DNA from: a virus | Taxonomy: Duplodnaviria > Heunggongvirae > Uroviricota > Caudoviricetes | Strand: one strand, 5' to 3' | DNA: 11,387 bases | IMG/VR virus record: IMGVR_UViG_2563366866_000006 | In this document: positions 1-11,387 of the stretch, one piece after another | How positions within the stretch are numbered: the stretch's first letter is position 1 | Layout of the letters: every line of letters starts with the position of its first letter | Notes under the pieces: generated by a model | The model's database searches: none | The model's input: the letters and a program-made list of their open reading frames with translations, nothing else | Told to the model about the DNA's origin: nothing | Made by a program: the position numbers and the translations under genes

Positions 1-288
1 TTTAAGGGATTAATTCCTTCAAAAGTAAAATCTCGCCCGCAATGTTGTGACGATGACGCGATGATCATTTGCGGGTGCATGGCCCGTCTGAAAAATAACA
101 ACAGCGATTTGCATGATTTGTTAGTGGACTATTATGTCGGCGGCATGACTTTTATGGCGCTTGCGCGTAAGCATGGTAGATCTGATTGTTGGATTGGCAG
201 GATGCTCCAAAAAGCTGAGGGCGTAGTGGAGGGCATGCTGATGGTGTTGGATCTCAGATTGGAGATGGATGCTGATTGTTTGAGATAA
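1..288 (+). CDS. Late antiterminator Q (phage 21/82/DLP12 QuuD-like), C-terminal part; the 5' end lies outside the window
   Basis: Frame 1 is open from base 1 ([31 protein letters not shown]...) to the TAA at 286-288, so the 75-aa ORF in the track is only the tail of a longer protein. The Cys-rich [12 protein letters not shown] segment and the following sequence match my recollection of DLP12-type Q proteins. Its position directly upstream of the late promoter and lysis genes fits Q. Confidence 0.75.
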
Positions 289-300
289 TTAAAGGAAAAG

Positions 301-350
301 TTGCTGTCTGGTTATCATTAGACTAATGTTTCAAATGTTAGAATCGCAAC
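301..350 (+). promoter_or_regulatory. Candidate late promoter pR' (extended -10 element TGtTAGAAT at 336-344) about 50 bp downstream of the Q stop
   Basis: Sequence atgTTAGAATcg has a TGn-TAGAAT extended -10 at 336-344. No good -35 is present, which is typical of Q-dependent late promoters. Its distance from the Q stop resembles lambda. It could instead belong to the IS200 left end. Confidence 0.3.
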
Positions 351-386
351 GTAGTTATGATCATATAACAGCTTGTTCCCTGATTT

Positions 387-415
387 AGCCAGCCTCCCCA
401 AAGGCTGGTTTTTTT
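387..415 (+). terminator. IS200 left-end hairpin with rho-independent-terminator shape (stem 389-394/403-408, loop tccccaaa, T-run 409-415)
   Basis: ccagcc...ggctgg is a perfect inverted repeat followed by seven T residues, read directly from the sequence. In IS200 this structure is known to block read-in transcription. Confidence 0.7.
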
Positions 416-425
416 GTGCACAGAA

Positions 426-448
426 AACCCCCAGCTAGGCTGGGGGTT
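426..448 (+). promoter_or_regulatory. IS200 tnpA 5' UTR stem-loop (aacccccagc-tag-gctgggggtt), probable translational control structure
   Basis: A perfect 10-bp stem with a 3-nt loop, read directly. Its C-rich arm is complementary to the AAGGGGG Shine-Dalgarno sequence just upstream of the tnpA start at 559. Confidence 0.55.
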
Positions 449-558
449 CCGGAAAGCTTTCAGCTTTGAGCCAGTTATTAAAACCCCTTTTGATTTGTTA
501 AAACACCTTGCGGTCTGGCAACTGCAAGTGTCAAACAAGAAATCAAAAGGGGGTCCCA

Positions 559-1017
559 ATGGGGAACGAAAAGAGCTTAGCGCACACCCGATGGAACTGT
601 AAATATCACATAGTTTTTGCGCCAAAATACCGAAGACAGGTGTTCTACAGAGAGAAGCGTAGAGCAATAGGCAGTATTTTGAGAAAGCTGTGTGAGTGGA
701 AAAGCGTACGGATTCTGGAAGCTGAATGCTGTGCAGATCATATCCATATGCTTGTGGAGATCCCGCCTAAAATGAGCGTATCCGGGTTTATGGGATATCT
801 GAAAGGGAAAAGCAGTCTGATGCTTTACGAGCAGTTTGGTGATTTGAAATTCAAATACAGGAACAGGGAGTTCTGGTGCAGAGGGTACTACGTCGATACA
901 GTGGGTAAGAACACGGCGAAGATACAGGATTACATAAAGCACCAGCTTGAAGAGGATAAAATGGGAGAGCAGTTATCGATTCCCTATCCGGGCAGCCCGT
1001 TTACGGGCCGTAAGTAA
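559..1017 (+). CDS. tnpA: IS200 transposase TnpA (HuH Y1 transposase, about 152 aa)
   Basis: Translation MGNEKSLAHTRWNCKYHIVFAPKYRR...HIHMLVEIPP...YIKHQLEEDK carries the HuH motif (HIH) and the catalytic Tyr region, and matches my memory of Salmonella/E. coli IS200 TnpA almost exactly. The start is placed at the internal ATG at 559, preceded by AAGGGGG, rather than at the ORF-track start at 508. Confidence 0.93.
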   Translation: MGNEKSLAHTRWNCKYHIVFAPKYRRQVFYREKRRAIGSILRKLCEWKSVRILEAECCADHIHMLVEIPPKMSVSGFMGYLKGKSSLMLYEQFGDLKFKYRNREFWCRGYYVDTVGKNTAKIQDYIKHQLEEDKMGEQLSIPYPGSPFTGRK

Positions 1018-1090
1018 CGAAGTTGGATGCAAATGTCAGATCGTGTGCGCCTGTTAGGGCGCGGCTGGTAAGAGAGCCTTATAGGCGCAT

Positions 1091-1127
1091 TTGAAAAACC
1101 TCCGGCTATGCCGGAGGATATTTATTT
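1091..1127. terminator. Bidirectional intrinsic terminator hairpin (cctccggc-tat-gccggagg), mainly serving the minus-strand lipocalin gene
   Basis: Perfect 8-bp GC-rich stem at 1099-1106/1110-1117. On the minus strand it is followed by TTTTTCAA, about 40 nt downstream of the lipocalin stop. On the plus strand it is followed by a weaker ATATTTATTT. Confidence 0.6.
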
Positions 1128-1155
1128 CTAATAAGTATCAATCCGGTTAGGTATT

Positions 1156-1680
1156 TTATTGTTTGACCCATAATAGTTCATTGACATTGAATCCCAATTT
1201 TTGAGCAGTACGCACATAGTCTGCTTTTACATTATCTGGAATAGTTGGAGTCCGTGCCAGAATCCATAGGTATTCTCTGTTCGGACCACTGACAAGAGCA
1301 TACTTATACTCATCATCCAGTTTGATTACATTATAGCCACCATAGAAGGGGCCAAAAAACGAAACCTTCAACGCTGCAGTTGTATTATCTCCTGTAAAGT
1401 ATGCTTTACCTTCGCTCTCGCTCCATTTGTTTTTCGTTGGGTCATATCCACGATTAAGTACACTAATCCCTCCGTCGTTCCGTTTCCCATAAGTGGCGCT
1501 GACCTGTTCCAGACCACGTTCAAATCGGTTCTCAAGCCGAGCTATTTCATACCATTTTCCGAGGTAGCGGTTGGTGTCAAAATTTGTAATCGGCTGCACA
1601 CCTTTAGGTGGTGTCGGGGCCTTACATGCTATCAGAGTGAAAGAGAGTGCAATGCCAGTCAACACAGGCCATAACTTCAT
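1156..1680 (-). CDS. Outer-membrane lipocalin lipoprotein, Blc family
   Basis: 174 aa. Signal peptide with a lipobox (FTLIAC, Cys19). Conserved lipocalin core YLGKWYEIARLENRFERGL...KVSFFGPFYGGYNVI...YLWILARTP closely parallels E. coli Blc. ATG at 1678-1680 with an AGGA about 8 nt upstream. Confidence 0.9.
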   Translation of the reverse strand: MKLWPVLTGIALSFTLIACKAPTPPKGVQPITNFDTNRYLGKWYEIARLENRFERGLEQVSATYGKRNDGGISVLNRGYDPTKNKWSESEGKAYFTGDNTTAALKVSFFGPFYGGYNVIKLDDEYKYALVSGPNREYLWILARTPTIPDNVKADYVRTAQKLGFNVNELLWVKQ

Positions 1681-1872
1681 AATATATCCTGTACTTTTGA
1701 TAGTTGAGAGTAAGTATTAAAGATAGATGATTACTACCGATCACCTAAAGAACTTTCCTACTATATTAGGAATAGTCCATAACAAAAAAATTGTCAGTGA
1801 TGACGGCAGAAAGGCAGTTTAGGTCGTGTACTACACTGTTAACCTGTTAATGAATTAGTCAAGGGGTAGGCA

Positions 1873-2832
1873 ATGATAAAAAAACCTGTCGTTGGGATCA
1901 GTGGTTGTTTGGCCGGTTCTTCTGTCCGTTTTGATGGTGGTCACAAAAGAGCTAGCTTTTTAATGGACAAATTACTGGAATGGGTAACATTCAAACCAGT
2001 ATGTCCGGAAATGGCTATAGGGCTTCCAGTTCCGCGTCCTGCTCTACGTCTTGTTCGCTCGGCGCAAGGAAATATACGGATGTGTTTCAGCCACGACCAG
2101 AATGAGGATGTTACAGAGAAAATGACAGAGTTTAGTCGTTCTTATCTTGACAAATTAAAGGATGTATCGGGATTTGTGGTTTGTGCAAAATCTCCTAGCT
2201 GTGGTATGGAACGCGTGCGTGTATATGATGAAAATGGTAATCGTGGTCGTAAAGATGGAGTGGGACTATTTACGAGCACGTTGATGGAAAGGTTTTCCTG
2301 GCTACCGGTTGAAGAGGATGGGCGACTACATGATCCAGTGCTTCGTGAAAACTTTGTTGAAAGAGTATTTGCTTTACATGAGCTCAATCATCTTTATAAA
2401 GCGAAATTATCAAGAAGGGAATTATTAGCTTTTCATAGCCGTTATAAGCTTCAGTTGTTGGCGCATAGCCAGGCCGGTTATAAAGAGATGGGGCCATTTG
2501 TGGCTGCAATACATGAGTGGGCAGACCTTGAATCATACTTTGAGGTGTATCGTGAGAAGCTGATGGCGATTCTCAGAAAACCTGCATCACGTAAAAATCA
2601 CACGAATGTGCTGATGCATATACAGGGATATTTTAGTAACTGCTTAAATACACGTCAGCGTAAAGAGTTGAGCGATGTTATACTTAACTATCGAGCTGGC
2701 ACGCTACCTCTTCTTGCGCCATTAACTTTGCTGAAGCATTACTTGGCAGAGTATCCTGATGATTATTTGCTTATACAGAATTACTTCCACCCCTATCCTG
2801 ATGAACTGGCTCTAAGACTCTTGGTGAACTAG
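1873..2832 (+). CDS. DUF523 (TudS-like [4Fe-4S] thio-nucleobase desulfidase domain) fused to DUF1722; YbgA-family protein
   Basis: 319 aa. N-terminal half has three Cys in the spacing expected for TudS cluster ligands (GISGCLAG Cys12, CPEM Cys44, CAKSPSCG Cys105), plus a fourth Cys at 110. C-terminal half resembles the helical DUF1722 domain. RBS AAGGGG lies 6-7 nt upstream of the ATG. Confidence 0.8.
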   Translation: MIKKPVVGISGCLAGSSVRFDGGHKRASFLMDKLLEWVTFKPVCPEMAIGLPVPRPALRLVRSAQGNIRMCFSHDQNEDVTEKMTEFSRSYLDKLKDVSGFVVCAKSPSCGMERVRVYDENGNRGRKDGVGLFTSTLMERFSWLPVEEDGRLHDPVLRENFVERVFALHELNHLYKAKLSRRELLAFHSRYKLQLLAHSQAGYKEMGPFVAAIHEWADLESYFEVYREKLMAILRKPASRKNHTNVLMHIQGYFSNCLNTRQRKELSDVILNYRAGTLPLLAPLTLLKHYLAEYPDDYLLIQNYFHPYPDELALRLLVN

Positions 2833-3150
2833 GCGTTTGGAATGCACCAACAAGATGATTTTCTCCTTAGAGAATGTTTACAATCGTAAAAACTTCACTA
2901 TGATATCTATAGTTGTACAGTTTGTAAAAAAATTCGGTTCATGCTTAAGGTAATGTTAATATGTTAATTAATGATTAATAATCAAGCAAGCCAAAAATAG
3001 TTCTGTTTAATCTAGTATTACATAAATATTTTAAAGAAAATATCAAAGTTCATGATGATATAATGAGATTTTTCTCATTGAAAATATGGCAATTTTAATA
3101 TTTCCACCTATACTTACTTAACTCAAATCTAATTATGTCAGGTGGATGGT

Positions 3151-3882
3151 ATGCCATGCATATGTTCTATCATTTTGGTTTTGAACTCGTTTGATATCCG
3201 GCTTGGTAAAGAAAAAATCTCTCTAAAAAAAGGAAGTGTTGTTGCTATAGAATACAATTTAAAAGTTTTCTTTTCTTCAAATAAAGATAATATAATGATC
3301 GTGGATATTGAAGAGAAAACAGTTAATGACTTCTTTAAAAACAATACACTCTCACCTTTTTCTGTAAGAAGATTTTATTCAGCATACTTGATAGTAAACT
3401 GTACAGACTATTCATTGTTAAAGAACTTGATAGGTTGCTTGAATTGTGATGGTGAAACTACGGCTGTAGTTAAAAATTCAATATTATTTGCATGTCTTGC
3501 TATTTTATCCTCGGAAAAAATGTTTCAGAGTTTTTTGTTTGGGTGTCTTAATAGTTTAGGAAGCAAAGTTAAGGCTATTATTCACTCGGACATATCTGCA
3601 GCATGGAGACTTTGTGATATTTCTTCAAGACTATGTCTGAGTGAAAGTTTGTTAAAAAGAAAACTAAAACACGAAGGCTTATCATTTAGCAAATTAATTC
3701 TTGAAGAACGAATGGTGATGGCTGAAAGGTTATTAAGCTACAATTTCTATCCTGTTGGGAAAGTTGCTAAAATATGTGGTTATGAAAGCGCGTCATATTT
3801 TATAAGTGTTTTCAGAAGATATTTTGGTGTTCCCCCCCATGAATATTCATCAAGATTTTTTTTAGAAAAAGGCAAGATGTAA
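3151..3882 (+). CDS. AraC/XylS-family transcriptional regulator (AppY/GadX/PatE-like), horizontally acquired
   Basis: C-terminal AraC-type double helix-turn-helix (...LCLSESLLKRKLKHEGLSFSKLILEERMVMAERLL...VGKVAKICGYESASYFISVFRRYFGVPPHEY). The gene and its 310-bp upstream region are strikingly AT-rich. ATG at 3151 with AGGTGG 5 nt upstream is preferred over the in-frame GTG at 3142 used by the ORF track. Confidence 0.85.
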   Translation: MPCICSIILVLNSFDIRLGKEKISLKKGSVVAIEYNLKVFFSSNKDNIMIVDIEEKTVNDFFKNNTLSPFSVRRFYSAYLIVNCTDYSLLKNLIGCLNCDGETTAVVKNSILFACLAILSSEKMFQSFLFGCLNSLGSKVKAIIHSDISAAWRLCDISSRLCLSESLLKRKLKHEGLSFSKLILEERMVMAERLLSYNFYPVGKVAKICGYESASYFISVFRRYFGVPPHEYSSRFFLEKGKM

Positions 3883-3943
3883 CGTGATGCGTTTTGATGA
3901 TTTTGTAATTTTCATATTTGATGATTATATGATGCTTTCAGCT

Positions 3944-3973
3944 ACGCCAGAATAATCGCTGGCGTTTTTCTTT
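3944..3973 (+). terminator. Rho-independent terminator downstream of the AraC-family gene, upstream of the holin (possibly serving as tR')
   Basis: Stem acgccag (3944-3950) / ctggcgt (3959-3965) with loop aataatcg, followed by TTTTTCTTTT. Confidence 0.6.
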
Positions 3974-4049
3974 TCTAATGTAACTTCTGTATCTTTCCCT
4001 CTTTCATTCCAAACCGTGTACACCATCCGTTATTCGCGGAGGTGAGGCT

Positions 4050-4265
4050 ATGAAATCCATGGACAAGTTAACAACGGGCATTGCCTACGGCACCTCTGCA
4101 GGCAGTGCTGGCTACTGGTTTTTACAGTGGCTTGATCAGGTCAGTCCGTCACAGTGGGCGGCGATTGGAGTGCTTGGAAGCCTTGTGTTGGGTTTTCTCA
4201 CTTATCTGACAAACCTTTATTTCAAGATTAAAGAAGATAAGCGTAAGGCTGCGAGAGGTGAATAA
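4050..4265 (+). CDS. S: Class II holin, phage 21 S21-type pinholin with dual-start motif (Met1/Met4)
   Basis: 71 aa, [53 protein letters not shown]..., matching S21/EssD as I recall them. Two transmembrane segments. The M-K-S-M start gives the antiholin (71 aa) and holin (68 aa) forms. Strong RBS GGAGGTGAGG. Confidence 0.95.
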
Positions 4266-4762
4266 TGTCGCCATCATTACGCAAGGCTGTAGCAGCTGCT
4301 ATTGGTGGTGGGGCTGTTGCCATAGCGTCTGTGCTCATCACTGGTCCGAGTGGTGACGATGGTCTGGAAGGTGTCAGCTACATACCATATAAAGATATTG
4401 TTGGTGTATGGACTGTATGTCACGGGCATACAGGAAAAGACATCATGCTCGGTAAAACGTATACCAAAGCAGAATGCAAAGCACTCTTGAATAAAGACCT
4501 TGCCACTGTCGCCAGACAAATTAACCCGTACATCAAAGTCGATATACCGGAAACAACGCGCGGCGCTCTTTACTCATTCGTTTACAACGTGGGTGCTGGC
4601 AATTTCAGAACATCGACGCTTCTTCGCAAAATAAACCAGGGCGATATCAAAGGCGCATGTGATCAGTTACGTCGCTGGACATATGCTGGCGGTAAGCAAT
4701 GGAAAGGTCTCATGACTCGTCGTGAGATTGAGCGTGAAATCTGTTTGTGGGGTCAGCAATGA
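4265..4762 (+). CDS. R: SAR (signal-anchor-release) endolysin, T4-lysozyme-like (GH24), phage 21 R21-type
   Basis: 165 aa. Gly/Ala-rich N-terminal SAR domain ([20 protein letters not shown]). Catalytic triad at the canonical positions E35, D44, T50. Start overlaps the holin stop. Confidence 0.95.
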
Positions 4763-5220
4763 ACAGAGTAACCGCGATTATCTCCGCTCTGGTTATCTGC
4801 ATCATCGTCTGCCTGTCATGGGCTGTTAATCATTACCGTGATAACGCCATTACCTACAAAGCCCAGCGCGACAAAAATGCCAGAGAACTGAAGCTGGCGA
4901 ACGCGGCAATTACTGACATGCAGATGCGTCAGCGTGATGTTGCTGCGCTCGATGCAAAATACACGAAGGAGTTAGCTGATGCGAAAGCTGAAAATGATGC
5001 TCTGCGTGATGATGTTGCCGCTGGTCGTCGTCGGTTGCACATCAAAGCAGTCTGTCAGTCAGTGCGTGAAGCCACCACCGCCTCCGGCGTGGATAATGCA
5101 GCCTCCCCCCGACTGGCAGACACCGCTGAACGGGATTATTTCACCCTCAGAGAGAGGCTGATCACGATGCAAAAACAACTGGAAGGAACCCAGAAGTATA
5201 TTAATGAGCAGTGCAGATAG
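4759..5220 (+). CDS. Rz: Rz inner-membrane spanin (i-spanin)
   Basis: 153 aa from the ATG at 4759 ([21 protein letters not shown]...), with an N-terminal transmembrane helix and coiled-coil periplasmic domain. ATGA overlap with the endolysin stop. The ORF-track start at 4747 is a GTG four codons upstream. Confidence 0.9.
4979..5161 (+). CDS. Rz1: Rz1 outer-membrane lipoprotein spanin (o-spanin), embedded in the +1 frame of Rz
   Basis: 60 aa, [24 protein letters not shown]... with lipobox VVGC and a proline-rich stretch ([16 protein letters not shown]). Lies entirely inside Rz, as in lambda and phage 21. Confidence 0.9.
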
Positions 5221-5223
5221 AGC

Positions 5224-5241
5224 TGCCCATATCGATGGGCA
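5224..5241. terminator. Hairpin between the convergent Rz and bor genes (tgcccat-atcg-atgggca), possible bidirectional terminator
   Basis: Perfect 7-bp inverted repeat read directly. No strong T-run on either side, so terminator activity is uncertain. Confidence 0.3.
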
Positions 5242-5251
5242 ACTCATGCAA

Positions 5252-5545
5252 TTATTGTGAGCAATAGACACGCGCTTCCAGCGGAGTATAAATGCCTAAA
5301 GTAATAAAACCGAGCAATCCATTTACGAATGTTTGCTGGGTTTCTGTTTTAACAACATTTTCTGCGCCGCCACAAATTTTGGCTGCATCAACAGTTTTCT
5401 CCTGTCCAATTCCCGAAACGAAGAAGTGATGGGTGATGGTTTCCTTTGGTGTTACTGCTGTCGGTTTGTTTCCAACAGTAAACGTCTGTTGAGCACATCC
5501 TGTAATAAGCATTGCCAGAGCGGCAGAAAACAACATTTTTTTCAT
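5252..5545 (-). CDS. bor: Bor lipoprotein (serum-resistance, lysogenic-conversion protein)
   Basis: 97 aa from the ATG at 5543-5545 (MKKMLFSAALAMLITGCAQQTFTV...GLLGFITLGIYTPLEARVYCSQ), near-identical to lambda Bor as I recall it. Lipobox ITGC. The ORF-track start at 5593 is a longer upstream extension that I reject. Confidence 0.92.
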   Translation of the reverse strand: MKKMLFSAALAMLITGCAQQTFTVGNKPTAVTPKETITHHFFVSGIGQEKTVDAAKICGGAENVVKTETQQTFVNGLLGFITLGIYTPLEARVYCSQ

Positions 5546-5904
5546 CTTATTATCCTGCATTGTTAAAAACGGCAGAATCCTATGTGACAACAATTAAACG
5601 ATAGTTAAATGGATTGATGAAAATTAAAACTATATAGGTGGATGCTCAGCCTATTGGAGGAGGGGGGCACTCAGAATCCTGTGGAATGAAATAAACCGCT
5701 CTTTCTGTCCATTACCCTTTTAGCTGCGCTGTATCGTCGCCGTATTCCCGCATTAACCATGACCGTAGCCCGACGGGGAATTCCTTCTGCGTGAGTGTGC
5801 GGGAATAATCAAAAACGATGCACACCGGGTTTTACTGTGCTGACAGACGCAGGGTTACCCTCATAGTCGCTTTTCCGGTGCGATGGTGGAAGAAACCGGG
5901 ATGT

Positions 5905-6099
5905 TTATTCATCATCACTTTGGATTGATGTACATGCTCTCTTTTCTGACGTTAGTCTCCGACGGCAGGCTTCAATGACCCAGGCTGAGAAATTCCCAGA
6001 CCCTTTTTGCTCAAGAGCGATGTTAATTTGTTCAATCATTTGGTTAGGAAAGCGGATGTTGCGGGTTGTTGTTCTGCGGGTTCTGTTCTTAGTTGACAT
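5905..6099 (-). CDS. ylcI: Small YlcI-like (DUF3950) protein, probably a ribbon-helix-helix DNA-binding protein with an arginine-rich N-terminus
   Basis: 64 aa, MSTKNRTRRTTTRNIRFPNQMIEQINIALEQKGSGNFSAWVIEACRRRL.... The pattern (beta-strand RNIRF, then two helices) fits an RHH fold. A homologue sits just upstream of the Nu1 homologue in DLP12 by my recollection. Weak RBS. Confidence 0.65.
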   Translation of the reverse strand: MSTKNRTRRTTTRNIRFPNQMIEQINIALEQKGSGNFSAWVIEACRRRLTSEKRACTSIQSDDE

Positions 6100-6245
6100 G
6101 AGGTTGCCCCGTATTCAGTGTCGCTGATTTGTATTGTCTGAAGTTGTTTTTACGTTAAGTTGATGCAGATCAATTAATACGATACCTGCGTCATAATTGA
6201 TTATTTGACGTGGTTTGATGGCGTAGATGCACGTTGTGACATGTA

Positions 6246-6487
6246 GATGATAATTATTATCATTTTGTGGGTCCTTTCCGGCGATCCGACAGGTTACGGG
6301 GCGGCGACCTCGCGGGTTTTCGCTATTTATGAAAATTTTCCGGTTTAAGGTGTTTCCGTTCTTCTTCGTCGTAACTTAATGTATTTATTTAAAATACCCC
6401 CTGAAAAGAAAGGAAACGACAGGTGCTGAAAGCGAGCTTTTTGGCCTCTGTCGTTTCCTTTCTCTGTTTTTGTCCGTGGAATGAGCA
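6246..6487 (+). other. cos: Lambda-type cos site: cosQ (about 6246-6297), cosN with the 12-nt cohesive end GGGCGGCGACCT at 6298-6309, and cosB with Nu1-binding R elements and an IHF site
   Basis: ...gtgggtcctttccggcgatccgacaggttacg | gggcggcgacct cgcgggttttcgc... matches the lambda right and left termini as I recall them. R3 is at about 6351-6368 (tgtttccgttcttcttcg), R2 inverted at about 6407-6423 (agaaaggaaacgacagg), R1 at about 6448-6464 (ctgtcgtttcctttctc), with an AT-rich IHF-like site between R3 and R2. Nu1 starts 190 bp after cosN, as in lambda. Confidence 0.9.
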
Positions 6488-7007
6488 ATGGAAGTCAACA
6501 AAAAGCAGCTGGCTGACATTTTCGGTGCGAGTATCCGTACCATTCAGAACTGGCAGGAACAGGGAATGCCCGTTCTGCGAGGCGGTGGCAAGGGTAATGA
6601 GGTGCTTTATGACTCTGCCGCCGTCATAAAATGGTATGCCGAAAGGGATTCTGAAATTGAGAACGAAAAGCTGCGCCGGGAGGTTGAAGAACTGCGGCAG
6701 GCCAGCGAGGCAGATCTCCAGCCAGGAACTATTGAGTACGAACGCCATCGACTTACGCGTGCGCAGGCCGACGCACAGGAACTGAAGAATGCCAGAGACT
6801 CCGCTGAAGTGGTGGAAACCGCATTCTGTACTTTCGTGTTGTCGCGGATCGCAGGTGAAATTGCCAGTATTCTCGACGGGCTCCCCCTGTCGGTGCAGCG
6901 GCGTTTTCCGGAACTGGAAAACCGACATGTTGATTTCCTGAAACGGGATATCATCAAAGCCATGAACAAAGCAGCCGCGCTGGATGAACTGATACCGGGG
7001 TTGCTGA

Positions 7008-7033
<26 letters not shown>
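6488..7033 (+). CDS. nu1: Terminase small subunit Nu1
   Basis: 181 aa, MEVNKKQLADIFGASIRTIQNWQEQGMPVLRGGGKGNEVLYDSAAVIKWYAERD..., essentially the lambda Nu1 sequence from memory, with an N-terminal winged-HTH. Confidence 0.97.
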
Positions 7034-10714
<3,681 letters not shown>

Positions 10715-10734
<20 letters not shown>

Positions 10735-11387
10735 TCTCCCGCATATTGCCAGTATGGCCTTTAATGAGCCGCTGATGCTTGAACCCGCCTATGCGCGGGT
10801 TTTCTTTTGTGCGCTTGCAGGCCAGCTTGGGATCAGCCGCCTGACGGATGCGGTATCCGGCGACAGCCTGACTGCCGGAGAGGCACCCGCGGCGCTGGCG
10901 TTATCCGTTGATGATGACGGACCACGACAGGCCCGCAGTTATCAGGTCATGAACGGCATCGCCGTGCTGCCGGTGTCCGGCACGCTGGTCAGTCGGACGC
11001 GAGCGCTGCAGCCGTATTCGGGGATGACCGGTTACAACGGCATTATCGCCCGTCTGCAACAGGCTGCCAGCGACCCGATGGTGGACGGCATTCTGCTCGA
11101 TATGGATACGCCAGGCGGGATGGTGGCAGGGGCATTTGACTGCGCTGACATCATCGCCCGTGTGCGTGACATAAAGCCGGTATGGGCGCTGGCCAACGAC
11201 ATGAACTGCAGTGCAGGTCAGTTGCTTGCCAGTGCCGCCTCCCGGCGTCTGGTCACGCAGACCGCCCGGACAGGCTCCATCGGCGTCATGATGGCTCACA
11301 GTAATTACGGTGCTGCGCTGGAGAAACAGGGTGTGGAAATCACGCTGATTTACAGCGGCAGCCATAAGGTGGATGGCAACCCCTACA
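10715..11387 (+). CDS. C: Head protease / minor capsid protein C (S49-family peptidase), 5' part; the 3' end lies outside the window
   Basis: GTG start at 10715 in frame 2 gives (M)TAELRNLPHIASMAFNEPLMLEPAYARVFF...GVMMAHSNYGAALEKQGVEITLIYSGSHKVDGNP, matching lambda gpC as I recall it. It overlaps the end of B by 20 nt. The reading frame is open to the window end. It is not in the ORF track because it has no stop inside the window. Confidence 0.9.

Follow-up and report, generated by a model that had tools for sequence, protein, structure and literature searches.

A common three-gene passenger cassette with rudS between Q and the phage lysis genes

The stretch of viral DNA analysed here (the window, 11,387 nucleotides) begins inside the antiterminator gene Q, whose stop codon ends at 288, and the holin gene starts at 4050. 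The ORF list and Pfam matches bore out both positions of the initial annotation and its inventory of the interval: an IS200, a Blc-type lipocalin gene on the minus strand, a DUF523-DUF1722 gene (rudS) and an AT-rich AraC-family gene, all located where it had placed them. The features are the following:

1–288, plus strand: 3′ part of Q (Q21/PF06530 family; Pfam PF06530, E = 3e-19), stop codon at 286–288; the window begins inside the gene
301–344, plus strand: candidate pR′, read by eye, with -35 TTGCTG (301–306), a 17-bp spacer and -10 TAATGT (324–329)
387–415, plus strand: tR′-like intrinsic terminator (terminator scan), a 9-bp stem followed by 7 T
416–1126 (about), plus strand: IS200, 711 bp beyond the empty site of L001
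1156–1680, minus strand: blc-like outer-membrane lipocalin lipoprotein, 174 aa (Lipocalin_2, E = 2e-43)
1681–1872, no strand: putative divergent blc/rudS control region, aligned with 13 chromosomal lipocalin-upstream regions and two other phage variants
1873–2832, plus strand: rudS, a TudS(DUF523)-DUF1722 fusion, 319 aa (Pfam PF04463 and PF08349)
2833–3150, no strand: AT-rich spacer, 26.7% GC, with promoter-like sites at 2877–2904 and 3086–3114 (scan)
3151–3882, plus strand: AraC/XylS-family regulator of the PatE/YdeO/GadX/Rns kind, 243 aa (HTH_18 and HTH_AraC)
3944–3975, plus strand: intrinsic terminator (terminator scan), 75–105 bp before the holin start codon
4050–5220, plus strand: lysis genes (Pfam, ORF list and RefSeq annotation of the identical region), comprising a class II holin (4050–4265), a lysozyme (4265–4762) and Rz (4747–5220) with an embedded Rz1 ORF (4979–5161)

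The full Q protein has 125 residues in L001, where the gene lies at 5911–6288, and it matches the Q21 structures 6P18/6JNX (E = 2e-8) as well as phrog_79, “anti-termination protein Q-like”. The initial annotation had implied that the usual pR′ and tR′ are lacking after Q, which proved wrong, as 301–415 contains a site resembling a promoter, a candidate -10-like pause element and a strong terminator. The motif TGtTAGAAT at 336–344 would be either a sigma-dependent pause element or an alternative extended -10, and a direct repeat, AATGTT, occurs at 325–330 and 335–340. The layout of 301–344 agrees with the Q-cassette scheme of bioRxiv 10.1101/651190, and the region is kept in all module variants. 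The candidate pR′ is not among the promoters listed by the scan tool, whose promoter-like sites were no more numerous than in shuffled sequence, and the assignment is made at the level of consensus, with a Q reference, Q21, that is only a distant relative at the E-value given above. The tR′ hairpin (-14.2 kcal/mol, z = -3.5) is kept in the variants, and its T-run is 8 T long where no IS200 interrupts it. The opening 127 bp of the interval (289–415) look like the phage’s own pR′/pause/tR′ unit and not like cargo, so the cargo would lie downstream of tR′.

The insertion point of the IS200, as judged from the empty site in L001, is inside the tR′ T-run. The element contains tnpA at 559–1017 on the plus strand (Pfam Y1_Tnp, E = 4e-38), a 5′-UTR RNA of the STnc490 family at 426–549 (Rfam RF01405, 146 bits) and, by folding, hairpins at 426–447 and 1099–1117. 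Its junction is rare, being present in only 6 genome records; phages of the 1H12 type have no IS200 at this site, and in Lambda_ev058 an IS200 is found elsewhere, between ren and ninB. In other strains, IS2, IS1 and IS3 accumulate in the region.

The lipocalin exceeds the NCBIfam cutoff of 267 for the Blc subfamily with a score of 315 bits, carries the lipobox LIAC with Cys19 and matches E. coli Blc 3MBT with E = 2.6e-69, at about 65% identity as estimated from the printed alignment. The gene blc has already been named as a moron of lambda-like coliphages (PMC6969025). Between blc and rudS, the divergent region contains a conserved, perfect palindrome, TTCCTA-N6-TAGGAA, at 1755–1772, and a block at 1712–1719 that lines up with the -10-like box CTACACTT seen in chromosomal lipocalin genes. 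We infer from these alignments that 1681–1872 is a control region in which an ancestral promoter/operator has been retained.

RudS has cysteines at positions 12, 44 and 110, which were confirmed, and is 100% identical to a protein of phage 1H12 (tblastn). The latter, 1H12 gp66, is RudS_vir, with the same three cysteines and the same domain fusion, which has been assayed and strips 4-thiouridine from tRNA; among the RudS proteins tested it was the weakest in tRNA desulfidation per protein level, under overexpression (PMC11417400). Judged by this identity, the rudS product of the window is a tRNA 4-thiouridine desulfidase, the activity of the identical protein having been seen under overexpression.

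The spacer that follows diverges more than any other part of the module, with 59% identity between variants vs 87–95% for the genes. The regulator ORF spans 3142–3882, its start according to RefSeq being the ATG at 3151. Its closest solved sequences are GadX, CsvR, Rns and ToxT, the best structural matches of its AF2 model (pLDDT 84.8) are Rns, CsvR and ToxT, and its best full-length NCBIfam match, below the cutoff, is YdeO. It shares 53% identity over 235 aa with ECs_0287 of the Sakai prophage Sp1, which is PatE by its position in Sp1/OI-8, without a locus-tag match. Beyond it, the terminator at 3944–3975 (-11.3 kcal/mol, z = -3.1), which all three module variants keep and the porin-cargo phage described below lacks, is predicted to separate the cassette from the holin.

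Per-gene GC values confirm the compositional contrast first pointed out in the initial annotation. The window has 48.3% GC overall and its terminase and portal genes 54–58%, whereas blc and rudS have 43–44% and the araC-like gene 31.3%, with a GC3 of 26%. A patchwork origin, also proposed there, is supported as well, since the araC-like gene is set apart from blc and rudS by its composition, its divergence (dS 0.37 vs 0.09–0.19) and its ancestry. Homologues of the regulator occupy other prophage positions, and the regulator has a history separate from that of blc and rudS. Of 80 viral loci from IMG/VR, 61 have it at full length (237–248 aa) and about a fifth have a truncated copy or none, so the cassette can do without it.

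Of 5,426 complete E. coli genomes, 821 show the arrangement from Q to S, without the IS200. So do 11 deposited phage records, among them 10 named isolates such as 1H12 and Lambda_2E9, all matching at no less than 99% identity; IdasGreatGrand matches at 90% identity. Counted separately in the same genomes, rudS occurs in 1,064 and the araC-like gene in 996, and at least some portion of the cargo occurs in 1,151. About one in five carry the cassette, which PGAP and RAST had already annotated. The initial annotation had matched the gene set to no characterised phage, and had named beforehand what would overturn its novelty: a common, already annotated moron module. Such a module is what the genome and phage database searches returned, and for this reason the claim of novelty fails. 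The 3.7 kb between Q and the lysis genes do hold a passenger cassette of three genes, but it is a common one, and ordinary in kind.

A composition unlike that of the phage backbone and the build-up of IS elements in the region, both here and in other strains, might suggest neutral hitch-hiking DNA with decaying passengers, or an assembly artefact. This explanation is hardly credible, being already refuted by the shared joints, the intactness of the genes and their dN/dS. A misassembly or misjoined chromosome was rejected because hundreds of complete genomes, and also the genomes of isolated phages, have identical joints. Across the 80 viral loci, Q, blc and rudS keep one order, followed by the araC-like gene and the holin wherever the contig extends and the gene has not been lost; blc is intact in 79 loci and rudS in all 80. 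All three cargo genes are under purifying selection, with dN/dS of 0.08 (blc), 0.15 (rudS) and 0.26 (the regulator).

The phage pair resembles chromosomal loci of other Enterobacterales. In Klebsiella, blc diverges from a cluster of merR, SDR, amine oxidase, DUF1365, CFA synthase, DUF2878, DUF3833 and rudS genes; in Enterobacter and Kosakonia it diverges from merR-rudS, and in Kluyvera directly from rudS, as in the phage. The divergent orientation of blc and the rudS operon is common to these loci, to Buttiauxella and to the phage, as is a conserved cis block in the divergent region. Over the enterobacterial loci, amino acid identity amounts to 68–76% in RudS and, where the gene is nearby, to 73–81% in Blc. 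Chromosomal rudS usually adjoins a MerR/LitR-type regulator in light-responsive clusters, whereas in the window this regulator is missing and an AraC-type gene comes after. The phage copy has also lost the six interior genes, has a lower GC (43%) and is located in a prophage late operon. The phage blc and rudS would thus be the two ends of a MerR(MlrA-like)-linked chromosomal cluster whose interior was lost, the AraC gene having probably joined them separately.

We consider it likely that the interval is a stress-tolerance moron cassette of a lambda-cos lambdoid prophage with a Q21-family Q, expressed in the lysogen and also read by late transcription, to which a strain-specific IS200 has been added. 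In the lysogen, the cassette would be transcribed from candidate promoters of its own, in the divergent blc/rudS region and in the AT-rich spacer, which is probably bound by H-NS, and the 3944 terminator would keep these transcripts from reaching the holin. A second Blc would then be placed at the outer membrane, and RudS would erase the near-UV-sensitive s4U8 of tRNA, an activity absent from E. coli K-12. The regulator probably switches on stress (acid-resistance) genes silenced by H-NS, as PatE, PsrB and YdeO do, a guess from a paralogue of 53% identity. Upon induction, Q-modified RNA polymerase starting at pR′ would read through tR′, the IS200 hairpins and the 3944 terminator, transcribing rudS and the regulator gene in sense with the lysis genes and blc in antisense.

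That last step could instead be the main one, with rudS and the regulator serving chiefly as a lytic-phase auxiliary module expressed late from pR′ and any expression in the lysogen being incidental. Both genes point in the direction of late transcription and are placed after the candidate pR′/tR′ and before the holin, the promoter scan gave no evident strong sigma-70 promoter for rudS, and RudS is confined to the Q–S module within the phage collection. In E. coli, moreover, the growth delay caused by UVA becomes shorter when RudS is overexpressed (PMC11417400). This reading nevertheless appears unlikely. The cassette has its own terminator just before S, which makes sense only for transcripts barred from the holin, and therefore for those produced in the lysogen; the ancestral promoter/operator between blc and rudS appears to be kept, blc is antisense to late transcription, and a decayed Qin-type cryptic prophage with frameshifted rzpQ and ynfN, no longer able to lyse normally, still has all three genes intact.

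A role in phage–phage or phage–host conflict, for instance a lipocalin that masks a receptor (superinfection exclusion) or tRNA de-modification as defence or counter-defence, is brought to mind by the outer-membrane porin that related phages hold in the same slot, by bor/iss nearby and by the many membrane morons of lambda-like phages that are exclusion factors (PMC6969025). It seems very improbable to us, as none of the three cassette proteins matches a PADLOC defence model, and blc and rudS have ordinary, orthologue-like chromosomal relatives in a conserved non-phage cluster. Nor is any nuclease or defence system known to depend on s4U8.

The stress-tolerance cassette, as the preferred reading, has its closest counterparts in the infant-gut lambda-like coliphages 1H12, Lambda_2E9, 4B5, 2G7a and the ev-series (PMC6969025), which are 99.9–100% identical to the window from Q to lysozyme; the 1H12-type phages share the order of blc, rudS, araC-like gene and holin, and the same terminators. 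That this is cargo in the lambdoid Q–S slot, as initially proposed, is supported by related phages with a similar late region that hold a porin gene there (ev243). Such porin morons (nmpC of DLP12 and ompD/ompC-like genes) occupy the same slot, from a Q21-family Q to a P21-type holin, and run antisense to late transcription as blc does, although the cargo itself is different. The cspB/cspF genes of K-12 Qin we take to be further cargo of this slot. The cargo is dispensable and exchangeable, related phages holding a porin gene instead. In the porin-cargo phage, the Q allele and the sequence just after Q differ from those of the window, so the left boundary of the swap must be within or at the Q/pR′ unit; the right one is found about 45 bp before the S start.

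PatE, PsrA and PsrB are prophage-encoded AraC-like activators of GAD acid-resistance genes in EHEC (PMC10877973). Regulators of the PatE type and that of the window are both AT-rich AraC/XylS proteins of about 245 aa from lambdoid prophages, but PatE-type genes are located at the tail-fibre/int end and the window gene in the Q–S slot. The Stx phage phiSTEC1575-Stx2k (Q-tRNA-stx-S) differs from the window, which has no toxin, in its Q family and its lysis genes. As here, late transcription reads cargo that is located downstream of Q, and an AraC-like gene, 40% identical to that of the window, is found between Q and stx2k.

The ORF list and a Pfam scan identified the window as the late region of a lambdoid prophage, in which every element listed in the initial annotation was found where it had been placed. 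The cargo genes of the cassette occupy 1156-3882, and the features discussed below are the following:

286-288, stop codon of the Q antiterminator gene (3′ part; PF06530)
301-306 and 324-329, promoter-like pair TTGCTG and TAATGT, 17 bp apart, 3′ of the Q stop
336-344, −10-like TGtTAGAAT, straddled by an AATGTT direct repeat
387-415, tR′-like terminator: GC-rich 9-bp hairpin (387-410; −14.2 kcal/mol, z = −3.5) and T-run
559-1017, plus strand, IS200 transposase (Y1 transposase by Pfam)
1156-1680, minus strand, Lipocalin_2 protein (blc-like)
1873-2832, plus strand, 2-thiouracil desulfurase (DUF523)+DUF1722 protein (rudS)
3142/3151-3882, plus strand, HTH_18/AraC protein (regulator)
3944-3975, second intrinsic terminator, between the regulator gene and the holin: hairpin 3944-3965 (−11.3 kcal/mol, z = −3.1) and T-run
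4050, start of the P21-type holin
3′ of the holin, in order: lysozyme, Rz (Rz1 inside), Bor/Iss (minus strand), YlcI, Nu1, terminase A, W, portal

The patchwork composition proposed for the interval was confirmed, with a GC content of 31% in the araC-like gene, 27% in the spacer upstream of it and 43-44% in blc and rudS; the cargo thus spans 31-44%, against 52-58% for the structural genes (nu1, terminase, portal). Rz1 is a 60-residue lipoprotein ORF within Rz (4979-5161). The bor-family gene 3′ of Rz (5252-5545, minus strand) corresponds in RefSeq to the increased-serum-survival lipoprotein Iss (WP_000738423.1), so that a second lysogenic-conversion gene, likewise antisense, flanks the lysis cassette. 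A lambda-type cos sequence, GGGCGGCGACCT, lies at 6299-6310 upstream of nu1, which puts some 2-5 kb between the cargo cassette and the right end of the packaged genome. The Rfam scan of the whole window returned no RNA family besides the IS200 5′-UTR, none of the three cassette proteins matched a PADLOC defence model, and each of the three has a separate PHROG, of unknown function.

The first 127 bp after Q, whose anatomy was read by comparison with the uninterrupted site of the reference locus L001, have the layout described for the Q regulatory cassette, namely the Q gene, pR′, a sigma-dependent pause element and a terminator (bioRxiv 10.1101/651190). The promoter, the pause element and the Q-binding repeats are sequence-level candidates, while the terminator at 387-415 is solid. 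The Q protein itself belongs, as a distant relative, to the Q21 family (6P18 matched with E = 2e-8), and the Q-proximal segment is kept in all three variants of the module. This layout places the cargo downstream of tR′, as is also the case for stx in Stx phages. The terminator at 3944-3975, kept in the three module variants and missing from a porin-cargo phage, would keep transcripts made from the cassette in the lysogen from running into the holin, and Q-modified polymerase would ignore it.

The IS200 was recognized by its Y1 transposase, its STnc490-type 5′-UTR (146 bits), the usual hairpins, a length of about 0.7 kb and the lack of inverted repeats, and it is oriented in the direction of late transcription. 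The empty site reads GGCTGG-T8-CTAATAAG and the window GGCTGG-T7-IS200-...TTTATTTCTAATAAG, the window being longer by 711 bp, and the insertion leaves the tR′ hairpin and seven T untouched. Its junction was found in only 6 genome records among 5,426 E. coli genomes, coming from two diverged module variants; between Ec-U3 and the window, the flanks are 87-95% identical and the IS200 copies 96.6%. In both variants it occupies the identical site in the tR′ T-run (415/416 and 1126/1127 in the window; 1380-2130 in L166), which indicates either an insertion hotspot or an old insertion lost elsewhere by precise excision. The sole 100% match to the window, strain CB7286, carries an additional IS2 between blc and rudS (L157 9888-11116). 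Insertion sequences gather in the cassette in other strains too, with IS1 and IS3 besides the IS2 of CB7286 (H118, H140, H154). The IS200 is not expected to block late expression, because the isolated phage Lambda_ev058 tolerates, by analogy, an IS200 in its early operon and because Q-modified polymerase passes hairpin terminators (bioRxiv 10.1101/651190).

Of 5,426 complete E. coli genomes searched with positions 1-4300 of the window, 821 matched at least 80% of the query, and many 100%-identical matches spanned 84% of it, that is, all but the IS200. The cargo alone (1132-4049) was matched in 1,151 of these genomes, rudS was present near full length in 1,064, always within the prophage cassette in the contexts examined, and the araC-like gene in 996 by a more sensitive blastn search. 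The phage collection yielded 11 records at 99.9-100% identity (Lambda_2E9, 4B5, 2G7a, 1H12 in two records, ev203, ev110, ev087, ev066, ev245 and ev058), all with the gene order Q, blc, rudS, araC-like, holin, and a 90% match to phage IdasGreatGrand. Likewise, all 80 IMG/VR loci collected via RudS contain Q, blc and rudS in a single order, with the araC-like gene and the holin next in line wherever the contig reaches that far and the regulator gene is still present. These loci fall into three allele groups, with identities of 100, 93 and 92% for RudS and 100, ~82 and ~76% for the regulator. Two short contigs with the cassette, holin and lysozyme (L054, L073; RudS 88-92% identity) are filed under 'Candidatus Nanosynbacter sp.', a Saccharibacteria MAG; this assignment of an E. 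coli prophage cassette is almost certainly a binning contaminant.

Phages ev243, ev099, mEp332 and the PhiR phages carry a porin gene at the same place. The view of the interval as cargo in the Q-S slot was therefore upheld: it lies between the Q/pR′/tR′ unit and the lysis genes, is exchanged for a porin gene in relatives and, since close relatives carry other cargo there, is dispensable. In strain S1, a Qin-type cryptic prophage also holds the module in its Q-S slot (relBE-hokD-rem-ydfU-Q-blc-rudS-HTH-essD-ydfR-rrrQ), and there the three cargo genes are intact and rzpQ and ynfN are frameshifted. In the Qin-type remnant of BL21(DE3) (NC_012892.2 1588183-1589579; L164), Q is retained, the blc-like gene is intact and IS3 has cut rudS down to a stump of 147 bp. 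In the Qin prophage of K-12, the slot is occupied by cspB/cspF.

The same junctions and arrangement across E. coli genomes and phage records exclude an assembly error as the origin of the interval. They also overturn the claim that the gene set is an unrecognised and undescribed one, as it is common in E. coli and its phages, annotated and partly characterised. In 19 lambda-like coliphages of the infant gut, which are the phages matched by the window, Mathieu et al. described blc, 'a bacterial lipocalin', as a moron present in more than half (PMC6969025). The genome and phage searches thus returned the outcome that the initial annotation had set against its own claim, a common, already annotated moron module, because the Q-to-S arrangement is frequent, the phage genomes that contain it carry PGAP or RAST annotation, and both blc and RudS_vir, the RudS protein of Escherichia phage 1H12, had been published.

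The product of the first cargo gene belongs to the Blc family: it has the Lipocalin_2 fold, a lipoprotein signal peptide with a LIAC lipobox and an NCBIfam Blc score of 315.5 bits over a cutoff of 267, and it matches 3MBT with E = 2.6e-69. The second is a RudS, composed of a TudS/DUF523 domain (PF04463, residues 7-149) fused to DUF1722 (PF08349, residues 192-309), with Cys12, Cys44 and Cys110 corresponding to the three [4Fe-4S]-ligand cysteines in Table 1 of PMC11417400. Jamontas et al. introduced RudS as the TudS-DUF1722 fusion by which 4-thiouridine (s4U) is removed from tRNA, and showed that overexpression in E. coli of RudS_vir, which is 100% identical to the RudS of the window, lowers tRNA s4U, though less than the protein level predicts (PMC11417400). 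Among the 80 viral loci, rudS is intact in all (dN/dS 0.15) and blc in 79 (dN/dS 0.08). According to two recent papers, E. coli is without RudS (PMC11417400, PMC13602947); this holds for K-12 and fails for about one fifth of the sequenced strains. The host of the published RudS UVA experiments, BL21(DE3), itself holds the truncated rudS remnant. Given the presence of rudS in 1,064 of 5,426 genomes, its location in the cassette and that remnant, prophages may determine how strains differ in tRNA s4U and in their response to near-UV.

Chromosomal relatives of RudS with 68-76% identity are found in many Enterobacterales, and their neighbours were mapped by tblastn and Pfam. In Klebsiella, Serratia, Pectobacterium, Yersinia, Lelliottia and others, blc on the minus strand is followed by merR(MlrA-like)-SDR-amine oxidase-DUF1365-CFA-synthase-like-DUF2878-DUF3833-rudS; in Enterobacter, Kosakonia and Buttiauxella it is followed by merR-rudS; and in Kluyvera by rudS directly, between yejH and yejK, which is the phage arrangement. 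The cluster regulator is a paralogue of MlrA, its next-best NCBIfam match being CarH, limited to the N-terminal HTH region, and it agrees with the reported association of rudS with light-responsive operons of the MerR/LitR type (PMC11417400). MlrA of E. coli is a full-length paralogue of this regulator. No usable publication was found on a light-inducible connection between LitR, a lipocalin and a photolyase.

Alignment of the lipocalin-upstream regions of the chromosomal loci and the phage revealed two shared blocks. The first, some 35 nt upstream of the lipocalin start, is a CTACACTT box, which in the phage reads TAATACTT (1719 to 1712, minus strand), and the second is a perfect palindrome in the phage, TTCCTA-N6-TAGGAA (1755-1772), which is GAATATTC-N12-GAATATTC-like in the chromosomes. 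Both align with the region between blc and merR(MlrA-like) in Klebsiella, Enterobacter, Kosakonia and Buttiauxella. In the phage, which lacks the cognate regulator, the palindrome may be an orphan operator. Considering the neighbour series and the shared upstream blocks, the phage blc/rudS pair appears to be the two ends of the chromosomal cluster, from which the interior and the matching regulator have been lost and the candidate operator has been kept. The closest species representatives are only ~76% (RudS) and 81% (Blc) identical and the phage copies are lower in GC, so the capture was not recent. Homology of the cassette to orf70-orf319-orf242 of Salmonella SPI-2, with its AraC-like orf242, was considered and dropped, as the neighbour of ORF319 belongs to the MerR family (PMC11417400); the RudS link stands, and nothing further. 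Salmonella was not among the genomes returned by the genome scan.

The regulator has a different history from blc and rudS, with its GC of 31%, a dS between alleles of 0.37 against 0.09-0.19 for rudS and blc, and a 5′ spacer with 59% identity between variants. It is full length (237-248 residues) in 61 of the 80 viral loci, being truncated, missing or cut by the contig end in the others, and its dN/dS is 0.26. The protein has a C-terminal double helix-turn-helix (HTH_18) and an N-terminal beta-rich domain of the Rns/ToxT type: the top Foldseek matches to its AlphaFold model (pLDDT 84.8), spanning the full length, are Rns, CsvR and ToxT (E ~1e-11 over ~250 columns). Among proteins with solved structures, its sequence is nearest to the DNA-binding domain of GadX (42% identity as aligned by Foldseek), CsvR, Rns and ToxT. 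Identification as YdeO, the best full-length NCBIfam match (112.7 bits, cutoff 348), or as GadX (98.7, cutoff 500) was rejected, the scores being far under the equivalog cutoffs, and the protein is therefore placed as a paralogue within the GadX/YdeO/PatE/Rns group.

The family is narrow, with 26 clusters mainly from E. coli. Over 235 residues, the regulator shares 53% identity with Sakai ECs_0287, and about 75% in the DNA-binding domain as estimated from that alignment. Prophage Sp1, located at thrW, carries ECs_0287 as the AraC-type gene of its right end. Sp1 is OI-8/CP-933H, where a review puts PatE (z0321; PMC10877973); by position, ECs_0287 is PatE. A PatE-type gene (52%) lies between the tail-fibre assembly gene and int in phage ev099, with further 52% matches in mEp332 and PhiR70_1, and a 36% relative is found directly 3′ of a lambda-type Q. 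In phiSTEC1575-Stx2k, a 40%-identical AraC-like gene is located between Q and tRNA-stx2k (L170 4501-5214), and an iraM-like anti-adaptor gene lies antisense directly before the holin. Characterised members of the group activate H-NS-silenced acid-resistance or virulence genes (PMC10877973), and by analogy the cassette protein may do the same. Two published candidates were discarded as cassette genes: the tag of 'PatE' of E. coli Nissle (CIW80_12240) falls in ordinary chromosome near xyl, in one 50-kb stretch, and the primer sequences for orf10/orf6 of phiv142-3 (serum resistance, PMC7724020) are absent from the window and from every locus examined.

The best-supported reading is that of a stress-tolerance moron cassette, whose products are a lipocalin of the outer membrane, a protein that erases s4U from tRNA and a regulator resembling PatE. 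As in morons, it is found between the Q unit and the lysis genes, is dispensable, has its own terminator and differs from the phage backbone in base composition. In the lysogen it would be expressed from its own promoters, for which there are weak, consensus-level promoter-like sites in a scan and, in the blc/rudS region, the conserved ancestral upstream block, and would be insulated from the lysis genes. Upon induction, late transcription would also read through the cassette, with rudS and the regulator in sense and blc antisense. The main rival holds that the chief role of the cassette lies in this lytic phase; it is weakened by the insulating terminator (3944-3975), by the retained ancestral control region and by the intact cassette copies in a decayed prophage.

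A joint reading, in which RudS acts as a late-expressed s4U eraser of the phage and also has a near-UV effect in lysogens, we regard as unlikely. Induction by UV or sunlight would lead, through Q-driven read-through, to a cell flooded with RudS, which would strip the near-UV sensor s4U8 from tRNA and avert tRNA cross-linking, uncharged-tRNA build-up and ppGpp signalling, all of which would otherwise hold back the late synthesis of phage proteins. If this were true, rudS in the lysogen would confer on about one fifth of E. coli strains a near-UV physiology said to be absent by K-12-based work. For the stress-tolerance cassette as a whole, the value of the finding is modest: RudS is present in E. 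coli, a regulator was apparently replaced, and many commensal and extraintestinal strains carry the PatE-like regulator, a widespread and uncharacterised paralogue of regulators of acid resistance and virulence in EHEC. The new points, likewise modest, are exactly where the cargo lies with respect to tR′ and to the insulating terminator, the probable derivation from a MerR-linked chromosomal cluster and the kinship of the regulator to PatE. Compared with known systems, the cassette is an ordinary type of moron in a well-known slot and no new kind of system, and the apparent uptake by a phage of both ends of a stress cluster controlled by MerR in the chromosome, and their pairing with a PatE-like regulator, make it a concrete, testable case of regulator replacement.

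Follow-up and report, generated by a model that had tools for sequence, protein, structure and literature searches.

Does an insertion sequence that has come to lie between the antiterminator gene Q and the late genes of a lambda-like prophage uncouple those genes from Q? The question is raised by a stretch of viral DNA of 11,387 nucleotides (the window, that is, the whole stretch analysed), in which an IS200 element follows shortly after a Q gene. In the preliminary description of this DNA, IS200 was placed in the region in which Q engages the paused polymerase (the Q-loading site, qut), with possible uncoupling of the lysis and head genes from Q. One part of this picture stands: IS200 does separate the lysis and head genes from the region of Q and the late promoter. 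Its position within qut does not stand, as the comparisons below indicate.

The window is best explained as the late-control cassette of a lambda-like Escherichia coli prophage (Table 1). A Q-family antiterminator gene, with its stop codon at 286-288, lies directly upstream of the late-control interval, and the genes for lysis and morphogenesis follow downstream in the orientation of Q. The full-length Q homologue of Lambda_2E9 was found to match PF06530 over the full profile (E = 2e-51) and the PDB Q21 chains 6p18 and 6jnx (E = 2e-8). An intergenic stretch of 127 bp (289-415) separates the Q stop codon from IS200. In relatives without IS200, the blc-like lipocalin gene is the first gene past tR'; the order past the lipocalin gene is a YbgA-like gene, an AraC-type regulator, an S21-type holin, lysozyme, and Rz. 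The reading frames of the window past Rz match the lambda terminase and portal in size, and are so annotated in the CB7286 relative. Within the window, the frames of the 3' part of Q, holin, endolysin, Rz, terminase, and portal are all open; the alignment of the window to L001 runs from position 1501 onward. Such a cassette would run from a Q21-family antiterminator gene through a short intergenic stretch, which holds the late promoter together with the signals for Q loading and pausing, to tR'.

Table 1. Features of the late-control region, in positions of the window
Feature	Position	Strand	Basis and remarks
Q late antiterminator gene, 3' part	1-288	+	Residues 31-125 of a 125-aa Q21-family protein, PF06530
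Candidate pR' core promoter	301-329	+	TTGCTG (301-306), 17-bp spacer, TAATGT (324-329); putative
Extended -10-like element TGTTAGAAT	336-344	+	Phage sequence; also in empty sites
TATGAT, second -10-like hexamer	356-361	+	Candidate pause element if 339-344 is the promoter -10; putative
tR', predicted intrinsic terminator of the short pR' transcript	387-415	+	9-bp stem, 6-nt loop, T7
IS200 (IS200C type)	416-1126	+	711 bp; junctions against empty sites, plus the tR2 filled/empty pair
IS200 left-end hairpin, bidirectional intrinsic terminator	426-448	+	Fold, IS nt 11-33
Shine-Dalgarno-sequestering stem	484-552	+	Fold, IS nt 69-137; art200 antisense RNA encoded opposite
tnpA, Y1 (HUH) transposase, 152 aa	559-1017	+	PF01797, E = 4e-38; co-oriented with late transcription
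IS200 right-end hairpin	1099-1117		Terminator-like on both strands, then ATATTTATT; -15.9 kcal/mol, z = -3.4
Lipocalin (blc-like) cargo gene	1156-1680	-	PF08212, E = 2e-43; annotation of empty-site phages

The position of the junction was obtained from phage genomes with and without the element. Comparison of positions 1-1200 of the window with phage genomes by megablast gave two classes of match: records with an empty site, which match 1-415 and 1128-1200 contiguously, and others, which match only 409-1127, that is, IS200 at other places. The empty site in Lambda_2E9 and IdasGreatGrand reads GGCTGG-T7/8-CTAATAAG, and the filled site in the window reads GGCTGG-T7-GTGCACAG...GGAGGATATTTATT-T-CTAATAAG, with ATATTTATT as the right end of IS200. 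Alignment to the empty sites places the first base of IS200 (GTGCACAG...) at 416, 72 bp past the end of the -10-like element rather than the 20-40 bp originally estimated. The right boundary, which abuts a T, is uncertain by 1 nt (1126 or 1127). There is no target duplication when filled and empty sites are compared at tR' and at tR2, and IS200 sits immediately behind the final T of tR', no phage sequence having been lost. The tR2 pair gives the same element boundaries as the window: the filled site in Lambda_ev058 reads ...GGCCTTTTTATT-GTGCACAG...ATATTTATT-TGGGGGAG, and the empty site in CB7286 reads GGCCTTTTTATTTGGGGGAG. The IS200 copy of Lambda_ev058 is identical to that of the window in the alignment (99.9% with flanks).

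The anatomy of the element supports this junction, since the published IS200 features fit once nt 1 is set at 416. The left-end terminator of IS200, which protects against incoming transcription, has been assigned to nt 12-34, and the stem sequestering the Shine-Dalgarno sequence to nt 69-138 (PMC4513863); the corresponding folds in the window are listed in Table 1. In addition, a match to Rfam STnc490 (146 bits) covers 426-549. A single Y1 transposase gene, an element of ~700 bp, the left-end hairpin, and the Shine-Dalgarno stem all identify the element as IS200. The tnpA reading frame is intact, and in CB7286, which is identical to the window over 230-600, the matching CDS is annotated as the IS200C transposase WP_000526135.1, a widespread protein. 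Once in place, the element adds at least two hairpin terminators and ~140 nt of structured untranslated RNA, which could somewhat lower late expression.

With the junction at 415/416, the stem with a T7 run at 387-415 falls on the phage side. This structure, which had been recognized earlier and taken to be brought in by IS200, is present (stem 387-395/402-410, T run 409-415) and folds with -14.2 kcal/mol (z = -3.8), a stability reached by 1 of 200 shuffles. The terminator belongs to the phage, however, because every empty site carries it: the hairpin and T-run are found without IS200 in Lambda_2E9, in IdasGreatGrand, in 80 of 80 IMG/VR loci, and in 1079 complete E. coli genomes. The T-run in empty sites is 6-9 long, a natural range that includes the seven of the window. 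The 387-415 hairpin is thus, on the evidence of these alignments, the phage's own tR' and not a part of IS200, whose own terminator is the second strong hairpin, confirmed at 426-448. Assignment of the 387-415 hairpin to a longer variant of IS200 was also considered, and was rejected in view of its retention in the empty sites. That idea arose from megablast matches to other IS200 copies starting at ~383-389; the flanks of those matches are different host terminators (galR and fghA) that are merely alike. In cassettes of this kind, the late promoter is constitutively active and its transcription is terminated at tR' in lysogens, giving a short terminated RNA (PMC7547250). In a lysogen, the present cassette should likewise yield a short RNA terminated at 409-415. 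The sequence change just past the T-tract, from CTAATAAG to GTGCACAG, could slightly shift the efficiency of tR'.

Between the Q stop codon and tR', several candidates for the late promoter and the pause element can be named. The extended -10-like element TGTTAGAAT, described as lying about 50 bp past the Q stop codon, is indeed present at 336-344, 47 nt past it; the alternative that it is internal IS200 sequence does not apply, as it is phage sequence found in empty sites. It is a candidate only by virtue of its position between Q and the terminator, and the motif itself is no rarer than chance: when up to one mismatch is allowed, TGNTATAAT is found 10 times in the window, as against 9.6 occurrences expected from shuffles, and a second extended -10 instance, TGAGATAAT at 281-289, overlaps the Q stop codon. 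The common cassette allele, carried by about a thousand genomes as well as by the isolated phage IdasGreatGrand, has TGTTGGAAT in place of TGTTAGAAT, and the key A is not conserved; the reading of this allele argues against TAGAAT as an indispensable -10. The hexamer at 324 keeps A2 and T6 in all alleles seen (TAATGT, TAACAT, TAATAT, and CAACAT), and that at 356-361 has TATTAT as its common-allele form and TATTAC at two loci.

The -10-like hexamers start at 284, 324, 339, and 356, and none of them stands out statistically. Start-to-start spacings suitable for promoter/pause pairs are those of 324/339 (15 nt) and 339/356 (17 nt), and two layouts fit the known spacing. In one, TTGCTG-17-TAATGT (301-329) is the promoter and TAGAAT (339-344) the sigma-dependent pause element; in the other, TGTTAGAAT is the extended -10 and TATGAT (356-361) the pause element. 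TGTTAGAAT could be the -10 of pR', a sigma-dependent pause element, or neither. When the candidate layout was set against the annotated phage 21 cassette, DNA alignment was not significant (90-104 of 500 shuffles scored as well), and there is no clear 8-bp direct repeat of the phage 21 kind in the window cassette. With the DLP12/ev243-type cassette, whose Q gene is 83% identical, only ATATAACAG and GTTAGAA are held in common, in reversed order. Allele comparison, hexamer listing, and the comparisons with phage 21 and DLP12/ev243 were thus each tried as a means of fixing pR', and none of them placed a promoter, pause, or Q-binding element.

The site at which IS200 landed is of a kind that the family prefers. 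In a scan of one genome per species with the IS200 left-end hairpin as query, 117 distinct flanks were collected from hosts including Yersinia, Serratia, Vibrio, Citrobacter, Phytobacter, and various metagenome-assembled genomes. A strict hairpin with a T-run, defined as a perfect stem of 5 bp or longer with a T-rich tail behind it that ends at the IS boundary, adjoins 97 of these IS200-like left ends (83%), as compared with 77 of 5000 random positions from the same loci (1.5%); among the 20 misses, imperfect hairpins with T-runs predominate. The same enrichment has been reported for the IS200/IS605 family in a 2026 survey (PMC13548323). IS200 is also found directly past a T-run at the galR terminator, the fghA terminator, and lambda tR2, and the junction in the window follows the T7 run of tR'. 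Judged by these flanks, tR' is a typical, ordinary landing site, at which the single-strand Y1 transposase would insert 3' of a short T-rich target. In Lambda_ev058 and PhiR63_2, IS200 is located at tR2, upstream of Q, and is co-oriented with the N-antiterminated early rightward operon.

Over 271-415, the window agrees with 11 deposited phage genomes at 100% identity and with IdasGreatGrand at 92%, all of them without IS200 there. The uninterrupted Q-terminator-blc junction is present in 1079 of the 5426 complete E. coli genomes (REL606 is one), and the site is empty in all 80 of the IMG/VR loci recovered with the Q protein. IS200 at the tR' site was found in only six genome records, and the megablast of window positions 1-1200 gave none at tR' itself among deposited phage genomes. 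The 11 deposited phages bear names in the convention of a study in which the sequenced phages had been plaque-purified and amplified on indicator strains (PMC6969025). A number of short IMG/VR contigs end ~155 nt past Q; the possibility that these are assembly breaks at IS200 was rejected, as they represent empty sites ending blc-proximal.

The nearest relative among complete genomes is E. coli CB7286, with a prophage at icd in the same arrangement; an IS2 in that prophage is missing from the window, which must therefore derive from a different strain. Four other E. coli genomes carry a different IS200 variant, ~4% divergent from the window copy over 416 nt, at exactly the same junction in the other cassette allele, which points to an independent insertion at the same site. 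A single ancient insertion at tR' common to both alleles was weighed but is the less likely case, two independent insertions being favoured by the fact that the copies are different variants, both present at other loci. Precise excision is possible in the IS200 family, and the single ancient insertion is judged only less likely.

Overall, the favoured reading, to which a probability of about 0.8 is attached, is that the cassette is intact, the landing site typical, and the late genes still dependent on Q. Relative to deposited phage genomes, the insertion leaves the stretch between the Q stop codon and the end of tR' (289-415) unchanged. Because Q must load upstream of tR' and the insertion is past tR', qut should be untouched. 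By analogy with known cassettes, the promoter, pausing, and Q-loading signals would all be contained within 289-386, and alignment with uninterrupted relatives accordingly puts pR' and the complete qut elsewhere than the insertion. In a lysogen, tR' and the IS200 left-end terminator together would shield tnpA from the constitutive late promoter. Upon induction, Q would load upstream of tR' as usual, and the Q-modified polymerase, passing tR' and then both IS200 hairpins (426-448 and 1099-1117), would transcribe the cargo genes and reach the lysis and head genes. The insertion would then be close to neutral, with the late genes staying under Q control. Of the two outcomes foreseen in the preliminary description, the favoured one is therefore that in which Q loads and the complex reads through IS200 and the cargo, and the one in which Q loading is disrupted is contradicted.

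Read-through is inferred from Q21 and lambda Q, and the present Q is only a distant relative of Q21 (E = 2e-8). The Q21 nozzle at the RNA exit channel generically prevents the formation of terminator hairpins. Suppression of rho-dependent termination and of insertion polarity has also been reported for lambda Q and 82 Q. Furthermore, because Lambda_ev058 and PhiR63_2 have been deposited with a co-oriented IS200 in the N operon, the terminators of IS200 are tolerated by an antiterminated polymerase, although the antiterminator in those phages is N and not Q.

One alternative accepts the loading of Q and supposes that the left and right hairpins of IS200, together with the structured untranslated stretch, terminate a substantial fraction of the transcripts, cutting late expression, burst size, or lysis timing twofold or more. 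The left-end hairpin has been described as a terminator against incoming transcription (PMC4513863), and both hairpins are stable. The rarity of the filled site (six records versus 1079 genomes with an empty site) is compatible with a cost, as is the lack of isolated phages with IS200 at tR' among deposited phage genomes; rarity is, however, equally explained by a very low rate of IS200 transposition. Against such polarity, Q21-type antitermination blocks hairpin formation generically, and the phages with IS200 in an N-antiterminated operon were deposited as phage genomes. In addition, lambdoid late operons already traverse tRNA genes, cargo, and terminators, with two tRNA genes past the terminator in phage 21. 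A partial polarity of this size is thus considered unlikely.

Somewhat less probable still is that the insertion is irrelevant, the prophage being already defective or never induced, so that no selection acts on it. Relatives do gather other insertion sequences, namely IS2 in CB7286 (absent from the window), IS66 inside IS200 in YZLc1-3, and an IS256-family element in L020. The gene set of the CB7286 prophage is nevertheless lambda-like and apparently complete: it begins with int, goes on with early, replication, lysis, and head genes, and reaches the tail genes, as read as far as the tape-measure gene at the edge of the fetched stretch. Likewise, the lysis, terminase, portal, and Q 3' frames are open in the 11.4 kb of the source visible as the window. 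Finally, that IS200 interrupts the qut/pause region and supplies the terminator, such that Q cannot load and late transcription stops at IS200, was suggested by the place of the element between Q and the late genes and by the close succession of the -10-like element and two hairpins, but is rendered highly improbable by a junction past the phage's own terminator, an interval of 289-415 the same as in deposited phage genomes, a 387-415 hairpin present in more than 1000 empty sites, and a paradigm cassette in which the Q-binding and pause elements are upstream of the terminator.

Under the favoured reading of an intact, Q-dependent cassette, the late switch is not visibly broken by IS200, and the prophage should not be annotated as defective on that ground. 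The configuration is an ordinary one that is already understood, and it probably has little effect on late-gene control. Two practical rules follow for annotation: the first hairpin with a T-run past Q in lambdoid prophages is to be taken as the phage's tR', and the boundaries of IS200 are to be set at GTGCACAG, directly past the host terminator and not upstream. The repeated insertion of IS200 at phage terminators subject to antitermination is a small curiosity that leaves current understanding unchanged. It could be speculated, with little confidence, that behind such terminators tnpA is transcribed from the strongest phage promoters only in lytic growth. If so, the expression of IS200, and possibly its excision or transposition, would be coupled to induction, with the element riding in virions; the idea draws on the fact that phage DNA replicates in lytic growth and single-stranded substrate is abundant.

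The closest parallel to the cassette as a whole is that of phage 21, for which the pR'-6S RNA-tR' unit of lambda is the classic analogue. Both the window and phage 21 have the order Q, short promoter region, intrinsic terminator within ~130 bp of the Q stop codon, and late genes, and the Q of the window belongs to PF06530 and matches the Q21 structures. In the phage 21 genome, pR', the Q-binding element, the pause element, and the terminator all lie within ~90 bp past the Q stop codon. The two differ in that the Q of the window has 125 rather than 162 aa and is a distant match to Q21 (E = 2e-8), in that there is no detectable DNA similarity between the cassettes, in that pR' and the pause element of the window are candidates only, and in that IS200 follows the terminator of the window. 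The predicted short terminated RNA from the constitutive late promoter, running from pR' to tR', resembles StxS and lambda 6S RNA; its likeness is one of principle, with ~65-80 nt predicted for the window against 74 nt for processed StxS. The 6S RNA of lambda is ~194 nt long.

The element itself resembles IS200 of Salmonella and E. coli (IS200C) and IS1541 of Yersinia in its length of 711 bp, its single Y1 gene, its hairpins, its STnc490/art200 region, its lack of a target duplication, and its insertion past a hairpin and T-run. It shows no difference of its own from these elements, and only its location behind a Q-regulated phage terminator is particular. The copies at tR2 in Lambda_ev058 and PhiR63_2 share with it the T-tract of a terminator that is overridden by antitermination and the same orientation relative to phage transcription. 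They lie, however, in an early operon controlled by N, whereas the copy in the window lies in a late operon controlled by Q.

A second IS200 variant, approximately 4% divergent from that in the window, occupies the identical junction at the phage terminator tR′ in prophages carrying the common cassette allele, that is, the far commoner sequence version of the Q-tR′ interval (L006, H34-H36); in E. coli YZLc1-3, this variant is truncated in turn by an IS66-family element. Because a different IS200 variant is found at the identical junction in the common allele, recurrent targeting of the tR′ T-tract by IS200 is suggested. In two deposited lambda-like phage genomes, Lambda_ev058 and PhiR63_2, IS200 starts exactly after the T-tract of tR2, a terminator in the N-antiterminated early rightward operon, and the Q-pR′-tR′ cassette of Lambda_ev058 is that of the window. 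Across genera, a strict hairpin plus T-run was found to abut 97 of 117 IS200-like left ends, versus 1.5% of random positions; these left ends (L091-L210) were taken from genome contigs of Yersinia, Serratia, Vibrio, Citrobacter, and various metagenome bins. One of these loci, L183, contains a tandem pair of IS200-like copies. There, the IS200 right end (hairpin plus ATATTTATT) resembles an IS200 target.

In contrast to the window, one related prophage (L020) shows a genuine split of the promoter-proximal region by an insertion sequence: its Q-tR′ interval holds an IS256-family element directly after TGTTGGAAT, flanked by an 8-bp duplication, GTTGGAAT.

Positions of insertion sequences, the IS200 right-end structure, and shared words
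Feature	Location	Context
IS200 at tR2	L003 1009-1719 (Lambda_ev058)	between ren and ninB; co-oriented with early rightward operon
IS200 at tR2	L009 1509-2220 (PhiR63_2)	between ren and ninB; co-oriented with early rightward operon
Other IS200 variant at tR′ junction	L006 1687-2160 (E. coli YZLc1-3), plus H34-H36	common cassette allele
IS256-family element	L020 1923-3265 (IMG/VR UViG_2541047874_000003)	equivalent to window 337-345; 402-aa PF00872 transposase
Extra IS2	L010 21659-22887 (E. coli CB7286)	between lipocalin gene and ybgA
IS200 right-end hairpin, then TTTTTCAAAT	window 1099-1127	minus strand
ATATAACAG	window 363-371	counterpart in L211
GTTAGAA	window 337-343	counterpart in L211
Counterparts of ATATAACAG and GTTAGAA	L211 1063-1071 and 1084-1090	DLP12/ev243-type cassette

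On the minus strand, the IS200 right-end hairpin with TTTTTCAAAT sits just 3′ of the convergent lipocalin gene, whose transcript could terminate there; at the empty site lacking IS200, no terminator-like structure was evident on the lipocalin-gene strand. Near the left end, the Rfam family STnc490 matched window 426-549 with 146 bits on the strand sense to tnpA. STnc490/art200 has been described as antisense to the tnpA 5′ UTR (PMC4513863); the Rfam model seems to correspond to the strand of the 5′ UTR.

Among complete genomes, only that of CB7286 is identical to window 230-600. The IS2 of CB7286 is absent from the same lipocalin gene-ybgA interval in the window, and the window thus derives from a different strain or from an earlier state of the prophage.

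The DLP12/ev243-type Q gene shows 83% DNA identity to the window Q, with the region after Q otherwise unalignable. ATATAACAG and GTTAGAA are nevertheless common to the window and the Q-downstream region of L211, a cassette of this type, in reversed order in the latter, and could reflect either chance or short regulatory words.

What the first reader, a model, noticed from the sequence alone, without database searches (positions are those of the whole stretch)
1156..1872. Second-copy Blc-type lipocalin lipoprotein in the prophage, divergently transcribed from the DUF523-DUF1722 gene
Blc is normally a chromosomal, stress-induced outer-membrane lipoprotein that binds lysophospholipids. A prophage copy is a plausible envelope-fitness or serum-survival moron, in the same spirit as bor 3.5 kb downstream. 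It shares a 192-bp divergent control region with the TudS-like gene, which contains a tandem direct repeat (ctgttaac/ctgttaat at 1836-1850) about 25 bp upstream of the plus-strand start codon. This suggests the pair is regulated as a unit and is independent of phage late transcription, since the lipocalin gene is antisense to it.
Basis: partly seen in the sequence, partly recalled or inferred. Interest (0 to 1): 0.4.

Follow-up and report, generated by a model that had tools for sequence, protein, structure and literature searches.

The report
Prophage lipocalin gene, an already-reported moron
This is a real, intact outer-membrane lipocalin gene carried as cargo by a lambda-like prophage; it is common in E. 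coli and already reported in the literature, and the one new point is that it and its neighbour come from a stress-gene cluster of other enterobacteria that has lost its repressor gene.

Summary
The gene and its layout are real. Window 1156-1680 (-) encodes a 174-aa Blc-family lipoprotein with lipobox LIAC. It lies 192 bp from, and divergent to, a DUF523-DUF1722 gene at 1873-2832 (+). Both sit in the Q-to-holin cargo slot of a lambdoid prophage.

It is not new. The protein is identical to gp65 of Escherichia phage 1H12. A 2020 paper lists blc as a moron in over half of gut lambda phages. About one in five complete E. coli genomes carries it, alongside the chromosomal blc. The neighbour is identical to RudS_vir, a tRNA 4-thiouridine desulfidase tested in 2024.

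What I add:
- The gene is not a copy of E. coli blc (59.8% aa identity). It belongs to a separate clade (72-82% identity).
- Most members of that clade sit as lipocalin <> MlrA-like MerR regulator, followed either by RudS (sometimes after a transthyretin-like gene) or by a lipid-modification operon.
- The phage pair is that cluster without the regulator. Window 1681-1777 still aligns to the lipocalin-MerR intergenic region.

Only the lipocalin is antisense to late transcription; RudS is co-oriented with it. Function and expression remain untested.

The parts
1156..1680 (-). Lipocalin lipoprotein gene, 174 aa. It is a Blc-family paralogue of the MerR/RudS-linked clade.
   Evidence: ORF. Pfam Lipocalin_2 E 2.2e-43. 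NCBIfam Blc 315.5 bits against a 267-bit cut-off. PDB Blc E 2.6e-69. Identical to phage 1H12 gp65. Clade placement. dN/dS 0.07-0.11.
1624..1680 (-). Codons 1-19: lipoprotein signal peptide with lipobox LIAC. Cys19 is the acylated first residue of the mature protein. Lys at +2 predicts outer-membrane sorting.
   Evidence: Regex match to [LVI][ASTVI][GAS]C at residues 16-19. The +2 sorting rule is established knowledge, not tested here.
1681..1777 (.). Lipocalin-proximal half of the intergenic region. It is homologous to the lipocalin-MerR intergenic region of chromosomal relatives.
   Evidence: The blastn alignment with L006 and L014 runs from inside the lipocalin gene to window 1777, 68% identity over 279 nt, E 1e-33. 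Multiple alignment.
1711..1719 (-). Candidate -10 element of the lipocalin promoter, TAATACTTA on the minus strand. It aligns with the conserved CTACACTTA box of chromosomal relatives and resembles the sigma-S -10 consensus.
   Evidence: Alignment column conservation. The resemblance to the sigma-S consensus rests on my own knowledge. The generic sigma-70 scan found no minus-strand promoter in the intergenic region. Inference only.
1755..1772 (.). Near-palindrome TTCCTACTA|TATTAGGAA containing TATATT. It aligns with the conserved ATTCGTAGTATATTG box that precedes the MerR gene in relatives, so it may be the former MerR promoter, now facing RudS.
   Evidence: Inverted repeat I4. Alignment. Inference.
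1778..1872 (+). RudS-proximal half of the intergenic region. Its origin is unresolved.
   Evidence: The box occurs once in the window, and once each about 40 nt upstream of the lipocalin ATG in most of the MerR-linked relatives. The dyad scores 9/12 here and 8/12 in the majority allele; a conserved TGGACA-N12-TGTGTA lies at the same place in 7 of 8 chromosomal clusters. The octamers are not significant and not conserved.
1873..2832 (+). RudS (TudS/DUF523 fused to DUF1722), 319 aa. It is a tRNA 4-thiouridine desulfidase.
   Evidence: Pfam 2-thiour_desulf and DUF1722. Protein identical to 1H12 gp66 = RudS_vir, and Cys12, Cys44 and Cys110 are present. Activity published in PMC11417400.
3151..3882 (+). 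AraC/YdeO/GadX-like regulator gene, 243 aa, very AT-rich. It is the third gene of the cargo module and probably a separate acquisition.
   Evidence: Pfam HTH_18 and HTH_AraC. Best NCBIfam hit YdeO, far below its cut-off. GC 27-33% against 42-44% for the other two genes. 52%-identical paralogues occur in lambdoid phage records that were not among the lipocalin hits. dN/dS 0.25.
387..410 (+). Terminator-like hairpin with a T-run about 100 nt downstream of Q. It is a candidate tR' of the late operon.
   Evidence: Terminator scan. Sequence. Its role is inferred from lambda-type architecture.
416..1120 (+). IS200-family insertion (tnpA 508-1017, STnc490 sRNA 426-549) between tR' and the 3' end of the lipocalin gene. 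It is absent from most relatives. Its terminal hairpin at 1099-1117 acts as a bidirectional terminator-like site facing the lipocalin gene.
   Evidence: Breakpoints from alignment to L001. Pfam Y1_Tnp. Rfam RF01405, 146 bits. Terminator scan.

Best explanation
The gene encodes an outer-membrane-anchored, periplasm-facing lipocalin lipoprotein. It is carried as a moron (lysogenic-conversion cargo) in the Q-to-holin slot of a lambda-like prophage.

SHOWN
- It is an intact Blc-family lipoprotein gene under purifying selection.
- It is antisense to the late operon.
- It is present in viable phages and in about 20% of complete E. coli genomes, in addition to the chromosomal blc.
- It belongs to a paralogous clade whose chromosomal members mostly sit divergently from an MlrA-like MerR regulator. 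That regulator heads either RudS (sometimes after a transthyretin-like gene) or a SnoaL-SDR-FAD oxidase-DUF1365-CFA synthase-DUF2878 lipid-modification operon.
- The phage pair lipocalin <> RudS is that cluster with the regulator gene missing.

INFERRED
- The two genes were captured together from such a cluster.
- Because relatives of the missing regulator act as repressors (Salmonella MlrB/MlrA on orf319; class II LitR in Pseudomonas), the phage copies are probably expressed without that control. The lipocalin would use a retained sigma-S/sigma-70-type promoter about 30 nt upstream of its start. RudS would use a relic promoter and, after induction, late read-through as well.
- In the lysogen the lipocalin binds lysophospholipid-like, fatty-acid-like or damaged lipids at the inner face of the outer membrane, as Blc does. 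It would help envelope maintenance under stationary-phase or (photo)oxidative stress.
- RudS independently removes the near-UV-sensitive s4U from tRNA.
For: FAMILY AND LIPOPROTEIN FEATURES
-.

PROPHAGE SLOT AND COMPLETE PROPHAGE
-.

PREVALENCE AND SECOND COPY
- 1042 of 5426 genomes carry the gene; the sampled prophage-type records show two places.
- The intergenic region is found in 1137 of 5426 genomes.
- The chromosomal blc context is frd-ampC-blc-sugE.

VIABLE PHAGES
- Twelve Escherichia phage records carry it, eleven with an identical protein.
- The module is 99.86% identical to phage 1H12.

PARALOGUE STATUS
- NJ tree: the canonical Blc clade has bootstrap 100. The phage copy falls in the other clade. 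Buttiauxella izardii carries both types.

CLUSTER CONTEXT
- Of 13 distinct relatives at 70% identity or more, nine have a MerR neighbour and eight have RudS within 2 kb. None of the ten enterobacterial loci at 56-63% identity has either.
- The regulator is an MlrA paralogue: 193-208 bits on the MlrA model, below the 417-bit cut-off, with CarH as the next hit.

LOSS OF THE REGULATOR
- Intergenic homology runs up to window 1777.
- No MerR or transthyretin-like remnant was found in the window or in prophages L001, L002, L004, L098 and L099.

SELECTION
- dN/dS is 0.07-0.11 for the lipocalin and 0.11 for RudS.

LITERATURE
- blc as a lambda moron: PMC6969025.
- RudS_vir activity, and E. coli lacking RudS: PMC11417400.
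- MlrB and MlrA repress orf319: bioRxiv 10.1101/2021.03.09.434593.
- Class II LitR is a repressor with operator TGTACA-N12-TGTACA: PMC9758184.
- A lipocalin is the last gene of a sigma-E/ChrR-controlled lipid-modification operon in Stenotrophomonas: PMC11832516.
Against: - There are no expression data. The generic sigma-70 scan finds no minus-strand promoter in the intergenic region.
- The two boxes conserved in the chromosomal lipocalin promoters (ATGAAG and TGCACTACAC) have diverged in the phage copy.
- The ligand and phenotype of Blc itself are unsettled. Lysophospholipid, fatty acid and haem have all been proposed (PMC8177097).
- No phenotype has been reported for the phage gene.
- Three relatives of the same clade (Kosakonia and two Symbiopectobacterium) have neither MerR nor RudS nearby.
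- The actual donor cluster was not found; the best relatives are only 82% (lipocalin) and 76% (RudS) identical.
- A functional link between the lipocalin and RudS is inferred from synteny only.
Confidence: 0.65

Rival explanations
1. It is a surface or envelope remodelling factor that serves the prophage, for example by superinfection exclusion or receptor masking, in the way other prophage lipoproteins such as Cor or Llp block receptors. On this reading it is not a stress-protection lipid binder.
For: It sits in the cargo slot near bor/iss and faces away from late transcription. The published survey found lambda morons to be mostly membrane proteins, including sie.
Against: The protein is 72-82% identical to chromosomal homologues embedded in stress clusters. 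It is under strong purifying rather than diversifying selection. It keeps the whole Blc profile end to end. Blc faces the periplasm rather than the surface (established knowledge).
Confidence: 0.1
2. The lipocalin and RudS are still controlled as one unit. The host's own MlrA, or the adjacent AraC-like regulator, would act on the shared 192-bp region.
For: In Salmonella the chromosomal MlrA also represses orf319/RudS. A dyad resembling the MlrA/LitR operator (TGTACT-N12-TGTTAA, 9/12) lies 22 nt upstream of the RudS start, where relatives have a conserved TGGACA-N12-TGTGTA. The AraC-like gene accompanies the pair in all 12 phage records and in the prophage loci inspected.
Against: The dyad scores only 8/12 in the majority allele. 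A 9/12 match is expected by chance in roughly 7% of 192-bp stretches (my calculation), and three occur in the 11.4-kb window. No such dyad lies near the lipocalin promoter, either here or in relatives. The AraC-like gene has a very different base composition, and paralogues occur in phage records that were not among the lipocalin hits, which suggests a separate moron.
Confidence: 0.15
3. It is a passenger with no current function, carried along with RudS or the AraC-like gene.
For: No phenotype is known. In one E. coli genome the neighbouring RudS is cut by IS3, showing that the module can decay.
Against: The ORF is intact in all alleles examined. dN/dS is 0.07-0.11 at dS of about 0.19. In the IS3-disrupted locus the lipocalin is the gene that stays intact. 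It is retained in about 20% of E. coli genomes across two diverged alleles.
Confidence: 0.07

Closest known systems
E. coli Blc (outer membrane lipoprotein, bacterial lipocalin; PDB 1QWD, 2ACO, 3MBT)
   Same: Same family and length, and the profile matches end to end. Same lipoprotein signal with Cys at the cleavage site. The expected fold and lipid-binding cavity are the same.
   Different: Only 59.8% aa and about 68% nt identity. It falls in a different, well-separated clade. It is not in the frd-ampC-blc-sugE context. The promoter region is unrelated to that locus.
blc moron of gut lambda-like coliphages (Escherichia phage 1H12 gp65; Mathieu et al. 2020, PMC6969025)
   Same: Identical protein. 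The three-gene module is 99.86% identical in DNA and sits in the same slot between Q and holin.
   Different: This window additionally has an IS200 inserted between tR' and the 3' end of the gene. The paper treats it simply as 'blc' and does not note the paralogue status or the MerR-cluster origin.
Enterobacterial lipocalin <> MlrA-like MerR - (transthyretin-like) - RudS clusters (Serratia rubidaea, Leclercia tamurae, Enterobacter nematophilus, Buttiauxella izardii, Raoultella)
   Same: The lipocalin is 74-82% identical and RudS 70-75% identical. The two genes have the same divergent orientation. The lipocalin-side intergenic sequence is homologous.
   Different: The regulator gene, and the transthyretin-like gene where present, are missing in the phage. 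The conserved dyad upstream of RudS is degenerate. An AT-rich AraC-like gene has been added downstream.
Salmonella SPI-2 mlrB(orf242)-orf319 pair, and class II LitR light regulons of Pseudomonas
   Same: Same kind of regulator-target pair: an MlrA/LitR-like MerR repressor next to RudS.
   Different: No lipocalin is mentioned in the Salmonella study (zero occurrences of the word). The phage lacks the repressor altogether.
bor/iss of lambdoid phages
   Same: A prophage-borne outer-membrane lipoprotein gene transcribed against the late operon. It is present in the same window at 5252-5593.
   Different: Unrelated fold and family. bor has a documented serum-resistance phenotype, whereas the lipocalin has none.

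Membership tests
Blc / bacterial lipocalin (NCBIfam NF007786, Pfam PF08212) | Full-length profile match above the curated cut-off | tested here: met
   315.5 bits against a 267-bit cut-off, residues 1-174 on profile 1-174/176. PF08212 E 2.2e-43.
Blc / bacterial lipocalin (NCBIfam NF007786, Pfam PF08212) | Lipoprotein signal peptide with lipobox Cys and no Asp at +2 (outer-membrane sorting) | tested here: met
   LIAC at residues 16-19 and Lys20. Lipidation and localisation themselves were not tested.
Blc / bacterial lipocalin (NCBIfam NF007786, Pfam PF08212) | Lipocalin beta-barrel fold like solved Blc | tested here: met
   Shown by sequence only: E 2.6e-69 to 3MBT over residues 20-174, without gaps. 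No structure was predicted.
Blc / bacterial lipocalin (NCBIfam NF007786, Pfam PF08212) | Orthology to E. coli blc (same clade, frd-ampC-blc-sugE neighbourhood) | tested here: not met
   59.8% identity. It lies outside the canonical clade, which has bootstrap 100. The context differs.
Blc / bacterial lipocalin (NCBIfam NF007786, Pfam PF08212) | Binds lysophospholipids or fatty acids; rpoS-dependent stationary-phase expression | not testable with these tools
   Only a -10-like TAATACTTA at 1711-1719 (-), aligned with CTACACTTA in relatives.
Phage moron / lysogenic-conversion gene | Lies inside a prophage between functional modules and is dispensable (absent from related phages) | tested here: met
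   It lies between Q and holin. Only 12 Escherichia phage records carry it, and 21% of E. coli genomes. The literature lists it as a moron.
Phage moron / lysogenic-conversion gene | Autonomous transcription unit: own promoter and terminator, orientation independent of phage operons | tested here: inconclusive
   Opposite orientation is confirmed. A terminator-like hairpin faces it at 1117-1099, but that belongs to the IS200. No consensus promoter was found by scan. Only an alignment-based -10 candidate is available.
Phage moron / lysogenic-conversion gene | Base composition differs from the phage backbone | tested here: met
   GC is 40-44% across 1200-2800, against 52-63% in the packaging and head genes.
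MlrA-like MerR-controlled lipocalin/RudS cluster | Lipocalin of the linked clade, divergent from the operon that contains RudS | tested here: met
MlrA-like MerR-controlled lipocalin/RudS cluster | MlrA-like MerR regulator gene adjacent to the lipocalin | tested here: not met
   tblastn with the L006 regulator finds nothing better than E 0.3 in the window or in five related prophage loci.
MlrA-like MerR-controlled lipocalin/RudS cluster | Conserved dyad (TGGACA-N12-TGTGTA type) upstream of RudS | tested here: inconclusive
   A 9/12 match to TGTACA-N12-TGTACA at 1827-1850 in this allele and 8/12 in the majority allele. Seven of eight chromosomal clusters have it.

The most novel reading that the evidence does not exclude
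The lipocalin and RudS together form a regulator-stripped fragment of an enterobacterial MlrB/LitR-type near-UV and photo-oxidative stress regulon. Lambdoid phages have spread this fragment into about a fifth of E. coli. Losing the repressor would make the pair constitutive, or place it under sigma-S or host MlrA control. That would give E. coli, which has no RudS of its own, a tRNA s4U eraser plus a partner outer-membrane lipid-binding protein, and the two would jointly raise tolerance to UVA or oxidative membrane and tRNA damage outside the gut.
Probability: 0.25. Interest if true: 0.55.

Novelty: already known. Interest (0 to 1): 0.27.

Why it matters
An identical gene is annotated in sequenced phages and has been counted as a common lambda moron.

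The useful residue is a corrected framing for anyone who studies it. It is not a spare copy of blc. It is a different paralogue that travelled with the tRNA s4U desulfidase RudS out of a MerR-repressed stress cluster and left the repressor behind.

That framing gives concrete, cheap experiments: expression in lysogens, MlrA dependence, and UVA, oxidative and envelope phenotypes of single and double deletions. The cargo module is present in roughly one in five E. coli genomes.

Tried and rejected
- TANDEM OCTAMER AS A REGULATORY SITE: rejected. It matches 6-8% of shuffles and is not conserved in the majority allele.
- LEXA BOX OVER CTGT...: checked by eye. The second half-site is missing, so rejected.
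- KNOWN RNA FAMILIES IN THE INTERGENIC REGION: Rfam finds only the IS200 STnc490 element elsewhere in the window.
- GENERIC PROMOTER SCAN: the count is no higher than in shuffles. Nothing lies on the minus strand in the intergenic region, and only a weak plus-strand site at 1704-1731.
- REMNANTS OF THE MerR OR TRANSTHYRETIN-LIKE GENES in the 192 bp or elsewhere in the prophage: none found.
- THE SALMONELLA mlrB-orf319 PROMOTER: I tried to fetch it for a direct operator comparison through P0161. That locus turned out to be a different, ttcA-adjacent and probably prophage-derived RudS copy, so it was not informative.
- THE P. PUTIDA LitR PAPER (PMC7515241) is not held. I used PMC9758184 for the operator consensus instead.
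- A 23-nt direct repeat, 1768-1790 and 1862-1884 at 74%, was considered as a sign of duplication. It is driven mostly by an A-run and does not extend, so it was not pursued.
- No structure prediction was run. About 60% identity to solved Blc structures makes the fold uncontroversial.
Full report
WHAT IS THERE

- The window is the late region of a lambda-like prophage.
- In order it holds:
  - the 3' part of an antiterminator Q gene (61-288);
  - a terminator-like hairpin (387-410);
  - an IS200-family insertion (about 416-1120);
  - the lipocalin gene (1156-1680, minus strand);
  - a 192-bp intergenic region;
  - a DUF523-DUF1722 gene (1873-2832, plus);
  - an AT-rich AraC-like gene (3151-3882, plus);
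  - then holin, lysozyme, Rz, bor/iss (minus), nu1, terminase, W and portal.
- An almost identical stretch (99.86% over 10.3 kb, without the IS200) lies in a complete prophage next to icd in E. coli NZ_CP030768.

THE GENE ITSELF

- The 174-aa product matches Pfam Lipocalin_2 at E 2.2e-43.
- It scores 315.5 bits on NCBIfam 'outer membrane lipoprotein Blc' (cut-off 267), end to end.
- It aligns without gaps to solved E. coli Blc structures at E 2.6e-69.
- It has a lipoprotein signal with lipobox LIAC (Cys19) followed by Lys. By the established +2 rule this predicts outer-membrane anchoring.
- Between the two main prophage alleles dN/dS is 0.07-0.11 at dS of about 0.19. The gene is therefore maintained by selection.

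HOW COMMON IT IS, AND WHETHER IT IS A SECOND COPY

- A blastn search of 5426 complete E. coli genomes finds the prophage-type gene (at least 80% coverage, 90-100% identity) in 1042 genomes.
- A 60-80%-identity match is the best match in 4533 records; in the sampled rows it is annotated blc.
- The six sampled prophage-type records each have two places.
- The chromosomal gene lies in frd-ampC-blc-sugE.
- The 192-bp intergenic region occurs in 1137 genomes. This window's allele is the minority (110 genomes at 99% or more). About 984 carry an allele roughly 91% identical, seen for example in a DLP12-type defective prophage.

IT IS ALREADY KNOWN

- Twelve Escherichia phage records carry it. Eleven have an identical protein annotated 'Lipocalin Blc'.
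- The three-gene module is 99.86% identical to Escherichia phage 1H12, and the lipocalin and DUF523-DUF1722 proteins are identical to gp65 and gp66.
- Mathieu et al. 2020 (PMC6969025) list blc among morons present in more than half of their gut lambda phages.
- Jamontas et al. 2024 (PMC11417400) cloned gp66 as 'RudS_vir'. They showed that RudS enzymes remove the 4-thiouridine modification from tRNA, and noted that E. coli has no RudS of its own.

WHAT KIND OF LIPOCALIN IT IS

- The closest non-phage proteins are 72-82% identical (Leclercia, Enterobacter nematophilus, Cedecea, Buttiauxella, Serratia rubidaea, Klebsiella and others). E. coli's own Blc is 59.8% identical.
- In a neighbour-joining tree the canonical Blc group has bootstrap 100 and excludes the phage protein. 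That group holds E. coli, Salmonella, Citrobacter and the blaCMY-2-linked plasmid copy.
- Buttiauxella izardii carries one gene of each type.
- Gene neighbourhoods separate the two groups cleanly.
  - Nine of 13 distinct relatives at 70% identity or more are divergent from an MlrA-like MerR regulator. In five of these the regulator is followed by RudS, sometimes after a transthyretin-like hydroxyisourate hydrolase homologue. In two it heads a SnoaL-SDR-FAD oxidase-DUF1365-CFA synthase-DUF2878 operon.
  - None of the ten enterobacterial loci at 56-63% identity has MerR or RudS nearby.
- The regulator scores 193-208 bits on the MlrA model (cut-off 417), with CarH as the next hit. It is therefore an MlrA/LitR-like paralogue.

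ORIGIN OF THE PAIR

- DNA homology between the window and the 82% relatives runs from inside the lipocalin gene out to window 1777. That covers nearly the whole lipocalin-MerR intergenic region. Homology resumes at or shortly before the RudS start.
- No trace of the regulator or the transthyretin-like gene is found in the window or in five related prophage loci.
- The simplest reading is that lipocalin and RudS were captured together from such a cluster and the regulator was deleted.
- One chromosomal relative (Huaxiibacter) also lacks the regulator. It is the only one of eight clusters without the conserved dyad upstream of RudS.

THE CONTROL REGION

- They are no better than 6-8% of shuffles.
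- In the majority allele the first copy reads CAGTTTAT, and this is the most variable patch of the region.
- Three other features are better conserved:
  1. TAATACTTA on the lipocalin strand (1711-1719). It aligns with a strongly conserved CTACACTTA in the chromosomal lipocalin promoters. From my own knowledge it resembles a sigma-S-type -10 element.
  2. A TATATT-containing near-palindrome at 1755-1772. It aligns with the conserved box in front of the MerR gene.
  3. The box G(T/C)ACTACAC. It lies about 40 nt upstream of the lipocalin start in most of the MerR-linked relatives, but upstream of RudS in the phage.
- Relatives have a conserved TGGACA-N12-TGTGTA dyad just upstream of RudS. It resembles the published LitR operator consensus (PMC9758184) and the MlrA-like operator reported at Salmonella orf319.
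- The phage has only a 9/12 match (this allele) or 8/12 match (majority allele) at that place. I treat this as suggestive at best.
- No Rfam family and no convincing consensus promoter lies in the region.

RELATION TO LATE TRANSCRIPTION

- The region after Q has promoter-like sequence and a hairpin with a T-run at 387-410, as expected for pR'/tR'.
- RudS and the AraC-like gene lie between this and the lysis genes, on the same strand. Q-modified late transcripts should therefore cross them, in the way stx genes are expressed in Stx phages (inference from architecture).
- Only the lipocalin is antisense.
- In this window the IS200 end supplies a terminator-like hairpin with a T-run facing the lipocalin gene (1117-1099). 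In IS-free relatives the tR' hairpin has no T-run on that strand.

THE THIRD GENE

- The AraC-like gene is far more AT-rich (27-33% GC) than the other two (42-44%).
- It evolves faster, with dN/dS 0.25.
- It has 52%-identical paralogues in lambdoid phage records (mEp332, PhiR70_1, ev099) that were not among the lipocalin hits.
- I regard it as a separate moron of the YdeO/GadX/AppY kind, although it travels with the pair in every phage and prophage locus inspected.

MECHANISM

- Shown: family, lipoprotein features, cargo status, paralogue clade, synteny and loss of the regulator.
- Inferred:
  - expression in the lysogen from a retained promoter, free of the lost repressor;
  - binding of lysophospholipid-like or damaged lipids at the inner face of the outer membrane, as proposed for Blc;
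  - a shared stress context with RudS. RudS genes are often in light-responsive operons. A lipocalin is part of a sigma-E/ChrR lipid-modification operon in Stenotrophomonas.
- Rivals are a phage-serving exclusion role, continued joint control by host MlrA or the AraC-like protein, and a functionless passenger. Current evidence favours each of these less, but expression and phenotype data would be needed to exclude them.

VERDICT

It also over-reads the control region.
- The finding is already in the literature and databases. Interest is low to moderate.

Noticed in passing
window 416-1120 (tnpA 508-1017; Rfam STnc490 at 426-549): An IS200-family element is inserted directly after the tR'-like terminator, between Q and the cargo module. 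Most related prophages lack it. It puts a strong hairpin (1099-1117) between the late promoter and the lysis genes, and may affect late read-through.
   Followed up: partly
window 3151-3882: An AraC/YdeO/GadX-like regulator gene with only 27-33% GC. 52%-identical paralogues occur in other lambdoid phages (mEp332, PhiR70_1, ev099). It may be a prophage regulator of host acid or stress genes, like AppY or PatE. Its targets are unknown.
   Followed up: partly
L016 (JARKOR010000135.1, labelled Candidatus Nanosynbacter MAG): A 2.1-kb contig in a Nanosynbacter (Saccharibacteria) genome bin carries this E. coli prophage lipocalin (97% aa) and the start of RudS. It is almost certainly a binning contaminant.
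   Followed up: no
L099 (E. coli strain C, NZ_CP029371.1, locus 4476-6532): In this genome RudS is truncated by an IS3 element and the rest of the late region is replaced. The lipocalin gene stays intact.
   Followed up: no
L019 (Huaxiibacter chinensis, locus 6183-8522): This chromosomal cluster has the lipocalin divergent from transthyretin-like and RudS genes, but no MerR regulator. It is also the only cluster without the conserved dyad upstream of RudS. It is an independent example of regulator loss.
   Followed up: partly
L003 (Morganella phage IME1369_01, locus 5001-5516): A more distant Blc-like lipoprotein gene (51% identity) sits between the lysis genes and the small terminase of an unrelated Morganella phage, without RudS. 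Phages seem to have picked up lipocalins more than once.
   Followed up: no
L100 (Salmonella enterica, JAEKZB010000008.1, locus 4001-4960): A RudS gene 74% identical to the phage one lies alone between ttcA and a DUF1367 phage-type gene. This is a typical Rac-type prophage site, which suggests another phage-borne RudS lineage.
   Followed up: no
L098 (E. coli NZ_AP022098.1, locus 3766-6525): The majority allele of the module sits in a DLP12-type defective prophage (ybcK, emrE, ybcN, rusA, Q, essD, rrrD). From my own knowledge, this is the slot that nmpC occupies in E. coli K-12.
   Followed up: no
window 1768-1790 and 1862-1884: A 23-nt direct repeat (74% identity) links the middle of the intergenic region to the RudS ribosome-binding site and first codons. 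It is mostly an A-run and probably chance.
   Followed up: partly

Follow-up and report, generated by a model that had tools for sequence, protein, structure and literature searches.

An Escherichia coli prophage cassette between Q and the lysis genes encodes RudS_vir, a probable tRNA 4-thiouridine desulfidase

The 11,387 nucleotides of IMG/VR record IMGVR_UViG_2563366866_000006 analysed here (hereafter, the window) contain, among the late-region genes of a prophage, an open reading frame for a two-domain fusion protein. The locus raises two questions: what reaction this protein catalyzes, and at which stage, in the lysogen or after induction, the prophage would make use of it. The reading frame runs from ATG to TAG through 319 codons with no internal stops, and a Shine-Dalgarno-like AAGGGG lies a few bases 5' of the start. 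Profile searches against Pfam assigned its N-terminal half to PF04463 (2-thiouracil desulfurase, formerly DUF523; 137.7 bits, cut-off 34.7) and its C-terminal half to PF08349 (DUF1722; 138.8 bits, cut-off 22.5), both with E values of about 1e-40, in agreement with the DUF523-DUF1722 fusion proposed in the first-pass annotation, which was made from the sequence without database searches. The gene and its parts are as follows.

1873..2832, plus strand: rudS (RudS_vir), 319-aa TudS-DUF1722 fusion, probable tRNA 4-thiouridine desulfidase (open reading frame, Pfam, and identity to 1H12 gp66)
1891..2319, plus strand: TudS/DUF523 catalytic domain, residues 7-149 (PF04463, E 3.6e-40)
2446..2799, plus strand: DUF1722 domain, residues 192-309, all-helical (PF08349, E 1.3e-40)
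1906-1908, 2002-2004 and 2200-2202, plus strand: codons of the predicted cluster ligands Cys12, Cys44 and Cys110 (alignment to TudS)

The encoded protein is identical, over 319 of 319 residues, to gp66 of Escherichia phage 1H12 (H3V29_gp66, NC_049947). The rudS genes of the window and of 1H12 show 0 differences in 960 nt, and the 2.9 kb surrounding rudS match eleven records of temperate lambda-like coliphages, 1H12 included, at 99.8-100% identity. The 1H12 protein is the "RudS_vir" of Jamontas et al. (Nucleic Acids Res 2024; PMC11417400), with Cys12, Cys44 and Cys110 listed as conserved in Table 1 of that work, where RudS is defined as a fusion of the TudS desulfidase with DUF1722 that takes 4-thiouridine (s4U) off tRNA. 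Judged by its sequence, the window protein belongs to RudS and is the characterised member RudS_vir itself, and we are highly confident that the gene product is this two-domain tRNA de-modifying enzyme. The molecular function of RudS_vir is already known, and no new enzyme is added here. The function had been put down in the first-pass annotation as inference only; in fact, the identical protein has been expressed and assayed, and its C12A, C44A and C110A mutants, whose constructs are given in the supplement, were built and tested (PMC11417400).

The same annotation placed the three cluster ligands at cysteines 12, 44 and 105. The cysteines of RudS_vir are residues 12, 44, 71, 104, 110 and 257, and residue 105 is an alanine. 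In a phmmer alignment to TudS (6z92), C10, C43 and C104 of TudS pair with C12, C44 and C110 of RudS_vir, and Cys110 lies within the motif S107-P-S109-C110-G. Across 129 diverse full-length representatives of the family, which are 34-55% identical to RudS_vir, Cys12 is conserved in 128, Cys44 in 127 and Cys110 in 126, compared with only 10 for the nearby Cys104. Thus, the proposal of an Fe-S site and its first two ligands hold, but the third [4Fe-4S] ligand, as identified by the alignment, is Cys110 and not residue 105.

The remaining active-site residues are conserved as well. E46, R55, S107 and S109 have the same spacing to the Cys ligands as E51, R60, S111 and S113 of RudS_KT (PP_0741 of Pseudomonas putida KT2440), and are kept in 128, 128, 128 and 121 of the 129 homologues, respectively. 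The counterpart of R24-Y25-N26 of RudS_KT is R19-F20-D21; F and D occur often at these columns across the family, and RudS_KT with the Y25F mutation behaves like the wild type (PMC11417400). In the C-terminal half, S239-R240 (motif A-S-R-K-N-H-T-N) are the putative counterparts of S243-R244 of RudS_KT, a correspondence by offset alone; this pair of columns contains S or T in 106 and R in 75 of the 129 homologues.

An AlphaFold2 model of RudS_vir, built with the 129 diverse homologues as input (mean pLDDT 96.8, pTM 0.93), is alpha/beta in its N-terminal half and entirely helical in its C-terminal half (helices 155-300). For the N-terminal half, Foldseek retrieved the TudS crystal structures 6z92, 6z93 and 6z96 with a probability of 1.00 and a TM score of 0.75-0.77 on the target, so that the domain assignment is sustained by structure prediction as well. 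The sole significant matches in the PDB are five TudS entries (6z92, 6z93 and the 6z94-series; TM 0.71-0.77 normalised on TudS), and Foldseek against the PDB found no solved structural relative of the DUF1722 half.

Both halves of RudS_vir have stand-alone relatives. TudS (PDB 6z92/6z96) has the fold, the three-Cys [4Fe-4S] site and the Glu/Ser/Ser residues in common with RudS_vir, but is a single-domain desulfidase of thiouracil and 4-thio-UMP, about 150-166 aa long, with about 27% sequence identity to RudS_vir. A stand-alone TudS identity is ruled out, RudS_vir being a 319-aa fusion and growth on 2-thiouracil being conferred by no RudS. The C-terminal half is homologous to E. coli YbgA (b0707), a stand-alone DUF1722 protein of about 169 aa that lacks a catalytic domain and whose gene is adjacent to the photolyase gene phr; the NCBIfam model of YbgA, NF007549, matched RudS_vir with an E value of 3.4e-56. 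This homology accounts for the RefSeq name of the rudS product, 'YbgA family protein'. The match, at 189.6 bits against a cut-off of 237 and confined to residues 160-315, rules out a YbgA equivalog. In PHROGs, rudS falls into phrog_3275, labelled 'unknown function'.

Among the full-length relatives, RudS_KT and RudS_ST (STM1389/ORF319 of Salmonella LT2) have the architecture, the Cys triad, the Glu/Arg/Ser/Ser set and the conversion of s4U to U in common with RudS_vir, and in RudS_ST even the numbering of the cysteines (12/44/110) is the same. RudS_vir differs from both in an apparently lower tRNA activity per unit protein. The genes for RudS_KT and RudS_ST are found in light-responsive or MerR/LitR-controlled settings, whereas the window copy is located in a prophage, next to genes for a lipocalin and an AraC-family regulator.

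The published biochemistry of RudS rests on overexpression of six rudS genes in E. coli BL21(DE3), which lowered tRNA s4U 4.7- to 26-fold as measured by LC-MS/MS; every variant tested acted on tRNA, and the Cys-to-Ala mutants were inactive, with C47A of RudS_TT (T. thermophilus) as the single stated exception (PMC11417400). For RudS_vir itself, the evidence is the loss of s4U on overexpression in vivo and its dependence on the three cysteines; the in vitro assays, tRNA binding, docking and UVA test were those of RudS_KT only (PMC11417400). The mechanism of RudS_KT was derived from docking, molecular dynamics and mutagenesis: three cysteines ligate the [4Fe-4S] cluster, whose free iron takes up the sulfur of the substrate; Arg60, Ser111 and Ser113 orient Glu51, which in turn activates water; and DUF1722 contacts the anticodon arm via Ser243 and Arg244 (PMC11417400). 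DUF1722, which the first-pass annotation gave as a domain with no known function, has accordingly become the tRNA (anticodon-region) binding module of RudS (PMC11417400). With RudS_KT overexpressed, moreover, growth after UVA was delayed by about 60 min instead of about 105 min (PMC11417400); together with the removal of s4U from tRNA, this is in line with the 4-thiouridine and near-UV theme of that annotation. The label of a thio-nucleobase metabolism enzyme is superseded, RudS being primarily a tRNA s4U eraser with no rescue on 2-thiouracil (PMC11417400).

In RudS_vir, the TudS domain would carry the [4Fe-4S] cluster on Cys12, Cys44 and Cys110, with the free fourth iron binding the sulfur of 4-thiouridine; Glu46, positioned by Arg55, Ser107 and Ser109, would activate a water molecule, oxygen would replace sulfur, and s4U8 of tRNA would become uridine. 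The helical C-terminal DUF1722 domain would dock on the anticodon arm, and RudS_vir would therefore act on whole tRNA, not on free bases.

The surroundings of rudS bear on when such an enzyme might be made. The window comes from a relative of 1H12 borne on an E. coli chromosome and covers, of this lambdoid prophage, the right end and the beginning of the late region, with Q upstream of rudS and the genes for holin, lysozyme, Rz, bor/iss, terminase and portal downstream, in agreement with the late-region location given in the first-pass annotation. The features outside rudS are listed in order.

1..288, plus strand: 3' part of antiterminator gene Q, cut by the window start (PF06530, E 3.1e-19; annotated Q in 1H12 and E. 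coli genomes)
387..415, plus strand: tR'-like intrinsic terminator just 3' of Q, conserved in 1H12
416..1126, plus strand: 711-bp IS200C insertion (ends accurate to a base or so) between tR' and blc (Y1_Tnp/IS200 transposase)
426-549: STnc490, inside the IS200 copy (Rfam scan)
1156..1680, minus strand: blc-like outer-membrane lipocalin gene, divergent from rudS (PF08212, E 2.2e-43)
1681..1872, no strand assigned: divergent blc-rudS intergenic region, likely site of the cassette's own promoters
2833-3150: AT-rich spacer after rudS, 318 bp
3151..3882, plus strand: AraC-family (YdeO/GadX-like) regulator gene, GC about 30%, 3' of rudS (HTH_18 and HTH_AraC)
3944..3965, plus strand: terminator-like GC hairpin with T-run, between the cassette and holin S
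4050-4265, plus strand: lysis gene for holin S (open reading frame and annotation of the identical region)
4265-4762, plus strand: lysis gene for lysozyme R
4747-5220, plus strand: Rz, with embedded Rz1 at 4979-5161; the lysis genes (4050..5220) are the downstream end of the Q-to-S slot
5252-5593, minus strand: bor/iss
5905-6099, minus strand: ylcI
6488-7033, plus strand: terminase small subunit
7008-8933, plus strand: terminase large subunit
8930-9136, plus strand: head-tail joining protein
9133-10734, plus strand: portal

The cassette of blc, rudS and the AraC-family gene, like its position between Q and the holin gene, is shared with the RudS_vir locus of 1H12. The window differs from that locus in carrying IS200C, which is absent from 1H12 and from 80 of 80 viral loci; this insertion is lineage-specific and lies outside the cassette. 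The GC content of the cassette is 28-44%, compared with 53-62% in the morphogenesis genes. The blc-like gene scores 315.5 bits with the NCBIfam Blc subfamily (cut-off 267). The top NCBIfam match of the AraC-like gene is YdeO, far below the cut-off (112.7 bits against 348), and outside the cassette its closest homologues in phages reach only 52% identity; hence, this gene is left as 'AraC family, YdeO/GadX-like'. PatE, PsrA and PsrB of EHEC were also considered as candidate identities of this gene.

Bacterial rudS genes have been tied to light through a MerR/LitR regulator and photolyase genes. Neither the window nor 25 kb of the identical prophage contains a MerR or photolyase gene, and a light-responsive LitR/MerR-PhrB-RudS operon was rejected for this locus, where the neighbours of rudS are the genes for the Blc lipocalin, the AraC-family regulator, Q and the lysis proteins. 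Nor were MerR or photolyase genes seen beside chromosomal enterobacterial rudS in the contexts viewed (Citrobacter braakii, and a Salmonella Derby remnant by ttcA). Near rudS, the Rfam scan detected neither a riboswitch nor any other RNA element, the window contains no tRNA genes, and the phiv142-3 orf10 primer sequence (PMC7724020) has no match in it. A search of the literature on YbgA, prophages and lipocalins returned nothing relevant (bioRxiv 2026.05.27.728231 deals with host lipocalin-2, and PMC7724020 with other prophage genes), and in the literature searched no paper joins RudS and prophages or covers the expression or physiology of a prophage RudS.

Matches to rudS were detected in 1082 of 5426 complete E. 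coli genomes, with identity of at least 99% in 110 genomes and of 90-95% in 971, and 1118 of the 1120 sites are chromosomal. E. coli has been stated in the literature to have no RudS; this is true of K-12 only. All five E. coli genome contexts inspected are lambdoid prophages with the gene order Q, blc, rudS, (AraC), holin, including DLP12-like, Qin-like and defective elements, and rudS sits between Q and the holin gene in all E. coli and coliphage contexts examined. In the IMG/VR prophage contigs, rudS is intact with all seven key residues in 80 of 80, blc is full length and on the opposite strand to rudS in 79 of 80, and Q is adjacent in 79 of 80; the AraC gene is full length in 62 of the 80, partial in 14 and absent from 4. 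More generally, the AraC-like gene is frequently frameshifted, partial or missing in relatives. The closest proteins outside E. coli are chromosomal enterobacterial RudS (about 76% identity), and the family comprises 1175 cluster representatives (50% identity) at E<=1e-30. Salmonella prophage contigs carry rudS too, in a different genomic slot.

Could rudS be a mere passenger, hitch-hiking without any function that is under selection in E. coli or in the phage? The cassette is often hit by mobile elements (IS200C here, IS2 and IS1 in relatives), and the AraC gene has decayed. However, a comparison of two E. coli prophage alleles yielded a dN/dS of 0.11 for rudS at a dS of 0.29, and the gene is intact, with its catalytic residues complete, in all 80 viral loci and is matched in 1082 of the 5426 complete genomes. 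Because of the low dN/dS and the 80 intact copies, rudS appears to be maintained by selection, unlike its AraC neighbour; the passenger reading is already disfavoured, and we consider it very improbable. It is also improbable, if somewhat less so, that RudS_vir is mainly a TudS-like salvage or detoxification desulfidase of free 4-thiouracil, 4-thiouridine or s4UMP, with its tRNA activity a side effect of overexpression. The TudS fold of the catalytic domain, with identical active-site residues, is compatible with such a role, as is the outcome of uracil-auxotroph rescue on 4-thiouracil, where RudS proteins acted after a lag or not at all and the lag of RudS_vir was the shortest (PMC11417400). 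Moreover, the level of RudS_vir protein was high, yet its tRNA desulfidation 'appeared to be lower' than this level would predict (PMC11417400). Given the low removal of s4U and the shortest lag, the preference of RudS_vir for tRNA over the free base is less clear-cut than that of RudS_KT. Nevertheless, no RudS equalled TudS in the rescue and none allowed growth on 2-thiouracil, and stand-alone TudS and YbgA left tRNA s4U unchanged, whereas all the fusions lowered it (PMC11417400). Between the two alleles, the DUF1722 half is more constrained than the catalytic half (dN/dS 0.07 and 0.19, respectively), which would be unexpected if DUF1722 were dispensable.

With RudS_vir taken as a tRNA de-modifying enzyme, the stage of its use has to be considered. 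We propose that rudS is accessory cargo, part of a blc, rudS and AraC-regulator cassette that occupies the Q-to-lysis slot of lambdoid prophages. Because rudS is co-oriented with the late operon, Q-modified polymerase should read through it, so that rudS would be included in Q-antiterminated late transcription; perhaps it also has its own promoter in the lysogen. E. coli has ThiI but no chromosomal rudS, and the prophage copy would be a way to lower the photosensitive s4U of its tRNA, possibly blunting the delay in growth and the stringent response that UVA triggers. In Salmonella, s4U has been reported to protect against near-UV killing, and the loss of s4U is therefore not obviously beneficial. 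A possible, although rather unlikely, alternative to lysogenic conversion is that the same enzyme serves the lytic cycle: RudS would be produced in a Q-dependent manner after induction (for example, by sunlight, with its SOS-inducing UV and its UVA), newly made tRNA would stay free of s4U crosslinks, and translation of late phage proteins would continue. The position of rudS 3' of Q and the tR'-like terminator, on the strand shared with the lysis and morphogenesis genes, is consistent with this scenario, and so is the lack of any predicted terminator from tR' to rudS in 1H12. Against it, the only terminator-like hairpin of the cassette follows the AraC gene (3944-3965), the cassette is retained in defective prophages whose terminase or tail genes are gone, and the conserved divergent spacer fits an autonomously expressed cassette. 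This blc-rudS spacer is 89.6% identical between two E. coli prophage alleles, compared with about 76% at the synonymous sites of rudS. It contains a single weak sigma-70-like match (1704-1731), and promoter-like matches are not above chance (12 found, 11.6 expected from shuffled sequence). The cassette lies between Q/tR' and S, as is the case for a lambdoid 'moron', with a hairpin at its end and promoter matches at the chance level; the conservation of the spacer and the hairpin after the AraC gene fit a 'moron' that would be autonomously expressed.

Lysogenic conversion, a role already suggested in the first-pass annotation alongside one in phage-host interaction, is the other use that we consider, and the proposal is a tentative one: RudS_vir may be a true lysogenic-conversion factor, with its own promoter in the blc-rudS spacer, possibly regulated by the AraC-family protein, that would keep s4U low in about 20% of E. 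coli.

About one fifth of the complete E. coli genomes match prophage rudS, and all copies examined are intact and apparently under purifying selection. This prevalence is relevant to studies of s4U, UVA growth delay and the stringent response in natural isolates, and the RefSeq and PHROGs labels of the gene could become RudS. The finding raises the question of why temperate phages carry an eraser of a tRNA modification. If RudS_vir is indeed a conversion factor, lysogens would differ in UVA growth delay, in the stringent (ppGpp) response and perhaps in sunlight-triggered prophage induction, and the cassette would represent a phage-delivered rewiring of the tRNA-based light sensor of the host.

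In the window, an insertion sequence is located between the antiterminator gene Q and the lipocalin gene blc, in the stretch that Q-dependent late transcription passes through. This IS200C copy directly follows the T-run of the tR'-like terminator and comprises the following elements:

416-1126, IS200C copy, 711 bp, between Q and blc
426-549, STnc490 (Rfam), inside the IS200C copy
about 559-1017, tnpA of the IS200C copy

Given this position, the IS200C copy may influence how rudS and the lysis genes are expressed late. The insertion is absent from Escherichia phage 1H12, which carries an identical rudS, and from each of the 80 IMG/VR relatives. The same insertion is present in only one genome assembly of the collection, that of E. 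coli CB7286 (NZ_CM144246.1; locus L092, represented by two records, H63 and H64). CB7286 additionally harbors an IS2 between blc and rudS (7878-9208 of L092, equivalent to window position ~1877); no IS2 is present between these genes in the window. The IS2 of CB7286 terminates directly at the rudS start codon, so that rudS is cut off from its native upstream region. Some E. coli genomes contain disrupted or split copies of rudS (H29, H37 and H70), including an IS1 insertion within the gene; where rudS is fragmented, the pieces bear individual annotations, namely 'DUF523 domain-containing', 'DUF1722 domain-containing' or '2-thiouracil desulfurase family protein'.

The other features of the window considered here are a codon within rudS, the regulator gene downstream of it, and two genes at the lysis cassette:

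2182-2184, codon of RudS Cys104, six residues ahead of ligand Cys110
3151-3882, AraC-family (YdeO/GadX-like) regulator gene, GC content only about 30%
4979-5161, + strand, Rz1 lipoprotein ORF, embedded in Rz
5252-5593, - strand, Bor/Iss-type serum-resistance lipoprotein gene, just past the lysis cassette

Cys104 is probably the residue that the first-pass annotation listed as Cys105 among the cluster ligands. It is invariant in all 14 aligned enterobacterial RudS sequences; across the wider RudS family, this column contains Cys in 10 of 129 sequences, and mostly Lys, Met or another residue. In many relatives in which rudS is intact, the AraC-family gene carries a frameshift, is incomplete, has an IS1 in its place or is missing; it belongs, at class level only, to the broad group of AraC-like prophage regulators that includes PatE, PsrA/B and AppY. 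The Bor/Iss gene and the embedded Rz1 are ordinary lambdoid features; together with blc, they amount to three lipoprotein genes within 4.5 kb.

A distinct, Salmonella-type rudS occupies other genomic slots. In Salmonella Derby and metagenome contigs (L006-L008), its setting looks like a prophage remnant, with an integrase fragment and DUF1367. The remnant is directly adjoined by ttcA, the tRNA 2-thiocytidine synthase gene, which makes two genes related to tRNA thiolation neighbors; this adjacency probably merely reflects a Rac-type attachment site. The same type of rudS is found at 5001-5960 of six predicted prophage contigs of about 38-44 kb from IMG/VR (L093-L098), the encoded Salmonella-type RudS being 98% identical to P0041 and 74% identical to the window protein. 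Here, the slot differs from that in the window, rudS being located 3' of replication-region genes and ahead of a nin/Q-like region, and in L093, the single locus read, the flanks of rudS contain neither blc nor an AraC gene for about 1 kb in each direction. The different location of the Salmonella-type rudS on predicted prophage contigs suggests that temperate phages acquired rudS independently.

Follow-up and report, generated by a model that had tools for sequence, protein, structure and literature searches.

Several AraC-like regulators encoded by prophages are already known to act on the glutamate decarboxylase (GAD) acid-resistance network of Escherichia coli. PatE and PsrB of enterohaemorrhagic E. 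coli (EHEC) activate the acid-resistance genes gadE and hdeA, and type III secretion is repressed by PsrA and PsrB through GadE/YhiF (review PMC10877973). AppY was reported to act directly on gadE (review PMC10057817). According to the reviews, the part of the hdeA promoter to which PsrB binds is the one mapped as the activation site of PatE, and PsrA is 90% identical to PsrB. For PatE and PsrA/PsrB these reviews agree with an earlier note on the DNA investigated here, which named prophage AraC-like regulators as controllers of acid resistance and type III secretion. The gene described in the following adds a further member to this group.

For comparison, PatE was taken as ECs_0287, a protein of 247 aa and the sole AraC-like gene of the Sakai prophage Sp1. 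Its equivalence to Z0321 is presumed from the locus, the protein length and the AraC homology. PsrB (Z2104) was identified as EDL933_RS10010 by mapping the published Z2104 primers into this gene. PsrA (z1789) was absent among the annotated genes of Sakai Sp6/Sp7 and of the re-sequenced EDL933 at 1,628-1,662 kb, and tblastn detected none there; the original assembly or gene numbering may differ. Thus, PsrB stood in for PsrA in the comparisons.

The window, i.e. the whole stretch of 11,387 nucleotides that was analysed (IMG/VR record IMGVR_UViG_2563366866_000006), is the late region of a lambda/DLP12-like prophage. The following features were assigned:

61..288, plus strand: late antiterminator Q, C-terminal part (Pfam Phage_antitermQ; the full gene is present in locus L001)
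387..415, plus strand: terminator 3' of Q at the position of lambda tR', common to the loci without IS200
about 416-1126: IS200 copy
1156..1680, minus strand: blc-like lipocalin gene, first in the add-on cassette (Pfam Lipocalin_2; NCBIfam Blc subfamily, 313 bits vs 267)
1873..2832, plus strand: ybgA-like gene, second in the cassette (DUF523/2-thiouracil-desulfurase domain fused to DUF1722)
2833..3150, plus strand: AT-rich leader from the ybgA stop codon to the ATG of the regulator
2877..2904, plus strand: candidate for a distal promoter of sigma-70-like type, TTTACA-16-TATGAT, agreeing with the consensus at 10 of 12 positions
3086..3114, plus strand: proximal promoter candidate ATGGCA-17-TATACT (conservation in five loci)
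3140..3145, plus strand: Shine-Dalgarno sequence AGGTGG, 5 nt before the ATG
3151..3882, plus strand: regulator gene, 243 aa, stop codon included
3151..3540, plus strand: regulatory domain at the N-terminus (residues 1-130), with beta-strands that precede helices in the AlphaFold2 model
3553..3861, plus strand: DNA-binding domain at the C-terminus (residues ~135-237), comprising two helix-turn-helix motifs (Pfam, match to 3MKL)
3944..3975, plus strand: intrinsic terminator with the stem ACGCCAG/CTGGCGT and an 8-nt loop, followed by TTTTTCTTTT (fold and conservation)
4050..4265, plus strand: holin gene of the phage 21 S type, first of the lysis genes, directly 3' of the terminator of the regulator

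Beyond the holin gene, lysozyme, Rz/Rz1, a bor/iss homologue, ylcI, Nu1, the large terminase subunit, W and the portal gene were found. The late-region setting recognised by the earlier note could be traced gene by gene, from the C-terminus of Q through blc, ybgA, the regulator and the P21-type holin to the portal gene.

The open reading frame of the regulator is single and intact. Its product is identical to WP_001112170.1, the RefSeq protein annotated by the NCBI PGAP at an identical locus. The ATG at 3151 is the start codon: the ribosome binding site lies at 3140-3145, all homologues begin with M-x-x-(I/V/T)-C-S, and RefSeq calls the equivalent start. The GTG at 3142 given in the list of open reading frames is ruled out by the position of the ribosome binding site, the N-termini of the homologues and the RefSeq annotation. 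Hence, the leader measures 318 bp instead of the 310 bp given before.

With HTH_18 (56.8 bits, gathering cut-off 33.6, residues 161-237) and HTH_AraC (47.6 bits, gathering cut-off 26.6), both Pfam models exceeded their gathering thresholds. The gene product is an AraC/XylS transcription factor with a C-terminal double helix-turn-helix, as had been read from the letters. In the AlphaFold2 model (mean pLDDT 85.9), a beta-rich domain at the N-terminus is joined by helical linkers to a DNA-binding domain of seven helices. The latter matches the GadX domain PDB 3MKL in sequence (E 5e-21), and superposition of the model resulted in an rmsd of 1.3 A. For the full-length structure, the best matches were CsvR, Rns and ToxT (Foldseek E 6e-11 to 1e-7, TM-score ~0.42, ~20% identity). 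These virulence regulators, of which Rns and ToxT exemplify a type responsive to fatty acids, have solved full-length structures and share the two-domain plan of a beta-rich N-terminal part and an AraC DNA-binding domain. In contrast, the two domains of the model take a different orientation, and this makes the overall rmsd large. Searched alone, the N-terminal domain matched, at E<=1e-3, only 11 of 1.84 billion representative proteins.

The placement against PatE, PsrB, AppY and GadX, proposed as a check on the first reading, showed PatE as the closest studied relative. The two proteins are 52-53% identical over 235 aa, i.e. over the full length (tblastn E 3e-76). PsrB is 40% identical over 239 aa (E 4e-47) and likewise a full-length homologue. 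Lower identities were determined for GadW (34%), AppY (29%), YdeO (28%), GadX (26%) and YbcM (16%). The N-terminal domain shares 38% of its residues with PatE and the DNA-binding domain 68%, which bears out the claim of a divergent N-terminal domain joined to a conserved C-terminal helix-turn-helix. The DNA-binding domain of PsrB is 55% identical to that of the window protein. In the neighbour-joining tree, the window protein and the homologues P0010, P0011 and P0013 (82%, 75% and 62% identical) form the sister group of the PatE clade; PsrB branches outside both. Among the NCBIfam models, YdeO (NF007407) scored best and was aligned end to end (1-235), followed by GadX, HilD and HilC. Orthology to YdeO was rejected with 112.7 bits against the equivalog cut-off of 348, and orthology to GadX (NF007432) with 98.7 bits against 500 and an alignment restricted to the C-terminal half. 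By its alignments, the window protein is an uncharacterised member of the GadW/YdeO/AppY/PatE/Psr group and belongs to a sister clade of PatE. The likeness to the EHEC prophage regulators stated in the earlier note is a true homology as judged by these comparisons, and a closer one than a reading of the bare letters could know.

The recognition helices are SESLLKRKLKH (residues 164-174) and SASYFISVFRRYF (residues 213-225). In the first helix 10 of 11 residues are identical to PatE and nine to PsrB and YdeO; in the second, 10 of 13 are identical to both PatE and PsrB. Because the helices are conserved with PatE, the gadE/hdeA region is most likely the target of the window protein, and the targets are less open than the 'unknown targets' of the first reading. 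Among AraC paralogues, regulons can differ even where the helices are similar. Since just 53% of the whole protein, and 38% of its N-terminal domain, is identical to PatE, it may differ from PatE in its input signal and in the partners it contacts.

Further similarities to PatE (Z0321/ECs_0287, prophage CP-933H/Sp1 of O157:H7) are the size (247 and 243 aa), the N-terminal M-x-x-x-C-S-(V/I)-I in both proteins, the location on a prophage, an AT-rich gene (patE 35% GC) and a TATACT about 40 nt 5' of the ATG. In contrast, patE is located at the right-hand end of a decayed prophage, whereas the window gene lies between Q and the holin gene. Moreover, the patE targets gadE, hdeAB and LEE genes were established experimentally, while those of the window protein are putative. 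PsrB/PsrA (Z2104/Z1789, O157:H7 prophages) are AraC-like members of the same clade, and psrB shares the late-region position, where it follows a Q-like gene and precedes the lysis genes. However, PsrB is more distant than PatE and psrB is not strongly AT-rich (44% GC); moreover, LEE-positive strains show linkage of the psr genes to effector and pch loci. AppY, YdeO, GadW and GadX of K-12 belong to the same family branch, have the N-terminal motif and the recognition helices in common with the window protein and act on the acid fitness island, but are just 26-34% identical to it. AppY is, in addition, prophage-borne (DLP12) and AT-rich (32% GC).

The genome of E. coli has a GC content of about 51%. 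With 26.7% in the leader (2833-3150) and 31.3% in the open reading frame (3151-3882; 26% at third codon positions), the region has the low GC content expected of an acquired gene silenced by H-NS. The flanking genes span 43-58% GC, for instance 42.7% for ybgA, 47.2% for the holin gene and 54.2% for the large terminase subunit gene, and the whole window has 48.3%. The five 318-bp windows with the lowest GC content of the whole 11.4 kb all start within 2821-2951. Hence, the extreme AT-richness of gene and leader reported before was confirmed. The A/T tracts, of which the leader had been called full, are a different matter. Nine homopolymer A/T tracts of at least four bases were counted in the leader, compared to 7.1 +/- 2.4 in shuffled sequences, 27% of which reach nine. 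Since this density is within the shuffle expectation, the tracts add nothing beyond the AT-richness. The H-NS nucleation motif TCGATAAATT gave no match in 2833-3882 with up to two mismatches. Low GC content is the one feature that suggests silencing of the gene by H-NS. In searches for other elements, the only Rfam match of the window was STnc490 inside IS200, with none in 2833-4050, and just short repeats, probably due to chance, were observed in 2700-4100.

As an insert between conserved modules with a base composition unlike that of the phage, the regulator is a phage add-on gene ("moron"). The slot between Q and the holin gene is occupied by nmpC in place of the regulator in the K-12 prophage DLP12, and by TerB-family and SASA esterase genes in EDL933. 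In Stx phages, stx is located at this Q-S junction. The window gene shares this insertion site with stx and nmpC. It also shows a deviant GC content, a promoter-like element and a terminator of its own. The cargo of the window is, in contrast, a transcription factor (plus blc and ybgA) and not a toxin or porin.

The cassette with blc recurs in loci L001-L004 and in phage 1H12, and the linkage of ybgA to the regulator in L001-L004 and L014. Linkage to these genes in most of the loci examined raises the question whether the protein is a local regulator, controlling blc and/or the ybgA-like desulfidase gene of its own cassette or genes of the phage. Many AraC-family proteins control adjacent genes, and a conserved block with an inverted TTTACAA/TTGTAAA pair is located just 3' of ybgA. 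In the P0013 locus, however, the 62% identical regulator stands alone in the slot, directly after a different antiterminator and with neither blc nor ybgA. PatE and PsrB also lack these neighbours, and all characterised members of the clade act on distant chromosomal promoters. A local role is therefore unlikely in our view.

The leader was aligned across five loci, namely the window, two with the 82% allele, one with the 75% allele, and that of P0013. Its last ~90 bp are conserved in all five, and the upstream part solely in the loci that carry ybgA. Accordingly, the block of the distal promoter candidate (2877-2904) is kept in the loci with the 82% or the 75% allele and absent from the P0013 locus, which is devoid of ybgA. 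At the proximal candidate, TATACTTA (3109-3116) is invariant in five of five loci, the 62% identical P0013 locus included; TCAGGTGG and the ATG are invariant as well. Promoter-like matches in window positions 1-4300 (12) are not above those in shuffles (11.6 +/- 3.9), and therefore conservation is the single argument for the promoter call. Together with the preceding C, the -10 element TATACT reads CTATACT (3108-3114). Published consensus sequences for sigma-S type -10 elements are the basis on which CTATACT would be of this type. In patE, TATACT is found at -39 from the ATG, and in psrB CTATAAT at -42; because of these elements the geometry from promoter to ATG is common to the clade.

The terminator 3' of the regulator forms a hairpin at 3944-3965 with the T-run behind it. 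Its fold has an energy of -11.3 kcal/mol (z-score -3.2), which none of 200 shuffled sequences reached. The loci with the 82% or the 75% allele have conserved it as well, and it stands between the regulator and the holin gene. These signals bear on the idea that the protein is a factor of the late phase, expressed mainly after induction, like stx, by read-through of Q-modified RNA polymerase in order to reprogramme the dying host or to tune lysis. The gene is indeed located in the late operon between Q and the holin gene, on the strand of the late genes, and P0013 and psrB are likewise found just downstream of antiterminator genes. The conserved promoter-like element and the separate terminator, however, would mark independent expression. 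Furthermore, the published phenotypes of PatE and PsrB are phenotypes of lysogens, and an activator made minutes before lysis has little time to act. We consider a late-phase function very unlikely.

Of 5,426 complete E. coli genomes, 110 carry the 1,050-bp region over at least 80% of its length, and in 109 complete genomes it is at least 99% identical. About 575 further genomes contain an allele with ~85% DNA identity in the same cassette. In 11 lambda-like phage records, among them the ICTV-classified phage 1H12, the cassette is 99.8-100% identical. Because complete phage genome records carry the regulator, infection presumably can transfer it from one strain to another. The carriers of the exact allele listed by source are mostly human isolates, including one O15:H18 ST69 strain from cerebrospinal fluid. 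In the clusters of homologues, the named members are almost all Escherichia, with single entries of Salmonella enterica and Shigella sonnei. The sub-clade usually travels with the blc lipocalin and the desulfidase-like ybgA; outside Escherichia phages, its N-terminal domain hardly occurs. In phage 1H12 the regulator gene is annotated as 'hypothetical protein', the corresponding PHROGs family phrog_1450 as 'unknown function', and a literature search by the accession numbers of the protein gave no match.

The calculated dN/dS was 0.27 in comparison with the 82% allele, 0.23 with the 75% allele, 0.19 with the 62% allele and 0.15 with patE. By domain, the values were 0.10-0.17 for the DNA-binding and 0.28-0.35 for the N-terminal domain. 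Recombination inside the gene was observed for the mosaic alleles P0007 and P0009. Disruption of the open reading frame in related strains, which the earlier note had named as evidence against its reading, was found only sporadically. Three loci with the exact allele were inspected, and none was disrupted: two are fully intact, and in one the loss of 1 bp in the terminal T-run trims the last five residues. In the ~85% allele, five of nine sampled loci are intact, two share one frameshift, one contains an IS1, and one an IS2 at the 3' end. With four of nine loci disrupted, some hosts at least can do without the gene. The dN/dS values of 0.15-0.27, well below 1, nevertheless indicate purifying selection on the regulator, with sporadic decay in some prophages.

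The frameshifts and the IS1/IS2 insertions in this sister allele would also be expected of a silent passenger. Such a gene, repressed by H-NS and in slow decay, would have no present function in the lysogen. The very low GC content and the lack of functional annotation in the databases are consistent with this explanation. It does not agree with the low dN/dS and the stronger constraint on the DNA-binding domain, nor with a -10 element, ribosome binding site and terminator that stayed invariant across diverged alleles. Moreover, the allele is shared by 110 complete genomes and complete phage genome records. A passenger without function is thus improbable.

All three explanations fit less well than a PatE-like regulator, because of the loci without blc and ybgA, the purifying selection, and the promoter-like element and terminator of the gene's own. 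We regard it as reasonably probable, with some reservation, that the gene encodes a functional PatE-like regulator, a self-contained add-on gene borne by the phage and acting on the acid fitness island of the host. In the lysogen, the terminator after Q would keep the late operon silent, and the regulator would be transcribed from its own promoter ~30 nt 5' of the ATG. Expression would probably be highest in stationary phase, via the sigma-S-like -10 element CTATACT, and probably damped by H-NS. The terminator of the regulator would stop transcription before the holin gene and in this way insulate the lysis genes. The protein most likely binds the AT-rich sites of PatE/PsrB in the acid fitness island, i.e. 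at the gadE and hdeAB promoters, and activates them. Activation of gadE/hdeAB would raise the acid resistance of the lysogen; in hosts carrying the LEE, type III secretion would be lowered indirectly by the same route. The family placement, the add-on layout, the conservation, the purifying selection and the occurrence in complete phage genome records are results of the analysis; within this scheme we infer the use of the promoter, the control by H-NS and sigma-S and the target genes.

A further reading of the PatE-like regulator concerns its specificity. The regulon or the input signal of the sub-clade might differ from that of PatE, with the protein possibly sensing a lipid or thiolated-nucleobase signal that is tied to the genes beside it in the cassette, and rewiring stress or colonisation genes in extraintestinal lineages such as ST69. 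This is decidedly unlikely in our estimation. If true, the gene would be a lysogenic-conversion switch of new specificity.

The regulator opens no new kind of biology and would not surprise a specialist. Nevertheless, it or its ~85% sister allele is present in about one eighth of the complete E. coli genomes (110 and ~575 of 5,426), and it is a well-defined candidate for learning in what way AraC regulators carried by phages connect to the GAD network. Should it behave as PatE, PsrB and AppY do, commensal and extraintestinal pathogenic lineages would gain acid resistance, and thereby better survival through the stomach, from a single lysogenisation. This would extend a principle that has so far been shown only for O157:H7 and K-12.

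Two proteins, P0007 and P0009, represent mosaic alleles of the prophage regulator. In both, roughly the first 70 residues are similar to the 82% or the 75% identical allele, and the middle is identical to the product of the window allele. This composition indicates intragenic recombination of the regulator between phage lineages. Related alleles are disrupted in several genomes. An identical frameshift after ...NLKDFF is common to two genomes with the related allele (L002:7096-7826 and L018:396-1125), and two further related alleles (L004:6287-7394 and L022:390-1163) each bear an insertion, of IS1 in one case and of IS2, at the 3' end, in the other. In one copy of the exact allele (L015:619-1332) 1 bp was lost from the terminal T-run, by which only the last 5 residues are trimmed.

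For psrA (z1789), the AraC-like relative from O157:H7, assignment to OI-50 / CP-933N is given in reviews. Neither by annotation nor by tblastn was an AraC-like gene detected in the psrA prophage, examined as the 1,628-1,662 kb stretch of re-sequenced EDL933 (L008), which ends short of the island end, and as a stretch of Sakai prophage Sp6 (L006). Possibly the gene is located beyond 1,662 kb or in another region; alternatively, the numbering or the assembly used originally may not match.

The following features of the window accompany the regulator:

~416-1126: IS200 copy, with tnpA at 508-1017 and Rfam STnc490 at 426-549
1156-1680, minus strand: Blc lipocalin gene, adjoining the ybgA-like gene in divergent orientation
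1873-2832, plus strand: ybgA-like gene, encoding a 319-aa protein in which a DUF523/2-thiouracil-desulfurase domain is fused to DUF1722
5252-5593, minus strand: bor homologue

The arrangement of DUF523 and DUF1722 is that of the TudS/RudS desulfidases, which act on thiouracil or tRNA 4-thiouridine. In PHROGs, the families of the ybgA-like protein and of the Blc lipocalin, both encoded in the phage cassette, are labelled 'unknown function'. Directly 3' of the ybgA stop, at 2877-2928, both strands hold promoter-like hexamers, and these overlap an inverted pair, TTTACAA ... TTGTAAA. According to the locus comparison this block is kept in ybgA-carrying loci; it may serve as a divergent promoter or as the binding site of a regulator.

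The IS200 copy is inserted exactly behind the T-run of the post-Q terminator (387-415), thus in the phage late operon leader. The ST69 locus and the lambda-like phage 1H12 lack this copy and show no other difference in the vicinity of the insertion. The whole window is covered by only two genome records, which are near-identical to each other and carry an additional IS2. Q-dependent late transcription may be altered by the IS200 insertion.

The counterpart of the bor homologue in the ST69 locus (L001) is named serum-survival lipoprotein Iss in RefSeq. With the bor homologue, the same prophage carries a second known lysogenic-conversion gene.

Follow-up and report, generated by a model that had tools for sequence, protein, structure and literature searches.

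A 64-codon reading frame beside the right cohesive end of a lambdoid phage genome is shown by sequence comparison to be a real gene, a member of the DUF3950 (YlcI/YnfO) family that is under purifying selection. Its product is probably a small DNA-binding protein of the ribbon-helix-helix (RHH) type, similar to Arc and Mnt, and would act as a transcriptional repressor rather than as a packaging factor. For this protein we infer the RHH fold, a dimeric state, binding to DNA, the repressor role and the timing of expression. The window, to which all positions refer, is the whole stretch of 11,387 nucleotides of the Caudoviricetes record IMGVR_UViG_2563366866_000006.

The gene, its family and its neighbors

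The reading frame and the genes around it are as follows.

5252–5545, minus strand: bor lipoprotein gene (Pfam Lambda_Bor, E=1e-30; phage 434 annotation), downstream of the reading frame and on the same strand
5905–6099, minus strand: YlcI/YnfO-family (DUF3950) CDS, 64 aa, ATG start, stop codon included (ORF listing and family profiles)
6488–7033, plus strand: Nu1, terminase small subunit (Pfam Phage_Nu1, E=8.8e-100), divergent from the reading frame
7008–8933, plus strand: A (terminase), from its coordinates and near-identical terminase matches in related loci

A 64-codon ORF is by itself uninformative here, because the 3.5 kb around the gene contain 41 ORFs of at least 30 aa; it is homology, not ORF length, that identifies 5905–6099 as a gene. 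Its product (MSTKNRTRRTTTRNIRFPNQMIEQINIALEQKGSGNFSAWVIEACRRRLTSEKRACTSIQSDDE) scores above the curated thresholds of both Pfam DUF3950 (PF13132; 73 bits against a cutoff of 25, E=1.7e-20) and NCBIfam YlcI_YnfO_N (NF041551; 37.6 bits against a cutoff of 30), and also matches PHROG 949 (E=2.4e-35). It is identical at 61 of 64 positions to K-12 YlcI, from which it differs by three C-terminal substitutions (Y56C, K60Q, E63D), and equally to the lambda ORF 48112–48303, which carries no annotation in the classic lambda record J02459. The initial annotation had called the product a YlcI-like DUF3950 protein of 64 aa from a family with no established function; the family assignment is borne out by these scores, and we found no published function for the family.

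The same gene occurs in K-12 as ylcI of the DLP12 prophage and ynfO of Qin, in both cases between the lysis genes and a Nu1 homolog (nohD/nohA) and with a nearly identical upstream region; YnfO-type alleles have another, longer tail. Out of 5,426 complete E. coli genomes, 3,977 (about three quarters) contain the ORF and its upstream DNA, and PGAP annotates ylcI/ynfO in the E. coli records sampled, so the gene, an ordinary one, is already known, its function excepted. A list of convergent excludons in K-12 includes the ybcW-ylcI pair, with detection in 50% or more of the RNA-seq samples. Between the gene and bor, the window phage does not have the ybcV/ybcW (lambda p78/p79) segment, and a terminator scan predicted no terminator there. 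Because the gene, like bor, is transcribed against the late operon, it probably belongs to a lysogen-expressed "moron" cassette at the right end of the genome.

Purifying selection is indicated by a core dN/dS of 0.29, with no pair above 1. As proof of the coding strand dN/dS was rejected, since the wobble-matched antisense frame gives 0.32 and the two are not separable. Against the allele of an Stx phage (L089), 22–24 of the 30–32 nucleotide differences in codons 1–50 fall in synonymous codons, and lambdoid alleles that differ at 25–32 nucleotides have kept the first 50 residues. After about residue 50 the C-terminal tail is mosaic, with at least four unrelated types; recombination has exchanged the tails and retained the core. 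Many apparent homologs at 80–95% identity, from contigs of about 3.5 kb and from non-enterobacterial assemblies, were judged to be lambda control DNA or noisy reads and were left out of the evolutionary analysis.

Predicted fold and reading residues

Two segments of the gene are distinguished by the predicted structure of the product.

6046–6099, minus strand: codons 1–18, a basic N-terminal arm (residues 1–11) and a predicted beta-ribbon strand TRNIRFP (12–18)
5926–6045, minus strand: codons 19–58, predicted helix A (19–32), a G-S-G-N turn and helix B (37–58), which starts with NFSAWV (AF2 secondary structure)

The AF2 monomer is of moderate confidence (pLDDT 68), with residues 1–18 extended and the two helices at 19–32 and 37–58; the intersubunit ribbon is absent from this model because it is a monomer and the strand can form only in a dimer. 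Along the strand, polar or basic residues (T12, N14, R16) alternate with hydrophobic ones (I15, F17), which is the RHH-type pattern. Two family alignments show R16 to be invariant and I15 and F17 to be invariant or nearly so. The family motifs found are the I15-R16-F17-P18 strand and N36-F37-S38-A39-W40-V41...A44-C45, invariant or at least 90% conserved: F37 and V41 do not vary, and S38, W40, A44 and C45 are each kept in 90% or more of the sequences. The turn ahead of helix B is G33-S-G-N, with S38 at the helix start. The Arg/Thr-rich N-terminus described in the initial annotation (residues 3–17) was confirmed, residues 2–16 holding 5 Arg, 1 Lys and 6 Thr, with all five Arg within residues 6–16. 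Only members of the E. coli lambdoid clade have this Arg-rich arm; in other members Lys, Asn, Ser and Thr are abundant there, and satellite and orphan homologs read M-A-T-G-x-K-N-N-K-S-x-x-K.

Structural comparison points in the same direction at low significance. Most of the top Foldseek matches in PDB are RHH or RHH-like proteins (StnY/CopG, NikR, Arc, MazE9, HicB, ParD, TacA, CopG), with target-normalized TM-scores up to about 0.65 and about 2 Å rmsd over some 40 residues, the best E of 0.34 not being significant. Against a viral library the named top matches are RHH, Arc-type or repressor proteins (best E=0.06, likewise not significant). A profile search of PDB sequences ranked a CopG-family RHH protein second (E=0.43), and a PHROG HicB-like family was matched at E=0.017. 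Pfam scanning of 31 family members gave RHH_6 in one (E=0.09) and HicB_lk_antitox in two (E=0.016), while searching PDB chains with the single protein sequence returned only chance matches to ribosomal L16. Neither Foldseek, hhalign nor Pfam gave a statistically significant RHH similarity. The RHH-compatible pattern noted earlier agrees with both the sequence and the predicted structure, basic N-terminal arm included, and an RHH fold is likely on this modeling.

The closest analogs we can name are Arc and Mnt from the immI region of Salmonella phage P22, members of the Arc/MetJ superfamily. They are alike in size (about 50–80 aa) and share with the YlcI-like protein a flexible basic N-terminal arm followed by strand-helix-turn-helix, a layout predicted for the latter, with x-N-[IL]-R-[FW]-P in register and then helix A and a Gly turn; in both cases the proteins are phage-encoded, in or beside the late region, and transcribed against neighboring genes. 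Using an Arc sequence checked against PDB, hhalign placed residues 13–33 in register on Arc residues 10–30 (RNIRFP on FNLRWP; RNIRFPNQMIEQINIALEQKG on Arc FNLRWPREVLDLVRKVAEENG), which makes residues 12, 14 and 16 the equivalents of Arc Q9, N11 and R13. The latter are the base-contacting residues in the Arc-operator structure. The alignment is not significant as sequence or profile similarity (P=0.0096, hhalign probability 4%), and the start of helix B differs, NFSAWV here against NSEIY in Arc. The lambda-type phages also differ from P22 in having no antirepressor gene under control. The best structural neighbors, CopG of pMV158, StnY and ParD/HicB-type domains, are small autoregulatory DNA-binding dimers, but their E values are not significant, they lack the NFSAWVxxAC motif and, unlike regulators of the CopG/ParD/HicB type, the YlcI-like gene has no toxin or replication partner.

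On the mechanism we propose, two chains would pair their N-terminal strands (about residues 12–18, T-R-N-I-R-F-P) into an antiparallel ribbon inserted into the major groove, with R16, which is invariant, turned to the bases along with residues 12 and 14, which vary. I15 and F17 would pack in a core built by helix A and helix B (NFSAWV...AC), and the basic arm would run along the DNA backbone. The protein would repress its own promoter region and a divergent promoter. A Fur-binding site lies in the same upstream region.

The upstream region and the putative satellite operators

Intergenic DNA extends from the gene start to the right cohesive end (6100–6297) and contains or adjoins these features.

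6107–6110, minus strand: weak Shine-Dalgarno-like GGGG, 7 nt before the ATG, the annotated RBS of CPT_434_77 in the phage 434 record
6169–6201, no strand: 33-bp palindrome ATCAATTATGACG-7-CGTATTAATTGAT (as read on the gene's strand) from a repeat search, enclosing a −10-like TATCGT at 6179–6184
6204–6212, no strand: CACGTCAA (gene's strand), read from the sequence and unique in the window, a −35-like TTGACG on the plus strand
6236–6263, plus strand: sigma-70-like promoter GTGACA-16-TATCAT (10/12 consensus, PWM 10.9), aimed at cos and Nu1 and overlapping the Fur box
6248–6262, no strand: perfect 7-1-7 Fur box TGATAATTATTATCA, an exact match 6 bp from cosQ
6269–6275, plus strand: cosQ GGGTCCT, packaging-termination signal, at the homologous position in the phage 434 record OL657226
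6299–6310, plus strand: cosN cohesive-end sequence GGGCGGCGACCT, 12 nt, from alignment with the lambda right and left ends

Packaged DNA ends on the right at 6298, and linear phage records stop at the equivalent of 6298–6302. The gene does lie next to cosQ, as had been pointed out: 170 bp separate cosQ from the ATG, and they contain no other gene; cosQ serves in the termination of packaging (PMC4856287). The further claim that the promoter of the gene necessarily overlaps cosQ did not hold up. The minimal functional cos fragment of the Feiss lab (lambda 48446–182) starts at window position 6242 (PMC4856287), so 143 bp of non-cos DNA lie upstream of the ATG, and the sole leftward candidate overlapping cosQ (AGGACC-17-TATCAT) has a PWM score below the median of random window segments. 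Neither a simple promoter scan nor a PWM scan found a leftward sigma-70 promoter above background in 6100–6480. The rightward promoter, by its PWM score, is in the top 10% of window segments.

The 123 bp of 6100–6222 recur at 100% identity in lambda, DLP12 and Qin, the 33-bp palindrome with them; in E. albertii the hexamer that it encloses is TATCAT. Its arms pair at 11 of 13 positions, which was equalled in 5 of 1000 shuffles, and its half-sites have no other copy in the window. We regard this palindrome as the best candidate for the DNA target of the lambdoid protein, a putative operator and promoter. Copies of the gene in Stx phages have the same reading head, with an upstream region unrelated to the lambda type; the search for an operator common to both returned only 8–10-mers at about the chance rate, and on this ground TATGACGC and the L089 inverted pair CGTCATAT/ATATGACG were rejected as operator evidence.

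The Fur box was matched in 1 of 2000 whole-window shuffles. Lambda, DLP12 and Qin all retain it, varying at the free central base alone, and in the nohA/nohB (nohD) comparison it has the same sequence as the DLP12 site. Its K-12 counterparts rank with the strongest predicted Fur clusters (nohB 25.3 bits, nohA 22.3 bits), and the nohA site bound Fur in gel shift, its fragment having also been isolated in vivo by Fur titration (Chen 2007, PMC2189734). In the nohA/nohB literature, which predates ylcI/ynfO annotation, the site was assigned to the rightward Nu1-homolog gene. Unlike those of the K-12 cryptic prophages, the present site is in an apparently intact phage beside a functional-looking cos. 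The initial annotation had overlooked this Fur site adjoining cosQ.

Diverged homologs of the gene occur in P4-like/PICI satellites, where they lie between alpA and the primase gene, or as orphans in the chromosome. The satellite gene is alone on its strand. We examined the putative operators of 27 satellite homologs, all of which have good Shine-Dalgarno sequences. In every one of the 27 a 12-bp GTG-N6-CAC palindrome occurs two to four times, most often three times: a pair 23 bp apart falls within a divergent promoter (TTGACG-18-TAxxxT), whose −35 is the motif CACGTCAA of the window, and one lies at the gene's own −10. The P22 mnt/arc genes likewise have a divergent promoter region (Pant/Pmnt) with repeated palindromic operators. 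No GTG-N6-CAC site is found in the lambdoid upstream region. The palindromes vary (for instance GTGCACATACAC and TGTGCGCACA), as do the reading heads (STTKG, SAKKN), and operator distance correlates with distance in residues 10–14 (r=0.64; partial Mantel with the rest of the protein controlled, r=0.63, p=2e-4), maximally at residue 12. Among these 27 homologs no correlation was seen with residues 15–30 (r=0.10) or helix B (r=0.09). Operator distance also correlates with the 5′UTR (r=0.46) and with residues 5–9 (r=0.43), and the head-operator correlation is partly one of physical linkage. The palindromes could instead be bound by another satellite protein and not by the DUF3950 homolog. Taken as a signal in the sequences, the co-variation of divergent-promoter palindromes with ribbon residues 10–14 is the best functional clue that we have. 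Long antisense ORFs in the satellites have no Pfam match and variable lengths, and were dismissed as shadow ORFs; one of them is labeled "transcriptional repressor" in Pasteurella phage Pmp7.

Alternative roles and significance

It had been suggested that the protein interacts with packaging or termini, for instance by binding cosQ, cosN or the right DNA end so as to modulate termination, end protection or cos cleavage. The last gene before cosQ in E. coli lambdoids is indeed this one, the block from cosN through cosQ, Fur box and upstream region to ylcI stays intact even when cosB and Nu1 belong to a different type (L040), and a fusion to a Terminase_2 small-subunit HTH is seen in one satellite homolog (P0187). 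Such a role is nonetheless very unlikely and is not supported by the family, because diverged homologs do not neighbor Nu1/A-type terminase genes (0 of 40 diverged loci have a Nu1 or gpA homolog within 5 kb); moreover the Stx-phage copies adjoin an HNH-type terminase module, and in satellites the specificity residues follow promoter-embedded palindromes, not cos. Defined in-vitro lambda packaging is not known to require more than terminase, IHF and proheads. For cos function the lab standard is a 238-bp fragment that does not include the gene (PMC4856287), though a helper phage might supply the protein in trans. Least probable of all is the RNA binding that the Arg-rich tail had brought to mind, in which RTRRTTTR would contact an RNA hairpin as lambda N does and affect antitermination or mRNA fate. 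The five Arg in residues 6–16 would suit it, and short Arg-rich peptides of lambdoid N proteins do bind boxB RNA; against this, Arg richness is not conserved outside the E. coli lambdoid alleles, the conserved part is the IRFP strand with the two helices, the residues that vary in arm and head do so together with DNA palindromes, and there is no Rfam RNA family in or near the region.

Many of the Foldseek neighbors are RHH antitoxins (MazE9, ParD, TacA, VapB, HicB) and there are the weak HicB-like profile matches, yet that the protein is itself an antitoxin, orphan or in a type II toxin-antitoxin pair, seems to us if anything a shade less credible than a packaging role. The gene has no conserved partner, the downstream DNA differing among the window, lambda/DLP12 and Qin; the 37-aa ORF downstream (5712–5825) has no Pfam match, the satellite gene is solitary on its strand, and the C-terminal tail comes in its several unrelated versions. 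The lambdoid copy might also be a functionless passenger of a real family, kept by tight linkage to cos, which we rate as quite unlikely. It would explain the weak Shine-Dalgarno, the want of a leftward promoter above background and the missing annotation in the original lambda record, and the flanking 123 non-coding bp are more conserved than the gene, as would be expected after a recent spread or if the DNA itself were under selection. Arguing against it are the wide presence of the region in E. coli with PGAP annotation where sampled, the preservation of the first 50 residues through mostly synonymous change, the swapping of tails around a retained core, and K-12 RNA-seq data that indicate transcription. 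An Arc/Mnt-like repressor is our preferred reading; a wider version of it can be put forward as a speculation that we hold to be unlikely. In this version a large class of P4-like/PICI satellites in Enterobacterales and Pasteurellaceae would have DUF3950 proteins as their immunity-type repressors, each hypervariable ribbon "reading head" being paired with its own GTG-N6-CAC operators. Lambdoid YlcI would be their paralog in the helper phage, built on the same, almost unvarying dimer core, and might cross-talk with satellites (for example through mixed dimers that derepress or block them) or, together with Fur, silence the rightward cos/terminase promoter in the prophage.

At the right end of lambda a compact control region packs a strong Fur site, a rightward terminase-directed promoter, cosQ and a putative regulator gene into 200 bp. 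If the repressor reading is true, a y-gene and DUF would gain a concrete mechanism, that of an Arc-like repressor reading DNA with ribbon residues 12, 14 and 16, and the likely switch protein of many P4-like/PICI satellites would have been identified.

Gene, family and neighborhood

In the window the right and left ends of a lambda-like genome meet at cos. The features that bear on the ORF under study are:

4265-4762, endolysin gene
4747-5220, Rz gene
5252-5545, minus strand, bor
5905-6099, minus strand, ORF under study (ATG start, 64 residues)
6236-6263, rightward sigma-70-like promoter GTGACA-16-TATCAT (score 10.9), overlapping the Fur box and aimed at cos and the terminase genes
6248-6262, perfect 7-1-7 Fur box TGATAATTATTATCA, 6 bp left of cosQ
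6269-6275, cosQ, at a position equal to the cosQ annotation in the phage 434 record
6299-6310, cohesive end GGGCGGCGACCT (the last position of the packaged genome is 6298)
6488-7033, Nu1, right of cos
7008-8933, A, after Nu1

The initial annotation had described a small YlcI-like ORF beside cosQ, quoting residues 3-17 of its product; this is correct as stated, and the ORF, cosQ and genome end have all been placed. Several "Lambda_ev" phages match window 5500-6300 at 100% identity and phage 434 matches it at 99.9%; the 434 record labels the ORF "hypothetical protein, DUF3950". Relative to lambda and DLP12 (a K-12 prophage), ~1.1 kb with ybcV/ybcW (lambda p78/p79) is absent at 5600-5888, and lambda homology restarts 17 bp beyond the ORF stop codon. 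The sole ORF in the interval to bor encodes 37 aa (5712-5825, minus strand; hypothetical in the phage ev243 annotation). With no terminator predicted in that interval, one transcript could cover both ylcI and bor in this phage. The plus-strand segment 426-549, close to the window's left edge and preceding the lysis genes, matches the Hfq-binding sRNA STnc490 of Rfam with 146 bits (gathering score 56).

The ORF is a genuine gene, already annotated and extremely widespread. Its product scores 73 bits for Pfam DUF3950 (curated threshold 25) and 37.6 bits for NCBIfam YlcI_YnfO_N (curated threshold 30), and matches PHROG 949 (function unknown) at 2.4e-35. It shares 61 of 64 residues with K-12 YlcI from DLP12 and likewise 61 of 64 with lambda ORF 48112-48303, which is unannotated in the classic lambda record J02459. 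The ORF and its upstream region are carried by 3,977 of 5,426 complete E. coli genomes, in up to 12 copies per genome, which PGAP names ylcI or ynfO. Median dN/dS over the conserved core is 0.29, with no pair above 1, and in codons 1-50, 24 of the 32 nucleotide differences from the Stx-phage allele L089 fall in synonymous codons. The antisense frame with coinciding wobble positions gives a similar dN/dS (0.32), so this measure alone does not pick the coding strand; the strand is given by the start codon, the Shine-Dalgarno sequences and a reading frame that stays open in every sequence. The C-terminal part, from about residue 50 on, is mosaic: E. coli phages carry four versions of this tail that are unrelated to one another. 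Our literature search found no functional study of ylcI, ynfO or DUF3950; in one computational survey, ybcW and ylcI form a convergent excludon seen in at least half of the RNA-seq samples from K-12, which implies that ylcI is transcribed in K-12.

The family is small: clustering at 50% identity gives 141 representatives, of which many are noise resembling control DNA; genuine diverged members of the family are from Enterobacterales and Pasteurellaceae. Many matches of 80-95% identity, from ~3.5-kb contigs or non-enterobacterial assemblies, were left out of the homolog analysis. Apparent homologs in Streptomyces, Cohnella, Arcanobacterium and other non-enterobacterial sources were judged to be lambda control DNA or error-rich reads thereof. 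The suspect set (loci L003-L030, L042 and L055; proteins P0001-P0120) includes an Arcanobacterium "plasmid unnamed1" (3,566 bp), Pseudomonas contigs of ~48.4 kb and ~3.5-kb ENA contigs; these entries resemble lambda spike-in or sequencing-control DNA, and have yielded names such as "YlcI/YnfO family protein [Staphylococcus aureus]".

Every copy of the gene in E. coli lambdoids falls between lysis cassette and packaging genes and is read against the direction of late transcription. The copies of the window, lambda, DLP12, Qin (another K-12 prophage) and 434 adjoin lambda-type cos and Nu1. An Escherichia prophage locus, L040, is nearly identical to the window from cosN toward the left (cosN itself, cosQ, Fur box, upstream region and gene) and has cosB and Nu1 of another type (36% identity); comparison of L040 4400-4860 with window 6100-6500 puts a mosaic boundary just right of cosN, at about window 6330. 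A role in packaging or at the genome termini, raised in the initial annotation, finds no support in this comparison. In Stx phages BP-4795 and JLK-2012 the gene's neighbor, 42 bp away, is an HNH endonuclease gene with a different terminase behind it, and in the 40 diverged loci examined neither Nu1 nor gpA has a homolog within 5 kb; the link to lambda-type cos thus characterizes a single clade and not the family as a whole. Most of the 40 are P4-like or PICI satellites (with integrase, AlpA-type excisionase and primase) and the rest are orphan chromosomal loci; capsid-forming Enterobacter PICIs also have YlcI/YnfO proteins according to a published survey. Outside E. coli lambdoids a single protein hints at a packaging link: P0187 (L090 4714-5103; a P4-like satellite in a Logan assembly), of 129 aa, joins DUF3950 to a Terminase_2 small-subunit N-terminal HTH (E=1.7e-6), and may be a genuine fusion or an artefact of sequencing or annotation.

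Predicted fold

The product likely has a ribbon-helix-helix (RHH) fold, and the guess to that effect in the initial annotation was probably right. Family alignments have invariant R16, F37 and V41, and conserve I15, F17, I25, S38, W40, A44 and C45 in at least 90% of sequences. An AlphaFold2 monomer model from a 21-sequence alignment has an extended segment (1-18) and helices at 19-32 and 37-58, at modest pLDDT (68); this layout is what a modeled RHH monomer would look like when it lacks its partner chain. Foldseek gave no significant match to the model; most of its top 50 PDB matches, none significant, are RHH or RHH-like (StnY/CopG family, NikR, Arc, MazE9, HicB, ParD, TacA, CopG and MatP), aligning at ~2 A rmsd across ~40 residues. 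The named top matches in a viral structure library are "ribbon-helix-helix", "Arc-type" or "repressor" proteins.

Arc Q9, N11 and R13 contact bases in the Arc-operator structure. Profile-profile comparison with five classical RHH proteins placed residues 13-33 on Arc 10-30 in register (RNIRFPNQMIEQINIALEQKG in the ORF product, FNLRWPREVLDLVRKVAEENG in Arc; P=0.0096, with an hhalign probability of only 4%), using an Arc sequence that agrees with PDB 1arq/1par. In this register T12, N14 and R16 correspond to the three Arc residues, and I15 and F17 would face the core.

Candidate satellite operators and the predicted reading head

Upstream regions of 27 satellite homologs were compared. The DUF3950 gene in satellites is alone on its strand, embedded between two leftward operons. 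Its Shine-Dalgarno sequence is good, and its -10 element, often TATAGT, stops ~28 nt short of the ATG. The upstream region also carries a divergent promoter (TTGACG-18-TAxxxT) and a 12-bp near-palindrome, GTG-N6-CAC, present two to four times and usually three times. One pair of copies, spaced 23 bp apart, occupies the spacer and start site of the divergent promoter, and the third lies at the gene's own -10/+1. Copies are alike within an element, and the inner bases vary between elements (GTGCACATACAC, TGTGCGCACA, GTGTTTAAACAC, GTGCGGCCACAC and others). The layout fits an autoregulated repressor also controlling a divergent operon, here toward primase.

The candidate operators co-vary with the reading head, residues 10-14 of the predicted ribbon, which directly precede the invariant IRF.

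Correlation of operator sequence with segments of the gene in satellites
Segment, r
Residues 10-14, 0.64
Residue 12 alone, 0.62
Last 20 nt of 5′UTR, 0.46
Residues 5-9, 0.43
Residues 15-30, 0.10
Helix B, 0.09

Controlling for the remainder of the protein, the partial Mantel correlation for residues 10-14 is 0.63 (p=2e-4). Since the 5′UTR and residues 5-9 also correlate, part of the signal is simple linkage of neighboring DNA; the peak is at the residues predicted to face bases, which are farther from the operators than is the 5′UTR. The helices and tails of loci L054 and L046 are almost the same; their heads (STTKG vs SQLKN) and their operators differ. This covariation is the strongest, still indirect, support for DUF3950 proteins being sequence-specific DNA binders that would act through the N-terminal ribbon.

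Long ORFs run antisense to the satellite gene in the wobble-coincident frame (L083, L044, L059, L067 and L077). In L083 (Pasteurella phage Pmp7) one at 4435-5109 (minus), annotated as "transcriptional repressor", opposes the DUF3950 gene at 4853-5011 (plus). These ORFs vary in length and have no Pfam match, and so are probably shadow ORFs, the real small gene having been missed.

Upstream region, Fur site and cos

The claim that the promoter of the ORF necessarily overlaps cosQ does not hold. The minimal cos fragment of packaging work (lambda 48446-182) starts at window 6242, leaving 143 bp between 6099 and 6242 outside it. Of this, 6100-6222 (123 bp) is 100% identical among the window, lambda, DLP12 and Qin. 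A PWM scan brought out no clear leftward sigma-70 promoter (best 7.9, against a median of 7.6 for window segments); AGGACC-17-TATCAT, overlapping cosQ and the Fur box, scores 6.5. On the gene's strand CACGTCAA at 6212-6205 is the motif that forms the -35 of the satellite divergent promoter. It is followed by a 33-bp palindrome, ATCAATTATGACG-7-CGTATTAATTGAT, at 6201-6169 (matched in 5 of 1000 shuffles), which contains a -10-like TATCGT (TATCAT in E. albertii) and AATT cores whose centers are 23 bp apart by count, the spacing of the first two satellite operators. The palindrome is a candidate operator and promoter of the ORF. The Stx-phage alleles have the same reading head and an unrelated upstream region, in which no shared motif rose above chance, weakening the idea of autoregulation for the lambdoid clade.

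An exact Fur-box match occurred in 1 of 2000 shuffles of the window; the box is kept in lambda, DLP12 and Qin, differing solely at the unconstrained central base, and given the fragment start it lies inside "cos" as used experimentally. The K-12 equivalents are known: the nohB cluster scores 25.3 bits, third strongest in a genome-wide table, and the nohA cluster 22.3 bits; Fur shifted a nohA oligonucleotide, and Fur titration in vivo had earlier yielded the fragment (Chen et al. 2007, PMC2189734). The noh Fur site was assigned to the rightward gene at a time when ylcI/ynfO had no annotation, an assignment that agrees with the good rightward promoter at 6236-6263. We found no literature on what the site means in an active phage, whether iron-dependent transcription across cos or Fur beside cosQ during packaging.

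The best explanation, which we favor with some reserve, is that the ORF product would be an Arc/Mnt-like dimeric repressor encoded in the right-end, lysogen-side cassette of lambdoid genomes, its target possibly in the ORF's own upstream region. There is little new in the gene itself; what we infer of DUF3950, that it would be a family of RHH repressors whose heads and operators are matched to each other in phage satellites, is moderately new.
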